Source: Camelus ferus
Taxonomy: Eukaryota
Assembly (NCBI RefSeq): GCF_009834535.1
Contig: NC_045696.1
Location: 6,512,001 to 6,572,000 of the forward strand
Length of the DNA stretch: 60,000 bases
Reading direction: 5' to 3'
In this document: positions 1 through 60,000 of the stretch, piece by piece
How the letters are laid out: every line of letters begins with the position of its first letter
Position numbering within the stretch: the stretch's first letter is position 1
Translations under genes and position numbers: made by a program
The notes under the pieces: generated by a model
What the model was told of the DNA's origin: nothing
Databases searched by the model: none
Seen by the model: only the letters and a program-made list of their open reading frames with translations

Positions 1-1014
1 GGGCTGCTTGGCCCAGGGCTCGCTCTCCTTGAACCCCTCTTCTGGTGAGGAAGCCCTACTATACTACCCGTTCTGTGCCTGTCGTGGCCAGCCTCTGGCC
101 TGAGTTCCAGCCTGAGTTTTTCACCCCAGAAATAAGCCTCTGCCTGTTTCCCTTCTTCACTGACTTCTGCTAGGAACAGAGTCCTGCTTCTGATTTGGCT
201 GCCTTCGGTTCGGATCCTGAGACATCACTCCCTTGATGTCCACTCTTTGTTATGGACACTCGCCACCTCTCTCTCATTCACCCTTCCCTTCACCCGCCTG
301 CCCAGGGAGCAGGGAGAGTTGCAGTCTAGTCTTCCTGAGCATCAGGGCCCATCCGTCAGCACCTCCCTCTACAATCAGCTTCCAAGGACTCCCTCGTGGG
401 CTTGGCCTGTGTTTCTGCCTTTTCTGGGTGTCTGGGTCCTGATCCCGCCTGCTGAGCCCTGGTCATCAGTTACAGCAGTGACCGTGTGTGACTGGGGCCA
501 CTCACTTGTCCCCGTCAGACCCAGGCCCCCTACACTCAGGATCCAATTCCAGGGATCTCTGCTGGGTCTGTAGTGTTTGCTTATCTCTACAAAGCCCTCT
601 TTGTCTCTCAGCTCCATCAACCAAGACTTTAAAATGATTGCTTACCTTACAGTTACTCGGGAGAGCCCAGTATAAATGCCCCTTGCAAATCAGGTCTTCG
701 GAGCTCAGCAAAACAGTCAGTTGGAAACTCAGGACTCTGTATCGGCAGCACAGTGGTACATTCCCTTACTATTTGTGCTGTCGCTCACCAGTTATTCATT
801 CAGCGCCCTGGGGTCAGGTCTGTGGCAACATAGCCGCCCCACCATGGTTTGTTTTCACTTGACAAAAACATGTGAGGACCGAGCAATGGCTGCTTTGTTC
901 CAAGAACATCAGCCACTAAATCCGTGAGGCTCCTTTAGAGGCTCCTGTGCAGTGAGCGGTCCCTCCGGAAGTCAGGCGAGAACTCCGGGAAGAAGACGGA
1001 CTTTCACTTTGGTC

Positions 1015-1120
1015 AGTCCTGGCTTTCACTCCTGGCTCTGTCACTTCCTGGCTACGTAGCTTTGGACAAGTTACTTAACTTCTCTGAGCCTCAGTTTTAT
1101 CATCAATAAAATGGAGATCC
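1015..1120 (+). mobile_element. MIR SINE fragment
   Basis: tcctggctctgtcactt...ttggacaagttacttaacttctctgagcctcagtttt...aaaatggagat is the MIR core. Confidence 0.85.
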
Positions 1121-1527
1121 TGACAAAACCTGCCTGCTTGAAGGAGATACTTTGCAATCATAATGGCTGTGAGGAACTTTGAACTAAACTAGGTATATAC
1201 ACTTGATCAACAAGACCTTCCTCTGGGGTTTCTTAATTCTGGTCACCCCCATGTCTGCTTTTTGGCCAACTGTTTGTCCTTACTGAGATAAACAGCGGGG
1301 CTGTAGATTTTGTTTCCATCTTAGCGAGTGACATTCATACACCTCTGCTCTTTTCTTTCACTTGATTGATTCATATCATTTCTACCTTCTGGATACTTAC
1401 CCTGTGTGCTCAGCCCCTGAATAACAAACCCCTGGCAACATGTGAGGCCTTCGTGGAATTCTTCCAGGCTCCCGGCCTCATGCTTTCCCTGGTGATCCAT
1501 TCTGTCATCACTTAGCCCTGATTTTTT

Positions 1528-1731
1528 TTTCTTATTCTTTAAAAAAAATTTTTTTTAATTGAAGTATAGTTGGTTTACAACATCGTGTTAATTTCTGGTG
1601 TATAGCATCATGATTCAGCTACTCATTATAGGCTATTACAAGGTATTAAATATAGTTCCCTGTGCCATACAGTAGGACCTCATTGTTTATATTTTATGTA
1701 TAGTCGTGTATATCTGTAAATCCCAAACTCA
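1528..1731 (-). mobile_element. 5'-truncated LINE-1 3' end with target-site duplication
   Basis: Poly-T then aattgaagtatagttggtttacaac...atagttccctgtgccatacagtagg; flanks ttagccctgatttt and ttagctctgatttt. Confidence 0.9.
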
Positions 1732-3549
1732 CAATTAGCTCTGATTTTGACCTATTGTACATAGAAATCAGCTCCACAGTGAGATCCCCATCCCCATGTT
1801 GTAGATTTAGGGGATGGATCATAAGGCCACAAGGGAAAGGCCTGGATTACAGGCCCTGGCTCACTGGGTCACACTGGGTGAGACATTGAACCTCAGTGAG
1901 CTGTAATAGGGTCTTCCATAAAGTATAGGAATTAGACTTGACCTACCTCCTTCATTAGGTATAAAATGGACTATCAAATATTTGAAGTTGCTTGAAGCAT
2001 TCAGAACCCTAGGAGTGTGAGTGTTGCTTGTTTCTCTGCAAGTCCAAGGTGTGAGCAGAAGCCCTGAGACTGGTGTATGTGCATGTATGCGTGGCTTGCA
2101 CGAGCAGAAGAGGCGTGCTGTGACAGGACACGCTACAACATGCTTCCCACGGGCAGGTCAGCCAAATTTGTGGTGGAGGCGGGGCAGAAGGAAGAGCACA
2201 GGTTGTTCTATGTTGATGTCAAACTGGGAGTCTGTTGTTTGCAGCAGACTTATGGGACGTCTTTAAATCACATGTAAACAGAGTTTCCAGCAGACCCAAA
2301 AGAGGCAAACCAAGGAAGATACAGAAAATAGCCCTTGGGACACTCAGATACGCTATGTGCTAAGCACTGTAATGGAGGTGTTACATTCAAGTAAAGGGAA
2401 GGAAATTTGGAGAACAACTACTCAAACAAAGTAAGAGTTTCTGGGAAGAATATGGACCTTTGCATGAAAAATTAAACCATAAAACTTGTCTGTCTGACTC
2501 TCTGAAGGCAGGAGAATGCAATCAAGGAATTCTGAGAAGAGAAATGATGGCTACCAAGGAGGCTGTGTTTCCAGCTCAGAACCAAAGCTTCCCACGCTGC
2601 TGTAACAAAGTCCCACATAGTCACTTCCTCAGGGACATGGTGTGGTGGGGGCAAAGCTGTCTTATGTCTTGGACGTGGACAGCTCGGTTCTCGGCCAAGG
2701 TCACCCTACAAGGGCAAGCAGAAGCTTGAGATAATAGGAGTGGAAAATAATATGGGTCTGAGAAATTTCATGCAAATTAAAATTAATAAAACGTATCTCA
2801 CTGATGAGTCTCACGACTGTGTTCCAGATTACTGCACTTTCCGGAAAACATGTTGTTTTTTTTGCCCAAACAGCGTCCTCGAATTTGACTTCCTAACATA
2901 TGCTCCAGCCTTTTTTTATTTCCACCTGTCACATTCTCACTCAAAGAGTGCAGTCTTGCCACCCCTGAGAATGTTGCAATGAGTGATTCAGAAAGAGCGG
3001 GTTCCAAAAGAGACACCTGCAGAAGGTGTGGAGCTGCTGGTGTGTGTGGTTCCCCCAGGAAAGTGCTTTGAGGACAACAGCTGTTTCTTGGGTGCATTTC
3101 TCTGCAGCGTGGCTCTTAGATGGTTGTGTGGCCTTACTGTCACACCCATAGCGATGCCTTTAAGGCTTATGTAACTATATGTTTTCGTTCTTTTAATCCA
3201 TCAGTGGAAAAGAGCAATGGAATGGAAGAGACTCTGATAATGTGCTGAAAGGATTGTTGTTAAGTTGTTAACTTATTTTTTAATCATTGACTAAAATGAG
3301 CAGTAGGGTATTAAGGCAAAAAGAAGAGATGGGGAAGGGAATTCATGTTCTTTTCTTTGATTAGAAAGGAAACAAAGTATGTCCCTTTCGGCATTGATAG
3401 AAAATGCCATTTTAACCTAGTCATCCCCCCAGTTCTTGTCGCCATCATTGGAAAAGGCTGTCTCACATGAGTTTGTCTCTCAGCTCTCTGAGAAAATATT
3501 CCACCCCTCTCCCTGTAAGAGCACCACCGATAGCACCAAAACCTTCCCG

Positions 3550-3591
3550 ACAAATGAAAATAAAACTCAAGACTATAAAATTGGCTTTATT
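3550..3591 (-). terminator. Candidate distal poly(A) signal of KCNJ15 (about 5.9-kb 3'UTR)
   Basis: AATAAA on the minus strand at 3586-3591 followed by a U/GU-rich stretch (gtcttgagttttattttcatttgt). Other minus-strand AATAAA occur at 6806, 7166 and 7235, so the used site cannot be determined. Confidence 0.35.
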
Positions 3592-6513
3592 GTATTTGCT
3601 GTCATTTCACAGATTAGAGTGATTCCATGTATATATATAAAGAAAAGATGATGGAGATACAATAAAAACAGGAAACGGTTTGACAAACAGAGGTATGAAT
3701 CTGTAGATTGTAAAAGTACATATTTAAAGCTGAGTTGTCAGAGCATGACGGGGCTCAGCAGTGACGGGGTACACACATATTGGTTAGTCTGAGATTTCTA
3801 ATATGTCCCAAAGAGTAGCTCAACCTTAAGAAACACGTCACTATTATGCTAAAGCAAATTTAGGCTGAAGACTAGTTTAAAAATTGGAGGAAAACAAGAA
3901 CACGCATCTGGTAGCATGGTTTAGTGATCAGATGGAGTGCTATATATAGCAAGGGAGTGAAGTGTGATGGAGATTTTGGTAAACGCACACCGCCAGGACT
4001 TACAAGTAGTGGGACTATTTGCTCGTAAAATCTGCATGTCACGTGGGATTTCCACCTTCATAACATTCCTGTGAATTTCATTAAGTCGTATTTTGGAGCG
4101 GGTCCTTTTGGAATGGAGATGACTGTTTACTAAAGCATTCTTTTTTGTAACTTACAATTCCATGACACCCTGCAGAAATAATTCTTCAAAAATAGATCCA
4201 AGTTGGCTGTCATCCTGATGACAGCCTTCCTCTCCTGATGGCTGTTTAATACTCTGTGTCAGCACACAAACACAGCTTCCTCTCATGATCTGGAAGTTTG
4301 TTTTTGTAAAAAGTCCCTGATACAGTCATACTTCCTGCAATGATTTGCTTTAATACAACATCCTTAGTCTTAAGATTTGATTGCAGATGAAAGAATATGG
4401 TTAAATTAGAGTAAATGAAAAACAATCATTCCTTTGAACTCCCCTCCAATCACATTCTTGGAAGCTCTTTACTTTTTCAGGAATATTAAGGACATTTGCA
4501 ATAATAAGAATAATAAGCCAAGAGCTCACATTTATTAGCTCAGAATTAACTTCTGATTTTTTTTTAAGAGAATAGGTACTGTGTAATCTATTGTAGTAGC
4601 TCCATTGGAGTCTAATCTTAGGTGGTTTCTATCTTTAACTTGAATATTTTTGAGGGATGAAATTGGACATCTTATGTGGGTGGAAAGGCATGGATACTAG
4701 ATAAGATTTTGGCCTTGAATAAAGATCATAGTTAAGTACTATCTCATAAGATGTGAGCTGCTAAACAAAAAAACTTGGTGATGGACTTTTAGGTTGATGC
4801 CTTCATCTTTGGTTTTGCCCATCCAGCGCTGGTTAGGAATACAAAACCACTGACCTGATTCTCTAACAGGGGTTGGGAATCAGGGCTTCTGTGCACCATG
4901 TATAGGAAGACTTGGAGCTGCAACCTTTCCATGGAGGACAGGCTCAAAGAGGTCGCCGCTCCAGGCTGCACAAAATGTACCAAAGTTCCCTGCATTTGGC
5001 TGAAATTTACTTGTACTAGATTTATGGCCTTTACCTCCCTTTGTGACATCTTTGGCATTTATACTCATGTCCGTTGGGCCCTTCGACTTCTACAGCCAAT
5101 TCTTGTGATTTTATTAGGAATTAATTATCAACTCCAATCAACAGCTCTTTCTTCGTCTTTTCTTTTTACGCACTAGTAACATACTAAATGAAAAATAAGA
5201 ATTCCTGTCCCCAGTTTTTAGGCATCTAAATGCTCACAAATTATTAATTCGGGTTGATTATTTTTAACCCGCAGGATTTACATGACTTGACAGAGTGGGC
5301 AGCAAAGAAGATGAACAGTCAACCAACCATATGTCAAGTTGCAAGGAAACAGAGCCTAACAGGAGAACTGACAGAGGATGAAGATGAAATCAAATGGGTA
5401 GAGCTTTATTTCTACCTCCTGTTTATTTTTCATTAAGTGGCTAGGAGAAGAACTTGGGGAAAAAGCTGGACAAAACCCATCAGTGTTTCTTAAAGGCTAG
5501 GAAAACGGCTACTCCTGGAATCCAGAAGAAAACGTTGACACAATCTGTTGTAATGCAAGAACGAATGACCAAATTCTCCCCTGCAAAGAAATTCTTTTCC
5601 ACTAACAGAAGTCTTCTTATGTGGAAGTCTAGTTGACCAACTATTAGTTTTTATCTTTTACACATTTCTCACTGCCTTCCTTACTCTGAAGATAAAGACT
5701 TTGTTTCAGATTTCTTTTAGAAAATCAAAACAACACAACAATAAAAACAAAATCTACTGACAAACACTAATGCCTCAAGAAGTTAAGTAACTCCTTTATT
5801 CTTTAAAATTCCAATTAAATTCTAATTATACTGTTTCATTGCAAATTCTCACCCTGGAGATTTGAACTCTGTTCATAAAGCAGCTTACTCTGAGAGCAAA
5901 TCTATTCATTACTGTTCACAGACCCAAGGACCAGTTGGTAGATCATTCTGATTAAAGATAAACTGAAATTCACAAAAGGCAAAATGTATGTACTCAATCA
6001 GTTAGAAGGGAAGTGTTAAGGTTTAGACCTTCAAGAGTAAGTCTTCCCAGCGGAAAAAAACTTAAGTGCACCTTAAGCCTATGCAAAGTCGAATGCTGGA
6101 AGTGGAGTACACACTACGGAACGTGGAAATCAAGACTTGAAATGCTAATCCCTTTCATTTAGAAGAAAATCCCATCCCAGAAAACTATGATAAAATAACT
6201 TGCATTCAAAACTAGTCATTTCAAATATTTCCCTGATAAAATCTAGCAAGAAGAAAAGCCCAGACTGAGAGACTAAAAGGTTTCTTTATGCAAATGGTTG
6301 GATGTCTGACCCTTTGACCACAGTGACCAAATATAGAACCAAGCCCAAGGATGAGGGGGATCCTTGCAAAGGAGCTACCATGCAAAGGCCTCGTGTCTTC
6401 CTAGCTTTGCTTTTCTCTTTTCTTCTTTCTCCAGATGGCGTATGAGTACTGAGGATCTAAGCAAGGGAGAAAGATTCATACTGGAGCAGGTGTCGTTTTT
6501 CATATGTCTTAAC

Positions 6514-6600
6514 ATTTTTTTTATGGAAATGTAGTTAGTTCACAATGCTGTATTAATTTCTGGTGCACAGAATAGTGATTCAGTTGTGCATATATCCTTT
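6514..6600 (-). mobile_element. Short LINE-1 3' end with TSD
   Basis: ttttttttatggaaatgtagttagttcacaatgctgtattaatttctggtgcacag; atatgtcttaa on both flanks. Confidence 0.8.
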
Positions 6601-8661
6601 TTATATGTCTTAATTGCATTTTGATGGGATTGAAATCAGTCAATTAAAATTGAAAGCTTGATTTAAAGAAAAATAAAACAAATGTTTAAATTCATTTAAA
6701 TACCTGGTCCACTAACCAAAGACGGCTTGTGACTGTCAACGAGTAAATATTTGCTATGCTGTCTGGGGCCATTGGCTGCTGGGTACCAAGTAATTACAAT
6801 ATATTTTATTATTGAAATAAAACACGGCTTGCAGATTATACTGATTTGCTTGCTGCTTTTTGTGATTTCTCAAATAGAACACAACATTTTCAAATGGTCT
6901 CACTGAGATCTGATGCACTGGAAATGCTACAAAATGCAAACAAAAACTTTTTTGGGGGTCAAAACACCCTGTTAGTTTGACAATTCTTAGTTGGGTGTTA
7001 AGCATGAATCTGTTTCAGTCAGAGTCATGTCCAAATATAATCAAATAATTCTGCCACCTGAATCCTTTTGTTAGCACATTAACACAAGAGGATTTTGTAC
7101 AAAGTAATAATAAGTAAGTGTGCCTGGAAAATGCTATTTTCAAACTGGACATAACTTTTGAGCTATTTATTGAATATTGTGTTATAATATGATTTAATGA
7201 CCTGTACAAATATTGGATTTTAAGGCACTGCATATTTATTTTGTGTGTAGTGCAAGAGATCAGATGATCAAGTCTTCCAAATTTGGCCAAAATAAATATG
7301 CTAAATCAACACACAAAAAGATTTCTCAATCTTATGCTACATCTTTGCACGATATACAAGAATGCAAGATTCCTAAGCTTGATCACAGTCAAATCAGCAC
7401 ACCTCTAAATATTGTGAAAAAAAATTTAGTTGTGCAACAGAAAAACTGTAAACATGCCTGTGGCATTATTTTCCTATCATATTATACAATAAAAAAAAGG
7501 TTTAATAACTAAAAGAACTAATATCTATCTACACTAATTTGATTTTTTAAGAGAATGAAGATCTAAAACAATCTGCCATAAAATCATCAATAGAAAATAA
7601 AAACCTTCCTGAATAATTAAAGATAATAACCTCTTGTGCATTGAGATTGTTTCTTTAAACCTTTACAACTTAACCCCCATTATTCTTACACCTGCATTAA
7701 ATGTTCAGTACCAGGTCAGAGGTCTTAGCCACATTTTCTGTTAGTGGAAGGACACTTGAAAACGTGTTAACATCATGATGTGACCAGATGTGCTGTAATG
7801 CAGAGCATCATTTCACTGATAATCGGAATCCAGATTCCTTGCCCCTTCTTCTCTGAGTCCCGATGTTCCGGTTCTTGTAGAACAAAATATAGTAAGCAAA
7901 CTTGTTGAGGACTCGCTCTGTTAATCACAAAGGTCTTCATGGATGTTTCCGTCATTCGGGTTGAAGAGCCAGGGCACGCATCCCTCTGTGTGGGGGTTTG
8001 TGTGCAGGTCTGTAGGTACACATTTGTGGGCTCACGGGTACCTCTGCGTGGTGCCTACGCACTTACTTCCCGTTCTTCTGGAGTGAATACACAGATCTGT
8101 CCCGGTTTGAATGAAACGAAAACTCATCTTTTGCACCTTTAGCCAATCCATCCCATGTATTCTCTTTCCCAAAGAAATGCTGGGTGTCTGGCCCCTAAAT
8201 TCAACCAAAGGCAAAATGTTACCTCTGTTAACACGGAGTTGTAAGAGATTTACTTAAATACTGAGGGCATCTTTTACATGATATCAGATTATGAAATTTT
8301 GTTCACGCTTCAAAGAGTCCTCTGCATTTCAATTCCTTATCCTCAGCTCCTCTTGTTCCTCACGGCCCCGACCAACCATATGAGCTTTCACATATGAGCA
8401 AGTTTCTGACTGTTATGCAGCTTAACTTTTCTCTCCTGTAATCAACAAACATGTACTTAGCATGAGAGGGACAGCCATTACTCCCAAGAGCATTATTTTG
8501 TTCTTGGAATGTCTGTGGCAGCTCCTTTGTGGACAAGGTATTCTAATGGATAAAGAATGAATGGCTGAAAGGAATATTGACCCACGATAATGAACTGGAG
8601 AAAGGACAGGTCCGTCCAGAGTCCCCTGGCTTCAGAAAGTTACTTTGAAAACATTGTCCAG

Positions 8662-8815
8662 AGTAGAGCTTTTCAAACTTCCATTTTTACATGAATCACT
8701 TAGGGGTCTTGTTAAGATGCAGAGCCTGATTCCCCAAGTCCGGGTGGGGCTAAGTGCCTAATAAACTCCTGAATGGTGCTGATGCTGCTGGTCTGCGAAC
8801 CGCAGTTTGAAAAGG
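8662..8815. mobile_element. MER5A-like hAT-Charlie DNA transposon
   Basis: ttttcaaactt...gaatcacttaggggtcttgttaagatgcag...ggtgctgatgctgctggtctgcgaaccgcagtttga. Confidence 0.7.
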
Positions 8816-9492
8816 AAGAGTCTAGTATATTCCAACAAAAGCATGAGTGTGAGCCATCACATCAGCTCCATTTGCACGTGTTTTCATAACTGTTAATTCC
8901 TGATTCAATCAATTTCACTCTGTGTAATTAAAGTCACTGAAAAAGGTAAAAATGGAATTATTATATGTTGTGGGTGCAGAGTCCGTCTGCCCCTTTGTAT
9001 GTATTATCAGATAGCCTCCATTATAAATCACATTTTCGCTGCTTGAAAAAAAGGGTTTGTTTTGAAACAAAGATATAAGTGGATACTGAACCACATTTCA
9101 CCTCTCGGCTGGAACATCTTTGATACTTAGAATGAATAAATACCTTGTACTTTATATAGAAATGCCTTTCCTTTCCATATCAGCCTTGAGAAAGTTCTAT
9201 CCACCCAGCAGGACATTGTTTCAATTGCCTTCCACTGAGTTCTTTGGGAGGCAGCCCCATTTTAGAAAATTTGAATTTGGGGAGTTGGTTTCAGACAAAG
9301 CGTTAAAAAGAAAGGAACCCTCTCAGACATGGAAATGCTTGTTTTCCCTCCAGATCAAAGGAAAAGGTCTGTACGTCTGCACAGTTTTTCAGAGCATGTC
9401 CACACATTTTCCTTTTTGAGGTGACTTTTGCTTTTGCAGGGAGCCCAGACATGGAAGCAGCCTAGAGTTAAGCTGAGGGGACATCACTGCCA

Positions 9493-10620
9493 TCAGACAT
9501 TGCTCTGCTGCAGCAAAAGAGTCCTCAGTTCCCTTTCCCTCTGATCTTCCTGCCTGTACTTCTCCTCAAGTTTCTGCTTCTCAGAATCTGCACAGTAAGA
9601 GATGCAATTTGAGCTCTTCCGGATCTGTTCAAACTGACTGAAGTCAGCCACGTACTTGCCGTTTTTGGAGAGAGAAACCACAGGCACAAACTCAAAGCCC
9701 CAGTAGATCTCCTCCGGGATGTAAGATGTGCGGCTCTGGCAGACAGCGCTGGTGGACTCCACGGTGGCATTGAGGAGGACCACAAGCTCAAACTCCTTCT
9801 CCTTGAGGTTCTGGGGGGTGAGGTCCCTCAGGGGGCTGGTCTCATCCAGCACATGGTAGAAGGTCATGGGCAAGATGAGGAAGGGGCTCTCGGAAGAGGA
9901 GTCCACGTGGAATTTGACGGTGGCCTGGTTGAGGAGGATCCGCTCGCCCTCCTTGGTGACGTGGGTCTGCAGGAGCTTGCCCGAGAGCTGGCACTGAATC
10001 AGGAGGCTCTTCCTCATGTTGGCCACCTGGATCACCAAACACAGCTTCCCATTGTGCTTGGTGATGACAGCACAGTGGCTGAACTTGATGGTCTCCGCCC
10101 GCTTCTTGGGTCTCGCGATTTTGGCCAGGAAGGTGCCCGTGATGAAGATCTCAATCAAGGTCGTGATGACCAGCTGAGCCACCAGCAGGAAGATGGCGTG
10201 AGGGCATTCCTCCGTGATGGAGCGGACGCCGTAGCCGATGGTCGTCTGGGATTCCAGTGAAAAGAGGAATGCCCCCGTGAGGGAGTCCACTTTCATGATG
10301 CAGGGGGTGCGGTTTGAAGAGTGCCCACTGGGCTCTAGGTCCCCATGAATGAAGGCGATGGCATAGTAGATCACTCCAAAAAGGAACCAGGTCATCACGA
10401 AGGTGGCAGCAAACAGGGTGAGCTTGTATCTCCACTTCATGTCAATGACAGTGGTCCACAGGTCTTGGAGGTAAAGCAAGTATATGCCATCCACTTTGTC
10501 AATTCGCACGTTGCTGTGTCCACTCTTGGACATGACTCGGGGTCTGCTGGTCTTGAGGCCAGCTCCCATCGTGGGCTTCACCAGGGGAGGACTGGACATG
10601 CCAACATGGATGGCTTCCAT
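9493..10620 (-). CDS. KCNJ15: Inward rectifier potassium channel Kir4.2 (375 aa, intronless CDS)
   Basis: Translation [10 protein letters not shown]...[15 protein letters not shown]...[16 protein letters not shown]...[11 protein letters not shown] (K+ filter)...[23 protein letters not shown]...QQSNV (PDZ-binding end). ATG at 10618-10620 has a strong context (ACA ATG G); 1128 nt = 375 codons plus stop. The ORF-track start at 10776 lies upstream of a splice acceptor. Confidence 0.98.
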
Positions 10621-10660
10621 TGTCGGACTCCTGGGACCACCTAAGGAAATGACAGACGAA
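10621..10660 (-). other. KCNJ15: Splice acceptor and 20-nt 5'UTR part of the KCNJ15 coding exon (exon starts at 10640)
   Basis: Minus strand reads tcgtctgtcatttccttag|GTGGTCCCAGGAGTCCGACA-ATG: pyrimidine tract with AG at 10642-10641. Confidence 0.85.
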
Positions 10661-10804
10661 GACTTTCCATTACTACTTTGGGTGGTAGAAAGTCCAGAAA
10701 ATAGAAACAGGACACTCATGTGAAATAAGTATGAATGCACATGGACATTTACAAGAAAGAAGAATTCTGAAGGCAATACTAATCAACTTGTTCTTGGGGA
10801 AGGC

Positions 10805-11025
10805 AGTAGGGTGGCATAAAGAACAGAGACTCTGGAGACAAGCAAACCTGGGTTAAATGCTGACTCCACAACTTATCTGCTGTGTGACCCGGGGCCATCT
10901 ATTTAACCTCTCTGGACCTCAGCTTCCTAATCTTTAAAATGGGAATAAAGCTCACTTTTCAGGGGTTTTGTGATGGTTAAATGAGATAATGGCCATAAAG
11001 TGTCAAAACAGAGCTTCATGCTCAA
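10805..11025 (+). mobile_element. MIR SINE
   Basis: agactctggagac...acctgggttaaatgctgactccacaactt...tgtgacc...aacctctctggacctcagcttcctaatctttaaaatgggaataa...ttaaatgagataat. Confidence 0.85.
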
Positions 11026-12940
11026 AAAAATGATGCTAATCTTCTCTTTGTGGTATCACACTCACAGGCATTTACCCCACAGGGTACTAGGAATATTTCT
11101 ATATGTTCAGCTATCATGGATTTCCAGCAACAGAAAACTTAAGAATAAGTTGACTGAGCCTAGGGCCAGGACTGATGAAACTAAAGAGTGCCATCCATAA
11201 GATAATTCTTGACACAGCAATGGAGAACGTTAACACAAATTTTAAAATCTTGGATAGTAATAGTAAAAATTTTTTAAAAGCTACCCTTTTGCAAGATGTT
11301 TCCTGTATTAGCAATTCATTATTTTCCCTAATCCAATGAATAATTTGGAGTCCATGACCTTTCCTAGTTCTTGATTACAGTGGAAAAGATTAAGTTATCA
11401 AACACCCCCAAACAGAGTGACTAATTAAGCTTTGTTAATGGCTTGATTGATAGGCTGGTTATTCTTGGAAAAGTGTTACCAGCATACAATATTAGATGTG
11501 ACATTTAGGAATGGCAAAAAAATTCTGCCTTACTTCTTTTGAGCTAAGTCGAACCAGCATAGGAATCTATTTTAAAGAGCTAATGAACAAGTAAGTAAAA
11601 ACAGGCATCTGACATTGTAGCAGAACAGACCTACCTAGAAGCAGCGCTCGGCTCCCACGCTGAGCCCCAGAGAGGGCTCTGCCTGCGTGAACAGTCAGGA
11701 GCAGGCTGGGGTCAGGCCATGCAGCATCTTATAGTGCCTGCCTGATGACTTAGCTCAAATAACCCCTACATTCCTTGGAAAAGATAATGTGAGTGATTAC
11801 AGGGTAACTCAACCTGGCTGGTGTGTTTTTTTCCACCTCACTGGTATTTTTAAGAATAATAATAAAAGACATTCCCTCCTTTACAAAGGAACTGGTAGAA
11901 AGTGGTCTGTGATTCATGCAACAATCTTTGCTGTTAGAGCAGTGTTATCTCAGTAGAAGTTTTGAACATAATCCTCTGGGCAAATCCCTTCTAGGAATCT
12001 GAAACTGTATCCGTTAGAGGCTAACGATTTCTTGACAGTGCAGTGGATCTGTTGGGCTTTTTCATTTTCCTCTTACGTTAGTAAGAATGTGTCATTTACT
12101 GACCTCCCCTTGAAATGATTTTTTTTCCCCCTAGAGAGGAGAGTCACTTTTTCATTTTCATCACAAAGAAGGGCCATCAGTTATTTGGAATTCATTTTAC
12201 TTGCTGAAGCCTATTTCATTTATTTGGGGATTCATTTAGAAGAAAAGTACAGGATATAATTTAGTGTGGGCTTTGTCAGACCCTCAGCAGGACTTCTTAG
12301 TAATCAGGAGGAAAGCAACCATGATGAAAGTTTGGAAACAAAAGCCCAAGTACGTAGTCAAGCTCAGAACACGGGCACTGCCAAAGTCAAATGCAGCTTA
12401 TTGACAAGTAATTGCATGCACTTTAAAAAAAAAAAAAAAAAAAAGGAAAGAAACTGCCAGGGGAAAGTGCATGCCATTCAATCCATGGAAACAAAAACAG
12501 AGGATTAAGTTTTTGTATGTGAATGATGCACAAGTGTCCTGCGGCACCAGCAAAGCTCCAGGCTCAGCCTTCCGCCAGGTTCTGGAAAGCTTGGCTCTGC
12601 TTACATGAAGGCAGTGCAGTGACGCTTCTGCTTCAACCTCTTTCAAAGAGGCAACAAGCCAGGTTCGAGGTGAGCTGGATCTCTTCCCTGTTTCTGCTGA
12701 AAGCTCTTGTGCAGCATTTCTGCGCATCTAGTGTTGGCATCAAGGACACCAATGGCTATTGAAGATGGCGGTCGGAAGTGGGGGAATAAGACCCAGAGCC
12801 TCTCACGGGGGGCGGGGGCCTTGGGATGAGCATCTCTCTGTGGAAAGAGCTACTGGCGGACAGCACTCGAAGGGTAGCCGCCTACTCCCTCCCTCTCAAC
12901 ACCCTGTGCCCTCAGAGCTGTGAACGACCTGGTTACTCAC

Positions 12941-13029
12941 TCAGCAGGTCAGGTGGCGTCTTCTTCAAGGCAAGTGGGACGTCCTCGCTCCCCTTCACCC
13001 GCCTGGCTACCCTGGGACTCTGCTACTGC
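12941..13029 (-). other. KCNJ15: KCNJ15 internal 5' non-coding exon (89 nt; alternative donor at 12929 would give 101 nt)
   Basis: Acceptor gtgtccctctctctttcag|GCAGTAGCAG, donor CTGA|gtgagt (12940-12935) and a weaker CAG|gtcgtt 12 nt further on. Resembles the KCNJ15 5'UTR as I recall it from human mRNA. Confidence 0.85.
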
Positions 13030-13289
13030 CTGAAAGAGAGAGGGACACGTGGAGTTCACAGGTGTTGAGTAAGAAACTGACCCAGTGAAGTGATCCCGAC
13101 TGATTCCCCCAGGGGCTGGGGCCCCGGCTTTCCCCTCCAGTCCCTGCAATCTGGCCTGGTGCCCAGAGGAGGAAAAGGCCCAGAGGCTGCTTCAGGAATG
13201 AGGTTGAAGCCCCAGCCACAGCCTTCCCTGTGGAATTCCCACCCTCTGGACGGAGCTCAGTAGTGAAACACCTTGGAAAGAGTGGGTTA

Positions 13290-13440
13290 ACTCACCCCCA
13301 CTGAGGCCCACTATCAACTGACCGGCAATCAAGGAGGCAGGAAGAGGAAGTTCAGGGGAAGTAAACAGTGACCACTGGGAGGGAAGCGTCTAGAATATTT
13401 TTACCGCCTGTGGAAATGCATTATTACTGTTGAGTCAGAG
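13290..13440 (-). promoter_or_regulatory. Candidate myeloid-type proximal promoter or short first exon just upstream of exon 2
   Basis: Tandem PU.1/ETS-like AAGAGGAAGT (13342-13351) and CAGGGGAAGT (13353-13362), GTAAACA (13361-13367), AP-1 TGAGTCA (13431-13437), donor-like GG|gtgagt at 13295-13290. Confidence 0.4.
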
Positions 13441-13610
13441 ACCATTAGAGTTGAAAGGACCGTCAAATCCAAGGCATCTGACGCACATTTTTCAAACGAG
13501 GAGACCTAGGAGGTTGCAGTGACTTGTCTCTGTCACACAGAAGGTCCATGGCAGCAGGAAAGAGGTCCAAAGTCTTTGGAAGCTAGACCAGTGTTCTTGT
13601 CAGTACACCG
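13432..13610 (-). mobile_element. MIR/MIR3 fragment
   Basis: ttagagttgaaaggacc...catttttcaaacgaggagacc...gtgacttgtctctgtcacacag. Confidence 0.6.
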
Positions 13611-13712
13611 CAAACCCCTCCTAAACCTCCAGAATTTAATGCAATCTGTTCTAAATCCAGTAGGTTCTTTTACATCCTACTTTTCTGAAATACTCCTTCC
13701 TAAACTCTGTCA

Positions 13713-13721
13713 CTCTATCTA

Positions 13722-13767
<46 letters not shown>

Positions 13768-13785
13768 CATCTATTTTATCTATCT
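13713..13785. repeat. (TCTA)n/(TCTG)n compound microsatellite
   Basis: ctctatctatctgtctgtctgtctatctatctatctatctatctatctatctatccatc. Confidence 0.95.
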
Positions 13786-14974
13786 CCCCACATTTTTATC
13801 TGTCTTACACACAGAAGCGTACATTCATCCACACTTCTCTTCTGATCCACCAATATTGTAAGTAATTACAACAATTTTCTTTTATCATTTAAGTTGTCTT
13901 GATTATCAACGCATATAACATCTTATTTACTAGACCCTCCCAGTGTGTTCACAGTATGTTTGGCAAATGACCTCTACATCATCGCTGTATCAAGACCCTT
14001 AATCTCCTTCTTTGCACCTGTTTTATCACTTACATTTCATTATATGCTGTTAATTTATAGTATCTTTCCTCAGCAGACTTCTTTACTTCATATAATTTTA
14101 TGTTACTGCTTGAGATTTTTTCCCTTAGATTCTGCAAACCACTGGGCTTTACTTCTGAAATATTAAGGGACAAGAACAGTTTCCCAAAAGTGAAGGGTGG
14201 AAAGAAGAATAAAAGATATTTTCTTCTAATTTTCCCTCTCTTAATCCTGCAAATGAGCAATATTCCATACGAGCCATTAGTAGTTTTCTTTCGCCTCTGG
14301 AAATTGTGTTTATTTCTCCAGTTTTCATTATGTGATTCCTACAGGTGGGTTGGGACTAATTCTTAGAATGGCGATATCCTTATTGAAGTGAAGTCCTTGA
14401 AACTATTGCCTAGAGAGGTCAACGTTACTCTCTCCTGTTTCAAGCCAATGGCATACACGTGACATGAAGTCACTTAGCGCTTATGCCGCGTAACACTTGT
14501 TTTCTGGAGATAAAGGGAACACAGACACAAACACACTCTGGAAACAGAACTAAACAGTAGGCACACTGAAATAGACACTTGTCTGTATGAAAAACCACAC
14601 TACCCGTGCTGGGGATAAAACAATGAAAGCAGAAAAGAAATGGAAAGGGAGTTCCCATCACCATCCTCAGGAGGGAAAAGTTCTGTCCAAGAAAGGAGAA
14701 CGGAGGTCAAAGAAATCAGCCGCTGCGAGCTGGAGCGCACTGCCTTGTCAGAGGGAATCAGCCCATAAATGGCCAGAGAGCCCCTGGCCAGTTAGGAGAA
14801 ATCTATGTGCAAATAATAAGCAAGAACAGAGTCAGGATAGAGCCAGAAATGCTCTGAAGCGGGAAGGATCCGAATAAGTAACAACGACAGTAAGAAAATA
14901 GATTCAGATTAGTGAGAAGAATCATGAAGCTTCAGGTCACTAGTGACAATCTTCATCACCACACACAGGTAACC

Positions 14975-15140
14975 CGAGAGCACCGCGCACCAGCCAGTCT
15001 TCCACGTGCTTTCCACGTGTGAACGCCATGAGCTCTCCCGCCAGCCCTGAGAGACCAGTACCATCATCTCATCATCGTCCCCGTGAGGAGGAAACGGAGC
15101 CACAGAGAGATGACATGACCCACCCAAGTTCTCAACAGTG
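14975..15140 (-). mobile_element. MIR fragment
   Basis: gagcaccgcgcaccagcca...catcgtccccgtgaggaggaaacggagccacagagagatgacatgacccacccaagttctcaacag. Confidence 0.65.
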
Positions 15141-15197
15141 GGCGCGTGGCAGTGGTGTCCCTGAGAACCCCCGTGCCCACGCTCTCCACCGCCCTGA

Positions 15198-15347
15198 CCA
15201 AGATGCTCAAACTCAAGCTGCGTCAGAACCACCTGGAAGGCTTGGAGTGTCTGACTCAGTAGGTTTGGGGTGGAGCCCAAAAACGTGCATGTCCAGAAAG
15301 TTCCCAGGTGATGCCCCTGCGCCAGGAACACACACTGAGAACCACCA
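15198..15347. mobile_element. MER5A-like DNA transposon
   Basis: gctcaaact...tcagaaccacctggaaggctt...tctgactcagtaggtttggggtggagccc...aagttcccaggtgatgc...cacactgagaaccac. Confidence 0.85.
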
Positions 15348-15766
15348 TGCTGCGATGCTGATGTCGGATCATATCAGCAGCTTAGCAGCTGTTCTTGCTT
15401 GATGAATGTCCTGCTCTCTCACCTCCCCTTAGCACTGGAAAATAACACTGTTGCAAGTAGACATGGAGAACATCTGTGTATTACTTTTCAGAAACATCTG
15501 GTCTCCACCATCCTTCTAGGTAAATGACTGCCAATGACAGTGGCCGAAGACTAAGTACTAATTTTTCTTCAGTAGATACAAAGTATGTAATTACCTGCTG
15601 TAATATTTATCAAAAATGAATTGGTTTAATGGAGACTCACTGAAAAATACTTTATGAAAACTTAACAATAAAAGATCGTGTCCATGTTTGCACTTATGTG
15701 CAAACATTAAACCTTTCGATGAGGAGTTAAGACTACAGATATCTCCACTGATAGGTCTCCTTATTC

Positions 15767-15866
15767 TTTTTTTCAATTTTTTTCTTTCTTTTTTTCAATT
15801 GAAATATAGTCAGTTTACAATGCTGTATCAGCTTCTGATCTACAGCATAATGTTTCAGTCAATATA
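15767..15866 (-). mobile_element. LINE-1 3' end fragment
   Basis: T-rich tail then aattgaaatatagtcagtttacaatgctgtatcagcttctg...cagcataatgtttcagtc; same family as 47770-47974. Confidence 0.85.
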
Positions 15867-15894
15867 CAATAAGCATTAACTTTTTAAAGCAGCA

Positions 15895-16095
15895 ATATAT
15901 GGTGAATCTGATCAAAACTGTAACATATTATTTATATGTATTATATAAATGTCATAGAAATATTATGTTATAAGATATGTAAACATTATATATTATAAAA
16001 TTTATGTTATATAACATTCACAGTAAATATATAGATATTATGATACATTATTTATATGATACTGAGTCTATATTATAAAATAATATAAATAATTC
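15895..16095. repeat. AT-rich low-complexity tract
   Basis: Degenerate (TA/TAT)n sequence. Confidence 0.7.
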
Positions 16096-17384
16096 TAGTG
16101 GAAATATTAGCCAAAATTAAGCACAGACGAATCTTTAGTTTCATAATAGACTTTTACCCACTTTTACTAGCCAACCTGTGTTTATAGGGTATCTAACTCT
16201 CAACATTGAGATAATCCAGCTAACTTCCATATGATGCTTGGTTACTAAAAAAAAAATGTATGACTTAAGAATATTTTCTTTCCCTCTAGTTAGTACAATA
16301 CTGAGAACTTCTAAAAACTTAAGAGCTCTGTTGAGTCAAATTAGAGAAGTTTTCAGTTTGCATGTCCTTGGAAAATCTTGTGTGTTCCATGGTGGGCTAA
16401 CACATAGAAAAATAATTTTAAAAAGTGGGGGGCAGCAGCTCCCCAAACCTGGAGTTTCTCAACCAGGCCCCAGGTGATGTCATTCCACGTACCTTCAAAT
16501 GGAGCAGTGAGGCCTGGACGAACGAAACCCAAATCCAACCACAACTCTGGGCTTCCAGACTAAAATTAGAACGCGAGGGACTCTGACTTTAAAGCTCTGG
16601 CCAAACAGCTTCCTGTTTGTAAGAAAAGTCGCTTGAAAAGCTTTCTTGGATGTCAAATATTTCTGACAAAACAGGTTTTACTGATGATCTCTCTCTTTGC
16701 TGCAAATCCAAAGTACCTGGATGACATTTCGCTTGAAGGGTACACGGGTTTAAACATTAAGTAGAAAAAAGTGCTTGACAAGAATGTATTTGGGGTTGAC
16801 TGAACTCAAAAGGTTGAAAAATGATGGAAAATAAACTCAGTGAGGCTTAGCTCTCCTTCCTTTGGATCCTGTGACTGGGGCCACACGCACACGCGCCGGG
16901 GCCTTTGGCTTTGGCCTTGCGCCATCCTCCACCTCGCTCTTCATAGCAGTCTCGGATTCGCTTCAACGGCTGTGTTCCCTGTTCTTAATCCAGTTCTTGA
17001 CTCCATCAGTGTCAGCTGAGGACACAACGGCTTTGCCCAGGCGGCCTCAGAAGCAGCCATGTTCACTGGAGGAGAACAAGGTGGCCAAGGCTGACTCTCA
17101 GTGGATTCCAAAGGGTGGCCCTTTGGTTTTATCTGCTGGAGAAATCACTCTTTCCATCTGCAAACCCACGTTATGTCTCAGGCCACTGAGGGCTGAGGAT
17201 GGCTAGAAGGAGGGGCAGCTTCTGGGAGGCTGTAGATTGGGATATTCTTCCCCGTGAGAAATGAGAGGCTCTGACGGGAAGCACCAGTCAAGTCGGGCCA
17301 GTTCACAGCCTAGTGTCCTCTTTCCTAATGTTTTGAAGATATGAACTTGGAACCCCGTTGGTAGAGCCGTGGTCATTTGTGGTT

Positions 17385-17785
17385 GTTGTGGTTGGCTGTT
17401 GCTTCCACTTGCTAGCTGCCCCTTCTCTGCTGGATCCCTCCAAAAGAATCCTTCCCTCGGCTTGTCCCTGCCAGGGAGTATGTTTCCACCCTTTTGTGTC
17501 AGATGCGGTCATGTGACTGCTTCAGCCAATGAAGTGTGAGCCGCAGTAACTCAAGCCTCACCTGCACAAAGGTGTGAGAATGGCTCGATTCTGCCACTGA
17601 TCTCGGGTGAGGCTAGATAGGGCTGTTCCTTCCTTTGGATGGTGGGAGGAGGGAGACACTTGGAGCTAAGCTACAGCTGAGCCAAAGCTGACTTGTAACA
17701 CGGGTGAGGGAAAAAACCCTTGTTGCCATGTTGAATTCTTGGAATTGTTTGTTACGAGGCAAAACCTAGTGAAAGTCTGACTGCA
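17385..17785 (+). mobile_element. MaLR (MLT1-type) solo LTR remnant
   Basis: ggtcatgtgactgcttcagccaatgaagtgtgagc...tgagggaaaaaacccttgttg...gaattgtttgttacgaggcaaaacctagt...ctgact. Confidence 0.7.
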
Positions 17786-17852
17786 GGGATGGTTTTACTA
17801 CATCCTTTTGTATGTTAGGATTACCTGCTTGATCTCAAAGGTACTGTATTTA

Positions 17853-18080
17853 CATTACTGTATATAAAATAGATAAACAACAAGGACCCACTGTATAGCA
17901 CAGGGAACTATATTCAACTTCTTGTAATGTGCCATAATGGAAGAGAAACTGAAAAAATATAAATGTGTGTATATATACAGTTATATATATATCTATCTCT
18001 CTCTATATATATATCGCTTTGCTGTACATTGAAACTGACATTCTAAATCAACTACATTTCAATAAAAAAATAAGTTAAAA
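17853..18080 (+). mobile_element. 5'-truncated LINE-1 3' end with 16-bp TSD
   Basis: tatataaaatagataaacaacaaggacccactgtatagcacagggaactatattcaa...caataaaaaaa; TSD aaaggtactgtattta (17837-17852) and aaagctactgtattta (18081-18096). Confidence 0.92.
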
Positions 18081-18474
18081 AAAGCTACTGTATTTAAAGA
18101 AAATCTGCAAAGTTTTGAAATATCTCTTAATGTAAACTGCAAATGTTGGTCTACGGCTAAACCCTGAATAGAACAAGAAATACAAATCTAACAAGATTTC
18201 AGTGGGAAGAAAGACTTGCCTGATCCCTCAGAACAGCATAGAAAAGGTGAATAATTCTTCTCATGGACTTACTTCTAAATTAGTCCTTACATTTATCATG
18301 ATAACTTTGCAGGGCAAGATTTAAGGACCTCAGATTCTGTCACTCTTACTTCTGTGGAGCAAGAAGTCCTTGGTTAAGGATCTGGTGGCCTCATGACCTG
18401 TGATGGCAAACACACCAGGCGAATGTCGATGACGTCATTGTCACTGATAACCTTCATTTGGGATGGGGGTACTT

Positions 18475-18920
18475 CAAAGGGACCAGGCACCTTTCAAAGC
18501 AATTACAGAGGGTATTTTATTTAACCCTTCTCTTTACCTTGTGAAGAAAGTAACTTCTTGGCTTTCTGAGTGAGGAAACTAAGCTTAGACTAGGTAAGTT
18601 ACCCATGTTTGTAAAGTTAGTACACGGAGGACCTCGCTGGCAAACCAGATCTGTCTGCCCCCATCCCTGTGCACCTCTGTCCTCAAAACTAACTCATGGG
18701 GAGCATCTCTTCCAATGACATGGTGCAATGCAGCATAGAACAGGTTTCCTGCTCATTACGTGTTAGTAGCCCCTATGGAATAAATAGCTGTAATGTATTT
18801 ATCGCTTATCCTGTGTCAGACCTTATACGAGGTGCTGTATGTTAACTTAACTCTCACTTTGATTCCGAAAGAGGAGTTACTACTATTATTCCTGTATTCC
18901 AAGTAAGGAAACTGATGCGC
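18475..18920 (-). mobile_element. Two MIR fragments
   Basis: tgaggaaactaagcttag...aagttacccatg and atttatcgcttatcctgtgtcagac...attattcctgtattccaagtaaggaaactga. Confidence 0.6.
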
Positions 18921-18967
18921 CATAAGGTCTGTTTGAGTCTGTAGTCCTTGCTTCTCACCTCTACAAC

Positions 18968-19140
18968 GCAAGTTCTCCAACGTCAGTGAGTGTCAGAATA
19001 TTTGGAAGTCTTGAGACACACATGGCCCCACCCAGGGTCTCTGATTCAGTGCGTCTAGAACAGAGCCCAGGAATCTGCACTTCTAGTAAGTCCCCAAGTG
19101 ATGCTGACGCTGCAGGTCTTGAGACCACACTCTGAGAGCA
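18968..19140. mobile_element. MER5A-like DNA transposon
   Basis: gttctccaacgt...ggccccacccagggtctctgattcagt...gaatctgcacttctagtaagtccccaagtgatgctgacgctgcaggtcttgagaccacactctgag. Confidence 0.85.
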
Positions 19141-22100
19141 TCGTCCACGCTGTTCACCACTTAGAGTTACACGGAGCGTGTGGGAAATTCACAAGCATGC
19201 CAACTGGGTTACCTGAAAGTTCAGTCTCATTGCTTTCAAACAAAGGAATGGACCCCTTGGTGTGACAAGGAAGAGCAAGTCAACGGGGTTAAATATACAA
19301 AGATGGCAGCCACTGGGTGAGTTTCCAGCTACCTGGGAAGAGTGTCCCAGGAGAATCGCAGTTCAGGTGAACTGTCTTGGGGTGGGGGAGGGGGAGGGAA
19401 TGAGAATTTCTGGGCAAAGGAAAGCAATTAGTTTAAAAGCGTTCTTCTCTGGGCAGTGGGTATCATCCCAGAGTGGATTTCAGGATTCACTGGCTGAGAA
19501 CGTCAGAGGCCCGAGGAAAGACCCCGGCTTTTAGAGCCAAGAGAGCTGAAGCCAGAAGGACTTTAGCGGTCTTCTTGCTCAGCCTCCAGTGTGGTTACAG
19601 ATGTTCCACAAATGAAGCAATTTGTGGTCAGGCAATTTGGGGAAGCTTTGCCTACCGAACCTCCAAACAACCCGCTGTCTCCACCCACTGGAGACTCACA
19701 CTGCACGCTAGCCCATCACGGGGTCTGAGAAGTTCTATGGCAGAGAAGCACGCTTAACTCGGTAAATCTGGCATTTACCCGACACCTGGGAGCACTCCGG
19801 GGCGGGCTCATCGGGCTTAAACCTAGAACTTTACATCTGGAGAAAAAAGAGGGTCAAGAAAGTTTGAGTAATTTGCTCAAGGCCACTGAGCCAGTGGCAG
19901 GAGCAGGGCTGGAAACAAGCCTTTGTGAGTCTTAGTCCACTTGTTGGGCAGGTCTCTTTCTCTCTTTGTGGTCAGGAAATATCTTGAGATGAGCTATGTA
20001 TCTCGCTGGACCCTGAAGACAGGGCAGCAGAGACAGGGAGGACCACGGCATCAAAATTGCTTAGCGATGTTCACCAGAAATGCCCGCTCTCAGGTACCAT
20101 ACTCCAGCCGCTGCATCAGGAGTGTCTTAAATTAGAACATCCAAATTCTGAAAGGATTATGTGGCTAGAGGTTGTCAGTGATGGCTCAGAGAACCAGCAA
20201 GGTCTATCTTTTGCTTTATTATACACTGGAAAAGCAACAAGTACTTCTTCCAAGACAAATCCCACATGTTTACATTGCATGTGAGCATCAGATGATCCAA
20301 TTTGCCTCTGTGGTCGAATATTTAGCCTTTTCCCCTATGTTTCCATTCCATTATTATTGTATCAAATTCCATAAGTAACTAAAAAATCCTTTTCCACCTC
20401 TAAATGCGGTTTGCATAGTGATACCCTTTACTCCTCAATGCAGAATCTTAAAAATTTTTTTTTTTTTACTTTCCGGAGAACATCAACCTTTCTCTTGGCA
20501 AAGACAAGTTTAAACAGATACAGGGTTCACCAGGAGACTCATTTTCCATTTGCCATGGCGAAGAATCTGAACTCTGGAGAAAGGTATCATTTGCTGAATA
20601 TTTTTGTAAAGACAGTTTAATTTCAGGCCCTTTATTTGGGAGCGAGCTGGCTAACCCAAATAAAACATTATCCATCTGTCTGTTGTTATGAGTGACCAGC
20701 TTCAGCTGAACGTTATTACTTAATAACAGCTAACTTTCCTATAGAGTAAGAATGTGCAACAGCTAAAAAGCAAATGGAAATTTCCTCTGGTTTACCACCC
20801 TCGGTCTCTCTGTGCTCCAACATGTGACGAACTCGGGTAATAAGCATATTCTCCCCTCTAATCACAACGTGGCTTGGACATGCATTGTTGTAAGATGACT
20901 GGAAAAACAGGAAAATTTATGTCTGGGGAGAAAAAAAAACAAGGCGTATTGTATTGCGTTAGCCTCCCTAACGCACTGCCCCCAGTTTTCTCTTCAGGGA
21001 AGAGATTTAACTAGCTCATGGAATCTTACTGACTCTTCTTGTCTGGGTTCGTTCAAATATAAAACAGAGAAGATGCCCCCCGCCCCTCCGATGGCCCCGT
21101 TCAGATAAAGAGATGAAAACGCAGAGCCATTGGGTTGGTCTGGTCGGAACCCGGAGCCCGGAGTAAGTCGGAATGGAAGGCATCTGGTTCTGCAGATGGT
21201 ACTTGTCGAAAAATAAGCGTTTGTGTATTCTACTTAATGAAACTTCAAACTGGGCACAGTCAGAACATTAAAAGAAGAAGAAGAAAAAAAAGAAAGCAAG
21301 CAGGAAAGTTTGTTTTCTCAAACCCCCATCTCTGTACTTAAAAAGTTGCTTGAGACTAGATCACCACATTTTTACAATACATTGTTATATAATTTGCAAC
21401 ATTTAGATTGATTTCCCACTAAATAAATTCCTCACTAAGACATTGAACCCACGACCTGTGAGCACTCACATCAGCCCTTTTCTGCCTCACATTTATTACA
21501 TTTTTTTCCTAAGATGAAGGCATAGGAATATAGAAAGAGTATCACTTTATAAATATACGTACCAATTACAGCCTGGTTTATTTTTCTGGCTTCATGCTGA
21601 ATACTTTTTCTTCTATTTAAGATAAATTTGGTTTCTATCAACTGGTGATTCATGGGCTTGGGTGTGATTCACCTGGATGAGGGTAAAATTCTTCCCCTTG
21701 GTGATTTCTAGGCTCCTCATTTTCAAGATTAGAATCTCATCCCAGACAGAGGAAATTATGACTTTCACTTTATGGGAACCAAGTTATTCAACAATGGGAT
21801 GGGTGTCAAAAGGTTTTGAAATTCAGTTTCACTATCAGTCTAAACTTCGACCACATTTCTCTGATATAGAAACTGGGTATCACGGGATCTCGGGGGGACA
21901 CCGTTAATACCAAAATTCTTGGATTGCGGTCAATTTACATTAAGGACTGGTAATATTTCTGCTTGTCCCAAAGTTGAAAACACAGGTGTTTGTGATCATT
22001 GTGTGATAATATGAAAATTTCAAATTTCAAAATACCTTCACATTTAATCAATGTCTGAGACCTTTGGCAGTTAACTAATCTCCAGTATAAGAAATCACAT

Positions 22101-22153
22101 TCTAACCACCTGTAGTTAATTAGTTGGGGACATTAGCTCAGTTTTGGTGTTTT

Positions 22154-22363
22154 TAGGGTTGCCAGGTAAAATACATGACGCTGAGTCAAAACTGAATTTC
22201 AAGTGACAACAAGTAATTTTTAGTTTAAGTATGACTCATACAGGACTTGATATATACTTATACTCAAAATTATTCATTATTTATTTGAAATCCATACGTA
22301 GGTACTATGTGGATATAGTACAAAGGCACCCCATATTTTTATTTGCTAAATCTGGCATTCCCA
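22154..22363. mobile_element. MER53-like palindromic hAT MITE
   Basis: Termini tagggttgccag ... tttgctaaatctggcattccca; internal inverted arms tttagtttaagtat / atacttatactcaaa. Confidence 0.8.
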
Positions 22364-22836
22364 AGGAGGAGCAAATCTATGCTCAAGAGTAGCTCAGAAG
22401 GTCAAAAATTTCAAAGACTGGGTTTAATGTACAGAGAATTTTCTTAGAAGAACAGCAACCCAGATTTCCCCAGTACTAGGAATCCAGGAAATAAATCTAA
22501 CCATTGTGCAATGGGAGTGCAGCTTTTTCACTCATGTTGCACTGGAAAGTGTCAGGAAGTCTAGTAAGTCTAGGCTCATTCTTAATATTTTAGCTCGGGG
22601 ATTCTTAATCATTTTTGTGTTATTGTCCTTTTTGGCAGACAGGTAAGATTTATGAGTGTTTAAACGTGTTTCAATAGATACAAATAAAATAAATATGATT
22701 GCAGAGACAAAAATATTCAAATGCACTCATTACAATATTTTAAAAACAAAATGGTAGTTCTTTTTCAAGTTTTAGTTAATAAGAATTCGCTTTTTGAAGG
22801 AGTAGTGAGCAGAAATGTTATTTCAAGATCTCTGGA

Positions 22837-22980
22837 TGGTAGCTCACGGCGAAAAAAATGTGACAATGAATATATGTATGTTCATGTATAACTGAAAAAT
22901 TGTGCTCTACACTGGAATTTGACACAGCATTGTAAAATGACTATAACTCAACAACAAAAAAAAAGTTAAAAAAAAAAAAA
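22837..22980 (+). mobile_element. Young LINE-1 3' end with long poly(A)
   Basis: tgtgacaatgaatatatgtatgttcatgtataactgaaaaattgtgctctacactggaatttgacacagcattgtaaaatgactataactcaa plus A-tail; flanks aagatctctgga and aaggtctctgaa. Confidence 0.9.
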
Positions 22981-23749
22981 GGTCTCTGAAGCCACTGCAT
23001 GTTGAAACACTGGGCTTTCCACTATGACAAAGTCACAACCGGGGCTGAAATGATTGTGGTATGTGATATATTCATAGTAAAACAAAAAGCCTAACTTTTA
23101 GTTAGAGGTGATTGAGAATAAACTGTTCCTCTTCCCCCACCTCCCTCCACCCCTCCCCACCATCCTAGGTCATGGTCACTCCTGAATTCTGCCTCTAATC
23201 TCTCCAGGCTCCATGGACCTGGATGTAACCCTTGCTGTGAGTGAGGCTTCTCCACGCAGCAAATCTGATTATGTCACAGAAATCAGGCCCAACTACTGAA
23301 TCCTTAATTGATTTCCCTACCAACACTCTTGCCATGGTAAACAATTAGCCTCTCAAATAGATGCTGTTTTCTTGTGGAAGAAGAGTTGGGACACTTAACA
23401 GTTGACTCCTTTTCCAGTAAGACATCCCTGCACGCACTAGTGGTGGCGGTGACCACCATCTGGTTGGTTAGCAAGTAATCTGAGCAGCGACAATACCAGC
23501 AGGGAGACGTTCCAGCACCTCCCACCCTGGAAGTAATGGTACAGCTTCTCACAGGGAAACAGAGGAGGAACTGCTGCTCGGGGAGATATGCAATTCACGT
23601 GCTGCGTTTCTCAGAACTCGGAAGCTGGATTTTCACAGTTAATATGCTATTCAGTTGCATGCAACTTTAGATTCCCGTGATTTCATCATAACTCTAACCC
23701 AGAAGCAAAGAAAGCTTACTCATCTAAAGGGTAGTAATTCGGACAGTTC

Positions 23750-24020
23750 ACAAATCCTCCAGCAGCCTCCACGGCTGACGGGATAAATCCCAAACACCTT
23801 TGCAAAGCAACAGGCTCTCCTAAGCCCTGGCTCTGGCTCCCTCTTCATCTTGGTGCCTGCAGGACTTGGTCTGGGTGTGAACTTGCCCTTTCCCGACAGC
23901 TCAACGCGTCCTTGGCTCCATGAATGGGCAGCAGCTCCTTCCTCAGGGGCTCGTCCTGAGCTTTGCTGCTCCGTGAACTCCCTCTTGCTTCAAAGGTCAG
24001 GTTGAATATTACCTCCTCTG
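23750..24020 (+). mobile_element. L2 LINE fragment
   Basis: ggataaatcccaaacacctt...cttcaaaggtcaggttgaatattacctcctctg. Confidence 0.55.
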
Positions 24021-24051
24021 TACTTAAAAAAAAAAAAAAAGCACTTCTTCA

Positions 24052-24280
24052 GAGGCAGCGTCGTGTAAAGGTTAAGAGGACAGGGCCCTGCTTCTGTTAA
24101 AAGTTGCTGTGTGACTTTGAACAACTTACTTAACCCCTCTGAGATTCAGTTTCTGCATCTGCAGACTAGCCTTAATAATCATGCCCATTTGTGATAGGAC
24201 TGTGCGAGGTTAAAATACAAAAAGTGCCATGAAACTCTGCCTGTTCACTCTTACTATTGTGTAAGAGTTAGCTGTTATCA
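24052..24280 (+). mobile_element. MIR SINE
   Basis: ctgtgtgactttgaacaacttacttaacccctctgagattcagtttctgcatctgca. Confidence 0.85.
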
Positions 24281-24479
24281 TTGTAAGTTTCCAATAAACA
24301 AAACACACAAAATAAGACTTACCCAAAGGAAATTACATTGACCACAATAACAAAAAATTCTCAGGTCAATAAGAATCCTTGTCACCTGAACAGTAACATT
24401 TATAAATATACAATTTAAAAAAAACTTAAAAGGTAAAAATACTTGAAACTATTTCCATATTTTTTTGATCCTTTGTACA

Positions 24480-25800
24480 CCAATTTCTTGAGCACTTGCT
24501 ATGTGCCAAACACTGTGCAGGCCTCTGGAGATCCAACAGGGAAGAAGACTGACTTGATCTGTGCTTTCATGGAGTTCACAACAGAGCAGGGAAGGGAGGT
24601 ATTAAATGAATCATTAGGTGAGTTATTTCAAGACATTTGTGGGGAAAACTAGGGAGAAAGTGAAGGATGGATGAGGGACTAGAGCATGGGATGTATAATA
24701 TGTCCTAGCCTGGAGGTCCAGGAGGGCTTCCCTGGGGAGGTGGCATGAAGGTGAGGACAAAGGAGGAGGAGTACTTGGCAGATGAGGAGGCAGGCTGGGA
24801 GGGAGGTGGGCCGAGGGCCACAGGGCATTTGTAAACGCCTGGAGCTTGCACCTTCCAGGAAGTGAGGAAGGGTGCTGAGAAGGGGAGGGTGGAGCGGGGT
24901 GAAGCAGGAGCATTGGGCTGAGCCCTGCCGTGCAGGGCTCAGTGGGTGGGCCCTTTGAAGACCGTGGCCTTCATCCTAGATGAACAAGAAGCATCTCAGG
25001 GTTTCCACCAAGGAAGAGATAGGATCAGACTTGCTTTTTAAAGCCATCACTGGTGACATGACCTGGGGAGTGGATTGGCAAGAGGCAAGCGTGGATGCTG
25101 AAGTCTGGTTTTTTGGTGCTTTCAGTAATCTGAGCTAAAACTGCCCATATGCATGGACAAGGATAGTGCCAGCTGACGGAGAGAAGTGGGGGCTCTGGGT
25201 TACATGCTCCTGATGGAACCAATAGGCATCTCTGACAGGTGGTTTAGGACGAGGATGGGGGTACAGACAGGTCTCCAAGAGGACTCCTGACTTTCTGGCA
25301 TGAAAAAGAGGTGGATGGGATGTGGGTATTGTGACTCAGGGGACATCAGATCTTCCTCTGTAATTTAAAAATCACTCATGTGTTATTAGATACCCGTGTT
25401 GTTTGAATGTTTTGGTATTTTATCAGTCTGGAGCTCACTCTGGTACATAATACGGAAGGGGGGGTCCAGCCTCGGGTGGGGAGGTTTGCGGGAGGGGCTT
25501 GGGGCTGCTGGGTCACACCTAAGCAGAGATGCAGACGGGAGTTTGTGTGGATGGGCCTGATGTTCAAAAGAGAAACCTGGGCAGGAGGGACACCGTTACT
25601 GTGGAATTCGAAGCAGGTAAGTGGATGAGGTTCTTCTAGACATAGGGTGTGGGAGCAGCAGTCCCAGACTGAGTCTGGGGCAGCCCCGGGGCCAGGGAGA
25701 GCAAGAAGGAGCCAGGGGGGCAAGACACACTGATTTCACTGATCAAATAACCCAAGGTTTTGAAAGACACGTCAACACTCTGTATCCACAAGCACACAGA
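24480..25800 (-). mobile_element. L2 LINE remnant (3' end and body)
   Basis: ttgagcacttgctatgtgccaaacactgtgc...catggagttcaca...gagggcttccctggggaggtg...ggatcagacttgctttttaaagccatcactg; purine-rich antisense L2 texture. Confidence 0.75.
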
Positions 25801-25829
25801 GACGAATGGCTTCGTCCGTGACCTCGGGT

Positions 25830-26290
25830 AGAGTCATTTGGCATAACTTTTTTGGCAGCAATTTGACAATGCATACCCCCAACTTAAAACTATTTATTTA
25901 TAATAAATAAATTTACCAAGTCTAAGAATTAATAAGAAATGTGCCTCAGAATTACGTCCAAGAGTGTTCTCTACATTGGCTATAATATTAAAACAGCCAA
26001 ACCAACCTGGATTGCCAATAATATATAAATGATTTTAAATTTATAAAATATTTATTAGCTGAAATAGCATGTCGTCTTTAAAAGTCACGGCAAACACATT
26101 AAATTTTTAAAAAAGGCATTCAATAAATCTGAAGAGGTGGAGTCACTGTTCTGCTTTTTTCTTTTTAGATAAGATTCAAATGAAATGTCTCTAAAAGATT
26201 AACAGCAGTTATCTCTTCAAAGGAAAATAAAATTAGGAAGTTCTTTTTTCCTTTTAACCAGATTTTCCATTTTTATGCAGTTAATCTGAA
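25830..26290 (+). mobile_element. Old L1M (L1ME-like) fragment
   Basis: ttggcataactttttggcagcaatttgacaat...ttataatattaaaacagccaaaccaacct...ttaacagcagttatctct. Confidence 0.55.
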
Positions 26291-26619
26291 AATTCAATTT
26301 CCCTAGCACAGATCATTCCCAAACATTCCAGATTTTACTGTAAATGAGAAGCACTTACTGTGTTCTACCGAGAAACTTTCCACACACTGTCGAGTCCAAA
26401 CCGTATGAAATAATTTAGTCTCAGAGATGTTTCGGTTGTACCAATCCAAGAGCCTAGTGTTTAGTACGCGTTCAGAGTTGTTATTTCGTGTCAATTTAAA
26501 TGATTTTACTTAATGGACTGAGTTAGAAGTTTGTACTTCACCCCAGAGGAATGCTGATAAAGCAGGTTTCTGGCCCAGTGTCTTCACTTAGGCAGGTCCC
26601 TTTACCCCAAATTACTTCT

Positions 26620-26895
26620 CTGTGCCCTGTGCTTGGTAAACTCCTATTTATCCCTTGAGGCCCAATTCAAATGTCCCCTCTTCCAACCTCCAGGGAGAGT
26701 TCCTCTTGCTCTGCTCTTCTGCCTTCTGCAAGTTGTCCACACCTCATGATAACACTTACATGTTGCTGGAATGATCTGTTTTGAAGCTTCTTTTTCCCCT
26801 TAAACCAAGCTCTGTTGGGGGTGGGGGGCAATCAGTTTGTCTTTTAACCCTAATGCCAACACAAGGCCTGCTACATGGTAGGGCCTTAATGTTTG
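26620..26895 (+). mobile_element. L2 3' end
   Basis: aaactcctatttatcccttgaggcccaattcaaatgtcccctcttcc...aacacaaggcctgctacatggtagggccttaatg. Confidence 0.7.
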
Positions 26896-28299
26896 GGGAA
26901 GGAGCAGGGTGGGCAGAGATGCCCTTCCAGTGACCTCAAACCCATCCAGATTTAGTAACTAATGCAGCTCCTTTAAAGATATGGGATGTGATATTCTAGA
27001 TCAAGGAGAGAAGCTAGTCCAAAGCTAGGTGAGAAACTAGGTCCTCTCAAGAACCTGCTGGGCATATGGCTTTACCTATAGGAGAAAGTTCAAGGTCACT
27101 GGTTGACTTCACTTAAAAAAGAAGCACTGCTTACAAATCACCAAGCAGTATTACAAAACAGTACTGCAGTCAGCAATCTTCGCCAGTGTTTGGCTTGTAT
27201 CTGGAAACTTCCTTTACGAGAAGCATAGCTAGAAACCAAGGTCTTGACCACTCCTGATGGTCAAAGATCCTCTGGCGCTAATGTTAAGTGGAGGAGTGGG
27301 GTCAGGAGTTTCTGAGTAATAAGGGCTGACTACACACCCTCACCCCAGTGCGACCCTGATGTTGGAAGTCGGTGAGTTACAAATGCTCTCTGTCCAAAGG
27401 AAGAGAAGAAAGAAAACCACACACACATACAGCCCCCAATGACTATTTGTGAGTGAATATTTACACTCACATACACACACAATATCGACAAATAATAATA
27501 ATAAAATGATTCTCTTAATTCACAAAGTCTACCCAGCAATTCCTGTTTGTGTGTTTCATACAACTTTGAAAAGACTGCTTTGACCCTATTTGAACCATAC
27601 GCCTTAGCTTAACGACTGCGCTGGTTTACTATGCGATGGTGCTTGCAAGCATGTTTTCAAATATCTCACATCTTTCATACTGTGTAACTGGTGTCAACAA
27701 AAAGGGACAGATAACGGAATTGGAAAGACGCTTCCTCTGAATCTAGGTCCGTCACCCACACAAACATAACGCAGCCCAACAGGACACAGCCTCCAGCCTC
27801 CTGGACACCTAAGAGCACACGGTCAAGATTAACAATGACAGTGGAGACAAGAGAATGGAAGAGGAAGTACCAAGGGGCCTTTGAATTGGCCACTTGAAAT
27901 GAGTTCGCCTCTGAATGTAGACCTGGTTGGCCAATTCTTAGTGGAGTATCTTGGATCTGTCTTCAGCCCTATTTTCAGCTGAGATATTCCATTTTCAGGG
28001 GGTTAAATTGGAAATGGGACCCTGGTTGAAAGGTCTGGGCATGGCTCTCTTGTTTGTTCTGTGTGCCATCTTTTGTTTCCTTTTGATCATTGGTAATTAA
28101 AGTCATGAGACGAGAGAGACCAAAACACCTGTCTTTGGATGTGGGGAGAGACAAGGTGTCTGGCTAAGGAGGATGCCTGGTATCGTGAAGCTAAGCTTCG
28201 GGGAACTGAATTGATGAGGGTGGAGAGGATCCTTAAGGAGGAAAGATATGACACTTTGCCTCCATTACTTTGGTGGCTTTGAGATGGCTCTTCTAGCTG

Positions 28300-29420
28300 T
28301 GGGAGTAAGTCCTCTGCCACCACCCATCAGAGTCACTAACAGCTTAGCCAGTGGGCACATTGCACCCATCACTTCCTTGACCCTTCATTTCAGACTGTGC
28401 TCCAGTCTTCTCCCAACTTCTCCCTACTTTTCTGGTCCTTTCTCAGTCTTATTTTAGACACCTCCTCTTCTGCCAGTTTTTTAAATGGTACTTTTCCCAA
28501 GTCCCCATACTCCAAACCATCTTCTTCTCATTACACACACTCCTGTACCCACTCCCAGGACTTGAGATGTTATCTTTATTGTTCAGGAAGCCTAGAGCTT
28601 ACATCTCCACCCCAGGACTCTCTCGTCACTGCAAGAACATCAGTAAAGCCAATGAATGGTTTATGGTGTCCCATTTGGTGGCCCACAGCTTTGCTTCATT
28701 ATCCACTGCCCAGGTCAACTGTCCTCCTCCTGTTGACCCTCAGGCACTGAAAGATACTGAATACCCCTAGTTTACCTCAATATCCCTTAAAGCGGGCCCC
28801 TCTCCCTTCCCACTACCACTGACTTGGCTTAGATGCATGTGCTCGCTTCGGTGACTGCAGCAAGTCATCCTCCCTCTAAAGCACCCCTCGCCCTGCAGCC
28901 TCAGTGATGTCTGTAAAGCATGGCTCAGCTGCCCAGCCCCGGGACCCCACTACGTACAAACCAAAGCCTCAGCTCCTGACCTCACCTCCTGAACACGGCA
29001 TGTGGGACCTTCAGGAACTGGCCCCACCTACCTTTTGGCCTTGGCATGAGCCTCTGTAGCCTGCTACCTGCTGAATGAGGTGCAGTGGCCCAAGTGTGTT
29101 GGTCCTCTATTGATTGATTCAGTGCATTGAAACATGCCAGGCTGTGCTGGAAGGTCCTCTTCCTCTTCACCAGCTTCCTCATCTCTGTCTTTTGAGATGT
29201 GGCCCATTCTAGGTAGGTTCTTTCTCTACCTGTTCTCATGGGCTGGAAGCTCTCCCTGCGTGCTCCCCTGTGCTTCTGTCTCCCAGAATATTTATCTCAG
29301 TGTAGCAGAATTACCAGTTTACTTGTATATCCTTACTTGCCTTAACAATTATCAGACTGACAGCTATTGTGAGTGGAGAATATATGTGATCAGCACCATG
29401 CTGGCTGTTCGGATACTATG
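28300..29420 (+). mobile_element. Degenerate L2 LINE
   Basis: Pyrimidine-rich L2 body, e.g. ttcccactaccactgacttggcttagatgc, acaaaccaaagcctcagctcctgacc. Confidence 0.55.
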
Positions 29421-30169
29421 ACTCCAGATTTCAGAGCAACTCTGGGAAAACTTTGGTAAAAATAAGTAAATGGAGGCTCAGATAAGTTGGAGAGTTTGCC
29501 TGAGGTCATACCATCAGTCAGCTGTGGTGACCATATTAGATCCTGATTCCAGATCAGCTCGTTGTCCATCACAGCCCGCTGCCTCCCACTGGAACGGGAG
29601 CTACCACATCTTATCTTGTCTGCGCCTTGTATGTGCCGCCGCCCGGGTTCTGGAAGAGGCTCAATGTCTGTGAATGCGTGAATAAGTGAATGAATGAATG
29701 GACGCAAAGGGAGCTGGGACTCTTCCAGTTCTGGAAAAACAGACTGGAGTCTCCAGGAAAACAATGTGCTCCTGCGTATTGATGGTACTGAAGAGCTAAG
29801 CGGAGGCAAGGTCACTTCGTCTCAGTCCGCGATCACACACACAGCTGTTTACCGACGGAGGACTCGGCGGGTATCGTGCCTGCAGAGTCCCTGCTCGCTG
29901 GAAGGACATCGTGCTGCGCCGCCTGCAGCCCTCACCCGTACTGCTCCTCGCCCTGTGTTGTTTATCTCTGTGAGCGGCTCCGCAGTCACCCAGCCCAGAT
30001 GCTGGGGTCTGCTTCCCTTCCTCCTTCCTTCGCGACCACAGCCATATGGTGCTCAGGTTTAACCCCCGAATGACTTGTGTTCCCACCCCCCGCTTCTCAG
30101 CCCTTCCATGGCTGCCCCCTGCTCACTGCACCCCTCATTCCTCCTGACCTCTCTCCTCTCTGACTCCCT

Positions 30170-30715
30170 TTCAGAGCCAATCTAACTGCAAATATAACCT
30201 TCCAAAGCCTAGAACTTGTCTGTGTCAGTTTCCTGTGTCAGCCCTCAAATTGTTCTTCAGACCTCACATGATAAGATCTAAACTGCTCACCCAGTGTCCA
30301 AGTCTTCCGGCCGCCATTCTGGTCACATCTCTGGATATTCCATCCATCATCCACGCTTCCACAACAATGAGCTGCTTTCACATCTCTGCACACTGCACGC
30401 TGCCCCCACACTTTCCTATGTTTCCTCCCAGTGCTCCCCCTGCCTGAAAAGTCCACCCGAGTACCAGGCCCCGCCACTGTCCCTGTGGTTTTTCCCTGGC
30501 TCACTCTCCCCTGCATGTGCATTTAAGATCCTCCCTCTCGTTTACTGTTAAAAGTGTAGTGTCAATGCACTCACCACAGTTAGCACGATCTTGTCTTCAC
30601 GCGTCTGTCTCCCCCTCTAGATGGCAAGTTCTTTGAGGGCAGGGACTGGGTCATGTCCCTCTTTGTACCCATAGTAACAGCCCCTGGCATGTGGTAATTG
30701 CTCAAACAAGAAGAG
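30170..30715 (+). mobile_element. L2 LINE 3' region
   Basis: tgtctccccctctagatggcaagttctttgagggcagggactgggtc...cctggcatgtggtaattgctcaaa. Confidence 0.8.
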
Positions 30716-32315
30716 TTTCAGTGACTCATGACTCTGTAAATGAGTCAAGGAATGAATCAACGAAAGGATTAATAATCAATCCATAAATTAAAGAATGAAT
30801 AAATGTCAAAGAGATGGCCCAAAACATGTGAGCATTTTCAATGCATTTATTGTTACATGTGAAGTTTTCTAAATGGCTTCTTTGACATGATTTATATGGG
30901 CACATTGTTCTATTTCTGTGGGAAATGAGTTGCCACAGTGTTCAGATCCTCTGGATTAAGAAATACTTCCTTTTATCTGTCCTGACTCAGATGTTCCCGG
31001 AAGCGGGACAAATGCTTTCAGCTCACTCAGTTGATGACTCTTAGGCTGTGGTTTACTAGTGTCCTCAAAGAGTACACAGATGTTCAGATCAGCTTTCTCC
31101 CCGACTTCTCCCTCACTTCTTGGAGGATGATTAATTACTTCAAGGATTAGAGGTTTCCATTGGAGAAGCACAATTACTTTCACATGTGCTTTGGTTCGTC
31201 ACTTGTTTAGTTCTGCACTCCTCCCACCCCCTCCCTTCCACCAGCCTGGACGTTATTGCAGGGTCCTATTTGTCTTCATTCATTTGGTGGCCATTTTAAG
31301 CAGCTTTTTCAACAACATCGTTAAGAGGCCCAAAGACTCAACTTGAAGACCATGGCAAGGTCGAGAAGGAAGAAGGGAAGGCTCATGGATCTGTAGAGGG
31401 GGCAGGTATGTCTTCTAAACCCCCCCCCCAGTTCTTCTCATCAGCCATCAAATCATCACAGTGGATCTCTAGGATCTGCTTATTAAAATCAAAGGGGCCA
31501 AGTATTGTTTTGGACAGACCATTACCACCATCTAGTCATGAGAGATGGAACCCAGTTTCTAATATGCTATTCTTGTTACTGTTTAAAATAAGCTGTGGAA
31601 TGGACAGTTGAGGGAACTTGTAAAACTCACACATAGCTTAGGACTGACAATGGTGATGTGAGTCTTTGAACTCCAGGGAACAAGCTCCACCCTGGCCGGG
31701 CACTGAACTATGGCACTGTCTCCTTGAAGATGCCACTATTCCCCAGTGACTCCTAATCACCAGTATATCACTCACTCACTCACTCTGCCACTGATTCAGC
31801 AAACATTTAACACTATTGCAAGAAAAATGTGGTCCTTGAAATACATAATGGTGAATGACGCATGGTCCTGGCCCTCAAACATGTACCGATGACATAAATT
31901 GTGACTACACCAAGAATAGTCTTTTATGCCTACACACCATCCCATGGACTCTTCCATATTTCTGTCATAAAACTGATGGTATTTGTTGTTTTATGTGTTT
32001 CTTTCATCCCACAAGATGCCCATCTGTGTGAAGACAGGAACCTTGTCTTGTTCTAGCAGTCTGTGCTGTCCTTGCCTAGCACAGAGCCTTCCCAGCTGGC
32101 ATGGACGGCTGTAAAATATGGAAACATACCGAGGCATCCCAGGAATAGGATTGATTCTTTCCAACTGGAAGAATCACAGACTTCTTCACGCATTTTTGGT
32201 AGGAAGAAAAATAGAGCAAAGAGAATTGCCCTCCGGGGGATCTGACCAGGCAAAGTGTGGGGTGCTGGTAAAGTACTTTCCTAAGTACCCGCATTTGATT
32301 GGACCAAAGGGTATA

Positions 32316-32520
32316 GCAACGATTTTCAACTATGGCTGCATATAAGGAACACCCGGGGACATTTTAAAATGCTCTAAAACCTTAGCTCCACCCCAGGTCA
32401 ACTGAATCAGAATGTCTCATGGTGGCAGGGAAGAAGACATCTGAGTAGAAGACTGAATTTGGGTACTTTTTCAAAGTTCCCCATTTGCTTCTAATGAGTA
32501 TCCATGGTTGAGAATCACTG
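32316..32520. mobile_element. MER5-like DNA transposon
   Basis: gattttcaactatggctgcatataaggaacacccggggacattttaaaatgc...ccaccccaggtcaactgaatcagaat...ggttgagaatcactg. Confidence 0.8.
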
Positions 32521-32539
32521 TGGCACCTGTGGAAAGTTA

Positions 32540-33270
32540 ATTTGAGGCCAGGTTGCAAGCTACCTGGGCAAGAGATTTTAAGAGGCCATGGAGATCCTAC
32601 TGAAATTTAATCTTTCAACAGGCAGAAAGACGCCAGGCTCCTCCAGCTGGGCAGACCGAGGACAGAGTGGCTGTAAAGAGGCTATTTCAGAGGCTGCTGA
32701 ATTCAGGTGAGAATACATGAACTTGGGGCGTCACTGCCAAGAGTTACCAACAGGGAAGCCTCACACACCTATTAGCTGTGACGTGGTGATGGGGGAACAG
32801 GAGCGGAAAGGGCTCTGGGGCTTGGTGCCTGGATGAAGAGGAAGCCTTTCCTGAAAAGCAGAGGGCACTGAAGGCAACACGCTGAGGCTGGCTCTAAGCA
32901 CGTTTGCTCTGAGGGGTCCATCTCCAGGAAATGAACCTGGGGCTGATGATGGGGAGTCCCTGCGCAAGAAGTAGGAGTTGACCCCCGATGAGTCAGTGAG
33001 ATCTGCCAAAGAGGAAAATACCAGAGAAGAAGGCAGCCGAGGGCAGAATCTCGGGGATCGTCTGAAGAGGAAGAGAGAGGACTTCCCAGCAAAGGGGCCG
33101 GAAGCGAGCAGCCAGTGCAGGGACGGCGATGTGAACTCACTGGAGGGGACAGCCAAGGAGGCTCGATTTCCAGAACAAGGGCGTGACCTAGAGGTCAGAG
33201 ATTGGAGGGTGAAGAAGGAGGCCCTGGGAGTAGGAGGTCTTAGAATGGAAGGGGGACACCTGCTTCCCTA
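32540..33270 (-). mobile_element. L2 LINE remnant
   Basis: Purine-rich degenerate L2 antisense sequence (gaggccaggttgcaag...ggtcagagattggagggtgaagaaggag). Confidence 0.5.
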
Positions 33271-33944
33271 AGACAGGAGGGAGAGCGGACAGGTTACGTC
33301 CACTGCACGTGTACATGTCAAGCACTTACTCTTTTCCAGACTCTTCTAGACACTGGGGACCCAAGAGCACAGATAAGATTCTTGTCCTCATGAAGCCTCT
33401 TCTCCAGGTGTGGGGAACAAGGAGGAAGATGAGAAGCTTATTAAAAAGTCCTGAGCAGTGGAGGATGCAACTTGAGGAAATGTGCTCTTTCTTAGTCCGG
33501 GGACTGGCGGTAGCACCCCTTGGTGTAGGAGGACCAAGGTGGAGAAACGTAGAACGACCTGGACTAGCCCCCAGGAAGCACGCAGGGGAGGTGATAAGAG
33601 GCGGAGAAAGGAGACCAGCCAGTCGCAAGGGCCCCGTCAGCTCCCCACGCGGGAACTGGCACCTTTGGCCACACACACCGTGGCCTCGCAGCCCAGGAGC
33701 ACGGCTGAGTGTGGAAGAGGTGGGCTGCTCCGAGTTAGGTACTGGCAAGGTCTCAGTGGTGAGAGGTTACCGGGCCTCGGGATTGCGGATACCACATTAG
33801 AAACATGAACATTTGAAAAACCGCAGAATGGAAATACTCAAGGTCACGGCACACTCATCAGCTCGTGGAATCTAGCTAGTAACTGAGCACATTAGGAAGC
33901 CTGCTAACTCTGCTCTCGAGTTTTAGAAGGGCTATAATTTGGTA

Positions 33945-34025
33945 TCGCCAGCTATCAATTAGTCCTGTTTTCCTCATCTGTAAAATGAGAGGGTTGGACA
34001 GCATGACCTCAAAGTTCTCTCCCAG
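33945..34025 (+). mobile_element. MIR/MIR3 fragment
   Basis: tttcctcatctgtaaaatgagagggttggacagcatgacctcaaagttctctcccagc. Confidence 0.75.
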
Positions 34026-35273
34026 CGTGGTCAGTGCTGATCGTGAGAGCACACGTGAAACCCTGAGAGTTAATTTGCTTCCTTCACGTTTACATCTCAT
34101 GTTTCACTATTAGCGTTCAAAAATGCGTCTGCAGAGCAAACACGACACTGTTAAGTCTGTGCCTGCAAAACCCTTAGTTTTATGGGCCATCCTGGTTTTA
34201 AAACAAATCACCTTATGAAAACATACAACTTAATCCTGGTTGGAGAAATCACAAGTGTCATGGGCAATTGAGCAGAGTAATTGGCAGGTCATCGACAGGA
34301 CATTGATGAATGGGGTCTAATATTTGCATGCCTGGGAAATTGCTTTGTGAATAATGGGAGAAAAGAGAGATATGGTCAAAGTGTATTGAGGGAGAAAAGG
34401 AGCTTTTCAAATATTAGGGCAATAGTAGGTAAGGATATTAAATAAAGTCACACAAATGGGACTTGTCTATCAGAGTTAGATTAATTTAGAACGATCTCTC
34501 TCAAAAATTGTGAATTAAGAGTCAACCAGGCCTTGGGTGGATTCTGAAAGCCTCAGACAAACTGATCAGTAAAGATCACTGGGGTGCTAGCTAGCTACAG
34601 TCATTTAATATTTTTAAAATCTCATCACTTTCCATACGGACTTGTAAATAGTAATATACACGACTTTGAAAGAAATGAACCTAAGTGTGTGTCCTTTTTC
34701 AAACAGCTGCATTTTTATACACGTCATTGAAATCAAGGACGTTAAGGGTCAAAGCTCAGCACTAAGGCTGCAAGTTATTTACTTGTAAATTTAATCTGAT
34801 TATTAGCTGATCCGTGTTTGTAGAAGCTGTTTGATCCACTATTGTCAAAAGGAGTCTTTGCTAGCTAACTACCTTTCAGTTTTATACTAAGGCCTTTGTC
34901 TATGCAAATAAACTGAGGTCTCAGTCTTTACAGCACAGGGTACAAGTATTCATTCTTGTTTTCCTGATGAAGTGAATGCTGTATTCTATTTGCAGCCTCA
35001 TAGAGTAGTTAGTGCTTCATCATTGTTAAGCACTGGAATTTTCAAAAGTATGAATTTTCAAATCAGTAAGATAAATATATACATAAAAGAGTGGTGAGTA
35101 GGGGAAAAAAATCGTGTCCAAGGTCAAGATGAATCACTTTGGCTGGACCTTCCGGAAATTCCCTGGTCCTTTGAGCTTTGAGCTTTTTATTTTTCCCTTC
35201 CTTCTCTACCACCCCGGGTGATCAGTGAGAAGCTCGGGGCGGCGAGGGTGGGGCGGGTTGCAGAGGGACTTAC

Positions 35274-35465
35274 CTGGCATTCAGGTGCTGGGGCTCCAGC
35301 CCAGCTAAAGATCTCAGGGACCTGGGGAAGCGATGAGGGGGCCTGGCTCTGCAGGGAGGAAGCCCAGGTGCTGGGAGGCTGGTGTGCAATCCACACCTAT
35401 AGGCTGTGTGCTCACGTGCCAGCTGAGAGACTGGGCGGGGCGTGAACATGCCCTCCGCCCCGGAG
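35274..35465 (-). promoter_or_regulatory. Candidate alternative promoter and first exon of KCNJ15
   Basis: Perfect donor CAG|GTAAGT (35273-35268), GC boxes GGGCGGGGC (35433-35441) and CCCTCCGCCCC (35451-35461), E-boxes CACGTG (35413) and CAGCTG (35420), locally CpG-richer. Confidence 0.55.
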
Positions 35466-35896
35466 GTAGAAGCCAGGCATTGGAGCAGGGGCCTCCGTCC
35501 TATGCTAGCAGCCTCTGCCCACCTCCAAGGACAGAGCCCTTGAGCCACGAGGGTTTCCATGACAAACAAGACTTGGTTTCAATGGATGAAAAACAGTCCC
35601 CTTGCATCATAAGGCAATTATACCTGATATAGCTACAGATTTTTTTAAAGCTATTCAACAACAAAAGGTGCTAAGCAGAACAACCCAGAGGCCTGGAAGG
35701 CAGCACAGTGTTTTCTTATTCTTCGGAGGTGCTAAGGGACACTGGAAGCTCTTTCTCTCGCCTGAATTCTAACCAATGGGCTCTGGGACTTGGGAAGTTA
35801 CCTGGTGAAGCCTCGCATTTTAACAGCTCTCAAAGCTGCCCAGGGCGTCACACTTTCTCATGGGTCTGATCCGTGGCACTAAGTCACAGGTTTTGA

Positions 35897-36070
35897 GTGT
35901 ATGTGTGTGTATGTGTGTGTGTGTGTGTGTTTTCAGCTGAAGTACAGTTGATTTACAATATTGTGTTAGTTTTAGGTGTACAGCAAGGTGGTTCGGTTAT
36001 ATATATATGTATGTATCTATATTCTTTTTTTTTCTGATTTTTTTCCATTACAGTGTATTATAAGGTGTTG
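35897..36070 (-). mobile_element. LINE-1 3' end whose tail has become a (TG)n microsatellite (35897-35930)
   Basis: (TG)n then tgaagtacagttgatttacaatattgtgttagttttaggtgtacagcaaggtggttcggttata. Confidence 0.85.
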
Positions 36071-37262
36071 ACGTGTGCTTTGCATTTAAAACGTCGGGTC
36101 AGTAAGCAGCCCCTTGTGGTGGATAATTATAGACAAACAGGAACATGCTAGCAACTTCTTGTGACACGGGGTGGATCTCGTGCTCCTTCGCTTGTGATGA
36201 CCCCCATGTGCATTTCTACAGACGTTTCTTCCCTGCACAGTCTGTCCCCACAATGAGCTCAGGACAGGATGTGGACTATCTGCACAGAGTAACAAGGACC
36301 AGGTCCGGCAGCCAGAGCTCGGGTGGTTGCACAGTGTAAGCTGTCAGAATAGCACGCGGCTCTCCATCCTCTGCTTGGAAAAGCACTAAAATGCCACCGA
36401 GCCCGGTTCCCAGGGGTTTCCCTGACAGGACCCTCTTTGGGAAGGACAGAGCTCAGAGAAGGAACTACTGACAAATGTCAACAGTTTAGGAAAAGCTGGA
36501 ATCCTGTGTCTTTTTAAAACTTGCAAATGTTTTACTGATTCCCTATTTCTTCCTACTCAGGCCTCTCATCTGTTTCCAAATTGTAAGACAGTTCAATCAT
36601 TTTGCTTCCCCCTGAGGTCGGGTTTGTCTTTTCCTCTTGGGCTTCACCTGGGATGGGAGGAGACCTGGTGAGGGGTCCCAAGCTCCTTCAGAAGAACCAG
36701 CTCCTCTACGTGCTGCAAAACCACGGGCAAGTCACATCATCTGTAATGGGAGAGAGGGTCGTGCTAACTTCTCTGAAACACCCTTAAGCTTTAGCTATCT
36801 GTGATGCGAAATTTCAAGTAAAAACGTGGAGAGAGACTCAGCTCCAAATCTGAGCTTCTCTAAGCCAATATGGGCTTCAAGAATGCCTGTCTTTGAAGAT
36901 GCCCAACCCTGCTTTGCATCGAGAAGGTTTAGAAAGATGGATCCATGCAGCTGAGACCCCTGCCGATTCTGGTGCTTTCTGGTGGACTTGGGTGAAGGGG
37001 ACGTGGCTCTGTAAGATGAGAACAATGCTGTCACTCAGAAATACCCTTGGCTATTCAAGAAACGGGCTAGCGACGTATCTGCCACATTTCAAATTCTTTA
37101 TGAGGCACGTGGCGAAGTATGGGCGACCCGGAATGATAAAATAGTTATGCTCTCCCTAAAACGTTAACACGCTTATAAATCTTTTCAGCCTGTTACTACA
37201 GAGCCAAGAACAAGGAGTCCAGCTTTGCCTTGGTCCTCTCAAAAATCTACAGGGAGAACGCG

Positions 37263-37705
37263 CTATCAAGTCATGAAAAGACATGAAGAAAACTTCAGCG
37301 TATGTCACGAGGTGAAAGTAAGCCAATTTGAAAAGGCTGCTTCCTGCGTGATTCCAACTACATGAAGTTCTGGAAAAAGCAAAGCCATGGAGACAGAAAA
37401 AGATCAGTGGTTGCCAGGGGTTAGGGAAGGCAGGGGTGAACAGGGGGGACGTGGAGAGTGTTTAGGGCAGTGAAACCTCTCCTGTGAGGTCATCATGGTG
37501 GATACGTGTCAGAACGTGTTTGTCCAAACCCACAGAACGTTCAGCGCCAAGAGTGAGCCCTGTGCTGAACGACGGACTTGGATGATGAGGCTGTGTCGTC
37601 ATCCTCGGTTAAGAAATGTACCATCTGATGAGTGGTGTTGATAAGGGCAGCGGGCGATGCATGAGAAATCTCTCCCTCTCAGTTTTGTTGTAAATCTAAT
37701 ATTAT
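37263..37705 (+). mobile_element. L1MC-type 3' UTR fragment
   Basis: tatcaagtcatgaaaagacatg...agccaatttgaaaaggctgc...tgattccaactacatgaagttctggaaaaagcaaagccatggagacagaaaaagatcagtggttgccagggg...tgtccaaacccacagaa. Confidence 0.85.
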
Positions 37706-37744
37706 TCCATGCTCGACTCTGTCTTGAGCATTTGGGTGCTAGGG

Positions 37745-37995
37745 AAGCCGTAATACAGTGTAAAGGTACAGGGTTGGAGCCACCCACAGACTCGGGTTCA
37801 AACTTCAGGTCTGCTGGTTAGGATGCGGGCAGGGGACAAGTTACTTCAAGTCTGAAAGCTCGTGTTGCCGACTGTCTGCTGGGGTCGCCCTGATGATGAA
37901 GTGAGATGTTGTATGGAAAGCAATTGGGTGGTGACTTTGGACGAGTGATTTAATCTCCCTGGTTTTCAGCTTCCTTCTTTTGGAAAAGATAATAA
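37745..37995 (+). mobile_element. MIR fragments
   Basis: acagactcgggttcaaacttcaggtctgc...ggacaagttacttca; gtgactttggacgagtgatttaatctccctggttttcagcttcc. Confidence 0.65.
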
Positions 37996-39359
37996 AGCTG
38001 GCCTAGCATGAGACAAGAGCTACAAACAGTGAGTTGAATGTACCTAACTCAAGGCATAAGCTAGGACTCGACTAGGGTAGCTAGCTGGTTCTCACTGGGT
38101 CAAGCGTGACGTGCCCTGGGCCCTCAGCTGTCCCGGGGCTGGTAATCTGACTGGGGAAAGAGGTGGAACCTGTGCCTCACAGATATTCAAATCGGGACAC
38201 AGTGTTTGATTCGCTCTTAGTGGTACAGACACAGTCTAGGTTCGATTCAGCCTAGAGAAAATGAAATTCAGGAAGTGCAGAAGTGGTCAGGCTCCACGGA
38301 GAAGGGAAAAACCCGAGCTCAGCAGGCCTTGAAGGAGAGAAGGAGACTCTGATAGAAAAAGGAAAGAAATGAGGGCTTTCAGGGAGAGACCTCGCAGGCA
38401 ATGGTGACAAGGTGGGTGAATCCAGAAGCAACAGAACACGGGCCCGAGTGGGTGGGGAGGGAAAGTGCATAACTGAGGTCGGGTGATGGAGAAGCTTGGT
38501 GATAAACAGGTCATCAAATGGATAACTCCCGGACACTGCGCTACATGCATGCTTACGACTACTGGGGTCCCCAGAGCTGGTTAAGATGGCTACTGACTGC
38601 AAACATCCCCAGCTCCTGAGGGCACCTGGTGTTCTCTTGGTGCCATATTTACTCTGTCTCCTCATCTCTGATTTTGGGAGCATTGTGGTTTCTTTCCATA
38701 CCAGCCTGTGCAGTGTGAAGTCAATTTACAGTTTACAGGGATTTCTCCCACACCCATATATGTTTTCCACTGAAGTCTGTACTTTTTCCTAGACCCACCC
38801 AGATTCCAGAGCGTGATTCAACTGTATGCCAGGACCACAGTCTTTCTCTTTGTCCCTCTCCTCTCCTTATAAAACCTAAGAGAAAGTTAACGTTGATGTT
38901 GTCTCTATGTATTTTTCACGGAGAAGAATGAAGGAACTCAACAAACAATTGCAAAGGTAACTTCCGATTCAATCCGCATTGAGAAGAGCAGTCATTTCTA
39001 GAAGGAAGCCCAGTCAGCCCGCTGTGCCAAAGCTAAGCTCTCATTCACTGAAGTCTGAGCAGCTACAGGCATAGAATCCCTTTTAAAAGTTGAAAAATTT
39101 CAAAAAGCTGCTTGAAGATTTTGGAAGGGTAGTAACCTAGACTCTGGAATTTTGAGTTTCCTTATAAAGCAAATTTTTAAAAAGCAGAATTGTATAAAAA
39201 GGGAATTAGGTCCCCAGGGAGGAAAGGAGGATTGCTTTTTGGTCATTTTGAGAATGCTCGTTCCCTCCTGACTCCTAGAAGCAGAAGTGGCTTCCCCACG
39301 CTTTCAAAAAGTCTGTTCATTTCACTTTTCAGTTTTATTCTTGTGGGGAGGAATTTCTC

Positions 39360-39480
39360 AAGTTAGCAAATGAGAAACTAAGAAGTGAGGTAACATGTGG
39401 AGGATCACACAGCCCAGAAGTGAGGACTCCAACCCAGGGCTTCCATTTCCAAGTCCAAGCTTTTCTTCACCAGCTACCTT
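39360..39480 (-). mobile_element. MIR fragment
   Basis: caaatgagaaactaagaagtgaggtaac...ggatcacacagcccagaagt...aacccagggc...tccaagcttttc. Confidence 0.6.
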
Positions 39481-39504
39481 AAGGGAGAGCCTTGTGTTGC
39501 TCCT

Positions 39505-39548
39505 GGGGGTGGGGGGTGATGGTGGGGAATCGGTGGGGGAGGGTGGGG
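39505..39548 (+). repeat. G-rich tract with G-quadruplex potential
   Basis: gggggtggggggtgatggtggggaatcggtgggggagggtgggg: six runs of three or more G. Confidence 0.6.
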
Positions 39549-40599
39549 ACCCGGAGTGGGGAGAGAAGGGACCAACCTCTGCTGATTACTCCCCATACAC
39601 CCCACAATATACGCTGAGGCTCTGACGGTCGATGCCCCTCCCCTAAAGGAGTTTGCACACCTGAAATTCACATCCAGGAATGACAACTCCCAAGTCCAAA
39701 GTCTCTTTTCCAGAGACCAGCCTGCCGCTCTTCACAGAATGACTCTCTGTGTGTCAGTTTCCACGATCACTAGCCACGGGGCTTTTCCTCACTCCTCGCC
39801 CATCTTTTCTTCCCTAGGGCTCCAAGAGCACTTATCAGATCACCGAACTTCCTGTCCAGCAGTTCGCAAAATATTACCCATTTGACTTTTGCTAAGGAAT
39901 TAAGGCTGTGACTTTTGAGTCCACCTCCATATTTTTCAGAAGTGCTATAATACCATACCTTAGGTTTCGCTGAAGTTTTGCTTAATCCCAGAACAGCACT
40001 GAAAAGGCAGAAGACAGCCCAGCAAAACAAACTTTAAACCGCAGCTTCAAAGCCAGCAGCAACGAACAGTTCTGAGGGACCTGGCGTTGCCTGCCGTCTC
40101 CCTAGACTATCTGTCAGATCCTGTTTGTGTTCAAAAGGATGCCGATCTTGTAAAAGAGTAAACTTGAAAAGTCTTGCTTTAATCATGGCAGCAATTAGCA
40201 AGTTTGGACACTGAATTATCTTTCCCTTTGCGTTGGAAACACAGTCAAGAATGGACTTGTGCTTGATCCAGGACGTCTCAGACAACTGATTCACATAATT
40301 CACAAAAGCCAGGTATTCATCTGAAGGGGCCCGGCTTGCTGGAATCTTCCCTCAGAGTCGTGTGCAACCACCCTCTGAGTTGAGCATACACTTTTAAAAT
40401 CATGACAGATGTTAATTTAGTGAATGGCTTGATTGATTTTTAAGGAGGAAAGGGAATGGGTTAGCCAGGCTTGGAACAGGGAATAGAGGAAAAGACACTC
40501 ATGACACTGCCAGGTTCAGAGGGAGCCACCCTCCAGGCTTCTGCGACTGATGCGCCAGCCGAACCATAATCTCCCAATTCCTCTGATTTTCTATCTGGA

Positions 40600-41960
40600 G
40601 TGTGCATGGCAAGGGGGCCACCAAGCCCTCCTTCACCATCTTTTCTTGTTGGCACCTTCAGCCTCTCCGCTGCTTCTCACCTTCAGCTCCCAAAATTGCT
40701 TCTCCTGATCTCAGATGTGTGAGTCAAGGCGGGGATTCGTAGCAGTGTCTTCGGAAAGTTCCTAATGCCTGTTGCTACTGGGTCAGAGACCTTTTGGTCT
40801 TCCAGCTGCTGCTCTGATGATTCATTTTCTTTCCACTTGGTGGACTTTTCCTCTTCACCACCCCCTGCCCTCAGTTATGTTCCCAGGGTCTGATACTCAT
40901 CCTCTGCTATTTCTCTTTATCCTCTTTCAGCATCCTCCACCACCCCCTCTTAACCACTCCCAGTCCCATTTCTTTACCTCTCACCAACAGAACCTCCTTG
41001 GAGATTCCATCTGTGTTTCTGACATCCCCTGGGACACCCCCCCCCCCCAGAGAAATGCTCAGAATGGACAGGTCCAAAACATCACCACCATTATCCTCCC
41101 TCCATCCAGCTACTTCTCCTGATTTTTGGTTCCAAACGACGGCACCCTCGTTCTCCCACATGGCCGCCTTGAAACTCCTTCCCTCCTGCCTCATCTAGCG
41201 CGAGCCCAGAGCTGCTCCCTTCTTACGCATCTCTGTGTGTGTCCTCCTTTGCCTTTCTGTGGCCACTGCCCTCCTCCGAGTCTGTATTCCTTATACCCAG
41301 CCTCTCAGAATCCCCCTCTGACAAGTCACTGCCGGATACATGTGCTCAAGTGCATCTCAGTCCAAACCTGCAGTGACTCCTCGTGGCTTGTCAACCCGAA
41401 CCCCAAACAGCCCTTTCAACCAGCCTGCCCTCCACTCTCAGTTCCTGGGGCACAAAACTTAAAGATCTAGCTTCTAGAGACCAACAGCCTCACTACAAAG
41501 CCCAGGCTCCCTCCTGAAACCTGTGACCATCAGCAAGTGGCTGCCCCTCCCCAGCCCGCTCTCCTTATCCCTCAAGCAAGGCTCATAATAAAGCCCACTG
41601 GGCAGGCGCTGGCTGTGAGAACAGAGATGCACCTGGAATGGCGTGGCCTTTGGTGGGCCCTGGGCTGTGTCTGCATCGCCAGCATCATCTCGATTCTTGT
41701 CACTCCCACTCCTTCCCTGACATAGACTCAACTCCTTTGCACCTCACAGGCCTCGCTACACTTGCCTCTGGGTGCACCTTTGTGCCTACTGGTCTCCTGA
41801 CCTCCGGTGGCTTCTCCTCCCACCCTGACCTTCAAAGTCCTATTTGTTCTCCAGGGCTCTCTGCCTTTCCCGACTGTCCCAGGTGGATCTGGTCTTTCCC
41901 TCTTTGACTCTCTAGCCCTTCATTAAGGATGCATGCCATTCTTGTCACAGTCTGCCCGGC
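40600..41960 (+). mobile_element. Long degenerate L2 LINE
   Basis: Pyrimidine-rich L2 body: catctcagtccaaacctgcagtgactcc, tcagttcctggggcacaaaactt, catcgccagcatcatctcgattcttgtcact. Confidence 0.6.
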
Positions 41961-43891
41961 ACTGCAGCCCTTTGTGTGCTTGGAGTAAATTTTTTCTTTT
42001 TAAATTATTTCTCCACCTCTACTCCCGTCCACACTTCCTCCCAACAGTGGAATGGAGGATGAGATCAAAAACTAAGTCTCTTTCACTCACATCTTCTCAG
42101 CCACCCAGCCTCCTGGAGAGCAAGCTACCAGACACCTGTACTGGGTGGAGATAACCGAGGGGCGGAGCCTAACTAGCCAGAAATCCTGATAGGAGTTGAT
42201 GAACAAACCCATGAAATACACGTTTTCACCAACTGTGGCGCTGGGAGGTCACAGATCGTTTCTTCAGATACTGAAAACTCAACAACATGCTCTTCAAAGA
42301 GCCCCGCTTAGAGAACATGCCCAGGATACTGGACTAGACAGGTTAACATCCATAATTATAAAATGCATGTTTAAATATACGTATCTTCATGCAGCCTGAG
42401 ACTCTGAAACACGATGTACTGGCACTGGCCACTCCCAGGTGGGATGATACACATTTGATTGTAATCACAGGAAGTGGCTCTTAAAAGTTTTAGCCCGATA
42501 ATATTTCATCTTCAAAACGGGCAAATCTGAGAAAATTCTCTTCATCTTAAAATTTAAAACACATTGAAAGCCAAGTACCCTTCCTGCCATAGGTATGCTA
42601 ACACAGACCGTGTCTAAGCATAGCATTTGAAGGAGACTGAAGTGTTGCGAATTCCCTGATCTCCTGGATGGGTCACGCCATGGAGCAGATCACCCTTTCC
42701 ACACCAAGACTGCAGTACATTTTTCCTCTCCTTTCTTTCCCTTATTTTCTTCTCCAGGGTCAAACTTTCAGTCCACAGAGAACCCCACTGGCTCTGCATC
42801 CGCTTTTCTGTTTGACTTCAATTTTATTCTTTCCAAAATACCCCACATGTTTCCTATCTTCCCTCCATGGGGTTCACACAGCTACTGTATTGTAGGTACT
42901 TGATGCTCTGTTTCTTCTCACTCATAAAAATATGTCTTTCCCTTTAATAACTCCCTTGAAACAATTCTAACTCTGTCTCTTTGTAATGGTCATCAAAGGA
43001 GAAAATGCACTATTTGGGAGTTTTCAGATACACATGTTTTCACAGTACTTTAGATTACAAAGTTCTGTGCTCTGTGTTTGTGGGATGGGATGGATGTAGG
43101 TTATGGTTCAACTGAAGATGTAATTACAGCAAAAATTGTGCCTTCGTGTCAAGGCCTGTTGATTCAACAAGCATTGCCTGAAGAATTATTCGGGCCAAGC
43201 TCTGGAAGCACAGAGGGAGGATCAGGTAGAATCTCCCTTGACACCCAGCTTACAACCCAGCTGGGGAGAGAGACAAGTGGACAGGCCATTTCAAAGAAGG
43301 ACCAAGCGGGACGGACCAGCTACAAGCAGGAGCGGGAGGGAAGTCTACCCAAGCCTCCCAACCCAAACCTGGTGGCTCATAGGTGGTTCCTTGGTGCTGA
43401 TGCTAAGCCTGAGCCTAAGTCAATGGAGAAAGTTTGCCATCTCACTTACAGATCCTTGAATTATAGACACAGTGAGGACAAGACAAAAGAAAGAAATTTT
43501 CAGAGGCAGAATCGCAATGCTGTTTCAAAAGAATTATAAAATACAGTGCATGTACAACTAGATTCAAAGAGTGCCTCGTTGATTTCCAGTGTCAAATGTG
43601 AAGCATATTTAAAACCTATCTCTAATTCTGAAGTCACACACAACGTTCTGCCACTGTGGGTCTGTGTACATTAAGTTTGTGGTTTTTAAAAACAGATAAA
43701 AACTGATATAAGTAAATGATTTAATCCACTTACTTCTTTGAGGCTTACTCTCATTTTTCTTTTCCATCTACTTTTAATTCAAGTCATATTTGTGGGAGGG
43801 TATGTGGATGTGTCTTTGTAAATGTACATGAATCCTTTGGGGAATAAAAGGTACATAAAGAAACAAAGAGACAAAAAGTAAATAAATTATT

Positions 43892-43932
43892 TGTGGCTGA
43901 CTGTGGCTGACTGTGGCTGACTTTGCCTGACT
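43892..43932. repeat. 10-bp tandem repeat (TGTGGCTGAC)x3 plus one degenerate copy
   Basis: tgtggctgac tgtggctgac tgtggctgac tttgcctgac. Confidence 0.9.
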
Positions 43933-45984
43933 ACTTTGCAGTCCCAAGGGCTGGCCAGTCACCTGCAGGTCCTAAAAGTACGTCTCGCAGCCAAGTGGCA
44001 TATGAAACTCAGAACACGTTCTTTCTTTGAGTACATGAAAACTTTCCACCCTACACCGATCATGGTCAGCAAAAGTGTCCCCAGTAGGTTGCATGACACT
44101 CTAGTCAGAGGAGTGAATAATAGTTGGACGGAGGTGGAGGGAGGTGGGAGACAGTTCTGTAGTCCAGAATGGTTAAACAATTTGGAAGTCAAAGTTAAAG
44201 GATGCCTTTGCTGCTGGATTTCTTAGACTTTTTAATATAATAATAATGATAACTGGGAATTTCCAAGTGGGAACTATAGACTCTGACGGAGTTCCCAAAC
44301 CTATCGGAGTATAGACCTTCATATCCCTTGCAGAGCAAGAATTGCACAGAACTCCCTTCAGGACTCACTGCTGGCCAGCGGGACTTCCCAGGAGAGATGC
44401 TGCTTTACTGTTAAACTTGATTGTGTTTCAGGATGCTCCTTCCAGCCTTCTGGCTAGGGGATTCGTCCTGCCCCTAGACCTCTAAGGCAAGAAGCGTAGG
44501 GCCAGCTTCTAAGGGGGCTCCCCCCAATTCCCAGGGGACTGGGTTATGAAGGCACTGGAGTGGAGCCCTCACTGTTCTCACCTCCCCAAGGCAGCAGGAG
44601 TCAGGTGGGTCATGGTGCCAGGAGCTGCAACCCTGAGTGTTTCTTGATCAGGTTATCACAGTATCCGTGTCCATGAGAACTGAGTCACATGACATGCTAC
44701 CCACCTAATTTGCTAAAGAGTGATGCTAAGATCAATGTCACTATAGCAACTCTGTCTAGAAGGCAATTTTGGGGACACTTATTCTTCAGTATAGACCTGA
44801 GGCAGAAATTATAGATTTGAAATTTATTAAACAAGACAAGATATCAAAAGTAAAGCACCACTGTATTGTGACATTGTTGGCATTGGAATATTCCATCTGT
44901 ATCTACACAGTCAGTTTCATTATTAACGTTATGGCTAAACACACACCCACATTGCCTTTGTCACTTGCACATGTATGTCTGCATGTAACGTAGCTCACTA
45001 TCTGTTTATACATACATTCTTTCCATGGACTTTTGAGACTAGGCAGAAGACAGGGTGGGTTCTCACTCCTTGCATTTAGGGGATTCTTGACAAAGGAGCC
45101 AAGTGTCCCCCAAGAGCCCATATATTTTCTTTCACTTGTGACAGGTGTGTGGGGTGGGGTTGGTAGGAAGCGTAGAGGTGATGTCAGATTACATGATATT
45201 TCAAAGCAAATGATAAATGTCTCAACGTTGCTCTTCAAAGGTAGGGCTAGACAAAGGGGTAACTGAGGAAGTAAGAAAGCCAGATTCATTTGGGGAACAA
45301 CCTTGCATTCTTTGGCAAAGAAGATGAGGATGAGCAAGATATCCCTCTGTGAATATTTGAAGCCCTAAACATCGCTGAGCAAGAGCGTGATTTAGCCTGG
45401 AAGGTGTGGGTTTCGCAAGCATTCATGCTGAGAAATGACACTGATAACTGCTATTGGAACTGGAAGCAGGATTCGTAGAAACAGAAGGGGCTGTCCCTTG
45501 CCAGACATGTAGATATTTCACTGGACAAACCCTCAAGTCTGTTAAAAGAGAAGGGTGTTCCTGATGCTTTAATATCTGTCTAGGTTCTAGGCTCGCAATT
45601 AGCAGGATGTTCTTTGGGTTTTAACTTGAGGGCTTTTCAAATGGAAAAAGGGCACCATGAGTTTCAGTTCCCACATCCTCTGCTGTAGGGAAAACAGAGT
45701 TTGGATAGCATCTTACCCTTGGGTTTGGTAACGACCTAAAGTTTCGACCATGGTACAAGGATCTGCCTTTCACGACAATCTGCCAGTGAAACGAGAAACG
45801 TTCTAGGCATCTCTCAGATCAGTTTCCATATGTCACCGATCATTAGATGTGTATAAACATGATGATTTGATATTTTCGCTTATCATTTTTCAGAGTTACT
45901 TAGAGGGCAGCCAGCAGCTAATTTACATAAATTAATAAACCATTCCTTCAGGAAACAAGTATTGAGCCTTTATTACCTATGACA

Positions 45985-46162
45985 CAGAGTGGATTTCTCA
46001 TGAAGTTAATGGAATGCAAGCTTCAGGGCTCCTCCCTTGCCCCAGCCCTTTCCAAATTTTGTACTTAATTTTATAGTCATCCTTTCAATCATTCCTTTCC
46101 CTTAAAGAGGGCCCTTAAAATTGTAGCATCTTCAAGCTTTGTAAAATATTGATCAGCCTCTG
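45985..46162. mobile_element. Non-autonomous hAT-type MITE (family uncertain)
   Basis: Termini cagagtggat ... atcagcctctg; internal gaagttaatggaatgcaagcttcagggc...cttaaagagggccc. Confidence 0.6.
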
Positions 46163-47769
46163 GTCCCGGCACTGGAGAAAACTCACAAGAAGTTCATAGC
46201 GATCAGCTCCCGACCTGGGCAACAAGGACTGAAATAGCATGTGGCTTGAAACCCAAATCTGGCCACCTGGGTCCTCAAAACAGCCTGGGAACTGGATCCT
46301 TTTCTGCAGTGTTCCTCCTCTGAGCCATTCCTTTGTATTCCGACGGCCCTGATGGTGACTCTGAGGATGGGTGGGATTTGTCATCCCAGGGACACAGTCA
46401 GACCCTGAGGTCATTTCCCTGAACCTGGAACCCTAAATGTGGGCATAAGCAGCCAGTGCAGCCCCCTGGTTACAGACCAGCCCCCTCCACCACACCACAG
46501 GAAGGAACGGCTTGCTGTGTTTAATGTGGATCAATACACTTCTAGCTTCCTCTGAGTCTGAGCTGCAGGGTCACAGGGAAGAACAAAACAAAACTGTGCT
46601 CATTCTGTTGCTGATTCTTTCCAGCATCCCCTCTAGGTCCTCAGCCCCCAGGTAGCACTGACGCTGCCTTCTCTTTCACTGTTTCCTACGGATGGGAGTG
46701 TTCTGGTGCCACAGACCACCCGCTTGTCCTTATGTATCTTCTGATGCCGTGAACCTGATCAGGCAACCCAAGTTCATCTCCATCTCATAACTAACGTGTC
46801 TAGAGTTCTGTGCTGGAGGATTTTAGGTCCGGAAGCACAGACTGTGTTCTGGAGTTAGGCCATGTGTGAACGTCTAGAATCAAACTGGATTGCAGTGACT
46901 GTTGGCTGATGGAGCCCTTCATCAGGTGATGCATGATATCAATCGAAGGGAAGGTTAAGTGTGCAGACTCCTCACAGGCGCCAACCTCTATCAGAAGAGC
47001 AAAAATGGTTTTTGGCTGAAAAGCCCTGGGAATATGGTTGAACTTTCTATGTGGACTCCAGCTGCACTGTGAGGAGTTGCCCACATCACTGTCCGCATCA
47101 GCCCACTGAGCATTCTGCCGGCCGGGGGCAGGGGTGGGCAGCCATTTCTCAGTCTCCCCTTTCTGGCTTTGCCTTTTATCAGGAATGCCCACATGCTCAT
47201 TTTTTCCCCTTTTCTCCCAACAAAGTAACACTGAGCAAGTAAAACTTCTTTCCCGGAACTTTTGCTTTTAGATTGTAAGTTATTCTCTCTTCCTTTGTGC
47301 CCTCAATTCTCCCTTCCAAGGTGAGGAAGCAGGCTGCCCTTGGTTCCTTTAATTGTCGGAGGGTTTGACTACTTCTGGCCACACTGCATTCTCCCCATTT
47401 CTAAAACTGGTGGCAGAAAACCACCAGAGTGGCAGCAGAGAGTCAGGTGTGTTGAGTCACATCTGCCTCCTCCGTGACGCTGCACCCTTGAGGGGCACAG
47501 GGCAAGTGCAGTTAGCTCCTCTGCTCTGCTCCTACCCAGCCCGGCCGCTCCAACTGCGCCCAAGCCTCCTCCCCAGGTGTGTCTACAAGTCACAGGTGAA
47601 GGGCTGGAGAGAGGACGGGGGGTCATAACCTCGGTCTGCCGTGCAACTTCACTTACCCATTAGCAAGCACCACACTCTGCTCGGCCAGCATAAGCTAACG
47701 TTAACTCTTGCCATGGCTTTTGAACTCTTTCTGGAGCAGAATTATGTTTATTGAAAAGAAGGGTTGATA

Positions 47770-47974
47770 CTACATATAAAATAGATAAACAACAACTTTC
47801 TGCTCTGTAGTGCAGGGAACTATACTCAATATCTCGTAGTAACCTATAATGAAAAAGCATATGAGGAGAAATGTGTGTGTATATGTATGACTGAAATACT
47901 GTGCTGCACACCAGAAGCTGACACAACATTGTAAACTGACTGTACTTCAATTTAAAAAAAAATTTTAAGTTAAA
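47770..47974 (+). mobile_element. 5'-truncated LINE-1 3' end with degenerate TSD
   Basis: atataaaatagataaacaacaactttctgctctgtagtgcagggaactatactcaatatc...cacaacattgtaaactgactgtacttcaatttaaaaaaaaa; flanks aaaagaagggttgata and aaaagaagcgctgaca. Confidence 0.9.
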
Positions 47975-50249
47975 AAAAGAAGCGCTGACACAGCACCTTT
48001 GGAGACACCTGATGTGCCCCAGCGCGAAGCACCGGCATTGCCGCAGAGGGAGGGGCAGCTGGGTTGCTTGCAGCGTAGCGGCTGAAGGAAGTGGTCAGGG
48101 AACTCACGTGCCTCCAGCAGTCCTCGGCAACTCTGCCACGCTCACGGCTGACCCTGGGGACTCTTGTGCCGGTTCTAAGATTCTGCTGTGTCCACCAGCC
48201 AAAGAAATACTCGACCATCAGCTCTGGACCCTGAAGCAGTGGGAGGAAGGACGTTGGTGGGCCGCCCCATGTCTCTGACATGAGAGGAGGTGCGGCAGGA
48301 AAGGTGTCAGGTGCTTGACATTGAGTGATTCGGCCTGAAAAAGTTTGCCTCTATTTGGTGCCTAAAGCCACACATTGGTGGTTCTTCTTGTATGAAGCAT
48401 GCTGTCGTTCAGGTGTATAATTACACAGGCACATCCCAAAACAAGAAAGTTCAGCCCTTCCATGGTTTCTCCTACGCTAAGGCAGAGCAAGAGAGTGCAG
48501 GGAGCCAGCGGACCTGCTTTTGTTGGCTCCCCGGGGCTGCTGGCAGCGGGGAGCCTCGGGTCTCCCCCCCCCCCAAACACGGGCTGTCTGCACCGGCTGG
48601 AAGTGTGGGGAGGGGAAGTTGGGGAAACAGCTCTTTCTGTAAAATGACCACAACTGTTGGTGGGAGGAAGGAGTGCTGAGAGGGTGGGAGGGATTTTTAA
48701 AAATGTGTTTTCCTTAAGCAACCAGAATCACACAAATCAGCTGTCTCCTTCTCTAACCCCTCCAAACTCCTTATGCATTTACTTAACTCGGTGAGGACCT
48801 GTCAGCTCCGTTACTTGCTTAGCATTTCTGAGATCCGGCTACTGGCGACTTGGTGACGCTTTTCTGCCTTCCAAACTTTTGCGGAGACTTGTCTTACAAC
48901 CTCTGGGTTGCCCCCTGCGTGGTCATTTATTATACTGATGACTAGGGAAGGAGGAAAATGGCTAAAAAGTACAAGCGCCGAGGGGAGCTGTGTGTAAGGT
49001 AAGAGCTTACTTGTTCGAGCAGAAATCTCCTGATACCTAGCTTTCATAAAATGATGGCATTTCAAAACACACGGTCTCTGTATTTGACTCTTTGGATTTT
49101 TAGGACAATTTCAAATTGAGAGAACTTATTACCTAAGGCTATTGTTGATCATTACATATTTGTTTAAATGTTTATGAGAGAGGGAAAAAAAGGGGTAGGA
49201 TCTGGGATTGACAATTGTGTGTGTGTGTGATTCTGAGGTTTCAGAAAAGGAACTTTAAGAATCACTTGTGATTTTTTTTTTCAAAATCCTTCCTTTAAGG
49301 TAAAAACAAAAAAGGAAGATTAAGATATCTTCTGATCAGAAGAGATAAACTGAAATGTGTGAATGAAATGGGACAAATTTTGGTCTTTAATTTTGCCAAG
49401 TTGAATGCTGCCTTGGTTGTAATTTTCCTAACTGGTGACTTAAAGAAATCATGAGGTCAAGAGACCTCTGTTGAACAACACATTCTTATGCCCTTCAGGC
49501 AGCTAAACACGGAAGTGCAGAGAGGAGATTAAAAAAAAAAAAAAAAAAACTAGCTTCACAGGAACAACGTGGAAATTTCACCCAGTATAACATTTATTAG
49601 CTGAGAACAGTCTAGACTCCCATGAAATTATGCACAGGGTATAAAACCCATTATCCATGGGTTGGGAACCATGTTCCTAATGTTTCCAAAGTCAGAATTG
49701 TTTACATTCCTTATACCTACCACGGAAAACTTACATAACTCTTTTTTCTCATAAGGATAGGTAACAGATTTTAAAATATTCTGATGAGGTTTCGCCTGAC
49801 GCCAGCCTAAACTGATTTCTCCACTGACAGGGAAGTACGTGCCGAAGGACGACCCCCCCTCCAAACTATATAATCACTGAAAATCAATAACAAACTTGCT
49901 CTCACAGACACTAGGAGGAAAAACACTTGCAAAGAGAAGGCAGAGCAATTCTTTCTCTCCATCTAGATCTCTTACACCCACAGCAAACAAGACAACATCT
50001 GGATATTGTTTTACAGGCACGAATAAAGCCCCCCACCTTTTTTTTTTCCTGCCCCATCATTAAGTAAAAACCCGTTTTCCACAGGCAAACAGCACTTGTA
50101 AATCCCCCAGATAAGCTTGGACGTCTTGAATGATTTAAGTCAGTTTTAAAAGGATCACAGGCTTTTCATTACCTTTTCGAAGTCAAGTTTTTCCGCAGTG
50201 TCTCCAGCAGGCAGCCTGCTCGGTACTGACAGAAGCCTGTACCTCTTAC

Positions 50250-50679
50250 CTGGGAGGAGGGATGAATGCAGACGCCTGGCTGGATGGGAAGTTGGGACAA
50301 GGAAGGCGAGGGGACGAGCCGTCCACGCAGGTTGCCTTGGGAGGGACAGGTCTCTAAGTTTCTCTCAGAATGAAGAAAACACTCTCGCAGTTTGCTGTCA
50401 GTCAAAAACAAGTTGGTACAAGCTTGGGTAGGATTTACCTGAAGGGACTGAAAGAGAGAAAGGAAGAGATTGGGAGAGATTGAGTGGAGGGAGGGAGGGC
50501 CGGGGAAGGAGGGAGGGAGGGAAGGAGAGAAAGTGAGAGAGGGAGAGAGAGACAGAGAGAGACAGAGAGAGAGAGAGAAATCTGAGAAAGGAGGCCACGA
50601 TGTCAGCAGTGTGTCTTAAGGGAATCCACAGACCCACGACAGATTCTAATGGACACCCAGTCCCGAGTCCTCCAAACAC
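50250..50679 (-). other. KCNJ15: KCNJ15 main upstream non-coding exon (first exon, or internal exon of longer isoforms)
   Basis: Donor CCCAG|gtaaga at 50250/50249, second donor CAG|gtaaat at 50439/50438, acceptor ctttcttttatacag|GTG at 50680/50679. The segment cccaagcttgtaccaacttgtttttgactgacag...aacttcccatccagccagg matches my recall of the human KCNJ15 5'UTR. No ATG on the minus strand. Confidence 0.75.
50451..50580. repeat. Polypurine tract, (GGGA)n/(GA)n, inside the upstream KCNJ15 exon
   Basis: ggagggagggagggccggggaaggagggagggagggaaggagag...gagagagagacagagagagacagagagagagagag. Confidence 0.9.
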
Positions 50680-50699
50680 CTGTATAAAAGAAAGCTAAT

Positions 50700-50960
50700 G
50701 CCCGTTTAAAGGACGCTAGTTAATCTTTAAGAAACTCTGGTCACTCTTATCAAAGCCCTTTTTTTAAGGCCCTTTGCGGAAATAAACTATAAATAAATAA
50801 CCAGATTATCTTTTCTGACAAGCCCTCCTTTACCCCTGTTCTCTCCTCTCCCCCCTCCACTCCAAATGAATATTAACAAAAGCCCCTCCTCTCGGGAAGA
50901 TTGGAATGAACCCATCCAGATCATACGCGTGCCAAATCTGTGTATAAACAGAGGGACACT
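50700..50960 (-). promoter_or_regulatory. Putative KCNJ15 proximal promoter with HNF1-like and forkhead-like motifs
   Basis: Directly 5' of the upstream exon. GTTAATCTTTAAG (50719-50731) and AATGAATATTAAC (about 50865-50877) are HNF1-like; TATAAACA near 50944 is forkhead-like. Motif matches only. Confidence 0.4.
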
Positions 50961-52494
50961 GTGTGCCTTTAACTCAGTCCCCTTATGGCCATGTTGATCT
51001 GTTCCTATAGCCTGTCTTCCCTGATCCCAAAACGTGGAGAAGTTGTGTAGATATGGGTGAAATCGAGTTCTTCTGCAGCACGGAAGCTGGGATTGAGATT
51101 CCATGTTGGAATCATCCCCAGTGTTCATCTACACAGTCTAGGACCTTTCTGAGAAATGGTCAGAATTCCATCCTCGAAACGGAGCCGTCTCTCAGTCTCT
51201 GGAAACAGAGGCAGCGGGCTTCTTTCTGGGATGCATTTGTGTGTCCCAGCAAGCTGTTTTGTGCAGCTGCCAAGGGAGGCCAGTCCAAGGCCCCTGTGGG
51301 TCACCAGCTGTCCCGTGGCCAGAGTGGACGCTGGTAAACCCTAAGAGGGAGGATTCCCACCGGCACTGTCTCCAAGGAGATCCCTGCACTGATCCAGAGA
51401 CAACACGTTGCAGGGAAGCAAAGCGTCTCCGTCGCCCAGGAGACGGAAGGCACACTCGCGCAGTCCCCTGCCTTGGCGCCTGGGCAAGGCAGGGCTCTGC
51501 ATCTGCTTTAAATTGGAGGGAACAGGGAGCAATCTGATATGCTGGAAGAAGATGATATGTCCCCTTTCCTGCGTTTGGGGTCCCACACTCCTGTGTACCC
51601 TCTCATTCTCCCTGCATGCAGCTGCATCTGTCCTGGGGGCTTGAACGAAATGAAGGCAGGAAAAGGCAAGGTGTTACTCTGCTTTTGGGGGGAAGGTCTG
51701 AGACCTCCCCCATTTTCTCCCCTCCTCTCCGTTGATTCCAGACCCAGGCATCAGTCACTCCCTGTCCCAGCCTCCCCAGTGGGAACGCTGCATCGCTCTC
51801 TGTCCTTCTGTCCTTCTCTTTCCCACGAAGCAAGTCTTCCTTGGCTGCCAGGGAGAGCGCGGTGGCCCCTGAGAGAGGACACTGGGCTCCCCGGGGCTCA
51901 GGGCTTGAGACAATGGAGAAGCCACATAAGGTCCAGACTGCTTCACGCAGGTGGTCTTCCTCCAGATCTTAGAATCAGGTAGACCTCACGGGAGGGAGGA
52001 TGTTATAAAACTCCCATCTAAAATGGGTTAACACAGAGGGGGAGGAAAACACAAGAGGGAAAACCCACTGTGCGATCTGACCGTATCCTACCCCAGATGA
52101 TTTGCACCAGCTGTTCCCTCCACCTGGAAGGTTCTCCCTCATCACTCACCTTCTCTATCGCTCATCACTGTTCAGGTTTAGCCCAAATGGTGCCTCCTCG
52201 TTGCCTGTGGTGCCACCTCTGTGCCTCAGCTCTCCTTCTCACTTTGTACCTCACCCAGCACTGTCTAAATCGTCCTCTTCATCAGTGACTGTCTCTGCCC
52301 CATCTCAGAGCTCGACCACACCTGGCTTGTTGGCTACGTGTTCCTGGAGGGACGTCTGACACATCATAGCCCCTCAAAAAATTAATTTGTCAAGTAGACT
52401 GGTGAAAGATTATAAATGAATGGCATGGTTTGTTAACATGGGAACTTTCATTCTTATTTTAATGCATATTTCCAGTCTCAGCTCTTATTAGTAA

Positions 52495-52700
52495 ACTGAC
52501 ATTTGAGTGTTCTGTCTCAATTTATAAAGCTCTTTGAGAAATGTGATTGATTGGATGCTCAAATCCCAAAAGGCATAATTAGTCACATTTTAAGGGCGAG
52601 GAAGTGGAAACCAGAGAGGGTAAGTGATTTTCTCAACGTCACACAGCCAGAAGGAGGTGGGTTGAGGCTCAAAGCAGCTCTTCTCACTCACCACCCACGC
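52495..52700 (-). mobile_element. MIR SINE
   Basis: cattttaagggcgaggaagtggaaaccagagagggtaagtgattttctcaacgtcacacagcca. Confidence 0.7.
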
Positions 52701-55700
52701 AGTTTGCATTAGGCTGCATTCTTCTCGGATTAGTCTATTGTGGGCATACATATGCCTGTGTAGGTTCCTGTGAGCAACAAGTAATACATCACATGAATTA
52801 TAATCGTAGGCTCATCCTCTGGCAAGTTTTAGTTCTTGCAGGACCTTACACAGTACAGCTCATATCCATTCATAACAGCCTTTAAAAATGATGAAAGGAG
52901 AAAGGAGAAACACCGAAGCAGTATGAATACACAAAATAACTCAAAGTTTAAGACAATATTCTTTATTTTGGTGACGTTAAGCTAGTTTTGTTCTTTTTTA
53001 TTTGGGGAGATGTGGAACAATTAGGTCCTGAGGTTGAAGAGCTGATGGAATTCACAAAAGGAGGGAAGGCGTAATAAACACATGCCTGAAGATTTGAGAG
53101 GTGAGTGGGAAAATTCTAGACTCAGCAACCATAAGGCTTCTGTCACCAGGGACAGGTTTTATTCTATGTTTTAATACTTCAATGATCTAAGTATTTTTGG
53201 AAGTTTCTGAGGGTAAATGAGGGAAATAAGGCAAATTATTAATCTTCACATAGCAGTTTTTGTCACTCACTCTCCCTCCCATCCAATGAGTAAAAGTTAC
53301 GTCATAATCTGGTTCTAAGGAGTCGGGTCTGCAATCTACCATATGAGCTGTCTTCAAATAACACAGCTAATCATTTTGTAGTGGAAGATGATCAATGCTA
53401 TTGACCTTTTAGCCTAAAACAGAAAACATGAGTGACTATTCAGTAAATTGTCTTTCTGTCTGTCTGTCTGTCTTTCCTTCTTCCTTTCTTTCCACTTAAC
53501 TGAAAGCAAGACTGTCATGTGTGTCAAATGTAAAAAGAATATTCATCTAAAGTCTGGATTTTTATCCAAAGTTCTAAAAAGATGTCTGAACACTGGGCAG
53601 AAAAGGTCACAAGAACCAGCTTTTCCAAGAGAACCATTTCCCAAAAATAATTTCCTAAAAAAAAAAAAATTAAAAAGGCTGCAGTGATTCCAATTCTCAT
53701 CTTGGCTTCAATCAAGACAGAAAAACCTTCAAGTATGATGAGAGGGAAAAATACACATTTTTACCTTCGAATAGGTCTGTTTCAGTTGGGTTAGATATGG
53801 AACTGCTTATGGGGGGTTATGTCAGATTTCAAAACTTCTGGAAACCACCTAGGATCCCCACCCCAGCTTACAGCATCCTCCATGGGCTAGGCGGGATCTG
53901 GTCAGTTGCCTCCAGTTTGCCCCCATCCAAGGTTTGTAAAATTCCCCTCTGAGTGCAGGTGAGCCATGGAGGGTGAAGGATGCTCTTCAGACATTTCAGT
54001 ATTCTGCAACCCCTGCCTCTGGCCTGCCCAGTGAGAAGTTGTCTTAGGAAGCTTTTGGGTTGAAATCCTGTCTTGAAGTGGGCGCTGGAGAAGCGCGTGT
54101 GAGACAAGGTTGCTTGTGCACGTTAGCAAAGAAGCACTGCTGGGAGGAACCTGGGGGTGTGGGGGAGCTGGCCGGAGGAGGGGAGAAGTCAAGGGAGTGT
54201 GAGACCTCAGGCCAAGGCCAGCTCCCCGTCTGATTCGGGGGGAGTTCTGGCATAAAAGTAGCACCTCGGGTAAGGGTAATGGGTGATGGTAATGAGGTAA
54301 TGGGGCTTCCGTGATCTTGCCCCAGTCAGTCTGGTCTAGGAACAGAAAGCGTGATGGGTCATGCAGTCTCCCGAGTGCTCTGGCTCTCTGCATCTGCAAA
54401 GAGGGGGCTCCTCTGGTCCAGGGCACCCTTGCGGAGCTGGTCGCAGGAACTGCGGGTCCTCAGGGGTAATGCACACACAGGCGTCGGCACGGGCGCCCGG
54501 AAATGGTGCAGGAGCTCCAACAAGATCTGGGCAGACGACCAACCACACTGGCCAAAGTCACTAACCCTGTGCATGCTGGAGTGATTCCCTCCCCCGGCAC
54601 GCCAGCCCCCCCTATCACGGCCCCTCACTCCCTCCACGTCTCCCACCCTCCTCCTCCACTCCACCTGGTTTCCAACCAAAATAATATCGGGGATCTCAGC
54701 ACTAAGACTGGAGTCTGATGTAAGATGCACGTGGTCTTATTGTGGACATGGTCAGCGACTCCCAGTGCCAGAAAGGCTCCCTTCTATCGCTAATAGAGCC
54801 CTGAGTTATTGGTATCATGTCCGTGTTGTTTGGTTAGTAACTAAATTGGGTGCCTTCTCTTTGCCACAGTCCCTGAACTGGAGTCAACTGCAGTTCAGCA
54901 GAGAGATAGGCAAATAGCTGGGTAATACATCATAGTAGGTGCTACATGATCAAAATATTCTAGAAGCCCATTGGAAGGGCAGTGGACTTTGCCTGGGAGC
55001 TTGAGGTAAGGCTTCCAGAACAGGGGTCAGTCAAGTTCAACGGACAAGATCTCTATAGGTGGAGATAAAGAAGGGTTGTACACATTCCGGGAAAGAGAAA
55101 CAGAACAAATAATGGTGACGATTAAAAGAGCCCAGGGGGAAAAAGGAGACAAGAGAGCTGAACTCCGGGTCAGCTTCACGATGCAGCTCTGCCATTAGCC
55201 TCACAGCGTTTAGATGGGAGGGATCTAGAAAAATGCTTGGGTCACAGAATCATTAAGAGTGTTTCATTAATTACGAGAGAATATAGGTCAAATTTGCCTG
55301 CCTATGGCCTCAGGGGACAGAAAGTTACTCTTCTCTTTCAACATCAGAAGAATCAAAGCCACGTTTCATTAATTAACATTAACATTTTATGTATGTTATT
55401 AGTCTTTTAAACTATGAACTCAGAGCTCAGATTGGTTCTCTCTCACGTCTACCTTCCAGATTCAGACTTTTAAGTCACTAAACAGAAATGAACTAACTTG
55501 CCCTGAACGGCTGTGTTCCAGAAAGGGCAAGAAGAAGAATCACAAAGGCTCGGTTAGAGCTTGAGGGAGACCGGAGAGCATCCTGTCCAGACTCCTAGTG
55601 ATTCCAGATAAGACCCTGAGGACAAAAGAGTGACTTTCACAGCATCCATAGAGCCAGGAACCCATCAACACTTCATGGAAGGTTCTTGTACACCGTACCG

Positions 55701-56713
55701 TGCTCTGCTAAACTCCACTGACACACGGTTGTACCCGTATCATTTATTCAAGTGCCAGAAACCTTTGTACAAGTTTGTAACGGTGTGAAAAATCACCATG
55801 AGTGTCAGTGCGGGGCTGTCAGGATGTGACCACAGGCTACCTGACACCCTCTCCCCCAGACGTGGCCGCTGGGCTGACACTGATGAAGTTTTGGTCAAGC
55901 AGTGAGAATGATTACACCAAAGACGCGGGTGTGAGAAGCTGCCCTCTTGAATACTGCACCAGATTAAGTGAGAAACAGAGCGGTGTCCCAGGCATTTAAC
56001 TCAAAGTGGAAGCAGGGGCCGGCTCCTGTCTCCAGAGCCACCCTTTGCTTTCAGTGCTTCAGTGGCTGATTACTGAAGATGCTTGGAGCATCTCTCAAGA
56101 AAACGACGGCTCACTCCCAGAGCAGTTTCATCTTGCCTGGCGAGGATGCTGAGGGCTTCTAGCATTCTCTCCCGCTTTGCTCCCCTTTCCCACAGCTTGT
56201 GACCGAAACACCATCCCTGCCGCGGGAACGTCTTCCTCTGCCAGTTTTCCACAACCCAGAACTCAAAGGCCACTTAATGTTTTTCTTCACCAAAGGTTCA
56301 GAGTCAGCGGAGGAAATACAGTAAGTGTGTTTGTCCCTTGCTGGACAGAATCGTGAGCACGCCTGCCCAGTTTTAGGGCACTTGTTAGGGTGAGGACTGT
56401 GGCTGTTTTGTGTTCTGTGAAAGACCTGAGAGATTTTGAACTTAACAACAAATTCTGACAAGGAGCTTAAGAAGCCGACTACTTAAGTCCCAGGGGCAGC
56501 ACTGAACGCTTAAGGCCGAGTGACGGTTTTCCCAGAAACTGAATAGAAAAGCTGGCCTTGCAGGTGAGCTGGCTTTTAAAAGTTTTCCCAGCCCTTGTCA
56601 CAAGGCCAGGTACTCCTTCTGGGCTGAAGGAAGACCTCTTGTGAAGATCAGGTGAATGGGCCTCTTGGATTAGTTAAAATTTCATATGCTCTTGAACTTG
56701 TTCTCAGCTACAG

Positions 56714-57143
56714 TTTTTTTTTTTTTTAAATTTAAACAACTTTATTGTGGTATAATTTCTGTACAGTAAACTACACATATTTCAGATGTACAATTTGATG
56801 AATTTTGGTAGATGGATACACCCATGAAACCACAGTCAAAATACCTAACAATTCCATCAGTCTCCAAGAGGTGCAAATTTCAAACTCCCAATTTATCCCT
56901 TCCCACCCCCTTTACCCCTTGGTAACCATAAGTTTGTTCTCTATGTACAATGGAATACTACTCAGCCATCAAAAAGAATAAAATAATGCCATTTGCAGCA
57001 ACGTGGATGGACCTGGAGATCATCATTCTAAGTGAAGTCAGCCAGAAAGAGAAAGAGAAATGCCATATGATTCACTTACACGTGGAATCTAAAAAAAAAA
57101 AAAAAAAAGGACACAAATGAACTTATTTACAAAACAGAAACAG
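56714..57143 (-). mobile_element. Composite, internally inverted LINE-1
   Basis: Poly-T and old-type L1M 3' end on minus (56714-56866), young L1 3'UTR on minus (56871-56946), then the upstream-adjacent L1 segment on plus (56947-57143, acaatggaatactactcagcc...aaaacagaaacag). Confidence 0.8.
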
Positions 57144-57490
57144 GCACATTTACTAGTTTTTAAACCAGGTCCTGTAGGACAAATCCACCCCCCTCCAGTG
57201 GGCAGGTCACCTGTCTGTGGACTCTTCTAGCAGGTTTCCAGTTACCTGTCTCCTTTTGTTCCTTGGGGCTCCCAGCAGGGGAGCAAATGAGACTGAGAGT
57301 AGCCTCCATTCCCCTCTGGAATTTTTGCCATCTTCCCAGCACCATTCCCAACAAAAAAGAATTCAGCCTCAGGAAAACCCTGAGGCTGCCTTAGGGCTTT
57401 CTCCTATTCCTCTTTAATGGGATGGCACAAAAATTATCCCCAAACTCAATAGTTACTTAATAGAAATGTTACCTCCATGTGATTCCTCTG

Positions 57491-57741
57491 TAGAGGGACA
57501 GGTCATCCTGGTTTTCCCACGACTGTCCCAGTGTTAACCCTGAAAGTCTCATATCCTGGTATATTCTGTGTGGATTCACAGAGAAATGATTCAGGACGTT
57601 ACCAATGAAAGCGTTCCGGCATAATAACATCACTGGATGCCAAGCCAAATAAAGAGCCAGAAAACGTATAATGTGCACCCAGCGGCCTGTGCCAGAGGCC
57701 AGGGACTGCACTTGGGGAAAACGCGATGGCTGGTTACCCTA
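57491..57741. mobile_element. MER81-like hAT-Blackjack MITE split by an insertion (halves 57491-57559 and about 57714-57741)
   Basis: tagagggacaggtcatcctggttttcccacgactgtcccagtgttaaccctgaaagtctcatatcctgg ... ggggaaaacgcgatggctggttacccta; 8-bp flanks ttcctctg and tttccctg (6/8 identical). Confidence 0.75.
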
Positions 57742-59060
57742 TTTCCCTGTGTGTCCCCAGCTCTTTTGTAGACAACTGTCAAATTTTAACACAAAATTTT
57801 TAAAGTGTTAATCTAGGCATGGTATCCTAATTTGTTAACACCAACTGAACATTTACTAGAATATATGGAAAATCCAATTTTGTCAAATGGGAAGATGTAG
57901 ACTTAAAAAGTTAGATGCAGGAAATCCCTGACACTCTGTACAGAGGCTGGTCTCCTCGGTGACTCTGAGTCCCCACACACATCGTGACTTGGGAGAAATG
58001 AGCTGCACAGCACCACTGACACGAACCCGGTGGTGATCTGGTCTCCTCTTGCCTTCTTCAAATGGCGCTTTATTGCCTTAGCAATTGTTGGTGCAACTTT
58101 ATACTGCACGTTAAATACACACATTTTGTTCCTGGTTCACTTCAGACCCACTCTTACCAAGTGAACTGTTCCGTGGTGATTTCCATCAATGAAGGTGCGT
58201 GGTGATGACTGGTTTTCACTGTTGACGGCTTGGCTGGTCAATAGAAATGCAACATCCACAGGGCAGTTTCCATCTCCAGGCTGCTGCGACCAGAATGACC
58301 CCACCTTCCTTTCACAGTCTAGCCACATCATTCATCTGGCACGTGCTACGTACTGGCTTGAATTAACCTGCCTCTTCTATTGCTGTTTTATTGTTGTTAG
58401 CTCTGAACCGACTCCCCAGGTGACCATCTAGGCCAGACAGTGAGACGTCTGTGGCCATGGACCCCCCTCTTCAGCAGATGGCCAACCACAGTATTTCAGG
58501 CATAGTAGGTGGAGTCTGAGTCCAGAACTCAGAGCCACATTTGGGCTATTTAAACTACGGTAGTACGGAAAATGCTATATCATCCTGAATAATTTCAGTG
58601 ATTAACTGGGGAACACAAAAGTAGCGAATCATTCTACCTTTTCCCTTGGTTTTCATATTTTAGTGCTTTGTCTTTGATTTGTGATAAGTCACATACCTTG
58701 GCTTTAAAAAAATCAGGGAGTCACTGGGGTATCTTTCTTCTCGGCTTGGAGATGTCAAACCATAGGCAGTGTGTTTGACTCTATCTGCTGGACGCAGGCA
58801 CTGTCCTCCCTCACCAAGCTCCGCCCAACTGCACCATTCTTAGACCTCACTTGTTCTAACATTTCTTGCCGTAATATTTTGGTTCCTGAGCACATGTAAA
58901 GCCTCTTTCCCATTTCCCCCAAGTGCAGTCCCTGGCCTCTGGCACAGGCCGCTGGGTGCACATTATACGTTGTCTGGCTCTTTATTTGGCTTGGCATCCA
59001 GTGATGTTATGCCGGAACGCTTTCACTTGTAACGTCCTGAATCACTTCTCTGTGAATCCA
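57571..59060. repeat. About 150-bp inverted repeat (arms 57571-57720 and 58913-59060, spacer 1192 bp)
   Basis: Manual reverse-complement alignment: four substitutions, one 3-nt indel and one 1-nt indel over about 150 bp. Confidence 0.97.
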
Positions 59061-60000
59061 TATAGTCTCTACCTCTGATAAGCACACAGAAGAAAGTGAC
59101 TAACACCCTGGTTCCACATCAGTATCACCATTTCTTCTACAAGGCGTAACTGCAGGAAAGCCTAGGAGAATTCTCCTGACTCATTTTAGATATTTATTAT
59201 TTGCAGAACTGGGTAAACAACTAGGATTTTACTTTGGGAGCCTTCCCATTGCAAAGTTGTAACTCGTGGCCAAACATTCTAGTTACTGTGGAAAAACTGA
59301 GCAATGCAAATTGGCAAAACGATGTAAAATGAAGATCCCAGCCGAGCTGTCATAAATTCTAGTGGACTTCATACTGAAGATTAGTAGGAGTATGGTAAGA
59401 GGGGGTTGGGCACTCAAAATCTCAGCTCCTCATCCCCCTGAGCCAACAGTAGGTGCTAATTAAGCCAACACTACCTTGAGAAGTAGCTTTCCCCAGGGCT
59501 ATGCATACTTGTTAAAGAAAAAAAGTGTCTGCGGTCATTCTTGGTCTAGCATTGCACTTTATCTTACCAAGTGCACTTGTAGAGGTGACTGAGTCACCAG
59601 CCGAACAAGGTGATGATAAAGAATGCCAGTAAAGGGATATTTTTTCCTTGCTGTTCCTCTTGATGGTCCAACCTGAGGAACAGGAGCTGGAGACATAGGA
59701 GGCAAGGCTGGGCTCCTGAAACCAAAGAGGTACAGGATTTGAACTTCTTGATGTTTGATAGCACCAGTGCAACTGAAAATGGAGTGATCAAACGTTCTGT
59801 GCTCTTCCTTTAAGAAATATTGCTAAGGTTATTGCACCTCGTGCATTATTTTTGATCACATGCTGAAGGATATTGTCCGTCTGCATCACTGGCTCTGCCC
59901 CTCTAGCTTTGGTTTGCCATCACGGTCGCCCTAACCAGAGTGAGCGCGGACTTGTGACCCGCTCTTCTCCAAACTACTTTCATTGGCGAATGTCTCCTAA

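What the first reader, a model, noticed from the sequence alone, without database searches (positions are those of the whole stretch)
57491..59066. Inverted ~150-bp templated insertion inside a MER81-like MITE, copied from 1.2 kb away
Seen: 57571-57720 is the reverse complement of 58913-59060 (4 substitutions, 2 small indels), and the arms do not resemble any repeat I recognise. The left arm sits between two collinear halves of a MER81-like element (57491-57559 and about 57714-57741), of which roughly 20 nt appear missing. At the right junction GGGGAAA belongs to both the copied arm and the MITE (microhomology); the left junction has about 6 extra nt (tatatt). Inference: the left arm is the derived copy, made by template switching during repair (MMBIR or polymerase-theta-type), not by inversion of the spacer. 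High arm identity means it is much younger than the MITE. It lies 7-8 kb upstream of the main KCNJ15 exon, so it may duplicate a regulatory element, promote inversion of the spacer, or form a ~150-bp dsRNA stem if transcribed.
Basis: partly seen in the sequence, partly recalled or inferred. Interest (0 to 1): 0.7.

Follow-up and report, generated by a model that had tools for sequence, protein, structure and literature searches.

The report
Old DNA-repair scar: local inverted copy
A 150-letter stretch of camel-family DNA was copied backwards into an old dead transposon 1.2 kb away while a break was being mended; this is a real and unusually clear example of a known, common kind of repair scar, with no sign of a function.

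Summary
The inverted pair is real: 57571-57721 is the reverse complement of 58913-59060 (5 substitutions, one 3-nt indel), the only near-identical pair in the window. Contigs from two other animals carry the left arm with both junctions, so it is no assembly artefact. Three other loci of those genomes match the flanking element but none matches the arm interior. Their continuation shows that the flanks are one ~114-bp palindromic element (MER81-like; name not tested against a consensus) that lost 16-17 nt where the copy went in. So the left arm is the derived copy. Size, distance, deletion, microhomology, filler and lack of poly-A/TSD match the repair-mediated duplications of Pace et al. 2009 (median 147 bp, mean distance 1.2 kb; 202 found in cow). 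The likely mechanism is break repair with ~150 nt of synthesis on a nearby template, by fold-back of the resected end or by strand invasion. Typical Pol-theta insertions are shorter and nearer. Corrections: the KCNJ15 coding exon lies 47 kb away, not 7-8 kb; no function is shown; outgroup genomes could not be tested. New member of a known kind; low interest.

The parts
57483..57490 (.). Possible left 8-bp target-site duplication of the old element
   Evidence: 6 of 8 match to 57742-57749 at the boundaries fixed; binomial P about 0.005 for that one test; 8 of 168 boundary pairs scanned reached 6/8
57491..57559 (+). Left 69 bp of a MER81-like palindromic DNA-transposon relic (host element)
   Evidence: 3 other loci match 57499-57552 at 83-89%; loose ends of two of them begin TAGGGTGAC in register with about 57491
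57560..57570 (.). Junction zone, 11 nt: filler, or an error-rich end of the copied tract; preceded by a 2-nt GG microhomology (57558-59 / 59073-72)
   Evidence: 6 of 11 match the donor in register, P about 0.05; or the first 8 nt are an inverted copy of 57858-57865, expected 0.034 by chance within 300 nt; unresolved
57571..57721 (-). Left arm = acceptor: inverted copy of the right arm
   Evidence: no differences from the window inside the arm in the junction-spanning contigs of both DNA runs
57715..57721 (.). Microhomology shared by the copy and the right part of the element (up to 7 nt)
   Evidence: 57715-57722 is the exact mirror of 57511-57518 within the element and matches the donor through 57721 in both DNA runs; if this copy read like the other family copy seen, it is a shorter or one-mismatch microhomology
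57715..57741 (+). Right 27 bp of the host element with its terminal inverted repeat
   Evidence: Its reverse complement starts TAGGGTAACC, 9 of 10 like the TAGGGTGACC start of another family copy; on its own the left/right match is weak (659 of 20,000 random draws score as well)
57742..57749 (.). Possible right target-site duplication
57722..58912 (.). 1,191-bp spacer between the arms (includes the right end of the element)
   Evidence: one contig spans it in each DNA run
57858..57865 (-). Candidate second, short template for the junction filler
   Evidence: exact 8-nt inverted match to 57560-57567; suggestive only
58913..59060 (+). Right arm = inferred donor; in-register similarity may run on to 59073
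   Evidence: donor status inferred from the interrupted element around the other arm, not from outgroups
9493..10620 (-). KCNJ15 (Kir4.2) coding exon, context only, 47 kb away
   Evidence: ORF; exact protein is in a 5-member cluster whose representative is named KCNJ15 of Camelus ferus; Kir-channel PDB hits

Best explanation
A repair-mediated duplication fixed in a camelid germ line. A break fell inside an old MER81-like relic and 16-17 nt were lost. One 3' end annealed by a few bases to the opposite-orientation sequence 1.2 kb away, about 150 nt were synthesised, the new strand was released, and it was joined to the other end. Shown: the copy, its polarity, the interrupted element, the deletion, microhomology at the inner junction, the untidy outer junction, and no poly-A or TSD. 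Inferred: the break and the synthesis route. Two routes fit about equally. (a) Fold-back: the minus-strand 3' tail of the right end pairs at the up-to-7-nt microhomology with the same strand at 58913-19, which needs about 1.2-1.36 kb of resection; it copies outwards, aborts, and joins the left end through GG plus filler. (b) Invasion (SDSA-like): the left end primes at GG on the sister, homologue or intact duplex, starts untidily, and finishes at the longer microhomology. Age is of order 7.5 My (2.4-17.6) if 5 differences are neutral at 2.2e-9 per site per year; younger if some arose during copying. Most likely neutral.
For: Single near-identical pair in 60 kb. At 80% likeness no other locus lay on the arm interior in 4 of 4 runs, while the element's left half drew 3 other loci in 3 runs and 2 in the fourth: an internal positive control. 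Family continuation rejoins the right flank after 16 nt; 69 + 1 + 17 + 27 fits the 114 bp reported for MER81. No A/T run of 5 or more and no flanking direct repeat of 5 or more at the insert. Pace et al. (PMC2671141): proximal duplicates have median 147 bp, peak and mean distance about 1.2 kb, microhomology 2-9 nt, deletion 1-15 nt, filler 1-68 nt; MH+deletion+filler is the commonest class (10 of 39); 202 in cow, 192 in dog. Fold-back at 2-8 bp inverted microhomology with spacers from 766 bp is documented (PMC3907307); mouse meiotic resection averages 1,100 nt with 1% over 1,800 (PMC7263140).
Against: No outgroup locus was seen: no genome is held and one 20-nt scan of metagenome contigs found 0, so the empty site rests on other family copies. 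The deletion (16-17 nt) is just above Pace's 1-15 nt range. The MER81 name was not checked against a consensus. The length of the microhomology depends on what this copy read before the break. A nearer 7-nt inverted partner exists at 58639, so the donor was not the only or nearest choice. The DNA contigs did not cover the outer half of the right arm. Pace et al. give no orientation statistics in the passages found.
Confidence: 0.85

Rival explanations
1. RNA-templated patch (class 2 TSIP type): a cDNA or RNA of a transcript through the donor was used to mend the break.
For: Class 2 TSIPs also show microdeletion, microhomology and added bases without TSD or poly-A (PMC5110952). On the KCNJ15 sense strand an acceptor-like pyrimidine tract + CAG ends at 59075, 1 nt outside the furthest in-register match. 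RNA-library contigs lie in the region at depth 2-4.
Against: 7% of 2,058 minus-strand YAG sites in the window are as pyrimidine-rich. The one RNA-library contig over the site (59043-59254) runs through unspliced, and no joints were listed. An RNA patch does not predict a donor 1.2 kb away; Pace et al. found retroposition marks in 0 of 39 proximal cases.
Confidence: 0.06
2. Replication template switch without a double-strand break (FoSTeS/MMBIR-like): a stalled fork at the quasi-palindromic relic switched to the opposite strand 1.4 kb ahead, copied 150 nt and returned 17 nt further on.
For: Same end product; microhomology at both junctions; germ-line inverted templated insertions occur in people (PMC8421209 section 10). 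Differences between arms lie towards the outer end (P 0.04 with 8 events, 0.006 without 57718; post hoc), as error-prone synthesis might leave.
Against: Cannot be separated from break repair by sequence; the cited MMBIR events were sought within 100 bp. The skew vanishes for the core alone (P 0.23), and paired mismatches and longest identical run are not significant. The relic folds no better than shuffles as it stands (z -0.92, insert included).
Confidence: 0.15
3. Both arms are copies of a rare dispersed repeat, or the ends of a larger mobile element, inserted independently.
For: Inverted ends 1.2 kb apart look like a transposon's termini; no repeat library was available to exclude a low-copy family.
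Against: No third copy in the window or among contigs of 4 runs at 80% likeness. The right part of the host element lies inside the spacer, directly after the left arm, so the arms do not bound one insertion. No TSD at the insert. No Rfam hit in the window.
Confidence: 0.03
4. Older duplication kept alike by gene conversion between the arms (affects the age, not the origin).
For: In both DNA runs the graph branches at 57721/58913, which needs 58916 to equal its partner; in run X9 the shared 98-nt contig has 0 differences from the left arm at depth 32.5 against 11.4 in the spacer, as if the inner 98 nt were identical.
Against: A popped assembly bubble gives the same picture; depth is no copy number; a private variant or error in the window at 58916 is enough.
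Confidence: 0.1

Closest known systems
Repair-mediated duplications (RDs), Pace, Sen, Batzer and Feschotte 2009, PMC2671141
   Same: Found by the very signature seen here: a transposon split by a sequence of 50 bp or more with one donor within 5 kb; median 147 bp, mean distance 1.2 kb; microhomology, small deletion, filler; no poly-A or TSD; present in cow and dog.
   Different: Camelids were not surveyed; deletion here is 16-17 nt (their range 1-15); they propose SDSA and give only one example with stated opposite orientation (ACSBG2) in the passages found.
Fold-back inverted duplications, Hermetz et al. 2014, PMC3907307
   Same: Inverted microhomology at the spacer-side junction and a kb-sized single-copy spacer.
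   Different: There synthesis runs on and yields megabase duplications with terminal deletions; here it stopped after about 150 nt and the chromosome was rejoined.
Polymerase-theta templated insertions (TINS), PMC7165422
   Same: Microhomology-primed synthesis, inverse-repeat class, second microhomology often longer than the first; could explain the AT-rich 6-8 nt filler.
   Different: Tracts rarely over 10 bp per round, template typically within 30 bp; the 150-nt tract from 1.2 kb is atypical.
MMBIR templated insertions (MMB-TI), PMC8421209
   Same: Inverted copy near its template, flanked by microhomology, seen as germ-line variants.
   Different: Their search takes templates within 100 bp.
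Class 2 templated sequence insertion polymorphisms, PMC5110952
   Same: Junction marks of break repair, no TSD or poly-A.
   Different: Donors are distant and an RNA intermediate is proposed.
MER81 (114-bp palindromic eutherian DNA transposon with two RELA motifs), PMC12212084 and PMC5424272
   Same: Joined length about 114 bp, palindromic, multicopy, old.
   Different: This copy is split and has no kB-consensus match within one mismatch today; identity with the MER81 consensus was not tested.

Membership tests
Repair-mediated duplication (Pace 2009) | Transposon interrupted by 50 bp or more, halves collinear within 30 bp of consensus position | tested here: met
   About 155-nt insert; another family copy continues across the gap with 16 nt more (by eye; proxy for the consensus)
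Repair-mediated duplication (Pace 2009) | Insert found at only one other place in the genome | tested here: inconclusive
   One partner in the window; no other locus laid on the arm interior in 4 of 4 runs at 80%, but contigs are filtered and no whole genome was available
Repair-mediated duplication (Pace 2009) | Donor more than 50 bp and less than 5 kb away | tested here: met
   1,191 bp
Repair-mediated duplication (Pace 2009) | Junction marks: microhomology, deletion and/or filler | tested here: met
   2 nt outer, up to 7 nt inner microhomology; 16-17 nt deletion; 6-11 nt junction zone
Repair-mediated duplication (Pace 2009) | No poly-A/T tail or retroposition TSD | tested here: met
   none found
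Repair-mediated duplication (Pace 2009) | Empty orthologous site in outgroups | not testable with these tools
   no eukaryote genomes; 0 hits in metagenome contigs; both animals laid carry the insert
MER81 | Alignment to the Repbase/Dfam MER81 consensus | not testable with these tools
   no repeat library; consensus letters not found in the 9 supplementary files searched or by paper search; the name is recalled
MER81 | 114-bp, palindromic, multicopy element | tested here: met
   69 + 27 bp present, 16-17 lost, 1 lost near the start; terminal inverted repeat; 3 other loci; length and palindrome from PMC5424272 Table 1 and PMC12212084
MER81 | 8-bp target-site duplication of hAT elements (recalled feature) | tested here: inconclusive
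   6 of 8 at the inferred ends
MER81 | Two RELA motifs | tested here: not met
   no match to a recalled kB consensus within 1 mismatch in 57480-57760; a kB-like GGGAACCCC lies in the part that another copy has across the deletion. Most MER81 copies have lost the motifs (734 of 3,639 keep one), so this does not argue against the name
Pol-theta TINS | Short tract (rarely over 10 bp per round), template typically within 30 bp | tested here: not met
   150 nt from 1.2 kb; may still apply to the filler
L1-mediated retroposition / class 1 TSIP | TSD of 5 bp or more, poly-A tail | tested here: not met

The most novel reading that the evidence does not exclude
The insert is an aborted intrastrand fold-back of a resected germ-line (possibly meiotic) break: the 3' tail paired back on itself 1.2 kb away and copied until it met the end of the single-stranded tract, so the far end of the donor (about 1.36 kb from the break) records a resection endpoint from millions of years ago. 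If inverted repair-mediated duplications generally arise this way, their 1.2-kb distance peak would be a fossil of mammalian resection length (mouse mean 1,100 nt) rather than of SDSA on a homologue, and could be read across species. A side possibility: the event removed a kB-like site from a MER81 relic upstream of KCNJ15.
Probability: 0.2. Interest if true: 0.45.

Novelty: new member of a known kind. Interest (0 to 1): 0.17.

Why it matters
As a single locus it matters little: hundreds of such scars are expected in an artiodactyl genome (202 were counted inside cow transposons alone, PMC2671141). It is a clean, polarised example: the host element gives the direction and the pre-break sequence, so it can serve as a homoplasy-free presence/absence marker for camelid phylogeny and as one data point for asking whether inverted duplicates of this class come from fold-back of resected ends. 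It would matter more only if the spacer were shown to invert, the arms to be edited as dsRNA (they would form a 152-pair stem), or the donor to be an enhancer; none of this is shown.

Tried and rejected
Assembly artefact: rejected (also 14 of the 24 runs listed hold 0.90-0.96 of the words of 57300-59300, 6 studies; one of these may be the source). Inversion of the spacer as origin: rejected, an inversion makes no second copy and leaves the split element unexplained. Structured RNA: 0 Rfam hits in the window; 57480-57760 folds no better than shuffles. Spacer-inversion polymorphism: no joints in 4 of 4 runs, but contigs break inside the shared 98 nt, so an inverted allele would be invisible; no verdict. 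A-to-I editing: neither RNA-library run has a contig over the arm interiors; the A>G at 58188 is also in DNA run X9, and the A>G at 58426 is one contig at depth 2.9 in the spacer; no verdict. The lack of RNA contigs over both arms is not used as evidence (cover is under half of the stretch, with many gaps). No DNA contig was laid right of 58942; a hole proves nothing, and run X3 holds 0.95 of the words although 18% of the searched stretch lies there. Clustering of arm differences: not significant for the core. Terminal inverted repeat from the window alone: weak; it became convincing only with other copies. Outgroup search by a 20-nt pattern in metagenome contigs: 0 hits. Own genome: not held. 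Earlier findings of the scan: nothing. MER81 consensus letters: not found; figures and picture supplements of PMC12212084 could hold them and were not visible. 'KCNJ15' + 'camel': 7 papers, 6 listed, none about this locus by title and abstract start. Search for the 'doublets' paper of Thomas et al. did not return it; it is cited only through Pace et al.

Full report
Observation. The region 57571-57721 is the reverse complement of 58913-59060: 151 columns with five substitutions (57586, 57603, 57605, 57662, 57718) and a 3-nt indel at 57621-23 that reads as a tandem duplication in the left arm. A self-BLAST of the window gives E=4e-62 for this pair; the other 8 of 9 off-diagonal hits are 72-83% dispersed repeats, and a sensitive search with the arm finds no third copy. 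The spacer is 1,191 bp. Outside the core, similarity goes on in register to 57558/59073 with 8 matches in 13 (P about 0.009; 6 of 11 without the GG, P about 0.05).

Context. The only long ORF with a known identity is at 9493-10719 (minus). From its second methionine (10620) it encodes a 375-aa protein whose 5-member cluster is represented by KCNJ15 of Camelus ferus. The window is therefore camelid, and the left arm lies 46,951 bp upstream of the KCNJ15 coding exon, not 7-8 kb. Non-coding exons could not be placed. No genome is held for the window; Rfam gave 0 hits.

Not an artefact. Of 24 runs listed, 14 (6 studies, two organism labels) hold 0.90-0.96 of the words of 57300-59300. I laid 4 of the 24 on 57150-60000 at 80% likeness. 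In both DNA runs one contig runs from the left flank to 57653 with no difference inside the arm, a second spans 57692-58942, and a 98-nt contig (57624-57721) is shared by the arms. No joints were listed, so no empty allele was seen in these two animals, which differ from the window at about 0.06% and 0.28% of sites. No DNA contig was laid right of 58942; the outer junction of the right arm is bridged by one contig of an RNA-library run. The branch points match a model in which 58916 equals its partner 57718, not the window as it stands, so one of the five substitutions is private to the window or an error.

The host element. From the window alone the terminal inverted repeat is weak (659 of 20,000 random draws score as well). 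The runs settle it: three other loci lie on 57499-57552 at 83-89% (three in X3, X9, X16; two in X15), and none lies on the arm interior. Two loose ends begin TAGGGTGAC in register with about 57491; the reverse complement of the right end at 57741 begins TAGGGTAACC. One loose end continues past 57552, matches the window to the GG at 57558-59, then has 16 letters absent from the window, then rejoins it at about 57714-57722 (compared by eye). Present 69 + 27 bp, plus 16-17 lost at the insert and one near the start, gives about 114 bp, the length of the palindromic eutherian element MER81 (PMC5424272 Table 1; PMC12212084 section 8). The 8 bp on either side match at 6 of 8, as a decayed hAT target-site duplication might (feature recalled). 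An old element split by a young copy makes the left arm the acceptor.

Junctions. Inner junction: 57715-57722 mirrors 57511-57518 exactly and matches the donor through 57721 in both DNA runs, giving up to 7 nt of microhomology; if this copy read like the other copy seen, the overlap is shorter or has one mismatch. Outer junction: GG shared, then 11 unclear bases. Either the copy starts at 57560 with five errors, or 57560-57567 is an 8-nt inverted copy of 57858-57865 (0.034 expected within 300 nt) that hands over to the long template at CT. Neither is secure. There is no A/T run of 5 or more and no flanking direct repeat of 5 or more, so retroposition is unlikely.

What it is. Pace et al. 2009 (PMC2671141; I read parts 1-5 of 8 of the text, and passages) searched for transposons split by a sequence with one donor elsewhere. 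Of 1,136 human cases 824 had the donor within 5 kb, median 147 bp, peak and mean distance about 1.2 kb; all 39 proximal junctions inspected had repair marks (microhomology 2-9 nt, deletion 1-15 nt, filler 1-68 nt) and none a poly-A tail; 202 were found in cow and 192 in dog. This locus sits at the centre of that distribution. It meets four of six defining features tested, one is inconclusive (genome-wide uniqueness) and one untestable (empty site in outgroups).

How it arose (inferred). A break in the relic lost 16-17 nt. Route (a): the minus-strand tail of the right end folds back onto the same strand at 58913-19, which needs 1.2-1.36 kb of resection, copies about 150 nt outwards, is released and joins the left end. 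Fold-back at 2-8 bp of inverted microhomology with spacers from 766 bp is known (PMC3907307, passages) and mouse meiotic resection averages 1,100 nt, with 1% beyond 1,800 (PMC7263140, passages). Route (b): the left end primes at GG on a sister, homologue or intact duplex and ends at the longer microhomology; second microhomologies tend to be longer than first ones in Pol-theta repair (PMC7165422, passages). The sequence cannot choose between them, nor exclude a fork template switch (PMC8421209, passages and first part of section 10). Against a special role of the donor site, another 7-nt inverted partner lies nearer, at 58639. Classical Pol-theta insertions are too short and too near to account for the long tract, though they could explain the filler. 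An RNA patch (PMC5110952, passages) is unlikely: the acceptor-like site next to the donor is matched by 7% of 2,058 YAG sites and is crossed unspliced by the one contig there.

Age. Five differences in 151 give 7.5 My (95% 2.4-17.6) at the 2.2e-9 rate used by Pace et al., a primate rate. Errors during copying would make it younger, conversion older. Differences lean to the outer part of the arm (P 0.04, post hoc; 0.23 for the core alone).

Function. None shown. The arms would pair in a transcript (152 arm-arm pairs in the minimum-energy fold), but transcription is not demonstrated: the RNA-library contigs are unspliced, at depth 2-4, and miss the arm interiors. Spacer inversion is invisible to these contigs. 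The stretch lost from the relic corresponds to a kB-like motif in another family copy; MER81 carries two RELA motifs (PMC12212084: abstract, passages, section 8, text search of 9 supplementary files; figures not visible), but only about a fifth of human copies keep one, and whether this copy had it before the break is unknown.

Verdict. A real, well-polarised repair-mediated duplication: new member of a known kind, interest low. A search for KCNJ15 with camel returned nothing on this locus in the 6 of 7 papers listed; earlier findings of the scan returned nothing.

Noticed in passing
window 56868-57143: About 350 bp left of the split element lies what I recall as the 3' region of a young camelid-type L1 in two adjoining pieces of opposite orientation (switch near 56947/56948), with no poly-A tail and no flanking direct repeat of 6 nt or more, abutting an older L1M-like tail at 56714-56867. 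It may be a twin-primed insertion that lost its tail, or a second repair-type capture close to the first. Names and orientation are from recall, not from a library.
   Followed up: partly
window 58916: Both DNA runs imply a different base here, equal to its partner in the left arm; it lies at the border of two homopolymer runs and may be a private variant or an assembly error.
   Followed up: yes
window 57624-57721 / 58913-59010: In run X9 the shared contig matches the left arm at 57662 with high depth, in X3 it carries the right-arm letter: either bubble popping or gene conversion between the arms.
   Followed up: partly
window 59075-59096 (minus): Pyrimidine tract + CAG, acceptor-like, just outside the donor on the KCNJ15 sense strand; not seen spliced.
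   Followed up: partly
window 1526-1713, 6496-6584, 15766-15868, 17848-17976, 22885-22981, 35930-36007, 47768-47960: Mutually similar 70-120-bp dispersed repeats at 72-83% identity; family not identified.
   Followed up: no
window 33315-33800 (+) and 53902-54393 (-): ATG-initiated ORFs of 161 and 163 aa; not examined, probably chance.
   Followed up: no
window 10620-10719 (minus): The KCNJ15 frame is open for 33 codons upstream of the methionine whose product is on record; probably intron read-through in front of the coding exon.
   Followed up: no
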